From Candidatus Woesearchaeota archaeon B3_Woes (GTDB lineage Archaea > Nanobdellota > Nanobdellia > Woesearchaeales > B3-WOES), in contig NJBG01000001.1 of assembly GCA_005222965.1 (NCBI GenBank), positions 332,323 through 396,322 of the forward strand: 64,000 bases of DNA, in the 5' to 3' direction. Under the pieces are notes generated by a model. It saw only the letters and a list, made by a program, of their open reading frames with translations. It was not told where the DNA came from and made no database searches. Numbering within the stretch: position 1 is the first letter of the stretch; every line of letters starts with the position of its first letter. The position numbers and the translations under genes are program-made. Shown here piece after piece: positions 1-64,000 of this stretch.

Positions 1-3000
1 TGATTTATTTTGTGGAAATGATACTCATCAAATTAGGATTGATAATAATCCACCAGATGTTAGTATAATTTATCCAGAAAGCAAGTCATATGCTGGTGAT
101 GTAACTGACTTAAATTATACAGCTTCTGATGATGGTATACTAGATAGTTGTTGGTATAATAATGGTACAATAAATTCAACTCCAGATCCAACTTGTTCAA
201 ATTTCACAGGTTTAAATTCAAATGAAGGGTCTAATACATGGACAGTTTATGCTAATGATTCAACAGGGCAGGAAGGTTCAGTTAGTGTAACTTTCATCAA
301 AGATACTACAAATCCTTTAGTAACTGGTTTAACAGAAAACCCTCTTGATTCGCCAACATATGTTCAGGGGGCAACATATGAATTTAATGCAACAGTTATA
401 GATAATATAGATGTTGATACTGTTTTATTAGATTTCAACGGAACAAATTATAATGCAACAAATATTACTGAAAATATTTACAACGTTACTATCATAGATC
501 TTGCAGTAGGAACCTATAATTATGAATGGTATGCAAATGATACTGTTGGAAATATTAATAACACTGAAACTGGAACTTATACAGTTAACAAAGCAATACC
601 AACCGGAACTTTAACAAGCTCAGGTGGTTGGACAATTGATTATGGAACTCAAACAACAATAAACTATTCTGAATCTAATAACGGAGATTCTGGTGTTGTT
701 TATAACATATATAGAGATGGTGTTGATAAAACAGGTGGAGAAACAGTTACACTAGCTGCAGGAAATTATAGTTATGTATTGAACACAACCGGAGGAACTA
801 ATTATACATCTAATTCAAGTATGGATAATAAAACATTAATTGTTAGTCAAATAGCTTCACAAACAAATCTAACATTTGATTTAGCCACTCCTCAGACTTA
901 TGGCACATCTATTACTCCAATATGTTCTGTTATAACAGGAGTAGGAACATCTGTTTTAAAGGTAAATGGAACAACAATAACATCTGGAAATCCAATAACT
1001 CTTGGATCTGGAACATGGAGCTTTAATTGTAGCTTAGCAGAAACACAAAATTATACTTATTCACAAAATACTTCAGACTTTACAATCGACCAAGCAACAC
1101 CTCCTTTAAATTTAACAATAACACCAAGTGCTTCTGTTAATTACCCAACACAAACCACTGCAAATGGTTCAGGATGTCCATCACAATTAACTTGTAACTT
1201 ATATAGAAATGATACAGGAAGTGTTGATGAACCAAATGTTGTAACATTGGGTGCAGGAAGTTATAATTATACATATAATACTTCAGGAAATGCAAATTAT
1301 ACAAGCTATAGTGTTTCAGATATTTTGATAGTTAATCAGGCAATACCTACAGGAAATTTAACAAGTTCAGCAGGCTGGACAATAGAAGAAGGAACACAAA
1401 CAACAATAAATTATTCTGAATCTAATAACGGGGATTCTGATGTTGTTTATAAAATTTATAGAGATAATACAGATATTGGTTCTAATGAAACATGGACACC
1501 ATCATTAGGGACTTATAGTTATGTCTTAAATACAACAGGAGGAACCAATTATACTTCAAATTCAAGTATGGATGCTAAAACACTAACTGTTCAAGATAAT
1601 ACATATCCTTTAATTTCAATTGTCTATCCTTCAAATAATTCATATTCATCAGATACAGAATTATATATTAACTATAGTTTTACAGAAACAAATCCTGGTT
1701 TTTGTTGGTGGACTAATAATTCTGGGGTAAACAACTATTCTTTAGCTACTTGTGGAACAAATATAACAACAGAAACATGGAGTGAAGGCGCACATACTAT
1801 AATTATTTATATAAATGATACAAGTGGGAATGAAAATTCAAGTTCTGTAACATTTACTATTGATACTTTTAATCCTTTATTAACAATTGTTGAGCCACAA
1901 AGCATTACATATACAACTTCATCATTAACTATAAATTACAGTGTTTCTGATGATAATTTAGATAGTTGTTGGTATACAGATGATAATGGAGAAACAAACA
2001 ACACATTAACAAATTGTCAAAATACAACTTATACACCACCACAAGGTACTACAACACTAAAAATATATGCCAATGATAGTGCAGGAAATATAAATGATAC
2101 AGAAAATGTAACATTCTTTGTTGATTCAATTGTTCAAATAGAATTTGGAGCAGGAACAAAACCTAACGCATCTTTTGCTAATCAAGAATTTATTTATGTT
2201 AATGTAACTGTTATAGAGGATAATTTTTCAAATATTACCTATGAATTATATAATTCAACAAATCTATTAAACAGTACAATTTATTATACCTTAATTACAA
2301 CTATAAACTGGACAAACCTAAGTAATGATAATGTTGAATACTTCTATAATGTAAGTGCGTTTGATGATTTTGGAAATTTCAATTCAACAGGAACAAGAAA
2401 GCTTACTCTTACACAAAATAATCCACCACAGGTTAGTATAATTTATCCAGAAAGCAAGTCATATGCTGGTGATGTAACTGACTTAAATTATACAGCTTCT
2501 GATGATGGTATACTAGATAGTTGTTGGTATAATAATGGTACAATAAATTCAACTCCAGATCCAACTTGTTCAAATTTCACAGGTTTAAATTCAAATGAAG
2601 GGTCTAATACATGGACAGTTTATGCTAATGATTCAACAGGGCAGGAAGGTTCAGCTAGTGTGACTTTTATCAAAGATACTACTTATCCAACGTTCTCTAG
2701 TTATTTAAGAAGTCCAGATCCTCCAAATGAAGATGAGGATATCCAGGTAAATGTAACTGTTACAGAAGAAAATAATGATACAGTTCTTTTAGAATGGAAT
2801 GGAACAGTAAACTATACTATTACAACAAATAATGGGGATGAGTATTACTTTACAATTGCCCAGGGAAATTATACTGCTCATGATATAATAACTTATTATT
2901 GGTATGCTAATGATACTGCTGGAAACCTGAATAAATCAATACAGCAATCATTTAAAGTTGAAAATCGAATACCTTCTGTTTCACAACCTTCATTAAATGA

Positions 3001-6000
3001 TACAACACCTCAAACAAATGATGTTATTTCATGTGATAATGGAACATTCTCTGATGATGATGCAGAAGATGGTTCAGAAGAAGGTAGAGAATTTAAATGG
3101 TATAATAATGATAGTGAAGTTAGTGAAGAAACTTCACAAACTCTTGATTTATCAGTATCTAACTTAGATAAAGGAAATGTAATTAAGTGTTCAATAAGAG
3201 TGAATGATAGTTATAACTGGAGTTCCTGGGTTAATTCCAGTAATACTGCAACTATTAATAATACAGCTCCTGTAATAACTACCCCTCAACCACCAGTGAA
3301 CAAAGATGCAGATGGAACATCTTATGATTATGATTATAATGTAACAGATCCTGATGCAGGAGATACTATAACTTGGTATGATAATACTACTCTATTTAAC
3401 ATAAGCTCTTCAACAGGTGTAATCTCACATACTCCTAGTGAAGGTGAAGCAGGTAGTTATTCTATTTTAATAAATGTTTCAGATGGAACAGTTCAGGATA
3501 CTGATTCTTTTACTTATACTATAAATGATGTTACTTATCCATTGATAGAATGGGTAAATCCTACAAAAAATTCAGGAGTACTTGTCCATAAAGATTACAT
3601 AGAGATAAATGTAACAGTAATAGAAACTAATTTAGATACAATTACTATAAGACTATATAATTCAACAAACGATTCAATAAAAACAAATACCTCGAACTCG
3701 AGTCCATTTTATATTAAATATTCTTCTTTAAATGGAGGTCTTTATTTCTATAATGCTACTGTAAATGACACCGTAGATAATAAAAATTCAACAGAAACAA
3801 GAAATATTACATTAGACACAAATCCTCCTACATTAACAATTAACAAACCAAAAAATGAAACTTATTTCGAAAATGTTTCTCTTAAATTAAATATTAGCAC
3901 TAATGCAGATAACACATGGTATAATATTGATGATGAGAATAACATAACACTTGAACAAGAAACATATTTCAATACAAGCGATGGAACCCATACCATATAT
4001 GTTTTTGCAAATAATAGTTTTGGAATCACAACAAAAAATGTAACATTTGATGTGGACCTTAATCTATATAACATAAACAATAGTAAATTTAAAGGTTCTG
4101 AAAAAGGCAATTCAACCAATTTCAATGAATATTCATTTGAAGAAATACAAAATTTAAGCAATATTATACTCGAAAATACCTCATCCGGAAAAATACAATT
4201 TAATGATGTAATTAATTTAACTGATGATGCAAATTCAAGTGATAATGAAACAGATTTAGAAAACAACATATATATTTCTTTTAACAGAATTGAAGTAAAC
4301 TCTAATGTCTTACCTAACTTTAATAAAAATGCAACTTTAGCTCTTTATAATTTAAATTTCAATAATCCAAGAATATTAAAAGATGGTTCTATTTGTCCAT
4401 CAGAAATTTGCAAACAAAACAGTTATTCAGTAGGAACAGGAACTCTAAGTTTCAATGTTACTTCATTCACTGTTTACTCTTCAGAAGAAACACCTGAAGG
4501 AGGTGCTCTTCCTAGTAAAGGTGGTGGTGGAGGAACCTTAAAAGTAATTAATTTCTCTATAGATAATGAGGTAGTTAGTTTGGGTATAGATACTTACCTA
4601 CTTAATTTGAAATTAAAGCAAGGTGAAACTAGAAGAGAAAAAATAGTTGTTGAAAATAAAGGAAATAGGGATCAGAAATTTAATTTAAAAATAAAAGATA
4701 TAGAAAGATTTGTAATTTTAAATGAAAAGACATTCACACTTTCTCCAGAAAATTCAAAAGAAATTTATGTTGATTTTTATGTTAGTGAAAATGAACAAGC
4801 AGAGCTTCACACTGGAAAAATAATTGTAAGTTCAGGTCAAGTTACTAAATCAATTAATGTTATTCTAGATATTATAGAGAAAATAGCCATATTTGATATA
4901 AGGTCTGAATTAACAGATGTAACTTTAGCAAAAAATCAAAAGATATCATCAAAAATAGATATGAAGAATATTGGAGATTTGAGAAAACGTGTTGATGTTG
5001 TTTTAGAATACTTTATTAAAGATTTTGAAGGCAATCAAATAAAACTTGAAGAAGAAACAATTGGTGTGGATGGTAATTTAATAATTGAAAGAAAATTCAC
5101 TATTCCAGAAAAACTAGAACATGGAGATTATTTATTTTATGTAAAACTTAATTATCTTGATAGTATTGCTACAAGCGCAAATCCATTTACTATAGTCAAA
5201 GAGCCAGCATTTATTACTTATATAAAAGCTCACTTTATAGTATTATTAATCAATTTATTATTCATAATAGGGATTACATTTATTGAATTAAGAAGGATGT
5301 ATAAACTACCTAACTATCAATTTTATTTCTTAAGATTATTTAGATTCTTCAAAGAAAAAAATAAAATTGTACAGATTTCATTAATTGTTTTATTAGTGAT
5401 ATGTGGAATAGCATTTAATCCTTATATAAACCAGGGTTTGTTTAAAGAAAAACCAATCCAACCAATCGTAAAGATAGAAAAGTTGCAGGTAGAACAATTT
5501 TCACCAGAACCTCTGCTTAATGTTCTGCCTTTTATTATAGCATTATTAATCATAATAACTGTTGTTTGGATAAAAGAAGATGAAAGATATCTTAGAAAGA
5601 CTTTAAAGGGATTTGCTGTAATAATCAGGAAATATTTTATCAGGATTAAGGTATTCTTATTAAAGCCGCTCAAACATGTTGAGAAAAAGGTTGATAATGT
5701 AGTAGATGTTGGTAAAACAAAAGCAGTTAGCTTAGTAAAAGAAGATGAAAGATATCTTAAAAGGATTTTAAAGGGATTTGCTGTAATAATCAGGAAATAC
5801 TTTAATAAAATTAAAAGGTTTTTGTTAAAGTTATTCAAAAAGACAAAGAATAAAATAGATAATATTAAAAATATAGACCTTGGTGGAATAACAAACAAAT
5901 TATTTAAAATAAAACAATATAAGGATAAATTAAAAAAAATATATGGATTAAGTTTAGCTCAACTAAAATCATTTAAATTGAAAGAAGAATATGTTGTTAA

Positions 6001-6790
6001 ACAAAGAATGGAACCAAGCTTAGATAGAAGCAAATTTATAAAAAAAGGAGACATTATGTTTATTTTCAGTATTCTAATCATGTTAATGTGCGGAATAGCA
6101 TTTAATTCTGAAATAAATCACGGTCTATTCAAAGAAAGCTATATCCAACCAATTGTAAAGACAGAATCAATACACATAGAACAATTTTCACCAGTTCAAC
6201 TACTTGATTGGGGTCCAATTGTTTTGGCTTTAATCGTAATAATATTAATTGTTTTGATAAAAGAAGACAAAATTAATATTAAAAAAATACAAAGAATTTC
6301 AAAAAACTTAAGGAAAATAATAAAGAGGAATTTTAGAAAAATTAAATGGTTTTTAACAAAAAAGGTTCCAAGAAGAATTAATAATATCAAAGGGATAGAT
6401 GTTGCTAAAATAATAAGAAGGTTAAAAAAAGTAAAACCGCATAAGAAATTAAAAAAACATTACATTACTAACATTCATCCAAAAGTTTCTAGGGAATTGA
6501 TAAAAACTAATGAATTGTTTGTAAAAGAATATAAAAAAGAGTATACAGATAAATTTATTGCACTTTTATTTATAATGATTGTTGTGGGTATGTCAATCTT
6601 TGCATTTACTCCTAAGTTTAATCCGGGGGTAATAGTAGAAGAACAGCCACTTGTTGATATTATGATAATCAAACAACCAGTAGAGTATTTTTCACCAGAA
6701 CCTATGTTAAATATTTGGCCTTTTATTCTAGCATTATTAATAATAATTATAGTATCTATTATAAAATTTAAAAGAGAAAAAGAAGATTAG
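1..6790 (+). CDS. Giant surface/S-layer-like glycoprotein, 5'-truncated by the window; tandem Ig-like repeats and a multi-TM C-terminal anchor
   Basis: Frame 2 is open from base 2 (DLFCGNDTHQ...) into ORF 779..6790. Asn/Thr/Ser-rich with many N-x-S/T sequons, repeated 'P.ISIVYP...C(W)Y...YANDS.G' modules, a poly-Gly linker and about 7 hydrophobic segments at the C-terminus. Confidence 0.85.
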   Translation, partial: DLFCGNDTHQIRIDNNPPDVSIIYPESKSYAGDVTDLNYTASDDGILDSCWYNNGTINSTPDPTCSNFTGLNSNEGSNTWTVYANDSTGQEGSVSVTFIKDTTNPLVTGLTENPLDSPTYVQGATYEFNATVIDNIDVDTVLLDFNGTNYNATNITENIYNVTIIDLAVGTYNYEWYANDTVGNINNTETGTYTVNKAIPTGTLTSSGGWTIDYGTQTTINYSESNNGDSGVVYNIYRDGVDKTGGETVTLAAGNYSYVLNTTGGTNYTSNSSMDNKTLIVSQIASQTNLTFDLATPQTYGTSITPICSVITGVGTSVLKVNGTTITSGNPITLGSGTWSFNCSLAETQNYTYSQNTSDFTIDQATPPLNLTITPSASVNYPTQTTANGSGCPSQLTCNLYRNDTGSVDEPNVVTLGAGSYNYTYNTSGNANYTSYSVSDILIVNQAIPTGNLTSSAGWTIEEGTQTTINYSESNNGDSDVVYKIYRDNTDIGSNETWTPSLGTYSYVLNTTGGTNYTSNSSMDAKTLTVQDNTYPLISIVYPSNNSYSSDTELYINYSFTETNPGFCWWTNNSGVNNYSLATCGTNITTETWSEGAHTIIIYINDTSGNENSSSVTFTIDTFNPLLTIVEPQSITYTTSSLTINYSVSDDNLDSCWYTDDNGETNNTLTNCQNTTYTPPQGTTTLKIYANDSAGNINDTENVTFFVDSIVQIEFGAGTKPNASFANQEFIYVNVTVIEDNFSNITYELYNSTNLLNSTIYYTLITTINWTNLSNDNVEYFYNVSAFDDFGNFNSTGTRKLTLTQNNPPQVSIIYPESKSYAGDVTDLNYTASDDGILDSCWYNNGTINSTPDPTCSNFTGLNSNEGSNTWTVYANDSTGQEGSASVTFIKDTTYPTFSSYLRSPDPPNEDEDIQVNVTVTEENNDTVLLEWNGTVNYTITTNNGDEYYFTIAQGNYTAHDIITYYWYANDTAGNLNKSIQQSFKVENRIPSVSQPSLNDTTPQTNDVISCDNGTFSDDDAEDGSEEGREFKWYNNDSEVSEETSQTLDLSVSNLDKGNVIKCSIRVNDSYNWSSWVNSSNTATINNTAPVITTPQPPVNKDADGTSYDYDYNVTDPDAGDTITWYDNTTLFNISSSTGVISHTPSEGEAGSYSILINVSDGTVQDTDSFTYTINDVTYPLIEWVNPTKNSGVLVHKDYIEINVTVIETNLDTITIRLYNSTNDSIKTNTSNSSPFYIKYSSLNGGLYFYNATVNDTVDNKNSTETRNITLDTNPPTLTINKPKNETYFENVSLKLNISTNADNTWYNIDDENNITLEQETYFNTSDGTHTIYVFANNSFGITTKNVTFDVDLNLYNINNSKFKGSEKGNSTNFNEYSFEEIQNLSNIILENTSSGKIQFNDVINLTDDANSSDNETDLENNIYISFNRIEVNSNVLPNFNKNATLALYNLNFNNPRILKDGSICPSEICKQNSYSVGTGTLSFNVTSFTVYSSEETPEGGALPSKGGGGGTLKVINFSIDNEVVSLGIDTYLLNLKLKQGETRREKIVVENKGNRDQKFNLKIKDIERFVILNEKTFTLSPENSKEIYVDFYVSENEQAELHTGKIIVSSGQVTKSINVILDIIEKIAIFDIRSELTDVTLAKNQKISSKIDMKNIGDLRKRVDVVLEYFIKDFEGNQIKLEEETIGVDGNLIIERKFTIPEKLEHGDYLFYVKLNYLDSIATSANPFTIVKEPAFITYIKAHFIVLLINLLFIIGITFIELRRMYKLPNYQFYFLRLFRFFKEKNKIVQISLIVLLVICGIAFNPYINQGLFKEKPIQPIVKIEKLQVEQFSPEPLLNVLPFIIALLIIITVVWIKEDERYLRKTLKGFAVIIRKYFIRIKVFLLKPLKHVEKKVDNVVDVGKTKAVSLVKEDERYLKRILKGFAVIIRKYFNKIKRFLLKLFKKTKNKIDNIKNIDLGGITNKLFKIKQYKDKLKKIYGLSLAQLKSFKLKEEYVVKQRMEPSLDRSKFIKKGDIMFIFSILIMLMCGIAFNSEINHGLFKESYIQPIVKTESIHIEQFSPVQLLDWGPIVLALIVIILIVLIKEDKINIKKIQRISKNLRKIIKRNFRKIKWFLTKKVPRRINNIKGIDVAKIIRRLKKVKPHKKLKKHYITNIHPKVSRELIKTNELFVKEYKKEYTDKFIALLFIMIVVGMSIFAFTPKFNPGVIVEEQPLVDIMIIKQPVEYFSPEPMLNIWPFILALLIIIIVSIIKFKREKED
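44..309 (+). repeat. Intragenic direct repeat copy 1 (copy 2 at 2417..2682)
   Basis: 59..281 is identical to 2432..2654 by eye; the offset of 2373 nt is in frame. Confidence 0.9.
2417..2682 (+). repeat. Intragenic direct repeat copy 2
   Basis: Near-identical to 44..309. Confidence 0.9.
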
Positions 6791-6915
6791 GCTTTTTCTT
6801 CTAATCTTCTTAAAGTTTCTTCAACTCTTTCTAATTTTTCCATTATTTCGCCATGTGTTGGTTCTTCTTTTAGAGTAGGTCTCCTGTGAAACCTTTCGTG
6901 TGGTGGTATTGGCAT
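6787..6915 (-). CDS. Uncalled 42-aa protein MPIPPHERFHRRPTLKEEPTHGEIMEKLERVEETLRRLEEKA (PPH motif plus coiled coil)
   Basis: GGAGGTGA Shine-Dalgarno directly upstream of ATG; open frame to TAA; last gene of a minus-strand operon. Confidence 0.8.
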   Translation of the reverse strand: MPIPPHERFHRRPTLKEEPTHGEIMEKLERVEETLRRLEEKA

Positions 6916-6932
6916 AATTTTCACCTCCATTC

Positions 6933-7154
6933 TTATTTTTCAATTTGCACCATGTAACCTATAGTTAATGTTCCTATCCAAATCGGTGCACTAGATGGAA
7001 CTATAACATTTATTGGAATCTCAAAAAGTTTTAATGTAAATGCAACCAATATTGTGAAAAAGGTTGAAAAGATAAAACTAATAAGAAGAAATTTTATCTT
7101 ATTTACATTTCTAATTGGTAAAGCGTGTGGAGGGATATGTTCATGTGGTACCAT
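6933..7154 (-). CDS. Small 2-TM membrane protein with N-terminal PHEHIPPH motif
   Basis: ORF track; start reassigned to ATG 7154 after GGTGA; two hydrophobic segments. Confidence 0.75.
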   Translation of the reverse strand: MVPHEHIPPHALPIRNVNKIKFLLISFIFSTFFTILVAFTLKLFEIPINVIVPSSAPIWIGTLTIGYMVQIEK

Positions 7155-7155
7155 T

Positions 7156-7446
7156 CTACTCACCTTTTGGTTTTATTTTTTCAATTGATTGTTGTATCAA
7201 TTCCTCAAGAGGGTCTCCTTGTAATTTTTCTGAGATAACTTGTTGTCCCCATTGATATATTGCTAATTGATCTGTTGGTTTCTTTAGTCTATCTGCATAC
7301 TTAATTGTCGCTCCTAAAATTTCTACTAACTCTTCTCGTGAGTTTGTTAATTCTATTGCAGTTCTATAATACATAGATACTGCTACATGTGCATTTTCCC
7401 CTTTTGCTTGTTCAGCCATATTTACATATTGTTGTGCTTGTTTCAT
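7156..7446 (-). CDS. Small alpha-helical hypothetical protein (TPR-like character)
   Basis: 96-aa ORF; GGGGG purine tract upstream; abuts the next gene. Confidence 0.65.
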   Translation of the reverse strand: MKQAQQYVNMAEQAKGENAHVAVSMYYRTAIELTNSREELVEILGATIKYADRLKKPTDQLAIYQWGQQVISEKLQGDPLEELIQQSIEKIKPKGE

Positions 7447-7502
7447 TTTTGTACGCCCCCAGAAAAGCTTTCGGCTTTTCTAGAAATATGGAAAGCATAG
7501 AA

Positions 7503-7555
7503 CTATATAAATGTTTCGGTTATTCTAGAAAAATAGAAACATAACATTTATATAG
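7503..7555. promoter_or_regulatory. Back-to-back divergent TATA promoters with a central TTCTAGAA palindrome (candidate operator)
   Basis: CTATATAAATGTT (7503-7515) and AACATTTATATAG (7543-7555) form a 13-bp inverted repeat; TTCTAGAA at 7523-7530 and TTTCTAGAAA at 7477-7486. Confidence 0.55.
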
Positions 7556-7576
7556 AAAAACCGATATCATTATAAT

Positions 7577-7960
7577 ATGCCTCACTTCCCACCACATCTA
7601 TTTGATGAAATTGTGCATAAAGCACTATCCTCTAATGTAAGGAGAGATCTTCTTTTATCACTAAGCAAAAAACCAAAATATCTTTCTGAAATTGCAGAGG
7701 AAGTAAACAAAAAACCACAAACAGTAGATTTTCATTTAAACATTCTATCAGAGATAGGATTAGTTGAAGGAAAATGGATTGAAGGGAAGAAATATTATTC
7801 AATTAAAGACAAGAAAATTGTTGAATTTTTAAAAGAAAGAAAATCTATTCCCCCTGAGTTTAGACATAAACCCCCTCACGAGATTGTATTAGATGCGTGT
7901 GCTGATTTATCTAAAAAACTTGATAGAATAGAAAAGAAAGTTGATAAACTAAATAAATAG
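7577..7960 (+). CDS. ArsR-family winged-helix transcriptional regulator with PPH motifs and a C-terminal coiled coil
   Basis: ALSSNVRRDLL..L...YLSEIAEEV.KKPQTVDFHLNILSEIGLV matches the ArsR HTH pattern. Confidence 0.85.
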   Translation: MPHFPPHLFDEIVHKALSSNVRRDLLLSLSKKPKYLSEIAEEVNKKPQTVDFHLNILSEIGLVEGKWIEGKKYYSIKDKKIVEFLKERKSIPPEFRHKPPHEIVLDACADLSKKLDRIEKKVDKLNK

Positions 7961-7963
7961 AAA

Positions 7964-10171
7964 TTATTCCTCTTTCTCAATTTTTTCAGTAAACCTGCAC
8001 TTAGGGTATTTATTACAACCCAAGAACGCACCATAAATAGATTTTCTAACAACTAATTGCCCTTCTTTACATTTAGGACATGGTTTCTCAACGTTTCCAT
8101 TTTCTATATCATCAATCTCTTTTAGTTGTTCTTTAGTATGATTTTCCATCTTTCCAGAACATTTTGAATTTATACATAATTCTTGCGGCCTTTTTCTTTT
8201 CTTAATAATCAAAACCTTTGGCAACCCGCAAGTTTCACAAATATTTTTAGTGGGTTTGATTAAAGCAGCAGGTAATGAAAATATTGTTTTGCAATCAGGA
8301 TATTTATCACAAGCTATAAAATGGCCAAATTTTCCTCTTCTAATAGATAAACTACCTTCTTTACAATTTGGACAGTTCCCAATATGAGTCATAACATTTA
8401 TCGTTTCCCTATTAGCTGCTAAAAGTTCTTCTCCAACCTCCTTCTCATCTTTCTTAAATTTCTTTATAATATCTGTAACAATCTTTTTTGCTTCTTCAAT
8501 AACTTCTTCTTTTGTTTTCTTAGACTCTCTTATCAAACTCATTTCCTCTTCAAAATGTCTTGTTAATTTTTCATTAACTAAAGTTTCGCAATGTTTTGCT
8601 AATGTTTCAGAAGTTCTTATTCCTAACTCAGTTGCTTCTATTGCCTTGCCATCAATATACCCCCTCTGAAATAAAGTATCTATAATCTGTGCTCTTGTAG
8701 ATTTGGTTCCTAAATTCCTTTTTTCTAATTCTTTGATAATTGAACTCTCAGTATATCTTTTAGGAGGCGTTGTTTCCTTGTCCCATTTTGTAATTTTGCT
8801 AATATCGATTTTATCTCCTTTCTTCATATCTGGAAGCTCTTCTTCCTTAAACATTGCATACTTTCCATATAAGATATGCCACCCTTGTTCAACTGTTGTT
8901 GTACCTTTTGTAATAAATATCTCTTCTTTAACATCAATTTTCGCCTTAATTGTCTGTCTAACTGCAGAATCTCCAAAAGTAGCTAAAAATCTTCTAACAA
9001 TTAAATCATATAATTTTAATTTTTCTTCTTCAGCTTTAGGAATTATCCCAGTAGGATAAATAGCAGGATGTGCAGGATCTGTTTTCTTACCATTGTTTGG
9101 CTTTAATGTTTTTTTCTTTAGTAAAAAATCAACACTTTCTTTATAATTTTTTGATTTTAAAAGTCCATTAAGTATTTTTTTATACTCAATCGATTCTGGT
9201 AATTGTTGTGAAGATGTTCTTGGATAAGAAATATTACCTCCAGTGTATAATTCTTGTGCAATTTCTAATGTTTTTTTAGGTGAAATCTTCAAACATTTAT
9301 GTGCTTCTATTTGTAAAGAAGTTAAATCAAATGGTGTAGGAGGTTCTTGATTAAATTTTTTTGTTTCTGTCTCTTTAATTTTAGCTTGTTTTTCGTCTTT
9401 AATTTTATTTAATATTTTTTCTGCGTCTTTTTTATCAAAAATTTTATCTTTTTCATGCCACGCTTCAATATTCTGCTGATTAACTTTTCCATTTAGAGAT
9501 AACATCCAATATGGGTCTGGAATAAATGCTTTGATTTCTTTTTCTTTATCTACTATCATCTTTAAAGAAGGACCTTGAACACGACCAGTTGACATTAATT
9601 TAAAACCGCCAGTAGTGCTTATTGCTTTTGTTAAAGCTTTAGATACGTTTACACCATAAAACCAATCAAGAAAATGTCTTGTTACACCAGCATTTGCCTG
9701 GCCCCAATCTAAAGTTGATTGTGCATTTTCATAAGACTTAACTAATTCATCTTTAGTTAATGTAGAGAATTTCATTCTCTTTGCATCATTCTTTTTACAG
9801 ATAAACTTAACAATATTTAATCCAATTACCTCTCCTTCAATATCATAATCAGTTGCAACAGTAAAAGTATCTGCTTTTTTTGCTAATCTTTTCAAAACAG
9901 TTGTATATTTTTTACTAAATGCGCTGCCTTTATTTATATCATAAGTAGGAACCCATTCAATATCAAAAATTGGTAATGGTGCTCTTTTTTCTTTTTGTTT
10001 TAATCCATATAAATGACCAACAGCACACCCAACAATAATATCTTTGTCTCCATGAGTGATTTCATAAGATACAACTTTATTTGTTGTGTTTTTTATTGGT
10101 TTGCCATCTGCTAAAGCTTCTGCTATTTTATTCGCTGCATTCGGCTTTTCACATATGATTAGTTCTACCAT
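7964..10171 (-). CDS. topA: DNA topoisomerase IA with C-terminal zinc ribbons
   Basis: TOPRIM 'LIICEKP', 'ATDYDIEGE', 'GRVQ', catalytic 'ISYPRT'; C4 zinc ribbons; start at ATG 10171. Confidence 0.97.
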   Translation of the reverse strand: MVELIICEKPNAANKIAEALADGKPIKNTTNKVVSYEITHGDKDIIVGCAVGHLYGLKQKEKRAPLPIFDIEWVPTYDINKGSAFSKKYTTVLKRLAKKADTFTVATDYDIEGEVIGLNIVKFICKKNDAKRMKFSTLTKDELVKSYENAQSTLDWGQANAGVTRHFLDWFYGVNVSKALTKAISTTGGFKLMSTGRVQGPSLKMIVDKEKEIKAFIPDPYWMLSLNGKVNQQNIEAWHEKDKIFDKKDAEKILNKIKDEKQAKIKETETKKFNQEPPTPFDLTSLQIEAHKCLKISPKKTLEIAQELYTGGNISYPRTSSQQLPESIEYKKILNGLLKSKNYKESVDFLLKKKTLKPNNGKKTDPAHPAIYPTGIIPKAEEEKLKLYDLIVRRFLATFGDSAVRQTIKAKIDVKEEIFITKGTTTVEQGWHILYGKYAMFKEEELPDMKKGDKIDISKITKWDKETTPPKRYTESSIIKELEKRNLGTKSTRAQIIDTLFQRGYIDGKAIEATELGIRTSETLAKHCETLVNEKLTRHFEEEMSLIRESKKTKEEVIEEAKKIVTDIIKKFKKDEKEVGEELLAANRETINVMTHIGNCPNCKEGSLSIRRGKFGHFIACDKYPDCKTIFSLPAALIKPTKNICETCGLPKVLIIKKRKRPQELCINSKCSGKMENHTKEQLKEIDDIENGNVEKPCPKCKEGQLVVRKSIYGAFLGCNKYPKCRFTEKIEKEE

Positions 10172-10253
10172 TTTCTGACATAGATTCAAAATCATTTAAA
10201 AAGGCTTTGATTTTGGTATATTTTATATATCTCTTATAATTTTTTCAACTAAA

Positions 10254-10850
10254 ATGAGGATACTGACTTTTATTGATTCACACGGGAGTGTAACTGCTCT
10301 AAAAAAAATAAAACAAAAAGCAAAACACGCAGATATTATAGTTTGTGGAGGAGATTTCACTATATTTGAGCAGGATATAAAACACATTTTACTAGAATTT
10401 AACAAACTAAAAAAAGATTTCTTAATTATTCATGGAAATCATGAAAGTGAAAATATAGTAAGACATTTATGTAATATACATAAAAATTTATTCTACTTGC
10501 ATAATAAACACTTTATCAAAGATGATGTTTTGTTTATAGGTTGGGGTGGTGGTGGATTTAGCTTTAAGGACAAAGAATTTGAAATAGAAAGTAAAAAATT
10601 CAAGAAATTGATCAAAAAACATAAAGATAAAGCTGTTGTTTTGGTTGTACACGCTCCACCTTATAAAACAAAACTTGATAGAATAGACCATGGTCACTAT
10701 GGTAATAAATCTTTCAGAGATTTTATCAAAGAAAATAAAATTGATTTGGTTTTATGCGGTCATTTCCACGAAAACAACAATAAAAAAGATAAAATAAAGG
10801 TTTCAACTATTATTAATCCTGGCCCTTATGGAAGATTAATCAATCTTTAG
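10254..10850 (+). CDS. Calcineurin-like metallophosphoesterase (Icc family)
   Basis: DSHG, GGD, GNHE, HAPP and GHFHE motifs. Confidence 0.9.
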   Translation: MRILTFIDSHGSVTALKKIKQKAKHADIIVCGGDFTIFEQDIKHILLEFNKLKKDFLIIHGNHESENIVRHLCNIHKNLFYLHNKHFIKDDVLFIGWGGGGFSFKDKEFEIESKKFKKLIKKHKDKAVVLVVHAPPYKTKLDRIDHGHYGNKSFRDFIKENKIDLVLCGHFHENNNKKDKIKVSTIINPGPYGRLINL

Positions 10851-11757
10851 AAAGCAAAACAACTCTTGATTCTTTTTTTTCATCAATAATTTTATAACCA
10901 GTTAATTTAGCTAATTTTTGTGCAAATTTCTTAACTTCATTATGATAAGGCATATTTTGAATTTCTAATCTTTCCCGACTATAACCCACCCACATATAAG
11001 ATTTGCATTCAATTTTCTTTGGTTTATATTTCTTAATCAATAAAGCATATTCCTCAACCTTATCCATATTAATGTCTTTTGTTAATGTCAATCTAAATAT
11101 GTTCCTCTTAAATTTGCTAACTAATTCTAAACTTTGAAGTATTTTTTTCCAACCATCCTTTATCAAAGGATTACAAACCCTAACATAAGTTTCTTCATCT
11201 GGTGCAGGCAAGGTAATATAAACTTGTGTTGGTTGTGCTTTTTTCTCTATTAATTTCTTTAACATACTAGGATTAGTACCGTTTGTAACTAAAAAAGAAT
11301 TTATCTTTCTTTTTTTAAGCTCTAAAATAAGCTCAGGAAGTTTTGGGTACATTGTTGGTTCACCTGAAAGAGAAATAGCAAACTGTTGGGGTTTGTTGGT
11401 TTCTTTTAATTTCTTTTTATCTACTTTTTTATATCCGTGATAACCCTCTAAACTAGCAATAAATTCTTTAATACATCCATCTACTATAAATTTAGGATCG
11501 TCAACTTTCCCGCTCCATCTTGGGTTTGTAAAATCAATATCACGCCAGCACCAAACACACCTATGAGTGCATGTATTCAGAGCAGGCGTCATCTGTACAC
11601 ACAAATGGCATTTTGTATCATAAAATTTTTCTTTATAACAAACATCTTCTCCTCTTAATGATTTTCTAGTCCAACCACAAACTTTAACAGCAGAATGATT
11701 ACCAACTAACCTATATCCTTGTTTTTTCAAATCCTTCTTCTTTATATCAGATGACAT
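10840..11757 (-). CDS. taw1: 4-demethylwyosine synthase (radical SAM, Tyw1/Taw1)
   Basis: HSAVKVCGW, CYKEKFY, CTHRCVWCWR (CxxxCxxC), ISLSGEPT. Confidence 0.93.
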   Translation of the reverse strand: MSSDIKKKDLKKQGYRLVGNHSAVKVCGWTRKSLRGEDVCYKEKFYDTKCHLCVQMTPALNTCTHRCVWCWRDIDFTNPRWSGKVDDPKFIVDGCIKEFIASLEGYHGYKKVDKKKLKETNKPQQFAISLSGEPTMYPKLPELILELKKRKINSFLVTNGTNPSMLKKLIEKKAQPTQVYITLPAPDEETYVRVCNPLIKDGWKKILQSLELVSKFKRNIFRLTLTKDINMDKVEEYALLIKKYKPKKIECKSYMWVGYSRERLEIQNMPYHNEVKKFAQKLAKLTGYKIIDEKKESRVVLLSKD

Positions 11758-11806
11758 TTTAGGTAAAACACAAACTTATTAAACCTTAAATATCTTTTTA
11801 TTATTT

Positions 11807-12298
11807 ATGGAAGTGAAAGAAGTTATTAAAAAATTAGAAGAAAGTTCTAAGTTTAAAAAAGATAAAAAAAGTTATCTTGCTCATTTATTTAAAATGGTTG
11901 ATGACTTAAACAAAGGTGATTGGCAGATTGGTTATTATAATGATGATAATACAATAACTACTTATGTTATTGAAGATGATAAAATCAATGTAATACCTTC
12001 ACAAGAAGTTTTTCAAAAAACACAGAAGAAAGTAAAAAAACTGAATATGAACAAGGTTAAGATGGATATTGATAAAGCATTAGATATCTCTAAAGAATTT
12101 CAACAAAAGAAATTTTCTACAGATCCTCCATTAAAAATAATGGTGATATTACAAAATATAGCTAATAACACTATCTACAATGTGACCTATATAACAAGAT
12201 CTTTTAAAACTCTTAACATAAAAATAGACGCTGTTAATGGCAAAATTATAAACCATGAACTAACAAACATGTTACAATTCCAGGGAAAAGCATCTTAG
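11807..12298 (+). CDS. Conserved hypothetical protein with a PepSY-like C-terminus
   Basis: 163-aa ORF; 'IKIDAVNGKII' resembles the PepSY end motif. Confidence 0.6.
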   Translation: MEVKEVIKKLEESSKFKKDKKSYLAHLFKMVDDLNKGDWQIGYYNDDNTITTYVIEDDKINVIPSQEVFQKTQKKVKKLNMNKVKMDIDKALDISKEFQQKKFSTDPPLKIMVILQNIANNTIYNVTYITRSFKTLNIKIDAVNGKIINHELTNMLQFQGKAS

Positions 12299-12446
12299 TT
12301 CTCATTTTGCCATTGCAACAAACATGGCTTATTCTAAATATATATCTTAAAGTTGTTTTTTGAAAACTATATTTTCCAGTTTAGTTTTATTTATATACTA
12401 GTTCTTTCTATATAAAATTGGGTTCTGGGAAAAGAGGTGAAGAGAT

Positions 12447-12557
12447 TTGAAGAAAGATGACGTTAAACCAATCAGTTATAATACAATAAGAAAAAACAAG
12501 ACACTTGGCTCTTTTTTTGGAACACATGAAGAAGACGAAGAAGAATCAAAACAATAA
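12447..12557 (+). CDS. Uncalled 36-aa peptide MKKDDVKPISYNTIRKNKTLGSFFGTHEEDEEESKQ
   Basis: GAGGTGA SD 6 nt before TTG; ends 14 nt before dut; PIP-box-like NKTLGSFF. Confidence 0.55.
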   Translation: MKKDDVKPISYNTIRKNKTLGSFFGTHEEDEEESKQ

Positions 12558-12571
12558 ATTAGTTCTTTAAA

Positions 12572-12994
12572 ATGGAAGTAAAAATTCAAAAAATAGAAGA
12601 TGTAAATTTACCCCATTATGCTAATGAACATGATGCTGGATTAGATATCTATTCTGCTGAAGATTTAATACTAAAAAAAGGCGAAAAAAGGGTTGTTAAA
12701 AGTGGTGTTAAAATGGCCATTCCAGAAGGTTTTGTTGGATTGATATGGGATAAAAGCGGATTAGCAGCCAAAAAAGGTATTCATGTTATGGCGGGTGTAA
12801 TCGATTCAGGATATAGAGGAGAAATAGGTGTTGTATTAAAAAATTTAGGGGAAGAAGATTTCCATGTTGAAAAAAATATGAAGATTGCCCAAATGCTTAT
12901 ACAACCGATTATAACTGCTAAGATTATTGAATCCGATTCCTTGGAAGATTCTGAGCGAGGAGAAGGTGGATTTGGTAGTTCTGGTTTAAAGTAA
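12572..12994 (+). CDS. dut: Trimeric dUTPase
   Basis: DAGLD, KSGLA, GVIDSGYRGE, IAQM, RGEGGFGSSG. Confidence 0.96.
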   Translation: MEVKIQKIEDVNLPHYANEHDAGLDIYSAEDLILKKGEKRVVKSGVKMAIPEGFVGLIWDKSGLAAKKGIHVMAGVIDSGYRGEIGVVLKNLGEEDFHVEKNMKIAQMLIQPIITAKIIESDSLEDSERGEGGFGSSGLK

Positions 12995-13660
12995 ATCTTT
13001 TGCTTTATCCCAAAGAAGTTTTTGAATTTCTTCAATTGTTTTTAATTTATTATCTGGAGCACATTCTATAACTATCCAATTATATTTTTCTATTAAAGTT
13101 CTATATGTTTTTGTTGCATCTTTTAGATGTTCTAGATCTTCTTCATGCAAATCTCTTTTACTGCCATTAACATAATCTCTATGGCCTTTTTTATCTACTA
13201 ATTTTTGACCTATTTCAGGAGGCACATATAAAATAATATTTGCTGTTGGTTTTGGAATTTTAAAAATATTAAACTCTAAATCTTCAAGCCATTCTAAAAA
13301 TGTATCTCTTTCTTCTTTATCTTCTATTTTTCCTCCTTGGTGAGCCATACTTGATGCAACATATCTATTTGCAATTACTATCTTGCCTTGTTTAAGCCAT
13401 TCCTTTATTTTCATAGAAGCAACATACCTATCACATGCATAAAAAATAGAAGGCACATAAGGTCCTGTCTCTTTTGCTGAACCAAACTTACCATTTAAAT
13501 ATTCTTCAATTAAAAAAGCACTTTTTTCTCCGTATCTTGGGAAGTCAATGATCTCTACATCATAATTTTCTTTTTTAAGTTTTTCAACAAGAAGTTTTGT
13601 CTGAGTGGCTTTGCCACTTCCATCTGTTCCATCAACAACAATTAGCTTGCCTGAACTCAT
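12986..13660 (-). CDS. tmk: Thymidylate kinase
   Basis: IVVDGTDGSGKATQ P-loop; FPRY; ANRYVASSMAHQG. Confidence 0.9.
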   Translation of the reverse strand: MSSGKLIVVDGTDGSGKATQTKLLVEKLKKENYDVEIIDFPRYGEKSAFLIEEYLNGKFGSAKETGPYVPSIFYACDRYVASMKIKEWLKQGKIVIANRYVASSMAHQGGKIEDKEERDTFLEWLEDLEFNIFKIPKPTANIILYVPPEIGQKLVDKKGHRDYVNGSKRDLHEEDLEHLKDATKTYRTLIEKYNWIVIECAPDNKLKTIEEIQKLLWDKAKDLL

Positions 13661-13778
13661 TTTATAATATCTTAAGAAAATCAATAGTTTATATACCTTT
13701 TGATATGATAAAATTATTTAAGGTTTACTAAAAAATGATTACAATAACTTTTTATATAAGTTAATATTTTATTAAAAA

Positions 13779-14441
13779 ATGGATAAAGAGTTACTTGAAA
13801 AAAAGACAAACTTGCTTCTTGGAATTTTTATAGCAGCACTAATAGCAGCAAATCTTTTAGGAAGCAAAGTTACAACAATTTTTGGTATTGTAACTTCTGT
13901 TGGAATTTTTGCCTATCCAATTACATTCTTAATAACTGATATTATCGAAGAGGTGAGAGGTAAAAAAGTTACTAAATCGTTTATCCATGCAGGATTATTT
14001 GCATTAATTTTAACATTAATACTTGTAGCAATTGGTATTGTTATGCCTCCTGCTTCATTTTATCAAAGTAATGAAGCTTATAAAACTATATTCCAAAATT
14101 CAATGAGAGTTATAATAGCAAGCATAACTGCCTTCCTAATCAGCCAATATCATGATATATGGGCCTTTAATTTTTTGAAAAAGAAGACAAAAAAGAAACA
14201 CTTATGGTTAAGAAATAATTTATCTACAAGTGTATCTCAGTTAATAGACACAACAATTTTTATCTTTATAGCGTTCTATGCTACAACACCACAATACACA
14301 GTAATAAGGATGATTCAAATGATAATTCCTTATTGGACACTAAAGGTCTTATTTGCTGTTGTTGATACTCCTCTTGTTTACCTTGGAGTTAAATGGATCA
14401 GGTCTGATAAAAGAAAAAGCCTCACCAACAGTAAAAATTGA
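13779..14441 (+). CDS. VUT/YhhQ-family (queuosine-precursor) transporter
   Basis: YPITFLITDIIEE, ASITAFLISQYHD, LWLRNNLSTSVSQLIDT motifs. Confidence 0.9.
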   Translation: MDKELLEKKTNLLLGIFIAALIAANLLGSKVTTIFGIVTSVGIFAYPITFLITDIIEEVRGKKVTKSFIHAGLFALILTLILVAIGIVMPPASFYQSNEAYKTIFQNSMRVIIASITAFLISQYHDIWAFNFLKKKTKKKHLWLRNNLSTSVSQLIDTTIFIFIAFYATTPQYTVIRMIQMIIPYWTLKVLFAVVDTPLVYLGVKWIRSDKRKSLTNSKN

Positions 14442-15566
14442 TCCAGTCAAAACAATAAGATCTTCTTTACTTGCTTTTATTTTGGCATATTCTAAAGCAT
14501 CTCTAATATCATCAATTATGTCTACCTCTTTTCCTATAAAATCAGCAATTTCTCCAGGATCAGCAGCTCTTGTTACATGTGGTTTTGTTATTATTATTTC
14601 TTTTGCAATAGGTTCTAAATTTTTACAAATACCTTTAATATCTTTATCTTTCATTATTCCTACAATAAAATAAATATTTTTGTAATTTAATTTCTTTATC
14701 TCTCTAGCAAGAGTTTTTGCCCCACAAGGATTATGTGCACAATCAAAAAGAATATTTCCATTTACAAATTCAAATCTCCCTGGCCATTTAGCATTCATCA
14801 ACCCATCAACAACAGATTTGTTACTTATTTTATATCCTTTCTCTCTCAAAACATCAACAACACCTAATGCAAGTGAAGCATTTTGATGCTGAAAATTTCC
14901 TTTAAGTGAAATTTTAAGTTTTTTGGGTTTTACAAGATGAAGTTTACACTTTTCTAATTTGCACGTTTTTTTTAATACATTTAACCCTTTACAATCGCTC
15001 AAAGTAACTAAAGGAATGTTTTGTTTTACTATGCCTGATTTCTCAAATGCGATCTTTTCTAATGTATCTCCCAAATGTTCTGTGTGTTCTAGTCCTATAT
15101 TTGTTATAACGGAAACTTCAGGAGTTATAACATTTGTTGCATCAAGACGCCCCCCTAAACCAACCTCTACAAGAACAATATCGACCTTTTTCTTTTTAAA
15201 ATAAAGAAAAGCCAAAGCAGTAACAACTTCAAAAAAAGTGTGATCTTTAACAAAGGGTTTTATTTTTGACAATAAAGATGATATCTCTTTTCTCTCTATT
15301 TTTTTCCCATTTATTTTTATTCTCTCTCTAAAACTAACAAGATGGGGGCTTGTGTAAACACCAACTTTATATCCTTCTTTTTCAAGAATTGATGAAAGAA
15401 AAGAACAAACAGAGCCTTTCCCATTTGTTCCTGCTACATGTATTGACTTAAAATCATTTTGAGGGTTTCCAAGATGGTCCATTAGATCTCTTATATTTTT
15501 TAAACCCAACTTCATACCAAAAAACTTTCTATTAAAAAGATATTTTAAGGATTTTTCATAATTCAT
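14349..15566 (-). CDS. folC: Folylpolyglutamate/dihydrofolate synthase
   Basis: HVAGTNGKGS, YTSPHL, EVGLGGRLDATN, WPGRFE, DCAHN. Confidence 0.95.
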   Translation of the reverse strand: MNYEKSLKYLFNRKFFGMKLGLKNIRDLMDHLGNPQNDFKSIHVAGTNGKGSVCSFLSSILEKEGYKVGVYTSPHLVSFRERIKINGKKIERKEISSLLSKIKPFVKDHTFFEVVTALAFLYFKKKKVDIVLVEVGLGGRLDATNVITPEVSVITNIGLEHTEHLGDTLEKIAFEKSGIVKQNIPLVTLSDCKGLNVLKKTCKLEKCKLHLVKPKKLKISLKGNFQHQNASLALGVVDVLREKGYKISNKSVVDGLMNAKWPGRFEFVNGNILFDCAHNPCGAKTLAREIKKLNYKNIYFIVGIMKDKDIKGICKNLEPIAKEIIITKPHVTRAADPGEIADFIGKEVDIIDDIRDALEYAKIKASKEDLIVLTGSIFTVGEAFSFIRPDPFNSKVNKRSINNSK

Positions 15567-15567
15567 A

Positions 15568-16869
15568 TTAATAGAACTTGAAATTATTACAAAGTTCAAG
15601 AACTTTCTGTTTTGTTCTAACTCTTAATTCACTATCTGAAAGATTATTGATAATATCTGCCATATATTTACCAACTTCTTCCATCTCTCCTTCTTTCATC
15701 CCCCTTGTAGTCAAGATAGGAGTTCCAAGTCTAATTCCAGATGGTTTAAAAGGAGTAGAAGGATCAAAAGGAATTGTATTTGCATTTGTTATAATTCCTG
15801 CTTCTTCCAAAGCAATTGCTGCTTCTTTTCCCAAACCAGGTTTGCCAACAGATTTTGTTTTAATTAAATCTATTAAAATTAAATGATTATCTGTTCCGTT
15901 TGAAACAATCTTAATTCCTTCTGACATCAATTTTTCAGCCAAAGCCTTAGCATTTTTTACAATTTGTTTAGAATACTCTTTAAATTCTGGTTTCATTGCC
16001 TCTCCAAAAGCAACAGCCTTTGCTGCAATAGTATGTTCATGAGGTCCTCCTTGTAATCCTGGAAATACTGCTTTATCTATTTTCAAAGCCATATTTTTTG
16101 CCCTTATAGCTTCTTTTTCATCCATTCCTTCTGTATTTACTAACTCATCTTCTTTTTTACATAAGATTAAAGCGCTTCTTGGACCTCTCAGAGTTTTATG
16201 TGTTGTTGTTGTAATAATATCTGTAAAAGGTAAGGGAGAAGGGTGTACTCCACCAGCAATCAATCCAGCAATATGAGCTATATCAGCCATACTATAAGCA
16301 TTAATAGATCTTGCTATATCATGAAATTCCTTAAAATCAATTATTCTTGGATAGGCAGTATACCCACTTATTATTAATTTCGGTTTTTCTGCTTCTGCTA
16401 TTTTCCTAATTTTATCCATATCAAGCATTTCTGTCTCTTTATCAACACCATATTCTACAAAATTGTAATATTTCCCAGAAAAATTTACTTTAGAGCCATG
16501 AGTTAGATGGCCACCATGACTTAAATTCATTCCAAGGATCTTATCGTTTAATTGTAATAAAGCAAAGTAAACAGCCATATTTGCAGGGCTTCCTGAATTT
16601 GGCTGAACATTTGCATGTTCTGCATTAAATAATTTTTTTGCTCTTTCGATTGCTAAAGTTTCATTATCGTCTATAAATCTATTGCCTTGATAATATCTTT
16701 TTTTAGGATATCCTTCTGCATACTTATTCATCATAATAGAACCAGATGCTTCTAATACTGCCTTACTACAATAATTTTCAGAAGGAATCATATTTAACTC
16801 ATTTTTCTGTCTCTCAAGTTCGTTTTGAATTATTTGGTATACTTCATTATCTTCTTTTTCTAATTCCAT
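15568..16869 (-). CDS. glyA: Serine hydroxymethyltransferase, bacterial type
   Basis: SENY, KYAEGYP, HGGHLTHG, TTTTHKTLRGPR, FPGLQGGP. Confidence 0.97.
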   Translation of the reverse strand: MELEKEDNEVYQIIQNELERQKNELNMIPSENYCSKAVLEASGSIMMNKYAEGYPKKRYYQGNRFIDDNETLAIERAKKLFNAEHANVQPNSGSPANMAVYFALLQLNDKILGMNLSHGGHLTHGSKVNFSGKYYNFVEYGVDKETEMLDMDKIRKIAEAEKPKLIISGYTAYPRIIDFKEFHDIARSINAYSMADIAHIAGLIAGGVHPSPLPFTDIITTTTHKTLRGPRSALILCKKEDELVNTEGMDEKEAIRAKNMALKIDKAVFPGLQGGPHEHTIAAKAVAFGEAMKPEFKEYSKQIVKNAKALAEKLMSEGIKIVSNGTDNHLILIDLIKTKSVGKPGLGKEAAIALEEAGIITNANTIPFDPSTPFKPSGIRLGTPILTTRGMKEGEMEEVGKYMADIINNLSDSELRVRTKQKVLELCNNFKFY

Positions 16870-16870
16870 T

Positions 16871-17386
16871 TTATTTTTTCCTCTTATATGTTAAAAAAGA
16901 AAATCTTACTTCTTCATTATTGTTGGTATCTTTTCCCTCGTGATTTTCTTTTTTTACCAATTTCCATTCATCAAAATTTACTTCTGGGAAAAAAACATCT
17001 CCATCATAATCTTTATGAACTCTTGTTAGCTCAAATGTATCAGCTATTTCTAAACCAAGTCTATAAATTGTAGCTCCTCCTGTTATGAATGCTTTTTCAT
17101 AACCTTTTTTCTTGCAGTATTCTATTGCTTCATTAAAATCATGCATTACTGTAACTCCTTCTGGTTTGTATTCTTTATCAAAAGTTAAAACAATATTTTC
17201 TCGACCAGGCAATGGCTTTGCATTATCTGGTAAAGATTCATAAGTTTTATCTCCCATTATACAGGGAAATCCCATTGTCAAATCCTTAAAATGTTGAAAA
17301 TCTTCTTTAATACGCCAAGGAATATCATTATTTTTTCCAATTGTATTATTTTGCGCTACAGCCACGATTATAATAATTTCAGTCAT
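16871..17386 (-). CDS. folA: Dihydrofolate reductase
   Basis: IGKNNDIPW, EDFQHFK, IMGDKTYES, PLPGR, GGA. Confidence 0.95.
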   Translation of the reverse strand: MTEIIIIVAVAQNNTIGKNNDIPWRIKEDFQHFKDLTMGFPCIMGDKTYESLPDNAKPLPGRENIVLTFDKEYKPEGVTVMHDFNEAIEYCKKKGYEKAFITGGATIYRLGLEIADTFELTRVHKDYDGDVFFPEVNFDEWKLVKKENHEGKDTNNNEEVRFSFLTYKRKK

Positions 17387-18249
17387 ACAGCAACCTCAAA
17401 TTGTATTTTTGGATGATGTTCATAGTTCTCAACTTTAGAATCTTCATACTTCCAATCAAAAATTGTTTTAAAAGGTTCTGTTTTCAATGTCGGAAGTTTA
17501 AATGGTTCTCTTTGCAATTGTTCTTTTAACCCATCCACATGATTAACAAAAAGATGGACATCAGATAAAAAACCAACTAATTTTCCTTCTTTTAAACCAA
17601 CTTCTTTTGCAAGTAGATGCAACAATAATGCATAACTAGCAATATTAAAAGGTAATCCTAAAGCAACATCAATTGAGCGTTGATTCCATAATAAATTTAA
17701 TTTACCGTCAATAACAGTAATTTGAAAACAATAGTGGCAAGGTGGCAAAGCCATTCTATGTAAATCTGTTGGATTCCATGCCATCACAATCATTCTTCTA
17801 TCATGAGGATTAGTTTTAAGGGTTTCAACTACATTCTTTAATTGGTCAATCCCCTTTCCTATTAGTTTTTTATCATAAGAATCATAATTTGCTCCAAAAT
17901 TTCTCCATTGCCATCCATAAATTGGCCCTAATTCACGTTCTTCCATCATCTTCTTTTTAGTTTCTTCATCATGAGCATAAGGCACTTTATCAGGACTGCA
18001 CCATTCATCCCAGATGTGATTATTTATATCTCTTAACCAGTTTTTATCAGTTATACCTTTAATAAAAAACTCTAATTCAGAAGCAACTAATCTTAAAGGA
18101 ACGCTTTTAGTCGTAACAAGAGGAAATCCTTCAGACATATCATGTTCAAACATAGCACCAGCAATTGTATATGCATCAGGTCCTTGTCTTGTTTTTTTAA
18201 TTATGCCTTGTTCTAAGATTTTTTTAACAACATCGAGATAAGCTTTCAT
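17383..18249 (-). CDS. thyA: Thymidylate synthase ThyA
   Basis: FPLVTTK, LGPIYG.QWR, MALPPCH, QRS.D..LGLPFNIASY. Confidence 0.97.
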   Translation of the reverse strand: MKAYLDVVKKILEQGIIKKTRQGPDAYTIAGAMFEHDMSEGFPLVTTKSVPLRLVASELEFFIKGITDKNWLRDINNHIWDEWCSPDKVPYAHDEETKKKMMEERELGPIYGWQWRNFGANYDSYDKKLIGKGIDQLKNVVETLKTNPHDRRMIVMAWNPTDLHRMALPPCHYCFQITVIDGKLNLLWNQRSIDVALGLPFNIASYALLLHLLAKEVGLKEGKLVGFLSDVHLFVNHVDGLKEQLQREPFKLPTLKTEPFKTIFDWKYEDSKVENYEHHPKIQFEVAV

Positions 18250-18347
18250 AAGGTTCCCCCAAATTAAAGTATAAATTTTCTGTTTAAAAAGATTATTATA
18301 CTACAGACACCAATAAGTTTAAATAATTCTTTTAATACATATTATAT

Positions 18348-18503
18348 ATGTTAATATGGGAAATTATTGGATTTGCATTGGTCGTAGGTATAATCATGTG
18401 GTATTGGCACACCCCAAAATCATTTAAGGTTCATCCAGAAAAGAAATATCCAGATAATTACAGTAAACACCAAGATCCACCAATATACAAGAAATATAGA
18501 TAA
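18348..18503 (+). CDS. Uncalled 51-aa single-TM protein MLIWEIIGFALVVGIIMWYWHTPK...
   Basis: ATG about 25 nt after TTTAAATA (leaderless); hydrophobic N-terminus; fills the intergenic gap. Confidence 0.6.
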   Translation: MLIWEIIGFALVVGIIMWYWHTPKSFKVHPEKKYPDNYSKHQDPPIYKKYR

Positions 18504-18504
18504 A

Positions 18505-18735
18505 TCAGATAATTTCTATTGTTTTGTCTTTGCTTTTTAATCCTCTAACAATTCTTACTTGTTTCTTTAACAGTTTAGACAAAAATTTAATTATTTCTTT
18601 ATTAGCTTGCCCTTTTTCAGGTACTGATTTTATATTCAACAAATAAGCTTGTTTTTCTTTATCAAACCCAATTAGCTTATTAGAATTTGATTTTGTTTTG
18701 ACAATAACTCTAAATTTAGATTCTTTTATTTGCAT
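18505..18735 (-). CDS. DUF167/YggU-family protein
   Basis: 'PEKGQANKEIIKFLSK...IVRGLKSKDK' signature. Confidence 0.85.
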   Translation of the reverse strand: MQIKESKFRVIVKTKSNSNKLIGFDKEKQAYLLNIKSVPEKGQANKEIIKFLSKLLKKQVRIVRGLKSKDKTIEII

Positions 18736-19052
18736 TAGTTATAATCTCTCCAGATGTGTTTACACTCTTCACATTTTAAGAATTTAGTAGGAGCTTCATC
18801 AGCAGCTCTTGTTTGTACTTCCCAGAAATAAGCTTTTTTATGTGCACATTTAGGACATTCTGCATCTGTTAAAGGTAAAGTCTCAAAATCTTCATCAACT
18901 GCTCCTTTTTTTACATCATCATCCTTTTTCACTTCTTCTTTGATTGTTGTACTAATCTTATCATCTGATTTATATCCACAATTACATTTAATTACTACCT
19001 TAGAACCATTTTTTTTAGGAATTAATATTGAACCACATTTAGGACAAAACAT
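18735..19052 (-). CDS. tfs: Transcription factor S (TFS/RpoM)
   Basis: MFCPKCG; C-terminal CPKC...QTRAADE...C..C with the acidic DE dyad. Confidence 0.95.
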   Translation of the reverse strand: MFCPKCGSILIPKKNGSKVVIKCNCGYKSDDKISTTIKEEVKKDDDVKKGAVDEDFETLPLTDAECPKCAHKKAYFWEVQTRAADEAPTKFLKCEECKHIWRDYN

Positions 19053-19054
19053 AA

Positions 19055-19741
19055 TTAAACACCTATAAAAATATTTATTAGATTTACAAAACCAATTTTT
19101 ATCCAGCCTACAAAAGGAACCCTTAATACTGCATTACCTATTAGTTGTTCTTCATCAACAGGTACATCCTCTCTAACATTATGATCTCCCTTTGTTATAA
19201 ATGTATATTCTTCTTCTGAATTTTCTATTCTAATTACTCTATGAATTATAGGGTATGGTGCTGTTTTTGACATATAAACTATAGTGTTTCCTACTTCTAT
19301 TTTTTCTGGTTTTTTACCTCTCAAAACCATTATATCTCCTTTATTAAAACCGTTTTTGAACTTAAAATCATCAAAAGATTCTTTTGTTATCTCAGTATTT
19401 TCTATATACCACTCTCCACAAGACTCCCAGAAAAAATCTAGGTTTGATTTTTGTCTTGTTTCAAAATTTTTTCCACATATTGTATAAGTTTTTTTATTAA
19501 ATTTTTCACAATCATTAATTCTGCTATTAAAATCTACACAAGGATGGGTAGCTTTATGTTCCATTGAACCAGAAACAACAGCCACTATTGGGTAAGAGGT
19601 CTGCATAGCAAATCCCATTCCAGGATAAATTACAAATTTTATTAATACAAATGCAAGAATAATATTTACAATCCAACTAGCAACACTATCACTCTCCCAT
19701 ATAAAATACCATGTCTTTTTCCAAACCTTCTTCCAATTCAT
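19055..19741 (-). CDS. Signal peptidase I (Sec11/S26B)
   Basis: VVSGSME, GD, IIHRV, TKGDHN. Confidence 0.92.
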   Translation of the reverse strand: MNWKKVWKKTWYFIWESDSVASWIVNIILAFVLIKFVIYPGMGFAMQTSYPIVAVVSGSMEHKATHPCVDFNSRINDCEKFNKKTYTICGKNFETRQKSNLDFFWESCGEWYIENTEITKESFDDFKFKNGFNKGDIMVLRGKKPEKIEVGNTIVYMSKTAPYPIIHRVIRIENSEEEYTFITKGDHNVREDVPVDEEQLIGNAVLRVPFVGWIKIGFVNLINIFIGV

Positions 19742-19834
19742 TTGTAAGATGATATTTTTGTTTGCTTAAAAAGCTTTTGATTTGTTTATTAAATCTCCAC
19801 TAAATTTATAAATAGAGGAATGTTTTAATCACAA

Positions 19835-20233
19835 ATGGATTGGCAAGCCTTTCATCAAGAAATTAAAGAACTCTCGGATAGAATAGATTATCATCCGGAC
19901 ACAATTATTGGGATTACTAGAGGAGGAATTGTTCCAGCAAGAATTCTTTCATCATCTTTAGAAATTAAGAGTATGTATTGTTTAACGGTTCGTAAAGAAA
20001 GGGGAGAAAGAAGAGTAGTTACAGAAGTCTTAGACAACTTAGTTGGTAAAAATATTTTACTTGTAGAAGATATGTTGGAGACTGGAAGAAGTCTAATAAT
20101 TGCAAAAGAATATTTAGAATCTAAAGGAGCAATAGTTAAAACTGCGTGTTTGTATGTTATGTCTTGCTCTGAAATAGAGCCGAATTATTATCTTAGACAA
20201 GTTCAAAATACTAAAAAATTTCCATGGGAATAA
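19835..20233 (+). CDS. Type I phosphoribosyltransferase (HPRT-like)
   Basis: ITRGG, LLVEDMLETG, C-terminal FPWE. Confidence 0.88.
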   Translation: MDWQAFHQEIKELSDRIDYHPDTIIGITRGGIVPARILSSSLEIKSMYCLTVRKERGERRVVTEVLDNLVGKNILLVEDMLETGRSLIIAKEYLESKGAIVKTACLYVMSCSEIEPNYYLRQVQNTKKFPWE

Positions 20234-20254
20234 AATTTTAATATATTTATTAAC

Positions 20255-20563
20255 ATGAAACAAGAAAAACCAGATCAATATTATGAAGCTGTCCTACAAT
20301 TAAGAAATAACCCCCCTGAAGAGTCTGTAAGTTGTGTAGTAAATGCTATTAAAAAAAGAAAAGGTGTTTCTATTGCAAAATTATCTAAAGTTAAAGGAGG
20401 TATTGATATTTATATTTCTTCACAAAGATTCACAAGAACATTAGGTAAACTTCTAAAAAAATCATTTAAAGGAGAATTAATAGAATCAAGAAAACTTTAT
20501 GGAATGGATAGACAAAAGAGCAAAAAGATTTACAGAGGAACTGTCTTATTCAGATTTGACTAA
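20255..20563 (+). CDS. NMD3-related small protein
   Basis: YYEAVLQLR...GGIDIYISS...YRGTVLFR resembles the C-terminal part of archaeal NMD3. Confidence 0.7.
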   Translation: MKQEKPDQYYEAVLQLRNNPPEESVSCVVNAIKKRKGVSIAKLSKVKGGIDIYISSQRFTRTLGKLLKKSFKGELIESRKLYGMDRQKSKKIYRGTVLFRFD

Positions 20564-21954
20564 ACCTTTTTCCATCTAACTCCCTCTGAAGTGTCTTCAA
20601 GAACTATTCCTTTTTTCTTTAAATCATCTCTAATCTTATCAGCTTTAGAATAATCTTTATTTTTCCTTGCTTTCTCTCTTTGTTCAATTAATTCTTTGAT
20701 TTCTTTGTCGAGCTTTTGTTTTTCCTCTTCAATATCTTTAATATCTAAACCAAAGACTTTGTCAAAATCATAAGCTAACTCAAGTTTTTCTTTACTTCCT
20801 AGTTTTTCGTCTCTTAAAACATCCCATAAAACTGATAATGCTTTAGGCATATTAAGATCATCGTCAATATATTCTTTGAATTGTTTTCTATATTTTTCAA
20901 ATTCTTTAGTTTTATTCGAGTCTTTTTTTGATTTTAAGTCAATAATAATATTTTTTAATCTTTCATATGAGTTTTTAGCACCTTCTAAAATTTCTAATGA
21001 GAAATTAAGCTGTTTTCTATATGATGTGTTTAAACAAAAATATCTATAAGCTAAGGCCGTAAATCCATTTTTTTCTAAATCTGAGATTGTGTATAATCCT
21101 CCTGTGCTTTTGCTTATTTTTTCACTTTTATGGGTTAAAAAAGCACCATGAAGCCAGTATTTTACCCATGGTTTAACATTAAAAGCTGCTTCGCTTTGCG
21201 CAATCTCATTTGTATGATGTACTTGAATATGATCCTCTCCACCTGTATGGATGTCAAATTGTTTTCCTAAGTATTTAGAAGACATTGCAGAACATTCCAA
21301 ATGCCATCCTGGAAATCCAATGCCCCATTTTGTTTTCCATTCTTGTTGACGTTTTTTTAAAGTATCTGAGAATTTCCATAATGCAAAATCTGTTTTATTG
21401 CGTTTTTCACCTAAAGAAACTCTTTTTCCAGCTTCTAAACCTTCTAAATCAATTAATCCAAGTTTTCCATAGTCTTTAAGTTTAGATGTATTAAAATAAA
21501 CTCCATCTGAAGTTTGATATGTAAAACCTTTTTTTTCCAATAATTTCACCAATGCAATTTGTTCTTTAATATGATCTGTTGCTTTACAAATTATATTTGG
21601 TGGAATGATATTTAATTTTTTACAATCCTTTTCAAAAACAGATGCATAGTATTCAGATATTTGTTTAGCTGTTTTGCCTTCTTTTTTAGCAGCCTTTTCA
21701 ATCTTATCTTCACCTGTATCAGCATCTGATGTTAAATGACCTACATCTGTGTAATTCATGACATGCTTTGTTTTAAAGTTATTATAATTTAAAACCCTTT
21801 TTAGAATGTCATTAAATATATAGGTTCTTAGATTTCCAATATGTTGGTACCAATAAACAGTAGGACCGCAACTATACATACCAACATGACCTTTTTTAAT
21901 TGGCTTAAATAATTCTTTCTTTCTTGTCAAAGTGTTATATAACTTGAGAGCCAT
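20560..21954 (-). CDS. cysS: Cysteine--tRNA ligase
   Basis: CGPTVY, HIGN, DFALWK, PGWHLEC, KISKS. Confidence 0.97.
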
Positions 21955-22018
21955 ATTTACTATCAGAAATTCTATACTTAAATACTTTTCTTATAATTTA
22001 AAAAAATAAAAAAAAGAA

Positions 22019-23275
22019 TTATAAATCCTTAATTATTAAAACAGCGATGTTTGTTTCTTCTGGTTTTACTTTAGAGTCCATTGCAACAACAAATTTAACT
22101 CCTGCTGTCTCTGCAGTGGTTGCAAGATTTTTATCAACAACACCATCAAACAAAATTGCATAAATGCCGGAACTTAAACTTTTAACAGTTGATCCAAGCT
22201 CCATTATAGGTACTTTGCCTAAAATCTCTAGTTTCTGATCTAAAATATAAGCTCCTCTTGTTCCAATTAAATCCTCAAGCATCTTTGAAAATGTTTTTTT
22301 CTCAGAATCTGTTGGAACTGCTTTTTTAACACCAAAGTTTCTTTGTGCAGGTCTTTGTTGATATGTTCTCTGTGGTGGTCTTTGAGCTTGTCTATTAAAG
22401 AAAGATCTTTTCTCAGGAGCTGCTCCTCCGTTTGCAGATTCTCTTTTTAACTCCATACTCACCTGTTCTGCTGTCATTTTTGATCTTAAAGCCTTATGGA
22501 TTTCTTTTTGTGTTAATTCTTCAAGTTCTTTTCCAGCAGGAGCCCTAGTTGCAAAATCAATTTCTGCACAACCAAATAAACTTTGGAGTATAAGGTTTCC
22601 TCCTCTGTCTCCATCAACAAAAGCGGTAACTGTCTTTTTCTTAGATAACTCAATTATTGTTTCTGGTACTGAGGTTCCATTTGTTGCTATTGCATTCTTA
22701 AAACCATATTTAAGTAAATTAACAACATCTGCACGTCCCTCTACAATAATTATCTCATCTGACTCTTCTACCGCAGGTCCAGCAGATAATCTATCCTTTC
22801 CATATTCTACTATTTCCATTACTCGAACAGAAGATATTACTTCATTTGCAATTTCCTGAGAATCAGGTAATACGTTGTCCTTAAGCTCTTTTAGTAATTC
22901 TTTAGCTCTCTCAATTACAAAAGTTCTTTTACTCACTCTGACATCTTCTATATTCTCGATTTTGATAACAGAATCACATGGACCTATTCTTTTTATGATC
23001 TCTAATGCTGCTCCTATAATACTTGTCTCTGCTTTGTCTAAACTTGATGGAATCACTATCTTTCCATTTGATTTTCCGTTTCTTGTTTCTATGTTTACTT
23101 CTATTCTTCCTATTCTACCTGATCTTTGTAGTTCTCTTAGTTCTAGGTCAGATCCTAATAAACCTTCTGTTTGGCCAAAAATTGCTCCAATTACATCTGG
23201 TTTATCAACAACTCCTTCTGCATTAATATTTGCATGAACTATGTATTTTGAACTTGTTTGTGCTATTTTTCCCAT
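22019..23275 (-). CDS. dnaG: Archaeal DnaG (primase-like, exosome-associated)
   Basis: GAIFGQTEGLLG, GRIGRI, VEGRADV, DGDRGG. Confidence 0.96.
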   Translation of the reverse strand: MGKIAQTSSKYIVHANINAEGVVDKPDVIGAIFGQTEGLLGSDLELRELQRSGRIGRIEVNIETRNGKSNGKIVIPSSLDKAETSIIGAALEIIKRIGPCDSVIKIENIEDVRVSKRTFVIERAKELLKELKDNVLPDSQEIANEVISSVRVMEIVEYGKDRLSAGPAVEESDEIIIVEGRADVVNLLKYGFKNAIATNGTSVPETIIELSKKKTVTAFVDGDRGGNLILQSLFGCAEIDFATRAPAGKELEELTQKEIHKALRSKMTAEQVSMELKRESANGGAAPEKRSFFNRQAQRPPQRTYQQRPAQRNFGVKKAVPTDSEKKTFSKMLEDLIGTRGAYILDQKLEILGKVPIMELGSTVKSLSSGIYAILFDGVVDKNLATTAETAGVKFVVAMDSKVKPEETNIAVLIIKDL

Positions 23276-23576
23276 TTTCTTTGAACCTCCAATGAAAAGA
23301 TTTGAAAATTTCTACGAAATTTTCATTTTTCCTCCATACAAAACAAGCAGAATAAGTACTAAAAATTACTAACATAACCCTTTTACAATGTAAAATGATG
23401 TTGTGATGTCAGTGATTTTAATACCCCCTATAGAACAAATAAATGTGCAAATAAAGCTTATTTTAAGCTCTTTAGGCATAATTCGCCTTTTTTTAAGTCA
23501 AATACGTGATTTAAATGATAAATGACATTTATTTACTCTATTTCTGCTTCTTTTCTTATTTTTAATGTAAATATGA

Positions 23577-23729
23577 ATTTGTTGCCCGTAACACTAACTC
23601 CCAAGCTCATTGCTTGCGTTTAGCGACAGCTCCATTGAGTACTCTCGTGACGGGCTGTTATACACAAGAGTGTCTTTAATTCACCGCCAAAACACGTGTT
23701 TCAGCTCATTAAAGGACCGATTTGTGTAA
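23577..23729 (-). ncRNA. Candidate two-hairpin box H/ACA guide RNA
   Basis: Two hairpins, each followed by ACA (plus-strand tgt at 23656-58 and 23580-82), with K-turn-like GA/AG pairs and internal pockets; TTTAAATA about 25 nt upstream. Confidence 0.6.
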
Positions 23730-23818
23730 AGAAATCATAATGCTTTGCGCTATTTAAAGCTTGTGATTTGAAATTAGAATAACCAAGATTTAAAAACCCA
23801 ATAGTGTTTCATATCTAT

Positions 23819-24523
23819 ATGTCAAAAATAACTAAGGAAAAATTTAAGACAAAACATAATGTATTTGATGATTTTACTAATAGAACCATCTTCAAATTAA
23901 TAAGTGAAGGTCATTTTGATGGTTTAGAAGGCCCCATTAGCATAGGCAAAGAATCTAATGTGTTTTTAGCTAAAAAGAGGAACAAAAATATAGTTGTTAA
24001 GGTATATAGGGTTAATTCTTGCGATTTCAATAAGATGTTTGATTATATCAAATCAGATCCAAGATACCTTGATCTAAAAGGCAGAAAAAGAAATATCATA
24101 TTTCATTGGGTTCAAAGAGAATATAGGAACTTGTTAAAAGCAAGAAAAGCTAATATAAGAGTTCCAACACCCATTGTATTCAAAAATCATATTCTTGTTA
24201 TGGAATTTATTGGACAAAACAACAAAATAGCACCAATGCTAAAAGATAAAACACCAGAAAATCCTAAAAATTTTTTTAATGAAATCATAAAAAACATAAG
24301 AAAATTATACAAAGCAGGATTAGTTCATGCTGATTTATCTAGTTTTAATATCTTAAATTTAAATGATAAACCTGTTTTTATTGACTTTTCACAATGCACA
24401 TCATTACAAGACCAAAGAGCAGAAGAGTATATTATCAGAGACATAAAAAATCTTTGTAATTTTTTTAGAAAACAAGGTTTAAAATTAGATGAAAAAAAGA
24501 TCCTTCAAAAAATAAAAGCATAA
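23819..24523 (+). CDS. rio1: RIO1-family kinase
   Basis: IGKESNVF, VKVYR, EYRNL, LVHADLSSFNIL, IDFSQ. Confidence 0.93.
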   Translation: MSKITKEKFKTKHNVFDDFTNRTIFKLISEGHFDGLEGPISIGKESNVFLAKKRNKNIVVKVYRVNSCDFNKMFDYIKSDPRYLDLKGRKRNIIFHWVQREYRNLLKARKANIRVPTPIVFKNHILVMEFIGQNNKIAPMLKDKTPENPKNFFNEIIKNIRKLYKAGLVHADLSSFNILNLNDKPVFIDFSQCTSLQDQRAEEYIIRDIKNLCNFFRKQGLKLDEKKILQKIKA

Positions 24524-24568
24524 TTTTTTAAATCGATGATATTTTTAATAATAAGGTGATCGCCTCCA

Positions 24569-25105
24569 ATGACAGAATACAAATATGATCTAAAAATTCC
24601 TAAAGAAAGAGTTGCTGTTCTTATAGGAACAAAAGGAGAAAGTAAAAAACATCTAGAATCTGAAACAAAAACTAAGATAGAAGTCGATAGTAAAGAAGGG
24701 GATGTGTCTATTTCTGGAGAAGACGGCTTAAAATTATATGCTGCAAGAGAATTAATAACTGCAATTGGACGTGGTTTTAACCCAAAAATTGCTTTAAAAT
24801 TACTTAACGTGGATTATTCTTTTGAATTAATAAATCTTGGGGATTTAGCAAGATCAAAAAATGATCTAATAAGATTAAAAGGTCGTGTTATTGGTCAAGA
24901 AGGTAAAAGTAGGAAAATAATTGAAGAATTGACAAATTGTGAATTGTGTGTTTATGGGAAAACTATTGGGATTATTGGCCCTGTTGAGTTTACTCCTCTT
25001 GCAAGAAGAGCAATAGATATGTTATTAGGAGGGAGCACACACGCTGGTGTTTTTAAATATCTTGAAAAGCAAAGAAGAAATATGAATATACAGAAAATTA
25101 ACTAA
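24569..25105 (+). CDS. KH-domain ribosome biogenesis protein (Dim2/Pno1)
   Basis: RVAVLIG..G, AIGRGF, KGRVIGQEGK; follows rio1. Confidence 0.92.
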   Translation: MTEYKYDLKIPKERVAVLIGTKGESKKHLESETKTKIEVDSKEGDVSISGEDGLKLYAARELITAIGRGFNPKIALKLLNVDYSFELINLGDLARSKNDLIRLKGRVIGQEGKSRKIIEELTNCELCVYGKTIGIIGPVEFTPLARRAIDMLLGGSTHAGVFKYLEKQRRNMNIQKIN

Positions 25106-25145
25106 AACAATACATTTTTAAATAAATCCAAAACATTTCATAAAG

Positions 25146-26807
25146 ATGGCAAATTCAAACATAGCTGAAGAGATGGCAAAAAAACAAAGAGATATCTCTG
25201 TAGCATCTTTCTTCGAGAAAAATAGACATTTATTGGGTTTTGACAACAAAAGAAAAGCTCTTCTAACAGTTGTTAAAGAGGCTGTTGATAATTCTATTGA
25301 TGCTTGTGAAGAAGCAGATATTTTACCAGAAATCAGTATTGAATTAATTGATTTAGGAAATGATAAATTTAGAATCATAATAGAAGATAATGGTCCTGGA
25401 ATTGTAAAAAAACAGATCCCCCCAATATTTGCGAAATTGCTCTATGGAAGCAAATTTCATAATCTGTCTCAAACAAGAGGTCAGCAAGGGATTGGGATAA
25501 GTGCAGCAGTAATGTATTCTCAATTAACAACAGGAAAACCAACAAAAATCACATCAAAAGTCAAAAACAACTCAGGGGCACATTATTACGAGCTTCATAT
25601 TGATATTGCTCAGAATAAACCAGACATAATTAAAGATGAATCTGTTGATTGGAATAAAGATCATGGAGTAAAAATTGAAATGGATTTAGAAGGAAATTAC
25701 CAAGGTGGAAGTCAAAGTGTTGACCAATACCTTAAAGAAACTGCAATTGTTAATCCGCACATTACTATAATTTATACTAATCCTAAAGCAGAACAAACAA
25801 TATTTGCAAGAGCCACCGATAACCTTCCTAAAAAACCTGTTGAAATAAAACCCCACCCTTATGGTATTGAATTGGGTATGTTAATGAGGATGGCAAAAGA
25901 TACAGAATCAAGAACCCTTCAAAGTTTTCTAACAAATGATTTTTCAAGAGTAGGTTCTGGAACAGCAAAACAAATATGTGAAAATGCTGCTTTACTACCA
26001 AACACAAAACCCCGTGAACTTGTTCGTGAAATGGCTGAAAAACTTATGGAAGGTATTAAGAAAACAAAAATAATTTCACCTCCAACAGACTGTATAAGCC
26101 CGATTAGCTCAGAAGAATTAGAAAAAGGTCTAAAAAAAGAAATAAATGCTGAATTTTACTATTCAATAACAAGACCTCCTTCTGTTTACAGAGGAAATCC
26201 ATTTATTGTAGAAGCAGGTCTAGCCTATGGTGGTGATCAAAGTTCAGAAGGCTCAATAACTTTAATGAGATTTGCAAACAGAGTTCCCTTGCTTTACCAA
26301 CAAAGCGCATGTGCTGCTGCTAAATCTGTTGTTCAGACAAATTGGAGAAAATATGGATTAAGCCAAAGTTCAGGAGCTCTGCCTCAAGGACCATTAACAG
26401 TTGTTGTTCATATCGCTTCTGTATGGGTTCCATTTACATCTGAATCAAAAGAAGCTATAGCGCATTATCCTGAAATTATTAAAGAAATTAAATTAGCTTT
26501 GCAAGAAATTGGTCGTAAACTAGGAAGCTATGTGCATAAGAAAAAGAGGGTTTTAGCAGAGGGGCAAAAAAGAGATTATATTAAAACGTATATTCCTCAC
26601 GTTGCTGAGGCTTTAAAAGAATTAGTAGGATTTAAAGATGCAGATGAGAAAAAAGTAGAAGAGTACTTAACTTCAATCCTTGAGAAACAAAGAGGAAAAC
26701 TAGAAAATCTTGAAGTTGTAAATGAAGAATATGATGAAGAATTAGCGAAGATTGGGAAGGATAATAAAGAGGAGCAGAAAACTTTAGGTGAGGAAGAAAA
26801 GAAATAA
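25146..26807 (+). CDS. top6B: DNA topoisomerase VI subunit B
   Basis: EAVDNSIDA, EDNGPG, RGQQGIG, RFANRVPL. Confidence 0.97.
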   Translation: MANSNIAEEMAKKQRDISVASFFEKNRHLLGFDNKRKALLTVVKEAVDNSIDACEEADILPEISIELIDLGNDKFRIIIEDNGPGIVKKQIPPIFAKLLYGSKFHNLSQTRGQQGIGISAAVMYSQLTTGKPTKITSKVKNNSGAHYYELHIDIAQNKPDIIKDESVDWNKDHGVKIEMDLEGNYQGGSQSVDQYLKETAIVNPHITIIYTNPKAEQTIFARATDNLPKKPVEIKPHPYGIELGMLMRMAKDTESRTLQSFLTNDFSRVGSGTAKQICENAALLPNTKPRELVREMAEKLMEGIKKTKIISPPTDCISPISSEELEKGLKKEINAEFYYSITRPPSVYRGNPFIVEAGLAYGGDQSSEGSITLMRFANRVPLLYQQSACAAAKSVVQTNWRKYGLSQSSGALPQGPLTVVVHIASVWVPFTSESKEAIAHYPEIIKEIKLALQEIGRKLGSYVHKKKRVLAEGQKRDYIKTYIPHVAEALKELVGFKDADEKKVEEYLTSILEKQRGKLENLEVVNEEYDEELAKIGKDNKEEQKTLGEEEKK

Positions 26808-26808
26808 A

Positions 26809-27558
26809 ATGGAACCCTTAATATTTATACTGGCAGCAATAATAACTTTTTTGACAGCAATAATTGCAGGAATGATTGGAGGTTCTTATCTGATATTAAT
26901 ACCTGCCTTGATTTGGTTAGGGATACCAACACACGAAGTAATCGGAATTACTAAGATATTAACTATTGCTGTTGGATTTGTTTCAATTAATTATTGGATG
27001 CACGGAAAACTAGATTTGAAATCAACATTTCCATATGCTATATTGGTTGGAATAGGAAGTATAATTGGGAGTTTTATTGTAATTGGAATAAGTGAGAACA
27101 TATTACAGATTATAATTGGAGTATTGATGATTTTAATAGTATTGATATTGATATTAAACAAGAATTTTGGATTGAATCCAATAAAGATAAAAGTAAAAAA
27201 GCATATATTACTACTTTCTGTAGTTTTGTTTTTTATATTAGGTATATATGATGGATTTTATGCAGCAGCATCAAGTATCTTTGCTGTTATGTTATTTACA
27301 TCTCTATTGAATAAAGATTTTGTAGAATCTGTAGCTAGTGCGCGTTTTATAGAATTTTTTGGAGGGGTAACTGCTGCATTTGTTTTTTTTGCAAATGATT
27401 TAATTGATTTTAAAATAGCTTTACCTTTAGCTGCTTTATTTTTTGCTGGAGGGTGGATCGGCTCTCATATAACAATAAAAAAAGGAGCAAATTTTGTAAA
27501 GGGAGTAATAATAATTGTTTCGGTTGCATTTATAATAAAACTATTAATATTTAGGTGA
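26809..27558 (+). CDS. TSUP (TauE/SafE) family transporter
   Basis: About 8 TM segments; GMIGG..LILIP, LGIYDGF, GGWIGS. Confidence 0.8.
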   Translation: MEPLIFILAAIITFLTAIIAGMIGGSYLILIPALIWLGIPTHEVIGITKILTIAVGFVSINYWMHGKLDLKSTFPYAILVGIGSIIGSFIVIGISENILQIIIGVLMILIVLILILNKNFGLNPIKIKVKKHILLLSVVLFFILGIYDGFYAAASSIFAVMLFTSLLNKDFVESVASARFIEFFGGVTAAFVFFANDLIDFKIALPLAALFFAGGWIGSHITIKKGANFVKGVIIIVSVAFIIKLLIFR

Positions 27559-27568
27559 TATAATCAAA

Positions 27569-28648
27569 ATGAAAGTAGCAAAACAAATAAAGGAACTAGC
27601 AAAAGGGATTTATGATTCTATTTTAAAAAAGAAACAACCCAATCTTGAATCTCCTCTAAGATCTTTAAGTAATGTAAAGTACGACGACAAACTTGGTTAT
27701 TTCGAGTTAATTGGAAAGAAAAAATCAAGAACCTTAACAGTTGGTACTGTTAAAACATTTGCTCAAACTTTGCGTATGATGGCTCTATCTAAAGATTTAG
27801 TTGAGAAAGATGATATTGCAACAAAAAGAGAGGCATATTATGTTTCTAAAAATTGGGGGGAAGCGAGGTTCAAAGCTCAACCAGAATCAGACACAGTAAT
27901 GGATGATGTTGAAGCTATGCTCATGGTCAATCGTGAACAAATGGGTTTTATTCCTGAAGAAAAAGGGGGAGATGTAGCAGGAAAACTTATTGTAGTTGAT
28001 AAAGACCAAGATACAGGAAAACAACTTAAAATTGACTGTACTAAAATGGGTTCAGGAGCATATTCTATTCCTTCTTCTGTTGAAGATCTAAAATTCGAAA
28101 CAAATGCTAAATTTATTTTGGCAATAGAAACAGCTGGTATGTTTCAAAGACTTGTAAAACATAATTATTGGAAAAAAGCAGATTGCATTTTAATTTCAAT
28201 GGGAGGAGTTCCAACAAGAGCGTGTAGAAGATTTATTAGAAAATTATCAGATGCAAAAAAAATACCAGTCTATGTATTTACAGACGGCGATCCTTATGGA
28301 TATGGTAGTATCTACAGAACTTTAAAAGTTGGTTCTGGTAATGCTGCTCACATAAATAAATATTTTTGTGTTCCACATGCCAAATTTATTGGCATTACTC
28401 CTCAAGATATTGTTGATTATAAACTGCCAACCCATCCTCTAAAAGAGGTTGATATTAAAAAGATTAAAGATTTAATGAAAAACGATCCTTTTATCCAACA
28501 CCACAAAGAATGGCAAAAAGCCTTAAAACAAATGGCCCAGTTAAAAGTTAGAGCAGAGCAACAGGCCTTGGCAAAATGGGGCCTTAACTTTGTTATTTCT
28601 GATTATCTGCCAAAAAAGCTTAAGAATGAAAAAAGCTGGTTGCCATAG
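27569..28648 (+). CDS. top6A: DNA topoisomerase VI subunit A
   Basis: TKREAYY catalytic Tyr, AIETAG, DGDPYG, EQQAL. Confidence 0.97.
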   Translation: MKVAKQIKELAKGIYDSILKKKQPNLESPLRSLSNVKYDDKLGYFELIGKKKSRTLTVGTVKTFAQTLRMMALSKDLVEKDDIATKREAYYVSKNWGEARFKAQPESDTVMDDVEAMLMVNREQMGFIPEEKGGDVAGKLIVVDKDQDTGKQLKIDCTKMGSGAYSIPSSVEDLKFETNAKFILAIETAGMFQRLVKHNYWKKADCILISMGGVPTRACRRFIRKLSDAKKIPVYVFTDGDPYGYGSIYRTLKVGSGNAAHINKYFCVPHAKFIGITPQDIVDYKLPTHPLKEVDIKKIKDLMKNDPFIQHHKEWQKALKQMAQLKVRAEQQALAKWGLNFVISDYLPKKLKNEKSWLP

Positions 28649-28703
28649 ATTTCTATTATTTTATTTCAAAACCTTTAAATAACTAAACTTACAAGGTAAT
28701 AAT

Positions 28704-29789
28704 ATGACAAAAATAATAGATCCATACGGAAGTGAACTAGTAGAAGATTATTCAAAAGTCATCAAAGACTTTGGATTAGAAGAGTTTAAAGTAGATTTAT
28801 TTCCAAAACCAAACAGAATTATGCGAAGAAGCGTTGTTTTTGCAGGTAGAGATCTAAAAATAATAAGCAGATGTATAAAAGAAAAAAAACCATTCTATGT
28901 TTTATCTGGAATAATGCCTTCTGGAGAAAAAATACATTTTGGAAACAAAATGGTTGTTGAAAACATAAAATATTTCCAAGAACACGGCGCAGAAGCATAT
29001 ATTTTAGTAGCTGATTTAGAATCTTCAGCAGCTAGAAACATTTCATTAAAAGACGCTAAAAAAAGAGCTTTAGAATTTCATATTCCAGCATTTATTGCTT
29101 TAGGTTTAGATCCTAAAAAAACAACATTCTACTTCCAATCAGAAAACAAAGATGTTGTACATCTAGCTTATGAGGCAAGCCAAAAAATAACATCTAATGA
29201 ATTTAAAGGGATTTACGGTAACACAGACCCAAAAAGAATTATGTCAGCAGTAACACAAGTAGGAGACATTCTCTATCCTCAACTTAAAGAAAGAATGCCA
29301 GGAATAATTCCAGTTGGTGTTGACCAAGATCCTCACATAAGACTAACAAGAGATGTTGCAAGAAGGTTAAATAAGTATAAATTTTTCCTGCCTTCTGGAA
29401 TATACCACAAATACACTCCATCACTAAATGGACGATTAAAAATGTCTAAAACACATCAAGAATCATGTATCGAACTTCCAGAAGATAAAAGCATATTCTG
29501 CAAAAAAATTATGAGAGCTAAAACAGGTGGCAGAGACACGGTTGACGAACAAAAGAAAAAAGGTGGAGAACCTGAAAAATGTATGATATTTGAATTATAC
29601 AAACAACATCTAATTGAAGACGACAAAGACCTGAAAAAAATATACAACAATTGTAAAAAAGGAAAACTAACCTGTGGTGACGATAAAAAACATTGTTGTG
29701 AATTAATGACTAAATTCATGGATGATTTTAATAAAAAAACAAAAAAAGCAAAGAAAGATATAAGCAAGCTAAAATTCGTTAAGTATTAA
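28704..29789 (+). CDS. trpS: Tryptophan--tRNA ligase
   Basis: GIMPSG..HFGN, PVGVDQDPH, KMSKT, AKTGGR. Confidence 0.93.
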   Translation: MTKIIDPYGSELVEDYSKVIKDFGLEEFKVDLFPKPNRIMRRSVVFAGRDLKIISRCIKEKKPFYVLSGIMPSGEKIHFGNKMVVENIKYFQEHGAEAYILVADLESSAARNISLKDAKKRALEFHIPAFIALGLDPKKTTFYFQSENKDVVHLAYEASQKITSNEFKGIYGNTDPKRIMSAVTQVGDILYPQLKERMPGIIPVGVDQDPHIRLTRDVARRLNKYKFFLPSGIYHKYTPSLNGRLKMSKTHQESCIELPEDKSIFCKKIMRAKTGGRDTVDEQKKKGGEPEKCMIFELYKQHLIEDDKDLKKIYNNCKKGKLTCGDDKKHCCELMTKFMDDFNKKTKKAKKDISKLKFVKY

Positions 29790-29840
29790 AAAACACAAAG
29801 TGTTTTTTAAAATGATCAGAAATCTTTGATTTCTGACATT
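29786..29840. repeat. Two tandem perfect hairpins after trpS (terminator- or REP-like)
   Basis: TTAAAAAACAC-aaa-GTGTTTTTTAA and TCAGAAATC-ttt-GATTTCTGA. Confidence 0.7.
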
Positions 29841-29897
29841 TAAATAAGAAGTTTTATATATTTTACAAATTATATTTATAATAAAGAGGTGATAAAT

Positions 29898-30125
29898 ATG
29901 ACATTCAAAGTAGCACCATTAAACAGTCAGTTTATGTTAACATCTATGCTTGGTTTTTTAATTTCTGTAATATGGGTTAAAAATATCTCACTTTCATGGG
30001 GTATAGCATTTGCATTAGTCTTTGCACTAATGTTTATATCGTCTATTGTATCTATGACGCACGGACCTGTTGGAACAGATACAGAAGTTCCAAAATCAAA
30101 AAAACCTAAAAAGAAGAAAAAGTAA
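29898..30125 (+). CDS. Small 2-TM membrane protein with a Lys-rich tail
   Basis: GAGGTGA SD before ATG 29898; two hydrophobic segments. Confidence 0.75.
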   Translation: MTFKVAPLNSQFMLTSMLGFLISVIWVKNISLSWGIAFALVFALMFISSIVSMTHGPVGTDTEVPKSKKPKKKKK

Positions 30126-31457
30126 TTAAAATACAATTTTATTTTCTTTTTCCTTAACCTTTCTCATAGCAGTTGGTGCAGAACCACCATGCCATGACAA
30201 CCGAGGCCTTACTCTTATAGGATACATTCTTTCATTTAAATCATCAAACACAACTCCAGAACCAGCCAAGTCAGGCAAATTATTCAACTGTTTGTCTAGA
30301 CCCTCTCTCATATAACTCTGCATAATTGTCCCCAAGGCATCTATATCAATCTTAGCTGTTAACCTATGTGATATAACAATATCTGATTGAGTCATAACAT
30401 CCTCATGTATCTTACCTGGTTGTTGGGATGCTAAAATCAAACTTATTCCAGGTTGTCTTCCTTCTCTTAAAATTGTTATCAACGCATCTGAAGATGTTGT
30501 TTTTCCTTCTCTTGGTAAAAATTCATGAGCCTCATCAATAACCAACCACACGAGAGGGTATTCAAGTTTCTCTTTTACCTCCTCTATTAGAGCATAAGCA
30601 GAAGCATGGACTGATTCGTGTTCTTCTTTTTTCCTGGCTATCATCCTTTCCAAAAATAATTTTTTAGACACCAACCCAATTACTAAAGCTCTTATTCCTT
30701 CAGCGCCAGGCGTAATAGCATAACAACTTACATCTAAAATAGTTACTTGACCTCCAATAATCAAATCAGATAAAGCAGTTCCTTCTCTATCAAATAGCCC
30801 CCATGAATTTGCTGCAATAAACCTGTTTGTTGTTGAATCAATTATATATTTATGTGCATCTTTCTCTTTCTGAACAGCATTTATTATATCTTTAATATCA
30901 TAATTTTCTTCTTGTTCGTTCAGATGAGAAATTATTTTATCAATAAAAGCTCCTTGTTCAGAATTAATGTCAATATCAAATGTCAAACACCAATCTGTCG
31001 GGCTTAGTTCTGATGGTTTAATAGAAAAAGAGAAATCTGTTGGAATCCCTTCTTTCTGAAAGGTTTTATGATATCTTTTAGGAGTATATATTTTAATATC
31101 TAATGCAGTTGCCTTTAAGCCCCACTCTCCTAATAATTTTTTATCTTTTTGATTGGGATATTTCATTGTCCAATAAATGCCCATTGTATCGAGCATAACA
31201 ACAGCAATATTTGAAGAAATTTCTGGTGGCAAAGATGACATTCCTTCACATACAACACCCATCGTATATGACTTACCAGAACCTCTTTTTCCACATATAA
31301 AAACAACGTGGCTTGTTGTAGTATCCATATAGATTGGGTTAGAAAGAGATGTAATTTGACCCATTTTTACATATTGTTTACCGAGTAATATGGCCCCTTT
31401 TGTGCCATATTTCTCTCTATCTGCTTTGGTTCTCCCGATAATTACCTCATATGCCAT
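30126..31457 (-). CDS. HerA/FtsK-superfamily ATPase (DUF87)
   Basis: GKRGSGKS Walker A, LVIDEAH Walker B, REGRQPG, ASQQP. Confidence 0.88.
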   Translation of the reverse strand: MAYEVIIGRTKADREKYGTKGAILLGKQYVKMGQITSLSNPIYMDTTTSHVVFICGKRGSGKSYTMGVVCEGMSSLPPEISSNIAVVMLDTMGIYWTMKYPNQKDKKLLGEWGLKATALDIKIYTPKRYHKTFQKEGIPTDFSFSIKPSELSPTDWCLTFDIDINSEQGAFIDKIISHLNEQEENYDIKDIINAVQKEKDAHKYIIDSTTNRFIAANSWGLFDREGTALSDLIIGGQVTILDVSCYAITPGAEGIRALVIGLVSKKLFLERMIARKKEEHESVHASAYALIEEVKEKLEYPLVWLVIDEAHEFLPREGKTTSSDALITILREGRQPGISLILASQQPGKIHEDVMTQSDIVISHRLTAKIDIDALGTIMQSYMREGLDKQLNNLPDLAGSGVVFDDLNERMYPIRVRPRLSWHGGSAPTAMRKVKEKENKIVF

Positions 31458-31598
31458 TCTTTAATAACACCACTCCTTCAATGTTATAAACCTTTTTTTA
31501 AACTTCAAAGTAGAAAAAACATAAGCTTTATTAATAACTACTTAGTATTTTGTTAAATATTGCTAAAAATTAAAGATTATACTTAAAAAGGTGATGAA

Positions 31599-32927
31599 AT
31601 GGTTGAAGATAATTTTATACAAGAAGAATATACCCCGGTAAAAGATAGTTTTGATGAGTCTGCTAATTTTAATTACGAAGAAAAAATAGAAGAGAAAAAG
31701 TTTGTTGATGAAACACCAAAAACAGAGATAAAAAAAGAAAATATTCAATCTAAACTGCCTGTTTCTGAAGATGCACCCAAAGCAGTTGAAACAAAAAAAC
31801 CAAAAGCTAAACCTATAAAAAAGAAGGAAATTTCTAGACCTAAAAAAACAAAGGAAATTTCAGATGAGAAAAAGCCTAGAATAAATAAGAAGAAGATAAA
31901 AACAAATCTAACTGCTTTTAAAAAATACATTCAATTTCCTAAAAATAAGAAGAAGAAAAGTAAAGCCAAATTAAAAAATACTGCAACAATCGGGGCAATA
32001 ATTGCAATTATAGTTATAGTTGTATTGATTCTAAATATAAACAATATATTCCCAGACCAAGGAACTCCAGTTGCAATCGTCAATAATGAGATAATAACAG
32101 ATATAGATCTTGAAACAACTGCAAAAACATTACCTCCTGAGTTTCAACTTTCTTTAACAGATGAAGGATTACTAAATCAAACTGTAATGAATGTAGTGTT
32201 ACTGCAAGAAGCAAAAAAACAAGGACTAGAAACAACAAATGATGAAGTTCAGGAAACCATCAATCAAATAATGTTGACTAATCAAATAACACAAAAAGAA
32301 TTCAAAGAAAATCTTAAACAACAGGGTTTAACAATGAAGGATATGGAAAAATTCTATAAAGAATATATATCTATAGGAAAACTAGTACAAACAAATGTTT
32401 TTTCTAATATTACAATAACTCCGGAAGAAGTTAGGGAATTTTATGATAATTCAGACCTAAATGCAACATTTGAAGAATCAGAACAGGAAATAGTTAATTT
32501 TATAGCTCAACAAAAACAAGTAAAAGCTTTAAACAACTATATTGCTGAATTAATGGATAAATCGGACATAAGAATACTTAATAAAGAAGAAATAACAACT
32601 CAATCTTTTTCATCAGAAGAAGTTGAAAAATATTCAACATGTGCTGTTGAAAACGGTCTGAAAAAAGACGCAATTGTATTTGTCTATTCTGAATCATGCC
32701 CTCATTGTCTAAGAATGAAGCCAATAGTTACAGACTTAGAAGTAGAAGAATATAATTTCAAATGGATTTCTGCATCTGATAATGAAGCAAAAACAATCTT
32801 AAGAAACTGTTTTAGTGATGTTTTAGCAGGAGGAGTACCTCAATTTATCTGTGCTAAAAATGGCCAAACAATTGTTGGTGAAACACCAAAAGAAACATTA
32901 AGAGCATTTGCTCAAAGTTGTCAATAA
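31599..32927 (+). CDS. Membrane-anchored SurA-N-domain chaperone fused to a thioredoxin domain
   Basis: Charged N-terminus, one TM, VAIVNNEIIT...LLQEAKKQG (SurA/PrsA N-domain), CPHC and GGVPQF. Confidence 0.75.
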   Translation: MVEDNFIQEEYTPVKDSFDESANFNYEEKIEEKKFVDETPKTEIKKENIQSKLPVSEDAPKAVETKKPKAKPIKKKEISRPKKTKEISDEKKPRINKKKIKTNLTAFKKYIQFPKNKKKKSKAKLKNTATIGAIIAIIVIVVLILNINNIFPDQGTPVAIVNNEIITDIDLETTAKTLPPEFQLSLTDEGLLNQTVMNVVLLQEAKKQGLETTNDEVQETINQIMLTNQITQKEFKENLKQQGLTMKDMEKFYKEYISIGKLVQTNVFSNITITPEEVREFYDNSDLNATFEESEQEIVNFIAQQKQVKALNNYIAELMDKSDIRILNKEEITTQSFSSEEVEKYSTCAVENGLKKDAIVFVYSESCPHCLRMKPIVTDLEVEEYNFKWISASDNEAKTILRNCFSDVLAGGVPQFICAKNGQTIVGETPKETLRAFAQSCQ

Positions 32928-32931
32928 TTTT

Positions 32932-33471
32932 TTATTTTAGTTCTTTTAATATATATTTTTCTAATATTTTTTTAGAAGAAATAGTCATTTTAGAAGGAGT
33001 TAAAAGTAATTTCTTCAATTCATCAATATTAAAATATCTTATCTCTTCTATTTCTTCTTTATCTATCTTAAATTTTGTTAAAGGTATATCTTTTTTTATT
33101 AAGAAAATCTTTGCAAATCTCTTATTTAATCCTTTATGTGATGTTTTTATTTTTATAAATTTCTCTTTTGCAACTTCTTTCAAATCTTGATTATTTAATG
33201 TAATTCCAAGTTCTTCTTTGGATTCTCTTAGTGCAGCAACTTCATAGCTCTGATTAATAGGGAAATGGCCTCCAATAGAATGATCCCATAAATGATTATC
33301 TTTTCTTTTTTGGAGTAAAACTTCTTTATTAGAATTAATCAAATAAACATATACTTCCCTATGTAAAATCCCTTTTGTGTGAACTTCTTTTCTTGTAGTA
33401 CTTCCAATAACATTATCAAATTCATCAACAACATCAATAATTTCATTTGGATCATGAGAAATTTTATTCAT
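32932..33471 (-). CDS. Nudix hydrolase (IDI/YfcD-like)
   Basis: H..GILHR, LLQKR, GGH, AALRESKEELG Nudix box. Confidence 0.85.
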   Translation of the reverse strand: MNKISHDPNEIIDVVDEFDNVIGSTTRKEVHTKGILHREVYVYLINSNKEVLLQKRKDNHLWDHSIGGHFPINQSYEVAALRESKEELGITLNNQDLKEVAKEKFIKIKTSHKGLNKRFAKIFLIKKDIPLTKFKIDKEEIEEIRYFNIDELKKLLLTPSKMTISSKKILEKYILKELK

Positions 33472-33481
33472 TTTTACAATT

Positions 33482-34159
33482 CTATTTTTTCTTACAAACA
33501 AAAAACATATGATCTTTTTCAAAAGGATCTAACTTTCTTTCATCAATTATAACTAATTCTTTCTCTATTTCTTGTCTAACCTTTTTGAAAATCTCTCCTG
33601 GTTTTTTAGTAACATCAATGCTTCTCGCTTTTACAGCTATTAAAGCGTAACCATCTTTCTTCAAAAACAATCTACAGTTTTCCAAAAATATTCGAGATTG
33701 TTGTTTTTGTGCAATATCTTGATAAACAATGTCAACCTCTTTTGTTATTTTGTCTTTATATTTTTCAGGAAGACTTGCATTTTCTAATAAAGGGGCCATA
33801 TTTTTTCTTAATTCACATAAAAAATATAATTCCCTAACTACTCTTGGAGCAAAATCCAATGCAAAAACAAAACCTTCTTTTCCAACAATATCTGATATAT
33901 GAGATGGTGTTGTGCCAGTTGAAGCGCCGAGATAAAGAACAACATCTTTTTTTCTTATTCCTATATTAGGGCACCCTTTTAAGATAGCAGCCCCTAATTT
34001 TGATTTACGGTGATTCCACTCTCTATATTCTCCATCACTTTGTTTAACTAATCTCTCATCATAAACCTTTTTACCAGGAGTTAAATTTAGTGTATAAAGA
34101 TATTTCTTTCTACCTTTTTCCTCTTCATAAACTTCAAATATCTTAGATTTCTTTATCAT
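33482..34159 (-). CDS. flpA: Fibrillarin-like rRNA/tRNA 2'-O-methyltransferase
   Basis: YREW...SKLGAAI, VLYLGASTGTT.SH, YQDIAQ, KARSID. Confidence 0.95.
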   Translation of the reverse strand: MIKKSKIFEVYEEEKGRKKYLYTLNLTPGKKVYDERLVKQSDGEYREWNHRKSKLGAAILKGCPNIGIRKKDVVLYLGASTGTTPSHISDIVGKEGFVFALDFAPRVVRELYFLCELRKNMAPLLENASLPEKYKDKITKEVDIVYQDIAQKQQSRIFLENCRLFLKKDGYALIAVKARSIDVTKKPGEIFKKVRQEIEKELVIIDERKLDPFEKDHMFFVCKKK

Positions 34160-34776
34160 TATAAAACACCAATCTTTTTTAACTTTCTTTTAAGCTTTTT
34201 ACCGTTTCTAAAATGGATTGCATTAATTCCTAATTCTTTTGAAGGCACTATGTCATCTTTATAATTATCACCTATCATAATTGTTTCAGAAGGCTTAACT
34301 TTAAAATAAGATAAAACTGCTCTAAAGTTTTTCTTATCTGGTTTTATTGAACCAAGTTCATATGAAAAAAAGAATTTATCTATATATTTTTTTAAAATAG
34401 ATTTTTTTATTAAAATTCCATGAAAATGAGTAATATTTGATAAGAGAGCAACTTTATACCTTTTTTTATTTAATGTTCTTAACAAAGGAACAGAATATTT
34501 ATACAAAGAAGATTCTGATTCTATTTTTCTCCTATATAATGCATTTTTTTTAATAATGATATGATCATGCTTAATCTGGAGTATATCAAACATTTTTTTA
34601 TAATCTTTTTCAAAACTATCAGATTTGTGCATATGAAATGTTTTTTCAAAAGTTTTTCTTACCTTTCTTAGAGAGTGTTTTCTTGCTAATTTCTCATAAA
34701 TCCATTCAACAGTGCCTTTTTTATGTCTTTTATACTCTAAAGTGCTCCACAAATCAAATATGATTAACTTTATCAT
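34159..34776 (-). CDS. HAD-superfamily hydrolase
   Basis: IIFDLWSTL, LLSN, KP, MIGD...DD. Confidence 0.85.
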   Translation of the reverse strand: MIKLIIFDLWSTLEYKRHKKGTVEWIYEKLARKHSLRKVRKTFEKTFHMHKSDSFEKDYKKMFDILQIKHDHIIIKKNALYRRKIESESSLYKYSVPLLRTLNKKRYKVALLSNITHFHGILIKKSILKKYIDKFFFSYELGSIKPDKKNFRAVLSYFKVKPSETIMIGDNYKDDIVPSKELGINAIHFRNGKKLKRKLKKIGVL

Positions 34777-35489
34777 TTAAACTTTTCCTCAATTTCTTTC
34801 ATTAATTTATCACCAATAAATTTCCCTTTAGCATAATCCACCCTCGAAGCAATACTTATCTTACTAGCCAAAATTCTAGCTGCTTTTCCAACATCTGTTC
34901 TTTTAACTTTTGAAATTAAAGGATGTGAATGTAAAACACCATACTTAGGACACTTTGCTCCTGTCTTAATATGTCTAAACAAAGCTTCTTCTGCTCCTAA
35001 TAACTGAACAGTTGAGGAAGGCATTACCATTAAATTTCTCAGTGAACCAGCATGTTGTATAAGCTTAGCACCAATTAAAGATCCAGAAATTGCTGTTATA
35101 TTTGGACAAACTTTCTCCATCATTACTTCAATATAATCTTCTTGTTTTTCTTTAAGTTTAAACAATTCATTTATCTGTTCACTCAGCTTCACTAAAGGCT
35201 TTAAATCATTTTTACTTAAATCAGCACCAACACTATCTTTTGATTTTTTATCCTTTTTATCTAAAATTGCTTTTATAAAAGACAAATGGTCTTGCATATC
35301 GTTTGAAAATTCTGGATTATAATAAGAATACCACTCTCTCAAATCTTTTGAAAGTATATTTATGACTTTATTCAAATCCTCAATATGATTGATAGTTTGG
35401 ATTATTAATATATCATCTGTTACACTTTCTTTAAGCTTTTTTTTTGTTTCTTTTAAATTTAGTTCTCTAAGCTTATCCAAATTTTTCAT
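34773..35489 (-). CDS. nop5: Nop5 (Nop56/58) C/D RNP protein, short form
   Basis: LREWY, CPN, PSSTVQLLGAEEALF, PKYG, ARILASKI. Confidence 0.92.
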   Translation of the reverse strand: MKNLDKLRELNLKETKKKLKESVTDDILIIQTINHIEDLNKVINILSKDLREWYSYYNPEFSNDMQDHLSFIKAILDKKDKKSKDSVGADLSKNDLKPLVKLSEQINELFKLKEKQEDYIEVMMEKVCPNITAISGSLIGAKLIQHAGSLRNLMVMPSSTVQLLGAEEALFRHIKTGAKCPKYGVLHSHPLISKVKRTDVGKAARILASKISIASRVDYAKGKFIGDKLMKEIEEKFK

Positions 35490-35570
35490 AATCCAGATAG
35501 ATTTAAGAGACTATTTAAATATTACTTAAAATCGTAAACTATATAAACAATCGAAACAGATAAAATTTGC

Positions 35571-36080
35571 ATGATTGAAATAAGAATTCATGGAAGAGGT
35601 GGTCAGGGTGCTGTTACAGCAGCACAACTTCTTGCAATCGCTGCTTTTCATGACGGAAAGTATGCTCAGGCTTTTCCAATGTTTGGGGTAGAAAGAAGAG
35701 GCGCACCTGCAACAAGCTTTGTTAGAATAGATAATAAACCAATAAACATAAGAGAACAAATATACAACCCAGATTACATTATTGTCTTTGATCCTTCTCT
35801 TATTAAAATTGTAGATGCAAAAAAAGGTGTTAAAAAAGAGATAATTGTCAACAGTGATAAAAAAATAGATGGTTGTTATGGCCAAGACCTAACAAGCAAA
35901 GCTCTAAAAATATTTGGTAAACCCATTATCAACACATTAATCTTAGGAACATTTGCAGCAAGAACAAAAGTTGTATCATTAGAGAGTCTAAAAAAAGCAA
36001 TTGATCAGAAATTTAAAGGTGATATTGCCAAAAAAAACAAAATAGCTATTGAGGATGTTTATCATGAATCAAAAAATTAA
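35571..36080 (+). CDS. porC: Pyruvate/2-oxoacid:ferredoxin oxidoreductase gamma subunit
   Basis: HGRGGQG, FGVERRGAP. Confidence 0.93.
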   Translation: MIEIRIHGRGGQGAVTAAQLLAIAAFHDGKYAQAFPMFGVERRGAPATSFVRIDNKPINIREQIYNPDYIIVFDPSLIKIVDAKKGVKKEIIVNSDKKIDGCYGQDLTSKALKIFGKPIINTLILGTFAARTKVVSLESLKKAIDQKFKGDIAKKNKIAIEDVYHESKN

Positions 36081-36333
36081 TCCAGGTGCAGTAATAGACA
36101 CCCCAGGTAGCACTATGCAAACTAAAAAAGTTAGTTTTAGGAATCAAAAACCTGTAACAGATTATTCCAAATGTATTAAATGTGGGAAATGCTGGATAAA
36201 CTGCCCTGATATGGCTTTTGAGCCTCAAAAAGATGGCACTTTTAAAAATATTGAAAGATATTGCAAAGGGTGTGGGATATGTGCAAATGAATGTCCTGTT
36301 AAATGTATTAAAATGGAGGTAGTTCAACAGTGA
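36064..36333 (+). CDS. porD: POR delta subunit (2x[4Fe-4S])
   Basis: CIKCGKCWINCP and CKGCGICANECP. Confidence 0.93.
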   Translation: MNQKINPGAVIDTPGSTMQTKKVSFRNQKPVTDYSKCIKCGKCWINCPDMAFEPQKDGTFKNIERYCKGCGICANECPVKCIKMEVVQQ

Positions 36334-37457
36334 AAAAAATACAAGAAGCTTCAAGAGCAGTAGCAGAAGCTGTTAAACTATGCAGACCTCAAGTTATTCC
36401 TATGTATCCTATCACCCCTCAAACTCATAATGTAGAGGCATTAGCAGAATACATAAACAATGGAGAACTAAAAGCAACACCAATTCTAGCAGAATCAGAA
36501 CACTCTGTTATGAGTGCTGCAATTGGCTCAAGCGCAGTAGGAGCAAGAACATACACAGCATCTTCTTCACAAGGAATAGCTCTAATGAATGAGATACTTT
36601 TCATCGCTGCTGGTATGAGAATGCCAATTGTTATGATGGTTGCAAACAGAGCTCTCTCAGCCCCAATCAATATATGGAATGATCACCAAGATCAAATAAG
36701 TGTCAGAGATACAGGATGGATTCAATTTTTTGTTGAAAACACTCAAGAAGCAGTAGATACAATAATTCAATCTTTCAAAATTGCAGAACACAAAGATGTT
36801 TTACTTCCTGTTATGATGGGCATGGATGGATTTACACTATCACATGTCTTTGAAAATGTAGAAATCCCTTCTCAAAAAAATGTTGATTTATTCTTACCTA
36901 AAAAAACTAAAAGGTTTATATTAGATTCAAAAAAACCAGTTACAATGGGTCCAATAGGTGGACCAGACACTTATATGGAAATAAGAAAAACAAATCAAGA
37001 TGCAATACTAAATTCTAAAAAAATCATAAAACAAATTCACAATGAATTCAAAAATAAGTTTGGAAGAGGCTATGGTGATGGAACAATAGAGTGTTATAAA
37101 ACAAAAGACGCGCAAAAAATATTAATATGTATGGGAACAATTGCCGGAACTTCAAAAGTTGTAGTTGATGAACTAAGAGTAAAAGGACAAAAAGTTGGAT
37201 TAATGAAAGTTAGATTATTTAGGCCTTTCCCAAAAGAAGAAATAATAAAAGCCCTAGAAAAATCAAAAGACATAATTGTTCTAGACAGAAATATTTCCCT
37301 TGGTAATAATGGAGCTTTATTTACTGAAATAAGGGATTGTATGTATGGAAGAAAATGTAATATCAAAGGTTATGTTGTTGGATTAGGTGGAAGAGATGTT
37401 ACAAAAAAGCATATTAAAAAAGCATTTAATATGGTGAATCAAGAATGGCTGATATAA
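36330..37457 (+). CDS. porA: POR alpha subunit
   Basis: YPITPQT, ESEHS, NRALSAPINIWNDH. Confidence 0.95.
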   Translation: MKKIQEASRAVAEAVKLCRPQVIPMYPITPQTHNVEALAEYINNGELKATPILAESEHSVMSAAIGSSAVGARTYTASSSQGIALMNEILFIAAGMRMPIVMMVANRALSAPINIWNDHQDQISVRDTGWIQFFVENTQEAVDTIIQSFKIAEHKDVLLPVMMGMDGFTLSHVFENVEIPSQKNVDLFLPKKTKRFILDSKKPVTMGPIGGPDTYMEIRKTNQDAILNSKKIIKQIHNEFKNKFGRGYGDGTIECYKTKDAQKILICMGTIAGTSKVVVDELRVKGQKVGLMKVRLFRPFPKEEIIKALEKSKDIIVLDRNISLGNNGALFTEIRDCMYGRKCNIKGYVVGLGGRDVTKKHIKKAFNMVNQEWLI

Positions 37458-38344
37458 GTGGAATTTCAAGAGAAGAATTTTTAGCACCTGGACACACAGC
37501 ATGTTTAGGATGTGGAGAAGCTATTGCAATTAGACACATCCTTAAAGTGGCTGGAAAAAATACAATTATAGTCCAGGCAACAGGATGTCCAGAAGTTTAT
37601 ACTACTCTATATCCAAACACAGCATGGAGAATTCCATGGATTCATGTTGCATTTGAAAACGCTGCAGCAGTTGCATCTGGGGTGAGAGAAGGGTTAAACC
37701 AAGAAGATAAAAAAGATGTTAATGTTATAGCAATTGCAGGGGATGGTGGAACATTTGATATTGGCCTTCAGGCTCTAAGTGGCATGTTAGAGAGACATCA
37801 CAAGGTACTATACATATGTTTAGATAATGGTGCATATGAAAACACAGGAGTACAAAGATCAAGTGCTACTCCAAAATATGCATGGACAACAACCTCACCT
37901 ATTGGAAAAGAAATAAAAGGAAAAAGAGGATGGAAAAAGCCCATGCCTTTAATTGTTGCTGCGCACGAAATTCCTTATGTGGCAACAGCATCTTTATCTG
38001 ATTTACAAGATCTAATAAGAAAAGTAAGAAAAGCTTTAGCTATCGACGGACCATCATACATACAAATTTTGTGTCCTTGTATTCCTGGATGGAAAATGGA
38101 ATCAAATAAAACAATTGAATATTCTGATTTAGCTGTAAAAACAAAAATAAATCCCATCTATGAAATTGAAGGGGGTTTAGTCAAAGTTCAGGAAACAAAT
38201 AATCCATTACCTGTTATCAATTTCCTCAAAGATCAAGGAAGATTTAAACACTTAACATCTAAAGAAATTAAAAATATACAACAACATATTGATGAAAAGT
38301 ATAAAAAACTAAAAGATTTAGAGAATTCTAAGATAAAACTTTAA
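37445..38344 (+). CDS. porB: POR beta subunit
   Basis: GHTACLGCG, GDGGT.DIG TPP motif, NTGVQRS. Confidence 0.95.
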   Translation: MADISGISREEFLAPGHTACLGCGEAIAIRHILKVAGKNTIIVQATGCPEVYTTLYPNTAWRIPWIHVAFENAAAVASGVREGLNQEDKKDVNVIAIAGDGGTFDIGLQALSGMLERHHKVLYICLDNGAYENTGVQRSSATPKYAWTTTSPIGKEIKGKRGWKKPMPLIVAAHEIPYVATASLSDLQDLIRKVRKALAIDGPSYIQILCPCIPGWKMESNKTIEYSDLAVKTKINPIYEIEGGLVKVQETNNPLPVINFLKDQGRFKHLTSKEIKNIQQHIDEKYKKLKDLENSKIKL

Positions 38345-38360
38345 AGAGACAAAGACAGAG

Positions 38361-38654
38361 ATGACGCCACACCACCTAATTAATGAGATAGACCAAACAC
38401 AAATATGTCCTTATTGTAAAAATAACCTTACAGAACACAAATGGGATTCTATGTTTGAGATAAATCACCATTACAAAGAAACATTATGTAGTAAATGTAA
38501 CAAAAATATAATGATTAAGGTTAATTTTCATGGATCTGGTCATGATTGCTGGGACAGCAAATCCTGTTTTTGTAAATCAATGGGGAGAGCCCCTGTTGAT
38601 ACATTAGAAGAAAAATTAGAAGAAAAATTAAAAAAAGCTACCTTTTTTTCTTAG
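38361..38654 (+). CDS. Small zinc-ribbon hypothetical protein
   Basis: CPYC...CSKC, GSGHD. Confidence 0.65.
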   Translation: MTPHHLINEIDQTQICPYCKNNLTEHKWDSMFEINHHYKETLCSKCNKNIMIKVNFHGSGHDCWDSKSCFCKSMGRAPVDTLEEKLEEKLKKATFFS

Positions 38655-38949
38655 CTCGTTTCTTAGGCTTTGTTTTTCTAGCAGGTTTGCGCTTAGATTT
38701 TTTCTTAGTTGATTTGTTAACATAAGGTTTGGCTTTTTTTGCTTCTTTTTTTAATTCAGCTATTAAAAATCTCTCAATTTTTCTGCCTTCTTTTTGTGTT
38801 TCTGCAACAACTTTGCCTGCTATTCTTCTTGCGTCTTTTGTTTGTAACCACCCTTCTCTAACAAGTTTACCCATATGTTTATTCAACTCTTTTTTTGCTA
38901 GTGAAGCTAATCCAACACTTAAATAAAATCCTTTTTCTATTTTCTTCAT
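38638..38949 (-). CDS. Phasin-like/DUF-type small basic protein
   Basis: FYLSVGLASLAK...LVREG pattern; GAGGTGA SD; downstream of a UbiB kinase. Confidence 0.6.
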   Translation of the reverse strand: MKKIEKGFYLSVGLASLAKKELNKHMGKLVREGWLQTKDARRIAGKVVAETQKEGRKIERFLIAELKKEAKKAKPYVNKSTKKKSKRKPARKTKPKKRAKKKR

Positions 38950-38990
38950 TATATTTTCACCTCGTTTCTAAAAAATTGTTTTTGTTTTAT

Positions 38991-40649
38991 TTAAAATTTT
39001 CTTTCTTTTAATATAGATATTACAATAATTAAAACTAATAAGCCAGATATCAAAAAGCCCATAAACGAAAACGCAGACATATCCATTATTTGTATTTCAT
39101 TATATGGCAACATAATTGTTGAAGCAATAACTAAAGCAGCTATTATCATACCAAAAGTCACCCTATTTGAACTTTTATCCATCTCCATTATCAAATTTCG
39201 CATGTCTTTATCAATATACTTTAAACTTACATCAGCTTCTCTAACTTTTTTCAAGAAAAAAGAGGTTTTTTCAGGAATATTTATTGTGAAATCTTTTAGT
39301 TTTGTTGTTGCTTCCACAAAATTTTTAGCAGTTTGTTTTGGTCCTATTTTCTTTTTAATAAGTTTTTTAACAAAAGATTTACTTTGAACAGTTAATCTAA
39401 ACTCTTGATTATATCTTAATGCAATTCCTTCTAAAGTCATTAGCGTTTTTCCAAACAAAACAAAATCAAGAGGTATTCTAAAATTGTGTTTTTGTAATAA
39501 ACTCAAAACATCCTCCAAAACCTTACTAATAATTACATCTTTTAATTCTGCTCCTTGTAAAACCTTTATTCTATTTTCTAATTCAATTTTAAGAATTTTA
39601 AGATTTCCTCCTTCCATCCCCATCTCAGTTAAAGTTTCTATAATCTCATCAACATCATTTTTAATAATACCAACAAAAAGATTTGTAACATCATTCTTCA
39701 TCTTATCGTCAAATATTCCGACAATACCAAAATCAACAAAAGAGATTTTATTGTTTGGAAGAATTAATATATTTGCAGGATGAGGATCTGCATGAAAAAA
39801 ACCATCTACAAAAACTTGCTTTAAAATACAATCAAATCCTATCCTAATCATTTTATCAACATCATAATTTCTTTCTTTTACTTCATCTATATTATTTAGT
39901 TCAACTCCGTCAATAAAATCCATTGTTATGATTTTTTTAGTAGAATAATCATTATAAAGTTCAGGAATAACTATGTTCTTATCTTTTTTAAAATTGATTC
40001 CAAATACTTGAATGTTTGAAGCTTCTTGTTCAAAATCTATTTCTTTTTCCGTCCATCTTTGAAATTCATTAACAATTGCTACAGGATTAACTCCTCTAAT
40101 CTGATGATCATGGTTTTTCATATAATTTGCTAAGAATAACATTAAATCAATGTCTTTTTCCATTATTTGTTTTATTTTTGGTCTTTGGACTTTTACAGCC
40201 ACATTCTCACCTGTCCACAACTTTGCTTTATGAACCTGAGCAATAGAAGCAGATGCAATTGGCACTCCATCAAACTTTTTGAAGACATCTTTTAATGGTT
40301 TTTTAAACTCGCTTTCAACTATTTGTTTTGCTTCTTCTAAATGGATTGGAGGCACTTTATCTTGTAATTTTTCAAACTCCCTTACATAATCCATTGGTAT
40401 TAAATCTGGTCTTACACTTAGAAATTGTGCTAACTTTACAAACGCTCCTCCAAGCTCCTCAAAAACCTTTCTCAACATTTCTGGTTGAGTCTTCTTTTCC
40501 TTAAACTTACCTTTTTGTAATCTTTGGTGCAAACTTAATCTATCTTTTAATCTTAATTTTTCTATAAAAAAACCAAACTCATATTTAAAAAGAACATTGA
40601 TTATATGATCAAATCGTCTTATATCCCCGATTTTTTCAATTATTGACAT
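38991..40649 (-). CDS. ABC1/AarF/UbiB-family atypical kinase
   Basis: LGGAFVKLAQ, ASASIAQVH, VAVKVQRP, FFHADPHPAN, DFG. Confidence 0.93.
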   Translation of the reverse strand: MSIIEKIGDIRRFDHIINVLFKYEFGFFIEKLRLKDRLSLHQRLQKGKFKEKKTQPEMLRKVFEELGGAFVKLAQFLSVRPDLIPMDYVREFEKLQDKVPPIHLEEAKQIVESEFKKPLKDVFKKFDGVPIASASIAQVHKAKLWTGENVAVKVQRPKIKQIMEKDIDLMLFLANYMKNHDHQIRGVNPVAIVNEFQRWTEKEIDFEQEASNIQVFGINFKKDKNIVIPELYNDYSTKKIITMDFIDGVELNNIDEVKERNYDVDKMIRIGFDCILKQVFVDGFFHADPHPANILILPNNKISFVDFGIVGIFDDKMKNDVTNLFVGIIKNDVDEIIETLTEMGMEGGNLKILKIELENRIKVLQGAELKDVIISKVLEDVLSLLQKHNFRIPLDFVLFGKTLMTLEGIALRYNQEFRLTVQSKSFVKKLIKKKIGPKQTAKNFVEATTKLKDFTINIPEKTSFFLKKVREADVSLKYIDKDMRNLIMEMDKSSNRVTFGMIIAALVIASTIMLPYNEIQIMDMSAFSFMGFLISGLLVLIIVISILKERKF

Positions 40650-40729
40650 ATTAACAAAAAAAAGTTATAGATATATAAAACTTATGTTTGCCCAAACATT
40701 TAAATAAGCTTTTTGTTTGTAACATAATT

Positions 40730-41674
40730 ATGAAACATTCATTAAGGGTAACTCTATTGTTAATTCTGTTTTTTCTACTAAGCCAAATTATTGGTTTAGG
40801 AATAATCTCAAAATACATAACGATTGAAGAAGTTGAAAAAATTGATTTAATTACAAATGAAACATACGTTGTCAATGAAACAATTGCTCTAGATCTCCCC
40901 CATAATATAGAAAGACCTCAATTTAATACTTCTTCAGAATTCATAACCTATTTGGTTATTGCAATATTGTTAGCAACAATCCTATTCTTATTTTTAATAA
41001 AAATAAAAACATTTTTCTTATGGAAATTATGGTTTTTCTTTGCAGTATTTCTATGTTTAACAATAGCTTTTAATTCTTTTATACCTAAAGTTATTGCAAC
41101 ATTTCTTGGATTTTTATTAGCTTTATGGAAAGTTATAAAACCAAACATACTAGTTCATAATCTAACTGAATTATTCATTTACGGAGGATTAGCAGCTATT
41201 CTGGTTCCAATAGATATTGTTAATGAGTATACAATCTTAATTTTATTATTACTAATTTCTATTTATGATGCTTATTCTGTCTGGAAATCAAAACACATGA
41301 TTAAGATGGCCAGATTCCAGGCAAAGTCAAAAGTTTTTGCGGGTTTATTAGTTCCTTATAAAAAAGAAACAACTAAAAAAGTTTCTCAAAAAGGAAAAGT
41401 TAAATTCAAAGGTATAAAAACAGCAATTTTGGGTGGAGGAGATGTTGCATTTCCTCTATTATTTGCAGGAGCAGTAATGAAATCACAAATTCTAACTAAC
41501 AGCTTTGCAATTGCGTTTTCAAAAACATTAATTATTCCATTGTTTACTTCTATAGCTTTACTATTGCTTTTCATTAAAGGAAGAGAAGATAGATTCTATC
41601 CTGCCCTACCTTTCTTAACTGCGGGTTGTATAATTGGTTATATTGTTTTATTGTTAGTTAATGTTTTAGTTTAA
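40730..41674 (+). CDS. Presenilin/SPP-family intramembrane aspartyl protease
   Basis: YD in a TM segment, LGGGD, YPALPF. Confidence 0.9.
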   Translation: MKHSLRVTLLLILFFLLSQIIGLGIISKYITIEEVEKIDLITNETYVVNETIALDLPHNIERPQFNTSSEFITYLVIAILLATILFLFLIKIKTFFLWKLWFFFAVFLCLTIAFNSFIPKVIATFLGFLLALWKVIKPNILVHNLTELFIYGGLAAILVPIDIVNEYTILILLLLISIYDAYSVWKSKHMIKMARFQAKSKVFAGLLVPYKKETTKKVSQKGKVKFKGIKTAILGGGDVAFPLLFAGAVMKSQILTNSFAIAFSKTLIIPLFTSIALLLLFIKGREDRFYPALPFLTAGCIIGYIVLLLVNVLV

Positions 41675-41722
41675 ATAAAGAAAATTAAGAGAAAACTATT
41701 TAAATATAAAATTAGGAATATA

Positions 41723-42142
41723 TTAAATCTCTTCTTTAATATCTATTGTAGCAATCATAGTTATTGTTTTTTTAATATCCTTATTTTTTCTTAGATTAAG
41801 TATAAATTTATTAAATTGTTCTATATTCCCAAATTTTAATTTTAAAACCAAATCATATTCGCCTGTAACCCCAAAAACCTCTTTAATGTGTTTATTATTA
41901 AAAAAAGATTGTTCTAAATCTTTAGAAGTAATTAAGAACACAAAAACAATAAAATTTTCACCAACCTCTTTATTATTAAGCTTAACAGTAAACTTTTCTA
42001 TAATCTTATCTTTTTTTAATTTCTTTATTCTGTCGTGTATTGTGCTTGGCCTCAGCCCTGTTTTTTTAGCAATATCTCTAATAGAAAGTCTAGAATTCTC
42101 TTTTAATACATTTAGTATTTGTTTGTCTTTTTCCAGTATCAT
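41723..42142 (-). CDS. Lrp/AsnC-family transcriptional regulator
   Basis: D.QIL..LKENSR.S...IAK...TIHDRIKKL HTH; VTGEYD. Confidence 0.92.
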   Translation of the reverse strand: MILEKDKQILNVLKENSRLSIRDIAKKTGLRPSTIHDRIKKLKKDKIIEKFTVKLNNKEVGENFIVFVFLITSKDLEQSFFNNKHIKEVFGVTGEYDLVLKLKFGNIEQFNKFILNLRKNKDIKKTITMIATIDIKEEI

Positions 42143-42147
42143 TTTTT

Positions 42148-42217
42148 GAAGGCCTCCCAAACATTTAGAATTAAATGTTTACGTTGCTTGGGGGCGTTGT
42201 CAAGGGAGGCCTTTCAT
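42148..42217 (-). promoter_or_regulatory. Structured 5' leader of the Lrp gene occluding its SD
   Basis: 10-bp stem 42149-58/42204-13 enclosing a 9-bp hairpin 42159-80; GC-rich island in AT-rich DNA. Confidence 0.55.
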
Positions 42218-42355
42218 AAGATAAAAATAAGTTATCCGAACTAATATATAAATATTGTTATTTTGTTCGGTTTAATAAAAAATATCCGGACAAGTTGAAT
42301 AAAAAATAAAATAAAATATATAAATTATCTTACATTACCTTATTACAGTGATATT

Positions 42356-43777
42356 ATGGATGAAACAGAAAATTACAAAATTAAAGATATTAACTTGGCT
42401 GATTTTGGTAGAAAAGAAATCGAAATTGCAGAAAAAGAAATGCCTGGCTTAATCGCTGTTAGAGAAAAATACAGTAAAGATAAACCACTAAAAGGAGCAA
42501 GAATTACTGGAAGTTTGCATATGACTATTCAAACAGCTGTACTAATTGAAACTTTAGTTGAATTAGGAGCAGATGTTAGATGGGCTTCTTGTAATATATT
42601 TTCAACTCAAGATCATGCCGCTGCTGCAATTGCAAAAGCAAACATACCTGTATTTGCTTGGAAAGGGGAAACACTAAAAGAGTATTGGTGGTGCACAGAA
42701 AAAGCACTTGATTTTGGAGATGGAAAAGGTCCAAATTTAATTGTTGATGATGGAGGAGACGCAACTCTAATGATTCATAAGGGTGTTGATATTGAAAAAG
42801 ATCCATCTACTTTAGAAAAAGATTATAGCAATGAAGGTGAAGATTTTAGAGAGTTAATGGCTAATTTAAAAAAAGGTTATGAAAAAGACAAAGAAAGATG
42901 GGCAAGAATTTCTAAAGAAATAAAAGGTGTTTCAGAAGAAACAACTACCGGAGTTCATAGACTATATCAAATGATGGAAGAAAAGAAATTACTATTTCCA
43001 GTAATAAATGTGAATGATTCTGTTACAAAATCAAAATTTGACAACATTTATGGATGTAGACATTCTCTTATAGACGGAATAAAAAGAGCAACAGATGTTC
43101 TCATATCTGGTAAAACTGCTTTTGTTTGTGGTTATGGTGATGTTGGGAAAGGTTGTGCAGAATCTCTAAGTAATGAGAAGGCAAATGTTTTGGTTTCAGA
43201 AATTGATCCAATTTGTGCATTACAGGCGTGTATGACTGGTTATAAAGTTTGTACTATTGAAGATGCCTTGCCTATTGCAAATATATATGTTACAACAACA
43301 GGTAACAAAGATATAATTACTGCTGAACACATGAGCAAAATGAAAGATCAAGCAATTGTTTGTAATATAGGTCACTTTGATAATGAAATACAAGTAACAG
43401 AACTTGAAAAATGGCCCGGAATTAAAAAAGAAGAGATAAAAGGATCAGAATGTCCTGTTCATAGATACACTTTTCCAGACGGACACTCAATATTCCTTTT
43501 AGCAGAAGGGAGACTTGTTAATTTAGGATGTGCAACAGGGCATCCAAGCTTTGTTATGAGTAATTCTTTTACTAATCAAACCCTAGCTCAAATAAGATTA
43601 TGGGAAAAAGAGCACGAAATTGGAGTTTATATGCTTCCTAAAGAACTAGATGAAGAAGTTGCAAGACTTCATTTAGATCAATTGGGTGCTAAATTGACTA
43701 AATTAACAAAAGAACAAGCAGAATATATTGGAATAAAAGTAGAAGGCCCATATAAATCTGAACACTATAGATATTAA
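42356..43777 (+). CDS. ahcY: S-adenosylhomocysteine hydrolase
   Basis: [39 protein letters not shown]. Confidence 0.98.
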
Positions 43778-43855
43778 CATACATTGTAAGTTTATGTTAT
43801 AAAATTGACTTGATAAAAAGGGTAGTTTTTTAAATATGAATCTCATAATTGGACT

Positions 43856-44185
43856 ATGAACAGAAAACAGTGGTATGTATTGGCGATAGTATCTTTCTTA
43901 CTTGGGAATTTTTTTATATATTTAGATATAAATAATGGTTTTCTTCCACTACCTTCAATTGGAAACCCTTGTAATTTTGAAGAGAGGTTATTGCTTGAAA
44001 AATATAATGCAGGAGAAATTACAATAGAAGAGTATAGAGAAAAAATCAAAGACGGACAATTAGACAAGTATGATGTCACCTGTATCTTGGGAGGGGAAAT
44101 GTATGAGCCATTTATTTATTTGTTCAATTTATTATGGATTGTTTTCTTAATTTTAGCATGGTTAGAACCTAAGAAGCAACATTAA
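43856..44185 (+). CDS. 2-TM protein with a SHOCT-like motif
   Basis: EKYNAGEITIEEYREK between hydrophobic ends. Confidence 0.65.
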   Translation: MNRKQWYVLAIVSFLLGNFFIYLDINNGFLPLPSIGNPCNFEERLLLEKYNAGEITIEEYREKIKDGQLDKYDVTCILGGEMYEPFIYLFNLLWIVFLILAWLEPKKQH

Positions 44186-44242
44186 ACTTAACAATGAAAT
44201 ATTAACATAAACTTTATATACTTCTTTTCTCTAAATTAAGTT

Positions 44243-44776
44243 ATGTTTAAAAAGAAGAAAGTACAGAATAAAAAAAGAGGATTTAGTATACAGTTTGATA
44301 GACGCATTAAAAAAGCAGAAGAAATTGCTAAAAGAGATATTAATATTGTAAAACAAGATATTAAAAAATTAGAAACTCCTCAATCTATTGATTTCTTTAT
44401 AACATATGGGTGGGCCATATTAGTTATAATAGTTGGTGTTGTTGGTTTTGTGTGGTGGAATTATTTTAGTATAGGTGCTGAAACATGTGAGTTTATAGAA
44501 GGTCATGAATTATTATGTAGAAATTTTGACATCACAAATGAAGAATTAAATATTGAAATAGCAAATTTAAACAACAAATCAATAAAAATAAACCAAATAA
44601 CACTAAACTCCTGTTTTATTAATCCAGAACAAAACATACCACATAATGATAGAAGAAGTTTTAATATTCCGTGTAATGTGAGTTCAGGTAGATTAAAAGA
44701 AAAAGTTGTTGTTGCTTATACTATTGAAGATTTTCAAAAACATGCTGTTGCTAAACTAGAAAAAATAATTCCATGA
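44243..44776 (+). CDS. Pilin-like membrane protein with a degenerate class III signal motif
   Basis: QSIDFFITYGWAILVII resembles the DPANN 'Q..MEFLMTYGWAIL' pilin N-terminus; Cys pairs follow. Confidence 0.6.
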   Translation: MFKKKKVQNKKRGFSIQFDRRIKKAEEIAKRDINIVKQDIKKLETPQSIDFFITYGWAILVIIVGVVGFVWWNYFSIGAETCEFIEGHELLCRNFDITNEELNIEIANLNNKSIKINQITLNSCFINPEQNIPHNDRRSFNIPCNVSSGRLKEKVVVAYTIEDFQKHAVAKLEKIIP

Positions 44777-45633
44777 CAAGACAATCTATTGTAGATGGAC
44801 AATTCTATGAATCTGATTCTGATAAACTAAACAATCAAATTGAATCATGTTTCAAAAATAGATTTGGTCCTGGTTCTTTGCCTTCTAAAACAAGAGATAA
44901 AAATATTATAGGTGTTGTATGTCCTCATGCAGGGTACGCTTTTTCAGGACCTTGCCAGGCCTTTTCTTATAAAGAAATTGGAGAATCTAAACTTCCTGAT
45001 GTATATATTTTGTTTGGGTTAAGTCATTCTGGTTTTAATAGTTGTATAAGTACAAAAGATTGGGAAACACCTTTTGGAATTGTAAAAACAGACAAAGAAT
45101 TAGGAGAAAAACTTTCAGAAATGTCGGGTTTGCCAATAGACGAAGTCGCGCATCAAAATGAACATTCTATTGAAGTTCAATTACCCTTTTTACAATTTGT
45201 AAATAAAAACAATGATTTCAAAATATTGCCTATAATTATCAGTTATGACGCAGACTTAAAAAAAATTGCTCAATACATTAAAGAAACATTAGATCAAACC
45301 AAAAAAACATGCATCTTAATTGCTTCATCAGACTTCACACACTATGGCCTAAATTATGGTTTTGTTCCTTTTTCTGATAACATAAAAGAGAACATGTATA
45401 AGTTAGACCAAGGAGCTATAGACTTTATAGAAAAATTAAATTCAGATAAGTTTTTAGATTACACAGAAGAAAAACAAGCAACTATTTGTGGTAAACATCC
45501 TATTGCTGCTTTAATTGAAACATCAAAACTTTTAGGAGCTAAAAAAGCAGAACTACTAAAATATTATACTTCTGGAGACATATTAAAAGACTATAATAGT
45601 GCAGTAGGCTATGCTTCTATTATTATAAAATAA
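44773..45633 (+). CDS. MEMO1-family protein (AmmeMemoRadiSam protein B)
   Basis: GQFY, PHAGY.FSG, EHSIEVQLPFLQ, SSDFTHYG, TICG. Confidence 0.93.
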   Translation: MTRQSIVDGQFYESDSDKLNNQIESCFKNRFGPGSLPSKTRDKNIIGVVCPHAGYAFSGPCQAFSYKEIGESKLPDVYILFGLSHSGFNSCISTKDWETPFGIVKTDKELGEKLSEMSGLPIDEVAHQNEHSIEVQLPFLQFVNKNNDFKILPIIISYDADLKKIAQYIKETLDQTKKTCILIASSDFTHYGLNYGFVPFSDNIKENMYKLDQGAIDFIEKLNSDKFLDYTEEKQATICGKHPIAALIETSKLLGAKKAELLKYYTSGDILKDYNSAVGYASIIIK

Positions 45634-45636
45634 AAA

Positions 45637-47181
45637 TTAGAAAGGTGAAAAAGGGAAAAATTTCTTCTTCTTAATAAAAAAATAAGAAATAAAACTAATA
45701 ATTATAATCAAAGAGATTATAGATATTATTATTAATTCTTTTATTGATTTTCCTTCTTCTTTTGTGATTAAAGGAGTTGTCTCTTCCATATCTTCATCAA
45801 AAGAAACTTCTGGAAGGGTTTCTTCTACAATTTCCTTTTTTGCTTCTTCTTTTTTAGGTAAAGTAATTGTTTGTAGTGCTTGTTTTTTTGGTATTTTCTT
45901 AACTATCATATCTACCTTACCACTCATTATAGAAACTAATTCAATATAAAGCAATTCGTCCTCTCCTACATCTATTGTTTGTGGTTTTCCAATAATTAAT
46001 GTTAAATAGATTGGAGATGATTCAATTACCAGATCAATTTTTGTTCTGTCTGGATAAACTTTTTTAATAGTTAGAGAATGGGGGTTTCTCCCTAATTTAA
46101 ATTCAAGTTTGCTGTTTCTTTCTAATTTAGTTATTTTATCCCCTATGCTTGTTAAAGATACTGTTCTAGTAAAATCTTTTTTAATTCCATTTCCTCCTCC
46201 TCCATTTGAAGATGGTGTTGATGGTGTAGTAACTTTAATTGTTATAGAACTGCTATTCCCTTCATTGCCAGATCCATCTGTACAATTAACATTTACTGTA
46301 TGAGTTCCATCAGGAACAGTACTTGCTGTAATTGTAGTATCTGTAGCATTAGCTGTTGAAGTGTTGCTTCCATAACTTGTTCCACTAAAGTATAAACTAC
46401 AATTTACAGTAGCAAATAAGGCATCAGTGTAGTTAAATGTTATTGAAGGTGTATTATCTGTTGTATTAAAAGAAGAGTTAACTAAAGTTACTATTGGAGC
46501 AGTATTATCAATAGTGATACTAACTGATTCAGAATTATTAATATTTCCAACTGTGTCATTTGCCCAAACAGTTATAGTGTGTGTTGTCTCTGCTAGTGTT
46601 GTTAAGTCAAGAGTTATATTCCAAAAATCTCCTGATTGTGTAGCAGTTCCTGTTGTAAATGGATCAGTTCCATTTGAAATATTGAAAAAAACAGTATCAA
46701 CAGTTAAAGTTGTATCATTTACTGTCGCATTTAAGACAATAGATGATGTTATACTTGCACTATAATTAGCACCAGTTGAAGGTGCATTTATAGTAACAAC
46801 ATTTGGTTGTGTATTATCAACAGTCACTCCTGTTACACTTATATTGCCAACAATCGTACCACTGGAATTTGTAGCATTAACGGTTAAATTATAAATTCCA
46901 TCATTTAAAAGGGTTGTTGTAGGAAAAGAAGTGTTTTCAAAAGTGGTTTGGCCACCAGTGGTATTATAAATAGTTGTATTTAGAACATAATTTCCATTAG
47001 AATCAATCCACTTAAAAGTTACATTAACTGCTGCTGCATCTGTAGTTGCATTTAAGAGAATATTCCCAGAAACATTCTGTCCAGTAATTGGGGAAATAAC
47101 AGCAACAGAAGCCAAAGCATAAACAAAGTAAGCAAAAAGAAATATTATTATAGTAAATAATGTAAAATATCTGAATTTAAT
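45637..47181 (-). CDS. Secreted Ig-like surface glycoprotein with a C-terminal TM anchor; probable ATT start
   Basis: Frame extends 22 codons upstream of TTG 47115, giving signal peptide (M)KFRYFTLFTIIIFLFAYFVYALA; GGAGGTG 7 nt before ATT. Confidence 0.75.
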   Translation of the reverse strand: MKFRYFTLFTIIIFLFAYFVYALASVAVISPITGQNVSGNILLNATTDAAAVNVTFKWIDSNGNYVLNTTIYNTTGGQTTFENTSFPTTTLLNDGIYNLTVNATNSSGTIVGNISVTGVTVDNTQPNVVTINAPSTGANYSASITSSIVLNATVNDTTLTVDTVFFNISNGTDPFTTGTATQSGDFWNITLDLTTLAETTHTITVWANDTVGNINNSESVSITIDNTAPIVTLVNSSFNTTDNTPSITFNYTDALFATVNCSLYFSGTSYGSNTSTANATDTTITASTVPDGTHTVNVNCTDGSGNEGNSSSITIKVTTPSTPSSNGGGGNGIKKDFTRTVSLTSIGDKITKLERNSKLEFKLGRNPHSLTIKKVYPDRTKIDLVIESSPIYLTLIIGKPQTIDVGEDELLYIELVSIMSGKVDMIVKKIPKKQALQTITLPKKEEAKKEIVEETLPEVSFDEDMEETTPLITKEEGKSIKELIIISIISLIIIISFISYFFIKKKKFFPFSPF

Positions 47182-47199
47182 TTTATTACACCTCCTTTT

Positions 47200-47370
47200 A
47201 AATTCATTAATATCTTCTTATATATAAATGTTTTTTTTTGAATAAAAAAAGAATTTTTTGTATCAAATGCGTCTCACAAAAGTTCCATAGGAAATCAAGG
47301 GGTGTCCTCAATCTCCACAAGAAATGATGGGGTGTCTCATACTTGTAATGTCTCAAGACTGTCTCAGAAA
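47200..47370 (+). other. Candidate replication origin: AT-rich tract, two ORB-like boxes and GTCTCA repeats
   Basis: GTTCCATAGGAAATCAAGGGGT (47282-303) and TCTCCACAAGAAATGATGGGGT (47312-333) fit the TCCA-N3-GAAA-N-GGGG ORB pattern. Confidence 0.6.
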
Positions 47371-47408
47371 CAAAACATTTATAAGGAACCAATTTATTTA
47401 AATTATTC

Positions 47409-47786
47409 ATGGGGGAAGTTGATAAATTAAAAAAACAAATTAAAGAACTATCTGAAAGAATAGTTTCTCTTGAATCTAATATTCAAAAGAACCAAAAAGA
47501 TATAATAAAAGAAGCATTGACAGAGTTTACAAATCAAAAAAAGAAAGACAATCTAAAATCTGAATTCTTAAGAAAATTTAACCAAAACAAAAAAACACTA
47601 ATTAAACAAAAGATTATTGAAATAATAAAAATAAAACCAACTTCTCTAGCAGATCTTAAATATCATATTGTTAATCAATTAAATTATTGTTCAAAAGCAT
47701 CTTTTTATAGATATATCGCAGAAATGAGGGAAGATATAGAAATAAAAAATAATATAGCTTATCTTAATAAGAAGGTTCTTGTATAA
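47409..47786 (+). CDS. Coiled-coil plus C-terminal HTH-like protein
   Basis: N-terminal heptads; 'SLADLKYHIVNQLNYCSKASFYRYIAEM' resembles an HTH recognition helix. Confidence 0.65.
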   Translation: MGEVDKLKKQIKELSERIVSLESNIQKNQKDIIKEALTEFTNQKKKDNLKSEFLRKFNQNKKTLIKQKIIEIIKIKPTSLADLKYHIVNQLNYCSKASFYRYIAEMREDIEIKNNIAYLNKKVLV

Positions 47787-48127
47787 TGGACGTTTATATA
47801 AAAAACAAAACAATAGTTACAAACGCCAAAATCATAAAATCTCCTTTAAAACAAGCAATTGGCTTAATGTTTTCTAAACAAAAGAACATTATTTTTGAGT
47901 TTAAAAAAGAAAAAAAAGAGTTTATTCACATGTTCTTTGTTTTTTATCCTATTGATTTAGTATTTCTCAATAAAAATAAAAAAGTTGTTGAATTGAAACA
48001 AAACTTTAAGCCATTTAAAACATATAAATCAAAGAATAAAGCAAAATATATTCTCGAACTTAAAAAGAATACCATAAAAAACAACAAAATAAAAGCGAAT
48101 GATAATATTTCTTTCAAAAAACAATAG
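47786..48127 (+). CDS. DUF192-family protein
   Basis: GLMF, IHMFFVFYPIDLVFL, YILEL. Confidence 0.88.
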   Translation: MDVYIKNKTIVTNAKIIKSPLKQAIGLMFSKQKNIIFEFKKEKKEFIHMFFVFYPIDLVFLNKNKKVVELKQNFKPFKTYKSKNKAKYILELKKNTIKNNKIKANDNISFKKQ

Positions 48128-48161
48128 TTTTTATAAATACTTAAAAAAATATAATTATTAA

Positions 48162-48302
48162 GGGGATGTAGTATAAAGGAAATTTTTCCGTACAACCTGG
48201 CTAGCATAGCTGGCTCCAGTCTTTGTGGAGCGATGAGGCAATACGCCGATGATTTACAAAGGGCTTTACCAGCAGATCTGAGTTCGAATCTCAGCATCCC
48301 CA
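48162..48302 (+). tRNA. tRNA-Trp(CCA) with two introns (48177-48195 at 15/16; 48220-48267 at 37/38)
   Basis: Acceptor GGGGATG/CATCCCC; T-arm CTGAG-TTCGAAT-CTCAG; anticodon stem GCTGG/CCAGC; CCA at 48216-18. Confidence 0.9.
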
Positions 48303-48313
48303 CTTTTTATTTA

Positions 48314-49051
48314 TTAAACTAATAATTTTTCTGGGAGGTTGCTGATTATATCTTCATCAGATAAAATTGAAATTTTTAATTCATTAATTTGTTTTTTTAA
48401 ACTATTTTTCCTTTTAGGGAAACTTTCTTTCGGACATATCAATAAACCATCATTTATTTTTAATATTTTCATATAATTTAATAGTTGTTTTAATTCAAAC
48501 ATTGTTATATTATTTTTTCCCCTAAAGTCTTTTATTTCAACAATGTACTTTTTATTATTGTAAATAAATAAACAATCTATAATACTATTTTCAATTCTTA
48601 TTTTTGGTTTGACATCTCCGAATTTCTTTAATAAGTTAATTACTCTTTTTTCATACTCAATACATCTTTTTACAATAAAAGGATTTCTGACCCCTGAAGT
48701 TATGTCTTTCTCATGATATTTTATTCCAGCTTCTTTATAAGCTTTTAAGATACTACCAAACGCCCTTATTACGTTAACTTTAGTTTTATTTTGAATTTCG
48801 CTTATGTTAGACGATGGATTTAGTTTAATGAAACCAATAACATCTTCTTTTTGTTCTTCTAAGGTTCTTTTAATCAAGTTTTTAGAAAAAATTATATTAG
48901 CATCTTTATATGCTTCTTTCATATTTTTATAATATCTCTCCACTTTCAACTTAGTTGCCCTTTTAATTTCACGATAAGTACAACTTGGATTATTTTGAAT
49001 GTATCTTTTGATTACTTCTCTTTTTTGTTTAATATCATTTTTAATTTTCAT
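48314..49051 (-). CDS. Protein with two N-terminal helical repeats and a PD-(D/E)XK nuclease-like domain
   Basis: Repeat 'V..(Y/F)I..NPS....EI...TK..V.R......AYK.A.I'; YE....L, IDCL, IVEIK, QL..Y. Confidence 0.7.
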   Translation of the reverse strand: MKIKNDIKQKREVIKRYIQNNPSCTYREIKRATKLKVERYYKNMKEAYKDANIIFSKNLIKRTLEEQKEDVIGFIKLNPSSNISEIQNKTKVNVIRAFGSILKAYKEAGIKYHEKDITSGVRNPFIVKRCIEYEKRVINLLKKFGDVKPKIRIENSIIDCLFIYNNKKYIVEIKDFRGKNNITMFELKQLLNYMKILKINDGLLICPKESFPKRKNSLKKQINELKISILSDEDIISNLPEKLLV

Positions 49052-49246
49052 TTTAAATCACAAACCATTTTATATTCTAACTATGTAAATGATTTTTACA
49101 TTTATATATTTGATGCAACCATGGCAAGTGGCAAATGAAAAATCATAATTTGGTAGTTAGAATAGGTTAAAGAGATTTAAAATAAAGAAAATCTAAATTA
49201 ATAACATTTATTAACAAGTAACATCACTTAAGTGTTAAGAGGTGTT

Positions 49247-50398
49247 ATGAAAAAAGAATTATTTATTGCGTCTGCAACATTAGTTGGGTTTTGTGTTGGT
49301 GCAGGAATACTTGGATTGCCTTATGTATTCTCAAAAGCCGGTTTTTTAACAGGCATACTAAATGTGATTCTAATTGGTTTCGCAGTAACAATTCTTTACC
49401 TTATGCTCGGAGAAGTAAGTTTAAGAACAAAAAGAAGTCATCAAATAACAGGATATGCTGGAAAATATTTAGGAAGAAAAGGGAAAAAAACTTTGTTTTA
49501 TCTCATCTTAATTGGATGGTATGGCGCTATAATTGCCTATACAATAAAAATAGGGGAATTTCTATCTGCTCTAATATCCCCAATAATAAACATAAGTCCA
49601 ATCTATTACTCAATACTTTTTGCATTAGTTGGATATTTATTTGTGCATAAAGGAATTGCTATTATAGAAAAAAGCGAATTTTGGATGATTCTATTTATTA
49701 TTATTATTTTCATTCTAATTGGGATTTTTTCCATGCCTTCAATAGATCAACATAATCTCACAAAATTTAACTTAGAGGAATTCTGGTTTCCGTTTGGAAT
49801 AGTGCTTTTTGCATTTGGAGCAGCAGGAGCAATTCCTGAAATGAGAGAAGAACTAAAGAAAAATGAAAAACTAATGAAGCCCGCTATAATATTAGGTACC
49901 TCTCTATCTGCATTAGCTTATATGATATTTCCTTTATTTGTTGTTGGTGTAACAGGCCAATCAACAACAGACGGTGCAATCATTGGTCTAGGTAATGTTT
50001 TAGGATACAAGATGTTGTTATTAGGAGGTCTTTTGGGTATACTGACTATGTCAACATCTTTTTTAGCAATAGGTTTAGCAATAAAGGAAATTTTCAAATT
50101 TGATTATAGAAAGAATAATCTAAAATCCTCTTTATTGGCTTGCATTTTTCCATTCATAATCGCACTAATCATCATCATATTAAAAATAAACAATGCATTT
50201 TATAATGTTCTTAATATAATTGGATCTTTTATCTATCCTCTCTCAGGAATTATGTTTGTATTAATATTCTGGAAAACGAGAAAGAAAGGAGATAGAAAAC
50301 CAGAATACAGTCTCAAATTCAGCAAAATATTGGGAACAATTATAATTTTGTTATTTTTAGCAGGATTCATAAATGAATTGATATTATTGCTATTTTGA
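49247..50398 (+). CDS. Amino-acid permease (HAAAP/aromatic amino acid type)
   Basis: VGAGILGLP, PFGIVLFAF, IPE, TSFL; about 11 TM segments. Confidence 0.87.
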   Translation: MKKELFIASATLVGFCVGAGILGLPYVFSKAGFLTGILNVILIGFAVTILYLMLGEVSLRTKRSHQITGYAGKYLGRKGKKTLFYLILIGWYGAIIAYTIKIGEFLSALISPIINISPIYYSILFALVGYLFVHKGIAIIEKSEFWMILFIIIIFILIGIFSMPSIDQHNLTKFNLEEFWFPFGIVLFAFGAAGAIPEMREELKKNEKLMKPAIILGTSLSALAYMIFPLFVVGVTGQSTTDGAIIGLGNVLGYKMLLLGGLLGILTMSTSFLAIGLAIKEIFKFDYRKNNLKSSLLACIFPFIIALIIIILKINNAFYNVLNIIGSFIYPLSGIMFVLIFWKTRKKGDRKPEYSLKFSKILGTIIILLFLAGFINELILLLF

Positions 50399-53300
50399 AA
50401 TATAAGCCCATAATCTGGCAAATATGTTTGTTTCTGGTGTATCTCTAACAGTTAATTTAATAAGATTACTGTCAACCTTTCCTCCTTTCATATCATTTGC
50501 AGTAAATATAACAAATTCAGAACCATACCAGTTTCTTTTAGGTATTAAAATAGCATTGCCTTCTTCATAAACAATTCTGATATTTTGTAATTCTGTAGTT
50601 GTATAGTATAATTCATCCATATCTGGATCTAAAAAATATTTAGTCAAATTGATAATTTGTTTTGTGTCTTCATCCCATTTTTGATCAGGAATGCCAAAAG
50701 ATTCTTCAACAATAATCCCCATCTCTTCTTCAACAGCTACAACTGTTTTATTTTCAATTATTTCATCTACAACAATTGTTTCATTATCTCCTCCTTTCTC
50801 AAACTCAAAAGCAGACTGTAAATAAACATACCCAGCAGTGATTATTCCAAGAAGAATAACAAACAATAAAACACTAAGGAGGGTCTTCTTTGTTTTTTGA
50901 CTTATTTTTTTCCTTGCTTTTCCTTTTCTCTTTTTCTTAAGCCATTTCATAGATAAAATATCTATAATTATCAAAAACAATAAAATAATTCCCCCTAAAA
51001 TATACCATTTATACGAAGTTAAAAAATTAAGAATGTTTTTCCATAAATAATATCCCCAAAGAGCAATGATTACCAGTATTAAGAAAACAATAAGAAACCA
51101 AAATATCTTTTTAAATTTATATTTAGTAAATTTGATTTTTTCAGTTGTAATTATTTTCTTTTCAACTTTAACATATTCTGTTTTTCTAGCAACAATAGCA
51201 AAATAACTCAAATGTTTTATTATTGATTCATAATAATAATAATTCTTATCTTCGTTTATCTGTTTTGTGTTAACCCCTTCCCATTGGTGATGATATTTTC
51301 TAAGTGAAATATTGCTTTGCTTAACATTGTTTTTCTTTAACCAAGATTTTTTAACTCTAAATCTTATTACTATTTCATTTATATCTGAAGTTTCAAGATT
51401 GTTTTGTGTAAATTCAAAATATTCATAAACTAAATCTGCTGCTTTAATAAAAGTTGGTTTTTTTAGCTTTTTCAACAATAACTTAACATTTGAAACAGTT
51501 TTTCTAAGCTTTATTATTACCTCACCACAAGCAATTCTCTTGTTTGTTAATATAATTTCTCGATTTGCAGAACTTATTTCAAAATATGTCATATTACGCT
51601 TTTTTATTTTTTTTGAGAGAATAAATAAAAATAATAAGATAACTAGACCTGCAATAACATAAAGAACATAATTAACATTAATCACAAAAAAATCCCATAA
51701 ACTGCTAGCAAAAGTTAAAACCACAGAAGGTTCTACTGTTACATTTATTGGTTTTTCAGACAATTTATCAGTTACATTTTCTGTAATGTTCTCTCCAGTA
51801 TCAACAAGCAAATCTCCTAAAATAAAATAGTAAACAAGAAAACCAAGAACAACTAAAGCTATAAGAATTAATAAAACTTGTAGGATCTCTTTTTTAACTT
51901 TTAATTTAATTGGTTTTTTTGCAACTTTAGAAACTTTTTTTGTTTTGGTCTCTCTTTTCTTTAATTTTTTAATGATAAGTAAAAGTATAATTAATAATAA
52001 CAATATCCCAAAACCTATTGCAAAATAAATCCAATAACTAACTAAAAAATTCTTAATAAATGAGATAACCCATTTTAATTTTAGAATAATAAACAACAAT
52101 TTATTTCTAAACAACAAAGCAAGAATAGCTAAAATAACTAACAACAAGACCAATATACCAAAAACTATTTTCTTTTTGCTTATTTTAATCTTTTTTATTT
52201 TAGTTCTAATCTTTCTCTTATATTTTTTGATAACATGAATGAAGATAGCTAAAATTAATATTAATAAAAAAATACCAACAGCCAGATATAATAAATAAGG
52301 AGCAACATAACTATAATAAAACCCATCAAAGAAATTCATTGTAACTAAAGTTATTCCTAATGATTCTTCATAAACAACATTAGTTCCACTAACCTTTATT
52401 TGCATATTTGCTTTATAATTCCCTCTAGAAGTGGTATTTGTAGGAACAGAAACCAAATTAATTATTCCTGTCTTGCCAGAAACAACACTTAAAGAAGATG
52501 TTTCAAGACTTAACCAGTCTTCAGCATCTAGGGATATATCATACTTTGCTGTTTTACTACCTTTATTCTCAACATTTAAAAGGGTTTTCACACTGTTATA
52601 ATCTAAAACAAACTCTTTTTTATTATCTAAAGTCGATATATAAGGTTTATAACAATTATCAACACTCAAGGTAATATTTTCTGTTTTTTGTATCTCTCCT
52701 AACTCGCTTATAATATTAAGAATAACATTAAAATCTCCTTCTACATTTGATGTATTGATACTGATTTGAACAGTTTTTTCCTGATATTTATTTAATTTAA
52801 TCTGATTATTTGATAATTTTACCCATCTTGGAGATTTTAGATTTAGATTATATACATTAGCAAAATTTGCATTATTCTTTAATTTCAATGGAATTGTTTC
52901 TTCAGAATTTGTACATAAAGAGTATATTTCTCCTTCATCATGTTCTATAAATTTATCTCCAATCTCTCCTAATCTTAAACTATAATCATAAGCTCTATCT
53001 ATATTTAAATAAGCAAATGTTTTAGCATATAATTTTGTATTTAAAGTCTTAACACTAAAAGGAATAGTATAATTGCCATAAAAATTACAAGGAGGAGTTA
53101 TATCAATATAAAAAGGAATTTCTTGACTAGACCTTAACACTACATTATTAAAACTTACATTAGCATACAAGCCAAATGGTTTTTCAAATTTTAAACTATA
53201 TGTTTCATCAAAATCTCCTGTATTCTTTAGATTAAATTGATAAGAAGCTGTGCTACATGGTTTGATTCTTTTACTAAATTCAACAGGTAAAACTTCTATA

Positions 53301-53701
53301 TTTTGTGGTTTTTCAACAACAATTTTTTGTTTTAAAGTTTTTTCTAAGTTTAAAGCAGTATTTATATGAAGTTTTAGATCATAATTCCCTTTTTTACCAC
53401 AAGGAACACTAAAAGAAGTAATAATATCTTGTGATTGACCAGGTTCAAGCACAAAAGACCAAGGTCCTAAAGACAAAAACTTAACAGCAGAACCTTTTAC
53501 ATTTAATGTATAACTACTGGAAATTTCTCCTGTATTTGTAACCGTTATAGTGCTGCCTTCAGAAACCACACACTCATAAACACTTACAGATTCAGGTTCT
53601 GTAAACTGAAAGTTTTCAACAAGACCAAAAGCAAAATTAGAAAACATAAAGAATATAAAAAAAGTCATTAATATTAATGTTATTATTTTATTCTTTATCA
53701 T
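50390..53701 (-). CDS. Large multi-pass envelope protein: Ig-like domains, about 8 TM segments, PGF-pre-PGF-like domain, C-terminal Ig-like domain
   Basis: Signal peptide; NTG/NxG Ig repeats; 'VYEYFEF...IRFRVKKSWL...YYES....LSYFAI'. Confidence 0.75.
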   Translation of the reverse strand: MIKNKIITLILMTFFIFFMFSNFAFGLVENFQFTEPESVSVYECVVSEGSTITVTNTGEISSSYTLNVKGSAVKFLSLGPWSFVLEPGQSQDIITSFSVPCGKKGNYDLKLHINTALNLEKTLKQKIVVEKPQNIEVLPVEFSKRIKPCSTASYQFNLKNTGDFDETYSLKFEKPFGLYANVSFNNVVLRSSQEIPFYIDITPPCNFYGNYTIPFSVKTLNTKLYAKTFAYLNIDRAYDYSLRLGEIGDKFIEHDEGEIYSLCTNSEETIPLKLKNNANFANVYNLNLKSPRWVKLSNNQIKLNKYQEKTVQISINTSNVEGDFNVILNIISELGEIQKTENITLSVDNCYKPYISTLDNKKEFVLDYNSVKTLLNVENKGSKTAKYDISLDAEDWLSLETSSLSVVSGKTGIINLVSVPTNTTSRGNYKANMQIKVSGTNVVYEESLGITLVTMNFFDGFYYSYVAPYLLYLAVGIFLLILILAIFIHVIKKYKRKIRTKIKKIKISKKKIVFGILVLLLVILAILALLFRNKLLFIILKLKWVISFIKNFLVSYWIYFAIGFGILLLLIILLLIIKKLKKRETKTKKVSKVAKKPIKLKVKKEILQVLLILIALVVLGFLVYYFILGDLLVDTGENITENVTDKLSEKPINVTVEPSVVLTFASSLWDFFVINVNYVLYVIAGLVILLFLFILSKKIKKRNMTYFEISSANREIILTNKRIACGEVIIKLRKTVSNVKLLLKKLKKPTFIKAADLVYEYFEFTQNNLETSDINEIVIRFRVKKSWLKKNNVKQSNISLRKYHHQWEGVNTKQINEDKNYYYYESIIKHLSYFAIVARKTEYVKVEKKIITTEKIKFTKYKFKKIFWFLIVFLILVIIALWGYYLWKNILNFLTSYKWYILGGIILLFLIIIDILSMKWLKKKRKGKARKKISQKTKKTLLSVLLFVILLGIITAGYVYLQSAFEFEKGGDNETIVVDEIIENKTVVAVEEEMGIIVEESFGIPDQKWDEDTKQIINLTKYFLDPDMDELYYTTTELQNIRIVYEEGNAILIPKRNWYGSEFVIFTANDMKGGKVDSNLIKLTVRDTPETNIFARLWAYISK

Positions 53702-53779
53702 TAAAATACCTCTTTATTGCTGTATCCTCCGGTGATTATAAAAAACACAATGTAAAAAGAAAAGAAATATTTAAAAAAG

Positions 53780-55033
53780 TTAGTAATAGGTTTTTCCTTC
53801 TTCTTCCATATCGTCTTCATCGCTATTAAGTTTTCTAAATCCTATTATCAAACCTACAACAACTAAGACAACAACTAAGACGACTAAACCAACTTCTAAA
53901 GCTTTTTTAACACTACCAAGACCAGCTGATGTAATAATGTTTGCTGTTAATAATATTTCTTGTGTTGTTGTTCCTAAACCTGAAACTGTTGCACTAAAAC
54001 TGTGTTGACCTGCTACTGCATCTTTATTAGCAGTTACATAAAGATAAACAGTTTTGGTTTCTCCAGCTCCAAGAACAAAGACATTACTTGGACTTACTCT
54101 TACACTTCCAAATACATCAACTCCGTTAACTCCAACTGTAACTGTTTTTGCTGAGTTAGTTGGGTTTGATATTGTTAAAGTATAGATTGCTCCTTCTTTT
54201 GTTACTTCTTGTGCACTTGAATCATAAGTAATTGTAGGTTTTACACCTGAATCAGAGACTCCTACTTCGCATGATTCACCAGAGATAACTTTCATTTCTG
54301 CCATCTCTATTTCTTTTTCATCAGCATCATCATATGTTACTTCAACTTTAACATCATAAGTACCTTCAGCTGCACAACTTGGAACTCTTAAATAAATTTC
54401 TTCACTAGTTGTTGATTCATCTGCTTCTAACTCATCAATATAATCAGAAGCGCTTACTCCTAAGTCAGGTACACTTACCTTAACTTTAATGCCTTCTTCG
54501 TCTTTTTCTCCATAATTCTTCAGTCTAACAGAAGCGAGCAAAGCTCTTCCTGCTTTAACAGATCCTTCAGGACTAAATACAACATCTTTTATCACTAAAT
54601 TATGTCTTCCTGTATCAACTTCTAAATCATAATCATTGTAAGTTGGTTCTCCACCTCTTCCTTCAACTCTAACTCTTAATTTGTATCTGTCTTGATCCAT
54701 TCTTTGGGGCAAACTTAAAGTGAGTTTTTTAGTATATGTAACATTTGCTTTCATATCAAACACATCAGTTATATCTTCAATTCTGTCATCATGATCATAT
54801 CCCCTTATATATGCTTCAATTTGTACATCATTTAAGTCTGTATTAGATGTGGCTCTTACTTTTACTTGGTATTCGTCTCCTCTTTCTATACCACTAATCG
54901 TGTTTGTACCATCTCCTAGATGGTTACTATCTAATAGAACATCATTTATTGTTATAGTAGCACTAGCTACTCCACAAACAGTAAGAATTCCTATTAAAAA
55001 TATGGTCAATAAACCACTTAATTTTGTTTTCAT
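53780..55033 (-). CDS. Putative S-layer/CARDB-like protein with a C-terminal TM
   Basis: Signal peptide, beta-rich acidic domains, terminal TM plus acidic tail ending YY. Confidence 0.7.
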   Translation of the reverse strand: MKTKLSGLLTIFLIGILTVCGVASATITINDVLLDSNHLGDGTNTISGIERGDEYQVKVRATSNTDLNDVQIEAYIRGYDHDDRIEDITDVFDMKANVTYTKKLTLSLPQRMDQDRYKLRVRVEGRGGEPTYNDYDLEVDTGRHNLVIKDVVFSPEGSVKAGRALLASVRLKNYGEKDEEGIKVKVSVPDLGVSASDYIDELEADESTTSEEIYLRVPSCAAEGTYDVKVEVTYDDADEKEIEMAEMKVISGESCEVGVSDSGVKPTITYDSSAQEVTKEGAIYTLTISNPTNSAKTVTVGVNGVDVFGSVRVSPSNVFVLGAGETKTVYLYVTANKDAVAGQHSFSATVSGLGTTTQEILLTANIITSAGLGSVKKALEVGLVVLVVVLVVVGLIIGFRKLNSDEDDMEEEGKTYY

Positions 55034-55253
55034 TTTGTTTTTGCCCCCAAAAAATTGTTTAATCTCAATTGGATATAAATCATTATTATATTACCCATAT
55101 ATAAACTTTTCGTTTATACACATTGTAGAGTAGTTAATTATAATGACTATCAAAGAGTAATAACTACTTATATATAAAAGTTTCGGAATTATAAAATAAT
55201 TTATCTAAATTAAAAGTAACACATATAAATACTAAAGATATCACATTTAAGAT

Positions 55254-56324
55254 ATGATTAATATAATAGGGGCTGGTCCTGCTGGAAGCTATACAGCTTA
55301 TCTTCTCTCTAAAAAAGGCAGAGAAGTGAATGTTTTTGAAGAGCACAAAAAAATAGGTTTGCCAATCCAATGTGCAGGAGTAACTACTAGTTTATTAGAG
55401 AGTATGATTAAACTAAAAAAAGATGTTGTAGTCAATAAAATAAACAAAGCAAGAATCTTTTCTCCTAACAAAAAGTTTATTGAAGTAAACCTAAAAGAAA
55501 AAAATTTAGTTATTGATAGGAATAAATTTGACAACCAAATTGCAGATATGGCAAAAAAACAAGGTGCTAAATTTTTTTTAAATAGTAAGTTTATTACTAA
55601 CAAAAATAATTATGTTGCAATTAAAAATAATAACAGAATAAAAAAGATAAAATTTGATTATTTAATTGGTGCTGATGGACCATTAAGCCAAGTGGCAAAA
55701 TCAAACAACTTGTACAAAAAAAGAGAGTTTTGGCAAGGTATCCAAGCAAGAGTAAATCTCAAAAACAATAACATGATTGAATTCTATCCCTATTTTGGGA
55801 CATATGCGTGGGTTGTTCCTGAAAATAAAGATGTAGCAAGAGTTGGGTTAGTATCACAAAGATACACAAATGTTTTGTTTAAGAATTTTTTATTCAAATT
55901 TAAGAAAATCAAACAAAAAGACATAATTGAACACCAAGGAGGCATCATTCCCCAACACAATCCATGGATAAAAACGCAAAAAGATAATATATATTTAGTA
56001 GGTGATGCTGCTTGTCAAGTCAAAGCCACAACAGGGGGAGGGATTATACAAAGCCTAATAGCATCAAAAGCTCTTGTTGATTCCATAAAAAATAATAAAA
56101 AATATGGAATAGAATGGAGAAAACTGCTTGGAAAAGAACTTTACGCTCACTATAAATCACGAAAGATGATGGACAAATTCAAAGAAAAAGATTGGAATAA
56201 ATTAGTAAAGGAAATAAATAAAGATGTTTTGGAAAACAATGATAGAGATAATATATCTGTTATGATTACTAAGCTACTTATGAAAAAACCAAGTTTATTA
56301 TATTTTGCTAAGCATTTGATATGA
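55254..56324 (+). CDS. Geranylgeranyl reductase-family flavoprotein
   Basis: IIGAGPAG, PIQCAG, GADG, YAWVVP, VGDAA, TGGGI. Confidence 0.88.
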   Translation: MINIIGAGPAGSYTAYLLSKKGREVNVFEEHKKIGLPIQCAGVTTSLLESMIKLKKDVVVNKINKARIFSPNKKFIEVNLKEKNLVIDRNKFDNQIADMAKKQGAKFFLNSKFITNKNNYVAIKNNNRIKKIKFDYLIGADGPLSQVAKSNNLYKKREFWQGIQARVNLKNNNMIEFYPYFGTYAWVVPENKDVARVGLVSQRYTNVLFKNFLFKFKKIKQKDIIEHQGGIIPQHNPWIKTQKDNIYLVGDAACQVKATTGGGIIQSLIASKALVDSIKNNKKYGIEWRKLLGKELYAHYKSRKMMDKFKEKDWNKLVKEINKDVLENNDRDNISVMITKLLMKKPSLLYFAKHLI

Positions 56325-56358
56325 AATCATAAAGTTTTTAAAACAATCTAAATAACTT

Positions 56359-59300
56359 ATGTATAAGGGGGATATGGAAGAAACCAAAAAGAAAGAGGAT
56401 AAAGAATATCTAAGTATAGATGTTGATGAATCTCAAGATTCAGATGATGAGATTTCTATTGATTTTTCTAAAGTTAAAAACTTTTTTCAAAAGAAGAAGA
56501 AAGACAAAATTGAAGAAGCAGAGGAAAAAGTTGAAGAAATAGAAGAAGGAATTACAGAAACTAAAGAAGAATTAGAAAAGGAATCAAAACAAACTTATGA
56601 AGAGGAGAAAGAGGAAAGTGATGACGAAGAGATTAGTATTGATTTTTCAAAAATTAAAGATTTTTTTAAAAGAAAAAAAGAAAAAGTAAAGAAAGGTTCA
56701 AAAAAATCAACAGATAAAGAATCTTCTGAAGATGAAATTTCTATTGATTGGAAAAACTTTATAAATTTCTTCAAGAAAAATAAATACATCATTCCAGTAT
56801 TATTAATTTTAATTGCTGTATTCTTTTCAACTTTTTTTAGAATGTATCCTGTTTATTTACCAGCAACAGATAATTGGGCAACAAGTTCTGTACATAATAG
56901 TGTAAAAGCCAATATTAAAAATCAAATTAATCAGCAATATCCTAATTTACCAGATGCAAACAAAAATATGTTAGTTGAATCTCAATTCAAAAAAGTTCTT
57001 GAACAAGAGAAACAACAAATAAATGATCAAATAAGAGCTACTTCTGATTATTTTAAAGCAAAAATGCAAGATGATGCTGGACAAACATATTTATTAGCTA
57101 TTGATCCATATTATTGGTATGCTTCAGCAAGAAATTACATAAATCATGGACAATTTGGAGATAGTTATAATGAAAATGGAGAGAAAATATTTAGTCTCAG
57201 AAATGGAAGAGAAGATATGAATCCAACCTCAATAAAATTTCATCCTTTAATTGGTGCTTGGTTATATAAATTCCTACATTTTTTTAATAAAAATGTTTCT
57301 TTGATGGGTGTTATATTTATCATGCCAGTTATCTTAATTGGTTTGTCCATTATTCCTGCTTTTTTTATTGGAAAAAGAGTTGGAGGAAATCTGGGTGGGT
57401 TTTTTGCAGCAATGATTGTTGCAATTAATTCTTCTTTATTAAGCAGAACACCTGCTGGATTTTCTGATACAGACTCTTATAATATCTTTTTTCCATTATT
57501 TATATTATGGATGTTTATTGAAGCTTTTGAAGAAAAAGATTTAAAAAAATCCGTTAAATTTATATCTATTGGAGGGTTATTAACTGGATTGTACAGCACT
57601 GCATGGGGTGGTTGGTGGTATGTCTTTGATTTTGTGTTGGTTACAACAGGTATATATTTAATATATCAATTTATTTTAAATATAAAACACATTAAAAATG
57701 GATTTGTTAAATATTTAAATATTCCTGTGATTAAAAATTCAATAATTATTGGTGGATCTTTTTTTATTACCTCTGCTATATTTGTATCTTTATTTAAAGG
57801 ATTCAATTCTTTTGTAATGCCTTTTAGAGGCCCATTAAGTGTTATAAAATTAAAAGAGGTTGCTATAACAACAATTTGGCCTAATGTATTAACAACAGTA
57901 GCTGAGTTCAATAAAACAAGATTTGGAGCAATAATATCACAAATGGGTGGACAATTATTATTTTCTATAGCAATAATTGGTATTATCTTAACCGTACTTA
58001 TAAAAAATAATGAAAATAAGAGGGATGTAAAATATGCAATTTTCTTAACTATATGGTTTATTGGAACTCTTTATGGATTTACAAAAGGAGTAAGGTTTGC
58101 AATTTTAATGGTTCCTGCATTTGCAATTGCTTTTGGTGTTTCAATAGGTGTCATATACAATTATTTAAGTAGATGGTTATCTAAGGGTTTGCATGTTAAT
58201 AAATATATATCACATTTCATTATAATTGCTTCTCTTCTCTTACTATTAATTTCTCCAATACAAGCAGCTCATAGAACTGCTCTTAATGAAATTCCAAGTA
58301 TGAATGATGAATGGTATGATAGTTTAATAGCAATAAAAGAAAATTCAGAAGATGCTATTATAACTTCGTGGTGGGATTTTGGTCATTGGTTTTACTCAAT
58401 TAGTGAAAGAAGAGTTACTTTTGATGGAGCAGATCAAGGAGAGAGAATCCATTGGGTTGGAAAGAGTTTATTAACTTCTGATGAGGATGAATCTGTTGGA
58501 ATTCTTAAGATGTTAAACTGTGGACAAGAAAAAGCACCACATATTTTAGAAAAATATTTTGAAAATAATACTATAAAATCAATTGATATTTTGAATAAAA
58601 TAATACTCCAAGATAAAAAACAGACTATATTGACATTAAAAAAAGAAAATTTGTCTGATAAAGCTATAGAAGATATTATTAAAGTAACCCATTGTGATGA
58701 TTTAATTGATCAATATTATATAACTTCAGAGGATATGATTGGAAAAGCTGGTGTTTGGGGACATTTTGGAAGTTGGGATTTTAAAAGAGCTAAAATGTGG
58801 AAGACAGTTCACGAATTGGATTATAATGAAGGTATTAAAATTTTAAAAGAAGAGTTTAATCTAAATGAAGACGAAGCAGACAATATTTATTATGAAATAC
58901 AAAATAATAAAGCGGACAGATGGGTAAGTGGCTGGCCTGGCTATCTTTCTGGTTTAAATTCATGTAATGAAAAAGATAATTTGCTTAAATGTGGAAATGG
59001 TTTAGAAGTTAATCTCGTTAATATGGAAGCATATATTTCAACCCAACAAGGAAAGATTTTGTTAAATTCTTTAGCTTTTATTAATAACAAAAAAGAATTT
59101 GAAGTAAAGATGTTTGAAGGAGAAACCGCCCGTTACTCTGCAGCATTATTACCTAATGGAAAAAGCATAATAATGGACCCAAAATTGGCAGGAAGCATGT
59201 TCACAAGACTATTTTTCTTTGACGGTCATGGGTTAAAACATTTTAAAATTTTATCTGATAAAAGACAGATAACTGGAGGAAGAATACAAGTATGGAAAGT

Positions 59301-59361
59301 GGGTTGGGAAGAAGGCGAAACAAATATTCTAGAAGAATTAAAAGTAATAGATATATCATAA
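56359..59361 (+). CDS. aglB: Oligosaccharyltransferase AglB (STT3)
   Basis: DPYY, GFSDTD, TVAE, WWDFGH; many TM segments; start may be ATG 56374. Confidence 0.93.
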   Translation: MYKGDMEETKKKEDKEYLSIDVDESQDSDDEISIDFSKVKNFFQKKKKDKIEEAEEKVEEIEEGITETKEELEKESKQTYEEEKEESDDEEISIDFSKIKDFFKRKKEKVKKGSKKSTDKESSEDEISIDWKNFINFFKKNKYIIPVLLILIAVFFSTFFRMYPVYLPATDNWATSSVHNSVKANIKNQINQQYPNLPDANKNMLVESQFKKVLEQEKQQINDQIRATSDYFKAKMQDDAGQTYLLAIDPYYWYASARNYINHGQFGDSYNENGEKIFSLRNGREDMNPTSIKFHPLIGAWLYKFLHFFNKNVSLMGVIFIMPVILIGLSIIPAFFIGKRVGGNLGGFFAAMIVAINSSLLSRTPAGFSDTDSYNIFFPLFILWMFIEAFEEKDLKKSVKFISIGGLLTGLYSTAWGGWWYVFDFVLVTTGIYLIYQFILNIKHIKNGFVKYLNIPVIKNSIIIGGSFFITSAIFVSLFKGFNSFVMPFRGPLSVIKLKEVAITTIWPNVLTTVAEFNKTRFGAIISQMGGQLLFSIAIIGIILTVLIKNNENKRDVKYAIFLTIWFIGTLYGFTKGVRFAILMVPAFAIAFGVSIGVIYNYLSRWLSKGLHVNKYISHFIIIASLLLLLISPIQAAHRTALNEIPSMNDEWYDSLIAIKENSEDAIITSWWDFGHWFYSISERRVTFDGADQGERIHWVGKSLLTSDEDESVGILKMLNCGQEKAPHILEKYFENNTIKSIDILNKIILQDKKQTILTLKKENLSDKAIEDIIKVTHCDDLIDQYYITSEDMIGKAGVWGHFGSWDFKRAKMWKTVHELDYNEGIKILKEEFNLNEDEADNIYYEIQNNKADRWVSGWPGYLSGLNSCNEKDNLLKCGNGLEVNLVNMEAYISTQQGKILLNSLAFINNKKEFEVKMFEGETARYSAALLPNGKSIIMDPKLAGSMFTRLFFFDGHGLKHFKILSDKRQITGGRIQVWKVGWEEGETNILEELKVIDIS

Positions 59362-59362
59362 A

Positions 59363-60025
59363 ATGATTGATAAAAATGTATGGGTAGTTATTCCAGCATA
59401 TAATGAAAGCAAACACATATTAGATGTAATCAAAAAAACCAAAAAATATTGTTCTAATATTCTTGTAGTTGATGATGGTAGCAAAGATGATACATTTAAA
59501 GTTGCCAAAAAAACTAACATTATAGTTTTAAAACATATAATTAATCTTGGAAAAGGTGCTGCTGCCAAAACTGGTTGTGATTTTGCTTTAAAAAAAGGTG
59601 CAAAAAAGATTATTTTAATGGATTCTGATGGACAACATGATTCTTCTGAAATTCATAAGTTTTTAAAAGCACTAGAAGAAGTAGATATTGTGTTTGGTTA
59701 TAGGAAATTTAATAAAAAAATGCCTTTTATTTTAAAATTTGGAAACAACTCTATAAACTTTATAACAAAACTGCTTTATGGAGTAAATCTTAGAGATACA
59801 CAATGTGGGTATAGGGCCTTGAGAGCAAAAGCCTACAAAAAAGCAAGATGGAGATCTAATGGTTATAGTATGGAATCAGAAATGATTGCTAATATTGGTA
59901 AAAGAAATTTAAAATATAAAGAGATTCCAATCCAAACAATATACTCAGATAGATACAAAGGAACAACAATTTTTGATGGTATTAAAATTGTTTTTAATAT
60001 GTTTTTATGGAGGCTAAAAAAATGA
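59363..60025 (+). CDS. GT2 glycosyltransferase (DPM1-like)
   Basis: VIPAYNE, VDDGSKD, MDSDGQH, DTQCGYR. Confidence 0.92.
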   Translation: MIDKNVWVVIPAYNESKHILDVIKKTKKYCSNILVVDDGSKDDTFKVAKKTNIIVLKHIINLGKGAAAKTGCDFALKKGAKKIILMDSDGQHDSSEIHKFLKALEEVDIVFGYRKFNKKMPFILKFGNNSINFITKLLYGVNLRDTQCGYRALRAKAYKKARWRSNGYSMESEMIANIGKRNLKYKEIPIQTIYSDRYKGTTIFDGIKIVFNMFLWRLKK

Positions 60026-60360
60026 TTATTCAAATACAAATTTTTGGAATATTGTTTGCTTTGTTTATGTTTTACATAACTTTTTTGCACCAAAGAAGAA
60101 ACGAATTTACAACTAAAGAAAGCATATTTTGGTTTGGTGCGTGGGTTGTTTTTTTAACGTTGGTTATTTTTCCAACCTACCTTGATTTTTTTATTAAAGG
60201 TATCTTAAATTTTAGTAGAAGGTTAGATTTTTTTATAGTTATGGGATTTATGTTCTTAATTGGAATCATGTTTCATACTTATACAATTGTAAGAAAAAAT
60301 CAGAACAGAATTGATAAAATTGTGAGAAAGATTGCCATAGAAAAGCAAAATAAAAAATGA
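60022..60360 (+). CDS. DUF2304-family membrane protein
   Basis: 3 TM segments, C-terminal IDKIVRKIAI; typical partner of DPM1-like GT2. Confidence 0.8.
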   Translation: MIIQIQIFGILFALFMFYITFLHQRRNEFTTKESIFWFGAWVVFLTLVIFPTYLDFFIKGILNFSRRLDFFIVMGFMFLIGIMFHTYTIVRKNQNRIDKIVRKIAIEKQNKK

Positions 60361-61484
60361 ATGTTCTTTTTATTTTGGAAAATTATTTGCCCCATATTGG
60401 AGGGGTAGAAATTATTTTTCAAAATCTAACTGAAGGATTAGTTAAATTAGGTCATAATGTGTCTATAGTAACACATAGATTAAAAGGAACAAAAAAATTT
60501 GAAATAATTAATGGTGTTAAAATTTATAGAGTTAATTGTTTTCATAGTAGATATTGGTTTACTTTTTTTTCCATCCTACAATCTTTTAAATTAGGCAAGA
60601 AAACAGATATTATACATACCACAACTTTTAATGGCGCTTTTCCTGCGTGGTTTGTTTCAAAGTTATTAAGAAAGAAATGTATAATAACTATTCATGAAGT
60701 TTGGATTAAAAAATGGAATAAATTAACTGAGATTAATTGGTTTAATGCAAAGATTCATGATGTACTTGAAAAGCCCATATATTTATTAAATTTTAATAAA
60801 TATGTATGTGTTTCTAAATCAACACAAAATCAACTCTTAGGTATTGGAATAAACAAAAATAAAACAAAAGTAATTTACAATGGTATTGATTATAACCATT
60901 GGAATCCAAAAAAATATAATAGAAAAAGATTAAGAAAAAAGTTGAGTTTAGAAAAAAATTTTGTTTATATGTTTACCGGAAGACCTGGGATAAGCAAAGG
61001 GCTAGAATATCTAATAAAAGCTGTACCTTTGATATCTAAAAAAATACCTAACGCCAAGTTATTAGCTATTATGAGTAAAGATAAGGCGTATTCAAAAAGA
61101 TATAATGATATATTAAATTTAATTAAAAAATTAAAGATAAAAAACAAAGTTATTATTCATGATCCTGTGAGTTACAAAGAATTGCCAAATTACGTTAAAG
61201 CATCTGACTGTGTGGTTGTTCCTAGTTTGGCAGAAGGGTTTGGTTTTGCTGCTGTAGAAGCTTGTGCAATGAGGAAACCAGTGATTATTTCAAATATAGA
61301 TTCATTACCAGAAGTTATTTCAGGTAAATATATCTTAGTTAAACCTAAAAATCCAGAAAGCATTACAAAAGGGATTGAAAAGATTTATCACAATCAAATT
61401 ATCAAAAGTGAATTAAAAAGATTTGAACTTAAAGATAATATTCGTAATTATTTAAAAGTTTATAAAGAAATTCTTGAGAACTAA
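60357..61484 (+). CDS. GT4 glycosyltransferase
   Basis: PHIGGVE, GR...KG, PS.AEGFG....EA. Confidence 0.92.
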   Translation: MNVLFILENYLPHIGGVEIIFQNLTEGLVKLGHNVSIVTHRLKGTKKFEIINGVKIYRVNCFHSRYWFTFFSILQSFKLGKKTDIIHTTTFNGAFPAWFVSKLLRKKCIITIHEVWIKKWNKLTEINWFNAKIHDVLEKPIYLLNFNKYVCVSKSTQNQLLGIGINKNKTKVIYNGIDYNHWNPKKYNRKRLRKKLSLEKNFVYMFTGRPGISKGLEYLIKAVPLISKKIPNAKLLAIMSKDKAYSKRYNDILNLIKKLKIKNKVIIHDPVSYKELPNYVKASDCVVVPSLAEGFGFAAVEACAMRKPVIISNIDSLPEVISGKYILVKPKNPESITKGIEKIYHNQIIKSELKRFELKDNIRNYLKVYKEILEN

Positions 61485-61579
61485 GAAATCATAACTTTTA
61501 TAAGTTCTTTATTTTGATTATAATAAAGACGTATAGAAAAATATTTAAAGTTCTATAACGAGTTAAAAATATAATCATT

Positions 61580-62626
61580 ATGAAAAAAGCATTAATAACT
61601 GGAATAACTGGACAAGATGGAAGTTACTTAGCAGAATTCTTAATTGATAAAGGTTATGAAGTCCATGGATTAATGAGAAGAAGCTCTTCATTCAATACAG
61701 GAAGGATAGATCATCTACACACGGTTGAAGAAGATAAAAAAACAAAAATATTTAACCATTATGCTGATCTTAGTGATTCCAGTTCACTATTTAGGTTGAT
61801 CAATAAAATTAAACCAGACGAAGTATACAATCTTGGTGCACAATCTCATGTAAAAATTTCATTTGATATTCCCGAGTATACTGTTGATGTTGATGCTCTT
61901 GGAACTGTTAGACTTCTTGAGGCTATAAGGGCTGTTAATCCAAAAATTAAGGTTTACCAAGCATCATCAAGCGAAATGTTTGGAAAAATTAGGGAAAAAG
62001 TTCAAAACGAAGAAACACCATTTTACCCAAGAAGCCCATATGGGTGTGCAAAAGTGTTTTCATATTGGATTATGAAAAACTATCGAGAATCGTATGGTAT
62101 GTTTACTTGTAATGGAATCTTATTTAACCATGAATCTCCAAGAAGAGGTAGAAATTTTGTTACAAGAAAGATCACAAGAACCCTATGTGAAATCAAACTT
62201 GGATTAAAAGAAACTTTGTATTTAGGAAATCTCAATGCAAAACGAGATTGGGGTTATGCTAAAGATTATGTTGAAGCTATGTGGTTAATGATGCAACAAA
62301 AAGAACCAAAAGACTATGTGATTGCTACAGGAGAATCTCATTCTGTAAGAGAGTTTGTAGAATTAGTATGTAAAGAGCTTAATTTTGATTTGGAATGGGA
62401 AGGAGAAGGGCATAAAGAAATTGGAATTGATAAAAATACTGGAAAAACGATTGTTGCAGTTGATGAAAGATTTCTTAGACCATCTGAAGTAGATACACTA
62501 CAAGGAGATCCATCTAAAGCTAGGAATGAGTTAAAGTGGAATCCAAAGACGAAGTTTAAAGATCTTGCAAAGATTATGGTAGAAACTGATATGAAAATGT
62601 TAAAAGAACACGATGAAAGATTCTAA
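61580..62626 (+). CDS. gmd: GDP-mannose 4,6-dehydratase
   Basis: [33 protein letters not shown]. Confidence 0.97.
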
Positions 62627-63695
62627 AATTCCGGTTGCTGAACCTGATTTGAATGGAAATGAATTAGATTATGTGACTGATTGTATAAAAAGCAGTTGGG
62701 TTTCATCTAAAGGAGAATATATTAAAAAATTTGAAGATGCTTTCAGTAAATATTGTAATGTAAAACATAGTATTTCTACTTCGAATGGAACTGCCGCTTT
62801 ACATCTCGCTTTAATTGCTCTCGGAATTAAAGAAGGGGATGAAGTTATTGTTCCTAATTTAACTTTTATCGCTAGTGCAAATACAGTTAAATATTGTAAT
62901 GCAAAACCTGTTTTTGTTGATGTTGATAAAGAAACGTGGAATATAGATGCTAATAAAATTGAAGAAAAGATTACCAATAAAACAAAAGCAATAATGCCAG
63001 TTCACCTTTATGGAAGTCCATGTGATATGGATAAAATAATGGAAATTGCAAAAAAACATAATTTATTTGTTATAGAAGATTGTGCTGAAGCTCATGGTGC
63101 AGAATATAAAGGGAAAAAAGTTGGTGGTTTTGGTAATGTTGCTTGTTTTAGTTTTTTTGGAAATAAAATAATCACAACAGGGGAAGGAGGTATGTGTATA
63201 ACTAATAATAATAAGCTTGCTGAAAAGATGAAAATTTTAAAAGATCATGGAATGAGCAATACTAAAAGATACTGGCATCCTCTTGTAGGTTATAATTATA
63301 GAATGACTAACATACAAGCAGCTATAGGTTTAGCTCAGTTAGAAAGAATTGAAGATTTTATTGAAATAAGAAGAAAGAATGCTCAGTTATATGATTCTTT
63401 ATTAAAAAATGTAAAAGGCATAAGATTATCAATTGAAAAAGAAAACACAAAGAATGTTTATTGGATGTATTCTATCTTATTAGAAAACAGGGAAGAAGTG
63501 ATGGAAAGACTCAAAGAAGATGGGGTTGACACCAGACCTTTTTTTTATCCTATTAATACTATGCCTCCATATAAAAATGATGAAAAGTTTCCTATTTCAA
63601 AAGAATTAAGTAAAAAAGGATTAAATTTACCTTCTTCTACATTATTAGATGAAAAAGATATAAAAAGAATTGTTGAAACAATAAAGAGGGTGTGA
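62613..63695 (+). CDS. DegT/DnrJ aminotransferase, probable GDP-perosamine synthase
   Basis: [29 protein letters not shown]; directly after gmd. Confidence 0.88.
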
Positions 63696-63706
63696 GGGGT
63701 TTGTCA

Positions 63707-64000
63707 ATGAGAATTGGAATCTATAACCATACATTCATCTATGGAAGTGGGATTGATAATGTTATTAAAGAAATTGCTAATAGACTTTCTAAAAATCATA
63801 AAGTTGAAATAAATTCTTTTTTTGATAATAGAAGGGATTGTAAATCAAAAATAAATAAACTTTCTCTATCAAGAAAGAAATCTGTTTTCACTAGTTACAA
63901 TCCTTTTGTTGCTCTAAGAACTATAAAAAGTGTTAAAAAATATGATGTTGTAATGACTCATATTTATCCTATGAATCTGCTAGTTTCATTAGGAAGTTTA
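63707..64000 (+). CDS. GT4 glycosyltransferase N-terminus (3'-truncated by the window)
   Basis: GAGGGG SD; MRIGIYNHTFIYGSGIDNVIKEIANRL...YDVVMTH, open to the window end. Confidence 0.7.
   Translation, partial: MRIGIYNHTFIYGSGIDNVIKEIANRLSKNHKVEINSFFDNRRDCKSKINKLSLSRKKSVFTSYNPFVALRTIKSVKKYDVVMTHIYPMNLLVSLGSL

Follow-up and report, generated by a model that had tools for sequence, protein, structure and literature searches.

A probable two-hairpin box H/ACA guide RNA in a Woesearchaeota genome, with predicted targets in helix 69 and the A-loop of 23S rRNA

In the 64,000-nucleotide stretch of Candidatus Woesearchaeota archaeon B3_Woes DNA analysed here (the window), there is an unannotated small RNA (sRNA) gene on the minus strand, at about 23736–23577, which comprises two hairpins and is preceded by a TATA box. 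The gene very probably encodes a box H/ACA guide RNA that directs Cbf5 to uridines in two functional regions of 23S rRNA. Specifically, we read it from its sequence as an independently transcribed, two-hairpin guide sRNA of ~155–160 nt, in which hairpin 2 would address helix 69 (H69) and hairpin 1 would address the A-loop, and we assign this reading a probability of about 0.82. The analysis demonstrates the structures, their conservation, guide-target complementarity with co-variation, and the presence of genes for three core proteins. The sRNA adds one more member to the known H/ACA class and is not a new RNA class.

The TATA box, UUUAAAUA, is located at 23758–23751 on the minus strand, in agreement with the first-pass annotation of this DNA, which had placed a TATA box upstream of the RNA. 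Its position is kept in relatives: a TATA-like motif lies 100–114 nt upstream of hairpin 2 in 14 of 14 relatives with two hairpins, and 30–34 nt upstream of hairpin 2 in six of six relatives with a single hairpin. Transcription of the sRNA would start at about 23736–23729, and its 3′ end probably lies a few bases past the second ACA, at about 23577. Three metatranscriptome runs of the same study gave no signal over 23450–23850, a result that bears neither for nor against expression. No open reading frame of at least 40 aa overlaps 23577–23729 on either strand. The minimum free energy of a 166-nt stretch is −46.8 kcal/mol (z = −2.64), with 2 of 200 shuffled sequences being equally stable.

A blastn search with a 201-nt query (E ≤ 0.001) detects relatives in 42 of 61 genomes, which represent the window's order with one genome per family, and the identity of the sRNA between families is 77–92%. 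The RNA had been described in the first-pass annotation as absent from existing annotation, and Rfam offers no matching H/ACA family: at the gathering score there are no matches over the 64-kb window, and at E ≤ 10 over 23300–24000 (701 bases) there are four chance-level matches, none of which is an H/ACA family or falls on the sRNA. In a literature search, no account of H/ACA RNAs in Woesearchaeota was found.

The first-pass annotation had proposed a two-hairpin H/ACA-like RNA on the minus strand, and every structural element that it listed is present where it was placed. Hairpin 2, the 3′ H/ACA motif, spans 23655–23584 on the minus strand, as do all elements given below, and is defined by covariation and by a model, R1. 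In its lower stem, GCCCGU followed by CAC (23655–23647) faces GUG, a UU bulge and ACGGGC (23594–23584), the outer part being GCCCGU (23655–23650) paired with ACGGGC (23589–23584). The upper stem is formed by 23639–23633 and 23606–23600, and the apical stem-loop by 23630–23612. Between the stems, a target scan identifies the 5′ pocket strand GAGAGUA (23646–23640) and the 3′ pocket strand AGUUA (23599–23595). The kink-turn, described earlier as K-turn-like, is composed of a GA (23632–23631), a GC..GC C-stem, an AAU bulge (23611–23609) and a second GA (23608–23607); its columns are conserved in the alignment of hairpin 2 (A1), with AA in some relatives in place of the GA of the non-bulged strand. 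The 3′ ACA box is at 23582–23580.

Hairpin 1, the 5′ H/ACA motif, spans 23728–23661 in the minimum-free-energy fold and by covariation. Its lower stem is UACACAA (23728–23722) paired with UUGUGUA (23667–23661), its upper stem is CUUUAAU (23714–23708) paired with AUUAAAG (23680–23674), and its apical stem-loop is at 23705–23686. The pocket strands from the target scan are AUCGGUC (23721–23715) on the 5′ side and ACACUC (23673–23668) on the 3′ side. The kink-turn consists of a GA (23707–23706), a GC..GC C-stem, a GGU bulge (23685–23683) and a GA (23682–23681), and the alignment of hairpin 1 (A2) shows conservation of its GA, GC and GA columns; by sequence, the kink-turn would be bound by L7Ae. 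The internal ACA box (23658–23656) follows the upper stem at 15 nt, the spacing already recognised in the first-pass annotation, and is the sole linker joining the two hairpins, with no ANANNA H box.

Compensatory changes among relatives, the check that had been suggested for the folds, support both of them. Specifically, pairing in the named structure amounts to 90.4% over 29 sequences of hairpin 2 and 90.2% over 15 sequences of hairpin 1, and both partners have changed at 10 of 22 pairs and 18 of 22 pairs, respectively. The covariation score was reached by none of 500 shuffles for hairpin 2 and by none of 500 for hairpin 1, and slid controls for the two structures are only 24–51% paired. Of the 30 hairpin-2 sequences extracted, 29 are in alignment A1; L025, from G008, was omitted because its apical loop contains an insertion of 25 nt. 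In both hairpins, the pocket bases are invariant and the stems are variable.

Model R1 was built from the 29 sequences, all from the window's order and none from Nanoarchaeum equitans, and it finds one match per genome in 141 of the 151 genomes of the phylum sample. Within a large and uncultured DPANN lineage, an RNA gene missed by Rfam is thereby annotated in these genomes. In five genomes lacking a match (G088, G094, G130, G126 and G069), R1 finds nothing at E ≤ 10; two of these, G088 and G094, belong to one related family and have a different H69 loop, UCUG. Model R2, for hairpin 1, has matches in 39 of the 151 genomes, none of them outside the window's order. Sequences L014, L022 and L032 have 5′ hairpins of other kinds, distinct from the A-loop type of the window and from that of N. 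equitans. Hairpin 2 would be an ancient module present throughout the lineage, and hairpin 1 would be an add-on in part of the window's order.

The same data bear on whether the hairpins are merely chance structures in AT-rich intergenic DNA, a reading that we regard as scarcely credible. Such shapes do arise easily in AT-rich sequence, and a loose H/ACA descriptor gives >1000 matches over the whole genome, which makes it uninformative. The identity across families, the covariation in both folds and the distribution of R1 contradict an origin by chance. In addition, a strict H/ACA descriptor matches only hairpin 1 and one other site in the genome, compared with 3 sites in the reversed genome; this descriptor misses hairpin 2 and cannot establish the sRNA as the only H/ACA RNA of the genome.

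The internal box in 38 relatives reads ACA in 23, UCA in 7, CCA in 4, GCA in 2, AAA in 1 and UGA in 1. The boxes of the window's order are of the form NCA, often UCA, CCA or GCA instead of ANA, and in other orders the box reads ACA, AUA or AAA.

In the mechanism that we propose, which is taken over from the known archaeal H/ACA ribonucleoprotein (RNP), every hairpin would carry a protein set of its own, with Cbf5 and Nop10 on the lower stem, ACA and pocket, and L7Ae on the kink-turn. A uridine of 23S rRNA would be flanked by the duplexes that the two pocket strands form with the rRNA, and Cbf5 would isomerise this uridine to pseudouridine. The first-pass annotation had proposed pairing the pockets with the genome's own rRNAs, and two-armed complementarity is found for both hairpins, with predicted pseudouridine positions at LSU 1946/1948 and 2603/2604. 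We infer that the RNA is transcribed, that it assembles into an RNP and that the pseudouridines form. Helix 69 and the A-loop both contact tRNA in the ribosome. The very small genomes of this lineage retain a guide RNA for these two regions, hinting that the modifications matter.

For hairpin 2, the predicted target is the H69 loop, which reads UAACUAUAACUCUC in the window genome. The 5′ arm GAGAGU pairs with ACUCUC at LSU 1950–1955 (E. coli 1919–1924), and the 3′ arm GUUA pairs with UAAC (E. coli 1911–1914), leaving U1915-A-U1917-A unpaired. With 4+6 pairs, all 10 of them Watson-Crick, H69 is the best site for hairpin 2 in 16S and 23S rRNA when gaps of 2–4 nt are searched; a scan permitting just two unpaired target bases missed it, and allowing 2–4 recovered it. 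U1915 and U1917 lie 17 nt and 19 nt from the 3′ ACA, outside the 15 ± 1 rule, and hairpin 2 would modify both in an atypical mode, with UNUN unpaired. H69 had been named in the first-pass annotation, which had also recognised that the ACA spacing, put at about 18 nt, is longer than usual. Its sequence for the target, UAACUC-UG-ACUCUC, is not that of the window genome and occurs in one related family (G088 and G094), and its 3′ strand, GAGUUA, is to be replaced by an arm (A)GUUA that pairs with UAAC(U), leaving UAUA unpaired.

The hairpin 2 pocket changes together with H69 across orders, supporting H69 as its target. Within the window's order, H69 carries ACUCUC and the guide carries GAGAGU (25 H69 loci and 29 guides, with invariant 5′ pocket columns in the 29), and the same is seen in N. 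equitans. In six genomes of other orders (G075, G083, G131, G174, G187 and G101), H69 carries AUUCUC and the guides carry GAGAA; three further guides from other orders (G153, G107 and G146) also carry GAGAA, H69 not having been recovered for these genomes. This co-variation represents one or two evolutionary events among kin only, and the guide G would still form a wobble pair with the changed U.

Model R1 also matches the N. equitans genome (G104:C1:339495-339567) at E = 1.2e-11. A single H/ACA box sRNA has been published for N. equitans, at 339411–339574 and with 10,900 reads (Randau 2012, Genome Biol 13:R63, PMC3491384, in its accessible part), and the R1 match falls inside it, on stem 2. 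As far as that part of the report describes it, the N. equitans sRNA, like that of the window, has two kink-turn hairpins joined by ACA alone with no H box, and it has a TATA box of its own and is encoded once per genome. GAGAGU and GUUA recur as the pocket arms of stem 2 and match the organism's own H69, GUAACUGUAACUCUC; the ACA spacing of stem 2 is 16 nt, compared with 17 nt for hairpin 2 of the window. The pockets of stem 1 differ from those of hairpin 1, and R2 has no match in this genome. The targets predicted with RNAsnoop in the accessible part of the report are 16S U234 for one stem and 23S U614 or 16S U796 for the other, neither H69 nor the A-loop (PMC3491384); the N. equitans sRNA thus gains a plausible target, helix 69, that is absent from the original prediction.

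These RNAsnoop proposals for stem 2 (23S U614 and 16S U796) provide alternative sites for hairpin 2, and the gene could be a real H/ACA sRNA in which hairpin 2 guides modification of another site or acts as a non-catalytic chaperone of rRNA folding. Taken alone, the H69 match lacks significance, since 149 of 1000 shuffled pockets attain 10 pairs somewhere in the rRNAs of this one genome, and it requires four unpaired target bases. However, no equally good pairing of hairpin 2 exists elsewhere in the genome's 16S or 23S rRNA, and the pocket is invariant in the window's order and altered jointly with H69 in other orders. In the available text of a study of Haloferax volcanii, moreover, the same odd geometry is experimentally productive (PMC7075261), and other archaeal H/ACA RNAs carry an H69 guide in their last hairpin, as far as the accessible reports show. 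We therefore consider a different role for hairpin 2 improbable and retain H69 as its predicted target.

The Haloferax RNA, sR-h45, is a close published parallel in geometry and architecture. In the accessible part of the report, its stem-loop SL2 is experimentally shown to guide both pseudouridines of H69 (E. coli 1915 and 1917; Majumder et al. 2020, RNA 26:396, PMC7075261). SL2 and hairpin 2 have identical geometry, with UNUN (UVUN) left unpaired and distances of 17 and 19 nt to the ACA. Both RNAs are double stem-loops, the 3′ one for H69 and the 5′ one for the peptidyl-transferase region, in the window RNA by prediction. The 5′ stem-loop of sR-h45 operates in the typical mode at 15 nt, and the two stem-loops function independently (PMC7075261, same part). 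As described there, sR-h45 differs from the window RNA in its long spacer and its H box, AUAGCU, and its 5′ stem-loop addresses U2605, between helices 90 and 93, whereas hairpin 1 is predicted to address the A-loop.

H69 guides have also been reported in the last hairpins of euryarchaeal multi-hairpin H/ACA sRNAs, namely Pab40.3, Pf7.3, Af4.3 and a Methanocaldococcus jannaschii motif, in the sections available of two papers (PMC4652768; PMC2377435). In Pab40, Pf7 and Af4, as described there, the 3′-most hairpin is the H69 guide, as is predicted for the window RNA, and these RNAs have three hairpins, compared with two in the window.

For hairpin 1, the predicted target is the A-loop of helix 92. 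The match, GGGUGU-U-C-ACCGAU at LSU 2598–2611, is two-armed, with 6+6 = 12 pairs. Specifically, the 5′ arm AUCGGU pairs with ACCGAU at LSU 2606–2611, the 3′ strand of helix 92, and the 3′ arm ACACUC pairs with GGGUGU at LSU 2598–2603, leaving U2604-C2605 (E. coli U2555-C2556) unpaired. The A-loop is the sole site in 16S and 23S rRNA at which hairpin 1 can surround an unpaired UN with 4+4 or more contiguous pairs, and none of 1000 shuffled pockets scores as well. Earlier, pocket 1 had been matched to GACCGAU or GACCG; we rejected both candidates, GACCGAU at LSU 460 and GACCG at LSU 2447, which lack a second arm.

Hairpin 1 may address E. coli U2555, or U2554 if the terminal A-U pair opens; we take U2554 to be the equivalent of yeast Ψ2923. 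Among 38 relatives, the top base of the 3′ pocket strand is A in about 27 cases and C in about 10, and because this base varies, U2554 may be the unpaired target instead. The distance to the box is 15 nt for U2554 and 16 nt for U2555, and the rule for the class is about 15 ± 1, a typical mode of action for this hairpin.

The third base of the hairpin 1 5′ arm, which is C in the window and G or A in relatives, tracks LSU 2609 in 29 of 30 genomes. An rRNA C is faced by a guide G in 25 of 26 genomes, an rRNA G by a guide C in the one such genome, that of the window itself, and an rRNA U by a guide A in 3 of 3, from two families. The guide of G001 reads AUAAGU, for which the predicted partner in the 3′ strand of its helix 92 is ACUUAU. 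Two of the 30 guides (G061 and G190) have a mismatch against an unchanged target. In the guides of G060 and G047, the 5′ arm forms 5 of its 6 pairs, its outermost position being a U·U mismatch. The co-varying bases of guides and rRNAs constitute a natural test set for atypical H/ACA targeting rules.

If the prediction for hairpin 1 is correct, the window RNA would provide an A-loop guide in archaea for a site tied so far to eukaryotic H/ACA guides such as snR10. In the accessible text, the 3′ hairpin of yeast snR10 guides the A-loop pseudouridine Ψ2923 of the large rRNA (PMC2879522), and in Pyrococcus abyssi no pseudouridine in helix 92 is reported in the available sections (PMC4652768; PMC2377435). 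Like hairpin 1, snR10 has an H/ACA hairpin for the A-loop, the hairpin 1 site possibly being U2555 and not U2554. Unlike the window RNA, snR10 is a snoRNA of eukaryotes; as far as it is described there, it carries both an H box and an ACA box and lacks a kink-turn, and we do not claim homology.

The sRNA lies upstream of a gene for a Toprim-domain protein (23275–22019) in the same orientation, an arrangement that would suit a structural or regulatory kink-turn RNA bound by L7Ae, for example a leader or operator of that gene, in place of a guide. About 300 nt separate the sRNA from the start of the Toprim-domain gene, however, and the sRNA has a TATA box of its own that is kept in relatives. 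Its N. equitans homologue is a discrete and abundant sRNA located between other genes, in the part of the report available, and an operator would give no role to the ACA boxes, the pockets and the co-variation of guide and rRNA. We judge a leader or operator to be most unlikely and interpret the gene as that of a guide RNA.

The first-pass annotation had named the core H/ACA proteins as a check, and three of the four are encoded in the window genome: Cbf5 (423.6 bits, full length and including the PUA domain), Nop10 (67.5 bits) and L7Ae (91.6 bits). In the three genomes of family f94, the Cbf5 match is without the PUA part and an R1 match is also absent, as rechecked in G126 at E ≤ 10. The fourth, Gar1, is not detected with its Pfam model, which gives nothing at E ≤ 10 in the window genome and nothing at E ≤ 0.01 in 61 relatives, and which has matches in 3 archaeal control genomes. 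Gar1 makes no contact with RNA, and the RNP stays active without it (PMC3608112). The undetected Gar1 and the NCA boxes hint at a simplified RNP.

A broader suggestion, which we offer tentatively and consider somewhat doubtful, is that the class containing N. equitans and Woesearchaeota-type archaea may run a reduced form of pseudouridylation. This form would have one guide gene per genome, no recognisable Gar1, an NCA box in one order, an invariant 3′ hairpin serving solely the two universal H69 pseudouridines in the atypical UNUN mode, exchangeable 5′ hairpins (here, the A-loop guide), and loss of the guide where Cbf5 has lost its PUA domain. The last feature refers to family f94.

The stretch of the window's minus strand from about 23736 to 23577 very probably encodes a box H/ACA guide sRNA, a known class. 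Every element that the first-pass annotation had named in this stretch is found on the minus strand by reading the sequence, including a TATA box (UUUAAAUA, 23758–23751). Specifically, hairpin 1, the 5′ hairpin, has a lower stem (UACACAA/UUGUGUA), a pocket (AUCGGUC/ACACUC), an upper stem (CUUUAAU/AUUAAAG), and a kink-turn (GA-GC ... GC-GGU-GA), and is followed by UA-ACA, while hairpin 2 begins directly 3′ of that ACA and has a lower stem (GCCCGU/ACGGGC) and a kink-turn (GA-GC ... GC-AAU-GA), then A-ACA. The folding energy compared with shuffled sequence gives z = −2.64, equalled by 2 of 200 shuffles. A strict H/ACA descriptor run over the genome retrieves hairpin 1 and one other site, and misses hairpin 2.

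The host is an archaeal genome of 1.02 Mb in four contigs (30% G+C, completeness 96%; window at G000:C1:332323–396322). The RNA lies in a 528-nt intergenic gap flanked by a Toprim-domain gene (22019–23275, minus strand) and a RIO-type kinase gene (23804–24523, plus strand), and no ORF of at least 40 aa overlaps 23577–23729. The interval separating the sRNA from the Toprim-domain gene contains two short hairpins, GGCGAAUUAUGCC and AAAGAGCUUAAAAUAAGCUUUAU (23429–23518, minus strand), which match Rfam at chance level only. Elsewhere in the genome, the 16S gene (G000:C1:986021–987620) measures 1600 bases against a 1478-position model, possibly because of an insertion. With default settings, ARAGORN detects just 22 tRNA genes, a count that may reflect many intron-bearing tRNA genes or genes missed for another reason.

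A 201-nt blastn query (E ≤ 0.001) found relatives in 42 of 61 genomes that each represent a separate family of the order, with 77–92% identity among the best matches listed; of the two halves of the RNA, hairpin 2 shows the stronger conservation. Covariation among these relatives, a check proposed in the first-pass annotation, supports both folds. For hairpin 2, 30 sequences were extracted and 29 aligned (L025 was excluded for an apical insertion); 90.4% of cells are paired, both sides change at 10 of 22 pairs, the covariation score is reached by 0 of 500 shuffles, and slid controls are 24.5–42.8% paired. The corresponding values for the 15 aligned hairpin 1 sequences are 90.2% of cells paired, both-side changes at 18 of 22 pairs, 0 of 500 shuffles, and slid controls of 34.5–51.1%. 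Furthermore, the hairpin 2 lower stem extends past a UU bulge as CAC/GUG, and this extension covaries, to UAC/GUA and UGC/GC within the order and to CAU/AUG in other orders. In both hairpins, the invariant columns are the pocket strands and the kink-turn bases, the pattern that would be expected for a guide RNA.

The two hairpins are distributed differently across the phylum. R1, the model built from hairpin 2 of the window's order, has exactly one match per genome in 141 of 151 sampled genomes (E ≤ 0.001), which comprise the same order and other orders of the same class. R2, the hairpin 1 model, matches in 39 of the 151, all of the window's order, and adjoins the R1 match within 0–1 nt in 39 of 39. 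An exact-pattern scan for the hairpin 2 core over one genome per prokaryote species returned at least 120 stretches, and among the matches listed the record titles are mostly Candidatus Woesearchaeota, Nanoarchaeota, and Nanoarchaeia. The exact core also occurs under the titles 'uncultured Methanosarcinales archaeon' (many) and 'Alphaproteobacteria bacterium' (one), for example at loci L167, L169, and L180; such titles are probably placeholders or the result of misbinning. Another 5′ hairpin with other pocket sequences precedes hairpin 2 at three loci (L014, L022, and L032) and in the Nanoarchaeum equitans genome (G104:C1:339411–339494), and further relatives have hairpin 2 without any 5′ hairpin; the module at the 5′ position seems to be interchangeable. 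A TATA-like motif lies 100–114 nt upstream of hairpin 2 in 14 of 14 two-hairpin relatives and 30–34 nt upstream in 6 of 6 relatives having hairpin 2 alone, fixed distances that indicate a putative separate transcription unit for the RNA and a hairpin 2 that would be able to stand alone. In the window's order, the box 3′ of either hairpin frequently takes the form UCA, CCA, or GCA, conserving just the C and the final A (38 hairpin 1 and 30 hairpin 2 sequences); in other orders it is ACA, AUA, or AAA.

Hairpin 1 is predicted to target the A-loop of helix 92. When the 3′ pocket strand is paired to the 5′ side of the target and the 5′ strand to its 3′ side, a single site in the 16S and 23S of this genome offers 4+4 or more contiguous pairs flanking an unpaired UN: LSU 2598–2611 in this genome's 23S numbering (GGGUGU-[U]-C-ACCGAU, 6+6 pairs), whose score is reached by 0 of 1000 shuffled pockets. 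This site replaces the GACCGAU or GACCG segments previously proposed for this pocket. The 23S was aligned to an annotated E. coli 23S, and the known helix 69 sequence UAACUAUAAC served to correct a one-base offset; this places the unpaired U at E. coli U2555, within U2552-G2553-U2554-U2555-C2556.

In most relatives, the rRNA reads ACCCAU (not ACCGAU) and is paired with guide AUGGGU (not AUCGGU). In the 30 genomes with guide and rRNA both recovered, a C at LSU 2609 faces guide G in 25 of 26 (the exception, G061, has A), a G there faces guide C in 1 of 1 (the window genome), and a U faces guide A in 3 of 3 (G060, G109, and G047, from two families). The G190 guide has one mismatch at another position, and in the G060 and G047 guides the outermost arm position is a U.U mismatch.

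At the uppermost position of the 3′ pocket strand, which would pair with U2554, about 27 of 38 sequences carry A and about 10 carry C (corrected by eye); U2554 is therefore unpaired in many relatives. The distances from ACA are 15 nt for U2554 and 16 nt for U2555. Yeast Ψ2923 is presumably the equivalent of E. coli U2554. Yeast snR10 guides Ψ2923 in the A-loop (PMC2879522). The account of P. abyssi in PMC2377435 places guided pseudouridines in helices 89, 90, and 93 and reports none in helix 92. According to Haloferax experiments, the modified U is the 5′-most within an unpaired run (PMC7075261). The predicted target uridine of hairpin 1 is either U2554 or U2555.

Pocket 2 had been assigned to 23S helix 69, which stands as the best-pairing site, but the exact pairing is corrected. 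In helix 69 of this genome (GGGGGUAACUAUAACUCUCUU), U1911–C1914 pairs with GUUA of the 3′ pocket strand and A1919–C1924 with GAGAGU of the 5′ strand, leaving U1915-A-U1917-A unpaired, with U1915 and U1917 at positions 17 and 19 from ACA. Haloferax sR-h45 SL2 makes both helix 69 pseudouridines with 'UVUN' unpaired, at distances of 17 and 19 and with the ACA box required, as established by genetics and in vitro assays (PMC7075261). The configuration predicted here is the same, and by analogy hairpin 2 would work like sR-h45 SL2. Helix 69 guides are also described as the last hairpins of Pab40, Pf7, and Af4 (PMC4652768; PMC2377435).

Statistically, the helix 69 match taken by itself is weak; although it ranks first in a search with gaps of 2–4 nt, 149 of 1000 shuffled pockets attain 10 pairs at some position. 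The predicted assignment is supported by pocket invariance and by guide/rRNA co-variation. In the window's order, ACUCUC is present in 25 of 25 loci with helix 69 and GAGAGU in 29 guides; six genomes of other orders have AUUCUC with guide GAGAA, three further genomes of those orders also have GAGAA (guide side alone), and N. equitans has ACUCUC with GAGAGU. This co-variation amounts to a small number of events in related genomes, and the changed U would still be able to form a wobble pair with a guide G. In family f71 (L160 in G094 and L161 in G088), the helix 69 loop is UAACUCUGAC in place of UAACUAUAAC; neither genome has a hairpin 2 match even at E ≤ 10, and their guide may be lost or much changed.

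The 3′ hairpin belongs with the N. equitans sRNA. The R1 match in that genome (339495–339567) lies in a stretch that is, by eye, identical to the printed 'H/ACA box sRNA' (339411–339574), and is independent since R1 was built without N. equitans sequence. This sRNA, the one H/ACA sRNA described in that genome, has 10,900 reads, sits between NEQ389 and NEQ392, has its own box A promoter and T-stretch terminator, and comprises two kink-turn hairpins with ACA as the sole separator (PMC3491384), the same architecture as in the window RNA. The RNAsnoop targets given in PMC3491384 are 16S U234 for stem 1 and 23S U614 or 16S U796 for stem 2, helix 69 not being among them; the stem 2 pockets fit the N. 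equitans helix 69 (GUAACUGUAACUCUC) with UGUA unpaired.

The first-pass reading of a two-hairpin H/ACA RNA is supported, with corrected pairings and a new pocket 1 target. Of the proteins it had listed for checking, Cbf5 (full length, 423.6 bits against a cut-off of 238), Nop10 (67.5 bits), and L7Ae (91.6 bits) are present, but the Gar1 Pfam model has no match in this genome at E ≤ 10. The model likewise has no match at E ≤ 0.01 in 61 phylum-sample genomes (this genome and 60 relatives, including N. equitans), and does match in three archaeal control genomes; Gar1 is either lost in this lineage or diverged past reach of the model. A literature search found no paper on the absence of detectable Gar1 in this lineage, the breadth of hairpin 2 across the class, its helix 69 assignment, the A-loop hairpin with guide–rRNA compensation, or the NCA boxes of the window's order versus ANA in other orders.

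Cbf5 is present in 150 of the 151 sampled genomes. In family f94, the matches (G081:C3:133302–134099, G126:C6:46853–47485, and G147:C1:13180–13947) score 214–226 bits, under the cut-off, and span model positions 24–26 to 236–282 of 322; they therefore lack the PUA domain, through which Cbf5 grips the ACA box and lower stem (PMC3608112). These three genomes have no R1 match, G126 even at E ≤ 10. In four other genomes (G085:C17:18025–20466, G141:C9:60786–63242, and also G084 and G142), the Cbf5 match falls into two halves separated by about 1.5 kb, both within one open frame of 820–891 aa, as if an intein or other large insertion lay inside the gene.

Follow-up and report, generated by a model that had tools for sequence, protein, structure and literature searches.

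Origin recognition boxes (ORBs) of the Orc1/Cdc6 type, phased iterons and the gene of a small winged-helix protein form a three-part module that is conserved, by sequence comparison, across an order of tiny DPANN archaea. Such modules hold one or two ORBs embedded in an 11-bp-spaced iteron array, and the winged-helix gene is usually followed by a DUF192 gene. The module was studied in a window of 64,000 nucleotides (the whole stretch of DNA analysed) from Candidatus Woesearchaeota archaeon B3_Woes, here called the source genome; coordinates are those of the window unless contig 1 is named. Judged by its sequence features, the module is not the main origin of the chromosome. It may be a control locus away from oriC on which Orc1 assembles together with the neighbouring winged-helix protein, a reading that we hold to be about evenly poised between right and wrong.

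On its left the module is bordered by a divergent, minus-strand gene (45637..47176) whose product has Ig-like domains (Big_13, 3.1e-12) and is secreted or anchored. The listed ORF of this gene has a TTG start at 47115; the frame is open further upstream, where a signal-peptide-like stretch is found, and the start is probably an ATT codon about 8 nt past a GGAGGTG. The AT-rich tract that follows (47200..47265, no strand) has 87.9% AT vs 70% for the genome, but is modest, no run with 90% AT or more being longer than 49 bp. It was not counted as an unwinding element because it is too short and too weak, and its simplest account would be the TATA and 5'-leader region of the divergent gene.

All further elements are on the plus strand. 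A first GTCTCA iteron (47271..47276) lies 5 nt 5' of the GT that opens ORB1, and this GTCTCA-N5-GT-TCCA arrangement is seen again in relatives. ORB1, GTTCCATAGGAAATCAAGGGGT, includes its G-string and spans 47282..47303 (core 47284-47303); the iteron-like variant GTCCTCA (47304..47310) abuts the G-string, and the same GGGGT-GTCCTC junction occurs at loci L024, L042 and L061. ORB2, TCTCCACAAGAAATGATGGGGT, is found 30 bp from ORB1 on the same strand, at 47312..47333 (core 47314-47333). Three more GTCTCA iterons (starting at 47334, 47350 and 47361; together 47334..47366) complete the array, the first abutting the ORB2 G-string and the last two spaced by 11 bp. The array ends 12 nt 5' of a TATA-like box, TTTATAAG (47378..47385), whose centre is about 27 nt 5' of the ATG of the winged-helix gene, a distance that would imply a leaderless or near-leaderless transcript; similar A/T boxes occur at the equivalent place in relatives. 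The gene itself (47409..47786) encodes a 125-aa coiled-coil winged-helix protein of no curated family, and its stop is overlapped by the start of a DUF192 (COG1430) gene (47786..48127, 7.6e-17), so that the two probably form one operon. The DUF192 gene was present in 22 of 36 orthologous loci scanned. The original prediction had placed the AT-rich tract, both boxes, the GTCTCA-like repeats and the 125-aa ORF correctly.

Both boxes match the TCCA-N3-GAAA plus G-string pattern without mismatch. Within the window, the pattern with up to two mismatches finds ORB1 and ORB2 only (0.13 matches expected; two or more in 2 of 100 shuffles), and TCCA-N3-GAAA-N3-7-GGGG returns only the same two boxes on both strands of the whole 1,021,708-bp genome. 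A weight-matrix scan, which the original prediction had proposed as a check on its ORB assignment, bore that assignment out. The matrix was built from 73 ORBs of relatives, the source genome being excluded, and ranked the two boxes first genome-wide: ORB2 scored 44.1 bits and ORB1 43.6, followed by two sites at cdc6 (23.6 and 21.3) and then 11.7. The module ORBs are closer to the consensus than the ORBs at the cdc6 origin of the same genome. The strict pattern was found in 33 of 41 genomes (its reversed control in 0 of 41), and, as read from coordinates, 19 of 40 relatives have a strict ORB no more than about 1 kb away from the start of cdc6. The same motif thus adjoins cdc6 in the source genome and its relatives, which supports the two boxes as genuine ORB-type elements, and Orc1/Cdc6 would be expected to bind them.

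Orthologues of the 125-aa protein are encoded at 49 loci in 48 genomes of the same order. A strict ORB lies about 50-430 bp from the matched gene segment at 36 of these 49 loci and at none of 20 paralogue loci, and GTCTCA clusters (at least 3 copies in 200 bp) are found at 39 of 49 vs 4 of 20; a second orthologue set gave a strict ORB in 8 of 10 and a GTCTCA cluster in 10 of 10. The linkage of homologues with ORB plus GTCTCA arrays, whose constancy the original prediction had proposed as a check, is kept order-wide, though not at every locus. Since 13 of the 49 loci have no strict ORB, the box is not obligatory for the winged-helix gene: L078 keeps the iterons and has no ORB, and L045 and L049 have neither. 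ORBs occur upstream or downstream of the gene and in either orientation (22/7/5/2), so their site follows the gene and not a fixed promoter geometry. Among 2.9 million viral contigs scanned there were one match to the composite motif and two to the protein; the module is therefore not a typical viral or plasmid feature, and a mobile-element origin was rejected.

Of the 8 copies of GTCTCA in the window, 4 are gathered within 96 bp at the module, and among the 133 sites on the 1-Mb contig it is only at the module that two or more lie within 60 bp of each other. Neighbouring same-strand iterons at the 49 loci are exactly 11 bp apart in 69 of 142 pairs, with 12 further pairs at 22 bp and 8 at 32-33 bp; direct iterons and inverted iteron pairs adjoin the promoter in relatives. 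The iterons are also fused to the boxes, a GTC being found within 0-2 nt of the GGGG in 34 of 53 module ORBs vs 0 of 13 cdc6-side ORBs. As a genome-wide signal GTCTCA was rejected: its 96:37 strand bias ranks just 237th of 1715 hexamer pairs, and a seeming depletion came from low-order expectations (133 observed vs 124 expected under a 4th-order Markov model). Iteron and protein change together. At all three loci where GTCCCA is the dominant iteron, which belong to three different families, the recognition helix has CSKS; GTCCCA is never dominant where the helix has CSKA or CSRA, and GTCTCA goes with CSKA. Conservation, 11-bp phasing and this co-variation support the earlier view that the repeats are a further element, of iteron type, which belongs with the neighbouring coiled-coil/winged-helix protein; this protein would itself bind GTCTCA.

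The 125-aa protein consists of a long N-terminal helical hairpin (coiled coil) and a C-terminal winged helix, and its recognition-helix motif CSKASFYRY is invariant. The AlphaFold model (pLDDT 78.6) has two long helices followed by H80-90, H96-108, E110-113 and E116-119, and shows the three-helix bundle and beta-hairpin wing of a winged-helix domain. A Foldseek search of the model against the PDB gave no match at E <= 0.001 and returned generic winged-helix domains alone. No Pfam family was reached (best 18.1 bits, cut-offs at least 25), nor any NCBIfam family (best 14.1, cut-off 100), and the orthologues had sub-threshold Pfam scores on FUR, HTH_7 and HTH_36 only. There was no match to a Rep family, and CDT1 was not among the Pfam matches even at E <= 1. 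Prediction of a complex between Orc1 and the winged-helix protein scored 0.00 in both runs, which were made without control runs.

The original prediction had read the locus as a replication origin without adjacent cdc6; its ORBs are genuine and its iteron-like repeats stand, and it is the role as the replication origin that found no support. Origins in the literature have inverted ORBs around an AT-rich element, beside orc/cdc6 (PMC3528665). The source genome has such an origin elsewhere. Its single orc1/cdc6 (495.3-496.5 kb of contig 1), with the sole Cdc6_C match at 495,314-495,583 of contig 1, lies 117 kb from the module, and the spacer upstream of cdc6 carries inverted near-consensus ORBs at 496,551 (-) and 496,861 (+) of contig 1 that flank about 300 bp of AT-rich DNA. 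Raw cumulative GC skew on the 1-Mb contig was monotone and governed by gene orientation, and was therefore replaced by four-fold-site skew corrected for gene strand, with change-point analysis. The dominant change point falls between gene midpoints 495,879 and 497,405 of contig 1, within the cdc6 spacer, with a gain of 169 vs at most 19 elsewhere, so that the canonical origin holds the only large skew break. At the module (379.6 kb of contig 1) the corrected skew, another check of the original prediction, shows no significant break; the nearest change point, at about 392 kb, is 12 kb off, has a gain of 5.2 and rises from negative values to positive ones, whereas the step at the cdc6 origin goes the other way. 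Among the sequencing runs listed, three of DNA and none of RNA matched, each with a small share of the sampled words (0.05-0.06).

The module spacers of relatives (n=31) show no unwinding element. Their medians are 296 bp for length, 0.76 for the AT content of the best 80-bp window and 0 bp for the stretch of at least 90% AT, vs 516 bp, 0.95 and 94 bp for cdc6-side spacers (n=7). Nineteen of the 31 have no such stretch at all, and module spacers are no more AT-rich than their own loci; that of the source genome measures 218 bp and is 71% AT. Module ORBs are direct repeats or single and, at the loci examined, never an inverted pair around an AT-rich element. The module thus shares with Orc1/Cdc6-dependent oriC the TCCA-N3-GAAA plus G-string motif, and differs from it in ORB orientation, in spacers without an unwinding element, in its distance from cdc6, in the lack of a strand-composition switch and in its iteron array, which is absent from all 13 cdc6-side ORBs.

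A secondary or dormant replication origin, for which the winged-helix protein would be a specific factor as WhiP is at oriC3, or which would have the layout of an iteron plasmid, is an explanation that we consider rather unlikely, though the best of the rivals. The iteron-plasmid layout would comprise host-initiator boxes, Rep iterons and an autoregulated rep gene. Several features fit a secondary origin: the ORBs are of consensus quality and surpass the cdc6-side ones, a DNA-binding protein that is dedicated to the site and co-evolves with it is encoded alongside, and direct and inverted iterons adjoin the promoter in relatives. The 66-bp, 88% AT tract of the source genome is also found at the TCCA end of the ORBs, which at the cdc6 origin is turned toward the unwinding element, but the promoter and leader of the divergent gene would account for it. 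The short spacers, no more AT-rich than their loci, the direct or single ORBs, and the lack of a significant skew break at the module, with a reversed change at about 392 kb, count against such an origin, as does a protein that has a single winged helix and matches neither CDT1 nor a Rep family.

Sulfolobus oriC3 is a precedent: an origin away from cdc6 with a winged-helix gene at its side, where WhiP binds repeats, and the origins bound by WhiP in vitro are also bound by Orc1 proteins (PMC3607249). The module resembles oriC3/whiP in having an initiator-related site away from orc1/cdc6 and beside a lineage-specific winged-helix gene. WhiP is a tandem winged-helix, Cdt1-related protein, unlike the module protein with its one winged helix after a coiled coil, and oriC3 is a proven Orc1-independent origin, while the module gives no indication of origin activity.

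The favoured reading, a control site for the initiator, would work as follows. The coiled-coil winged-helix protein would dimerise or oligomerise through its N-terminal helices and bind the iterons cooperatively on one DNA face. With iterons beside the TATA box, the array is proposed to be the operator of the winged-helix gene itself. The sole Orc1/Cdc6 of the genome would occupy the module ORBs and, as iterons abut the ORB G-string, is proposed to sit side by side with the winged-helix protein, which would make the module an initiator-binding control site outside oriC. Such assembly would have a regulatory or titrating outcome: the module could couple expression of the winged-helix/DUF192 operon to Orc1, or it could hold and modulate Orc1, much as DnaA is handled by datA and the DnaA-box clusters of bacteria. 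Control of a promoter by Orc1 is by itself an insufficient account, because the ORBs of the source genome lie 76-125 bp 5' of the inferred start, off the core promoter, and those of 7 of 36 loci lie downstream of the gene. A more specific form is tentative and in our view would more readily prove wrong than right: a dedicated Orc1 control locus in which the lineage-specific coiled-coil winged-helix protein surrounds high-affinity ORBs with a phased array, by which Orc1/Cdc6 is captured, timed or inactivated at a distance from oriC, as a counterpart of datA and DnaA-box clusters, or licenses a conditional second origin of the WhiP/oriC3 kind. Strong ORBs with a dedicated DNA-binding protein are also what a second replicon would be expected to look like, which counts against a control site.

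High-affinity initiator boxes away from the origin are known in bacteria as datA, DARS and the Bacillus DnaA-box clusters. These clusters regulate neighbour genes or the initiator itself, and at datA the accessory DNA-binding protein is IHF. They belong to the DnaA family and not to Orc1/Cdc6, so that for titration or ATP-hydrolysis control at the module the analogy would be functional only. In archaea, oriC autoregulation, the ORB cluster in dp1 of Thermococcales and non-initiator Orc1-2 are examples; to our knowledge, Orc1/Cdc6 control outside the origin is otherwise almost unexplored there. The dp1 gene carries a second conserved ORB cluster outside the oriC spacer that is bound by Cdc6/Orc1 in vivo and in vitro (PMC1904270). 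Module and dp1 cluster are alike in having conserved ORBs outside the oriC spacer, with binding shown for dp1 and predicted for the module. The dp1 cluster lies in the same 5-kb region as oriC and cdc6, whereas the module is 37-401 kb from cdc6, and it carries neither repeats of another type nor the gene of a dedicated protein. The literature searched yielded no archaeal precedent for a locus that titrates the initiator, and no description of an ORB/iteron/winged-helix module under the topics of DPANN origins, ORBs, iterons and DUF192. A preprint on complete Nanobdellota genomes has them rotated to ORC1, and the words "ORB" and "skew" are both absent from its main text.

A centromere-like site for partition or for organising the chromosome, resembling ParR/parC, TubR/tubC or AspA sites, is improbable. 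Iteron plasmid origins, ParR/parC and TubR/tubC all have helically phased direct repeats with inverted copies at the promoter of the binding-protein gene, and in these systems repeat and protein specificity co-evolve. The 11-bp phased iterons flanking the promoter of their binding protein's own gene fit this pattern, as do an iteron cluster unique in the chromosome and, at L049, a ParA/MinD-type ATPase gene directly 5' of the winged-helix and DUF192 genes. An NTPase partner is absent, however, from the locus of the source genome and from 35 of 36 loci scanned, L049 as the sole ParA locus has neither ORB nor iterons, and the ORBs within the array would be left unexplained. Unlike iteron plasmids and centromeres, the module is chromosomal, housekeeping-linked and rare in viral contigs, has no Rep or motor gene and no AT-rich element, and adds host-initiator boxes.

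Still less probable is a polar site of fork pausing or termination formed by Orc1 and the winged-helix array. Of the 9 genomes with both on one contig, 7 have the ORB, in its 5'-TCCA..GGGG-3' direction, oriented toward the cdc6 origin by the shorter route, but this is not significant (about 0.18 by a two-sided binomial estimate) and these genomes are related. Windows of positive gene-strand-corrected skew occur only between module and cdc6, yet the change point near the module is distant and weak (12 kb, gain 5.2), and the module-cdc6 distance ranges from 37 to 401 kb, by which a fixed distance is ruled out. That the ORB-like boxes are part of the winged-helix protein's own composite operator, convergent on ORBs and not bound by Orc1/Cdc6, is equally hard to credit: the GGGGT-GTC fusion in 34 of 53 boxes and family members such as L078 with iterons and no ORBs would fit it, but the 20-nt core is the motif found beside cdc6 across the order, the reversed control gave no match in 41 genomes, and no ORB is found at the 20 paralogue loci.

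Many families of an uncultivated DPANN order have thus retained a consensus initiator site at a locus which, tested by sequence, does not qualify as an origin, and the presence of an ORB is insufficient for calling an origin in these genomes. Its ORBs are physically interleaved with the predicted operator array of a DNA-binding protein that is new and co-evolves with the repeats. If the module is indeed a dedicated control locus for Orc1, archaea would have in it an equivalent of the datA and DnaA-box clusters of bacteria. How the single initiator of a minimal archaeal genome is regulated or re-used becomes a question open to in vitro work with no more than two small proteins and about 120 bp of DNA.

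The assembly that holds the window at contig 1 positions 332,323-396,322 (G000; 1,021,708 bp in four contigs, 30% G+C, 96% completeness) carries, on one strand and 30 bp apart, two boxes of the Orc1/Cdc6 origin recognition (ORB) type, GTTCCATAGGAAATCAAGGGGT at 47282-47303 and TCTCCACAAGAAATGATGGGGT at 47312-47333. They are accompanied by GTCTCA repeats (iterons) starting at 47271, 47334, 47350 and 47361, a GTCCTCA variant starting at 47304, an AT-rich tract at 47200-47265 (87.9% AT) and an open reading frame of 125 codons at 47409-47786; all elements of the original prediction, which took them for a replication origin without an adjacent cdc6, were thus found in place. The boxes and the repeat cluster exceed chance. 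With up to two mismatches the box pattern occurs at 2 sites in the window against 0.13 expected (2 of 100 shuffles gave two or more), and a looser regular expression, run over both strands of the whole genome, matched these two boxes only. GTCTCA occurs 8 times in the window, four of them inside 96 bp at the locus, which among the 133 sites on the 1-Mb contig is the only spot with two no more than 60 bp apart. A weight-matrix scan, suggested with the original prediction as a check and trained on 73 ORBs from relatives with G000 excluded, placed these boxes first in the genome (44.1 and 43.6 bits), followed by two boxes beside cdc6 (23.6 and 21.3 bits) and a next site at 11.7 bits; the training set consisted of strict (exact) pattern matches, so that circularity affects the fixed positions but neither the flanks nor the ranking.

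The genome's one Cdc6_C match lies in a minus-strand gene of ORC1 type (495.3-496.5 kb, 403 aa), whose 533-bp upstream spacer contains a minus-strand box, CTCCAATAGAAGTAAAGGGGT, and a plus-strand box, TTCCACACGCAACAAAGGGGT. Both boxes have one mismatch against the strict core, and their TCCA ends are turned towards an AT-rich region of about 300 bp; the best 80-bp window of the spacer reaches 92.5% AT and an 84-bp stretch is at least 90% AT. Because raw GC skew is governed mainly by gene orientation, skew was measured as G/C at four-fold degenerate sites, with the gene-strand effect split from the chromosome-strand effect, and subjected to binary segmentation. The main change point (gain 169) falls in the cdc6 spacer, between the gene midpoints 495,879 and 497,405, and the mean is +0.046 to its left and -0.264 to its right; the remaining ones are weak (gains 19.1, 11.2, 5.2, 3.6 and 3.5). 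The one closest to the locus, at about 392 kb and 12 kb off, has a gain of 5.2 and runs from -0.032 to +0.046, a polarity opposite to that of the origin. Since the inverted ORBs, the AT-rich spacer and the main skew change point all coincide at cdc6, the cdc6 spacer is the origin by every sequence criterion and the locus with the two boxes is not; with the dominant skew break there and only a weak, reversed change near the locus, the proposal of an origin without adjacent cdc6 is not supported. The skew analysis carries the caveat of a genome-wide offset, seen on contig 1 of G000, where the corrected value is about -0.29 over 497-975 kb and only about -0.08 to +0.04 over 0-497 kb; the corrected four-fold-site strand bias barely switches sign, where a mirror image would be expected for 0-497 kb. 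Many A/C-rich hexamers show a 1.5-2.3-fold excess on the plus strand across this whole contig.

A strict ORB was found in 33 of 41 same-order genomes (G000 included), one to three per genome, by a strict pattern that misses degenerate boxes; the reversed pattern, used as a control, occurred in none of the 41. By comparison of coordinates, 19 of the 40 relatives have a strict ORB no more than about 1 kb from where cdc6 starts, and in seven of them (G010, G013, G022, G023, G024, G029 and G036) it belongs to an inverted pair with the classical arrangement, 100-800 bp apart. A second class of ORB locus adjoins homologues of the 125-aa protein, and genomes bearing it also retain cdc6-side ORBs (G000, G001, G005, G008, G014 and G035; with at most one mismatch allowed, also G086, G098, G148, G164 and G176). 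Further strict ORBs about 6-17 kb from cdc6 (G033, G017, G026, G027, G011, G019, G032, G030 and G040, likewise G086, G164 and G148) may constitute a third recurrent class; the matrix scan found none at this distance in G000.

Of 201 genomes of the order, 110 had a match to a profile of the 125-aa protein (alignment A1) at E <= 1e-5, a tally that takes in three genomes flagged as unpublished (G121, G132 and G183), all of the weaker class and used for no other claim. Profile scores are bimodal, with 49 places in 48 genomes at 66 bits or more, mostly in short frames (113-243 aa; two of the frames have 271 and 300 aa), and lower-scoring places mostly in frames of 180-420 aa, treated as paralogues; the cut at about 66 bits is our own choice. 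All 49 higher-scoring loci were fetched, together with 20 paralogue controls, namely the next table rows (unpublished G132 excepted) and G000's own paralogue. A strict ORB lies within the ±1.5-kb locus in 36 of the 49 orthologue loci versus 0 of 20 controls, and at least three GTCTCA in 200 bp occur in 39 of 49 versus 4 of 20, counts that overstate independence as the genomes are related. Ten further orthologue loci from a phylum-wide sample gave 8 and 10, respectively, and all 52 genomes matching at E <= 1e-18 among the 301 of that sample are labelled as the same order. Between the ORB and the matched segment of the gene lie roughly 50-430 bp. The ORB locus beside the gene is a conserved module.

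Relatives of the gene also occur without these sites. Locus L101 (G000 contig 1, 853,455-856,850) holds two adjoining paralogous coiled-coil and winged-helix genes of 251 and 192 aa (locus positions 1162-1917 and 1972-2550), the first with the helix CSKSTFYRL, and contains no ORB and no iteron cluster. In one genus (L049, on G165 contig 322, and L045, from G057) the winged-helix gene and a DUF192 gene form a pair devoid of ORB or iterons, preceded in L049, in the same orientation, by a ParA/MinD-type ATPase gene (AAA_31, 7.7e-47).

Among the 36 loci with an ORB, the box is upstream of the gene in the same orientation in 22 and inverted in 7, and downstream in 5 and 2, respectively; the site therefore travels with the gene and promoter geometry is not fixed. 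The iterons are helically phased, as 69 of 142 same-strand neighbouring pairs up to 60 bp apart are spaced by exactly 11 bp, 12 by 22 bp and 8 by 32-33 bp. ORBs and iterons are also joined: GTC follows the G-string within 0-2 nt in 34 of 53 module ORBs (full GTCTCA in 13 of those) and in 0 of 13 cdc6-side ORBs, and a frequent 5' junction, GTCTCA-N5-TCCA with N5 often AAAGT, offsets the TCCA core by 11 nt from where the iteron before it starts. Several relatives have an inverted pair GTCTCA..TGAGAC directly upstream of an A/T box ahead of the gene.

Placement relative to cdc6 is not constant. In the nine genomes with both on one contig the distances are 37, 101, 117, 129, 156, 168, 200, 280 and 401 kb, never adjacent and never fixed, and ORB polarity toward cdc6, seen in 7 of the 9, is not significant. 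Module spacers are not origin-like. Taken over 31 of the 36 ORB-bearing loci, five being left out (G000's own, given below, among them), they have a median length of 296 bp, a median best 80-bp AT of 0.76 and a median stretch of at least 90% AT of 0 bp (19 of 31 have none), versus 516 bp, 0.95 and 94 bp in seven cdc6-side spacers; at an AT fraction of 0.66 they are no richer than the surrounding loci (0.65). The G000 spacer has 218 bp, 71% AT, a best 80-bp window of 0.84 and a longest such stretch of 49 bp. A secondary or dormant origin, of the WhiP/oriC3 kind or like an iteron plasmid, is a less likely reading: the quality of the ORBs and the dedicated protein speak for it, and the lack of an unwinding element in the module spacers, ORBs that are direct or single, and the absent skew signal speak against it. 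A centromere-like site, a fork barrier, or ORB-like boxes that are not Orc1 sites are minor alternatives.

No Pfam or NCBIfam family scored above cut-off for the 125-aa protein, whose close relatives are unnamed or 'hypothetical protein' entries from Nanoarchaeota MAGs; its profile, searched against 1.84 billion cluster representatives, matched 636 clusters at E <= 1e-3, of which 346 reached E <= 1e-10. The AlphaFold model (pLDDT 78.6) has long helices at 3-43 and 47-75, then a winged helix (H80-90, H96-108, hairpin 110-119). Foldseek returned nothing from the PDB at E <= 0.001, its best rows being generic winged-helix domains (cullin WHB, PadR, MarR, MCM WH and Rpa2 WH). Conservation is strong in the C-terminal domain, where C94, S95, A97, F99, Y100, R101 and Y102 (the CSKASFYRY motif) are invariant. 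GTCCCA is the dominant iteron in three loci of three different families (L053, L066 and L078), with the helix CSKSSFYRY, CSKSTFYRY or CSKSSFYRL, and in no locus with a CSKA/CSRA helix, where the clusters are GTCTCA or a close variant; between L053 and L031, of the same genus, helix and iteron both differ. This co-variation of repeat and recognition helix gives the strongest indication at hand that the protein may read the iterons, and favours the original suggestion of an iteron-like repeat read by the adjacent protein. Of the 36 loci scanned (out of the 49), 22 have a linked DUF192 gene, which in G000 lies directly downstream with its start overlapping the winged-helix gene's stop; the remaining neighbours are highly variable.

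In G000 an A/T box, TTTATAAG (47378-47385), 12 nt beyond the last iteron, is centred about 27 nt ahead of the ATG, from which we infer a probably leaderless transcript and a putative operator role for the proximal iterons. The AT tract at 47200-47265 would most simply be the promoter and leader of a divergent minus-strand gene for an Ig-domain surface protein, which has a signal-peptide-like N-terminus (..KIKFRYFTLFTIIIFLFAYFVYALA..; start region at 47113-47202). The frame of this gene stays open upstream of the listed TTG, through that stretch, ahead of which there is no ATG, GTG or TTG; an ATT 8 nt behind a GGAGGTG points to that codon as a non-canonical start. Further on, a tRNA-like gene of about 142 nt (48162-48303, plus strand; 5' acceptor GGGGATG, T arm CTGAGTTCGAATCTCAG, 3' acceptor CATCCCC) has a TATA-like TTTATAAA about 25 nt upstream. 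About 104 nt separate its 5' part from the T arm, a gap that points to at least one large intron or insertion. No tRNA was called by ARAGORN anywhere in the 64-kb window and Rfam gave nothing at gathering scores, the sole detection being a 15-bit tmRNA-clan match. The product of an adjoining gene at 48314-49051 (minus strand) has 245 aa, HTH-like segments repeated in its N-terminal part and, in its C-terminal part, a PD-(D/E)XK/NERD-like region that stays below threshold (PDDEXK_3, 21.8 bits against a cut-off of 22).

Related sequences occur in viral contigs. In L118, an IMG/VR viral contig, a consensus ORB followed by GTCTCA (1501-1526) lies in a G-rich non-coding stretch with a mini-ORB-like TTCCAGTGGAG nearby, and may be a viral origin exploiting host Orc1. 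Another viral contig, L119, encodes a 152-aa winged-helix family member with CSKASFYRY; the short upstream stretch examined holds no ORB or iteron cluster.

The module bears an analogy to the bacterial datA and DnaA-box clusters as well as to plasmid iterons and centromeres. The nearest precedents are Sulfolobus oriC3/WhiP (PMC3607249), the dp1 ORB cluster of Thermococcales (PMC1904270) and, for haloarchaea, the practice of calling an origin only where inverted ORBs flank an AT-rich element beside orc/cdc6 (PMC3528665). In the literature searched, the Nanobdellota complete-genome preprint included, no ORB-iteron-winged-helix module came up. The box type is known; the novelty lies in the protein family, in the setting outside the origin and in how the parts are combined. 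The reading that we favour, at about even chances of being right, is a nucleoprotein site outside the origin, where the winged-helix protein would occupy the phased iterons and the single Orc1/Cdc6 would occupy one or two consensus ORBs in register with them. Orc1 might thereby control the winged-helix/DUF192 operon, or might itself be sequestered or modulated.
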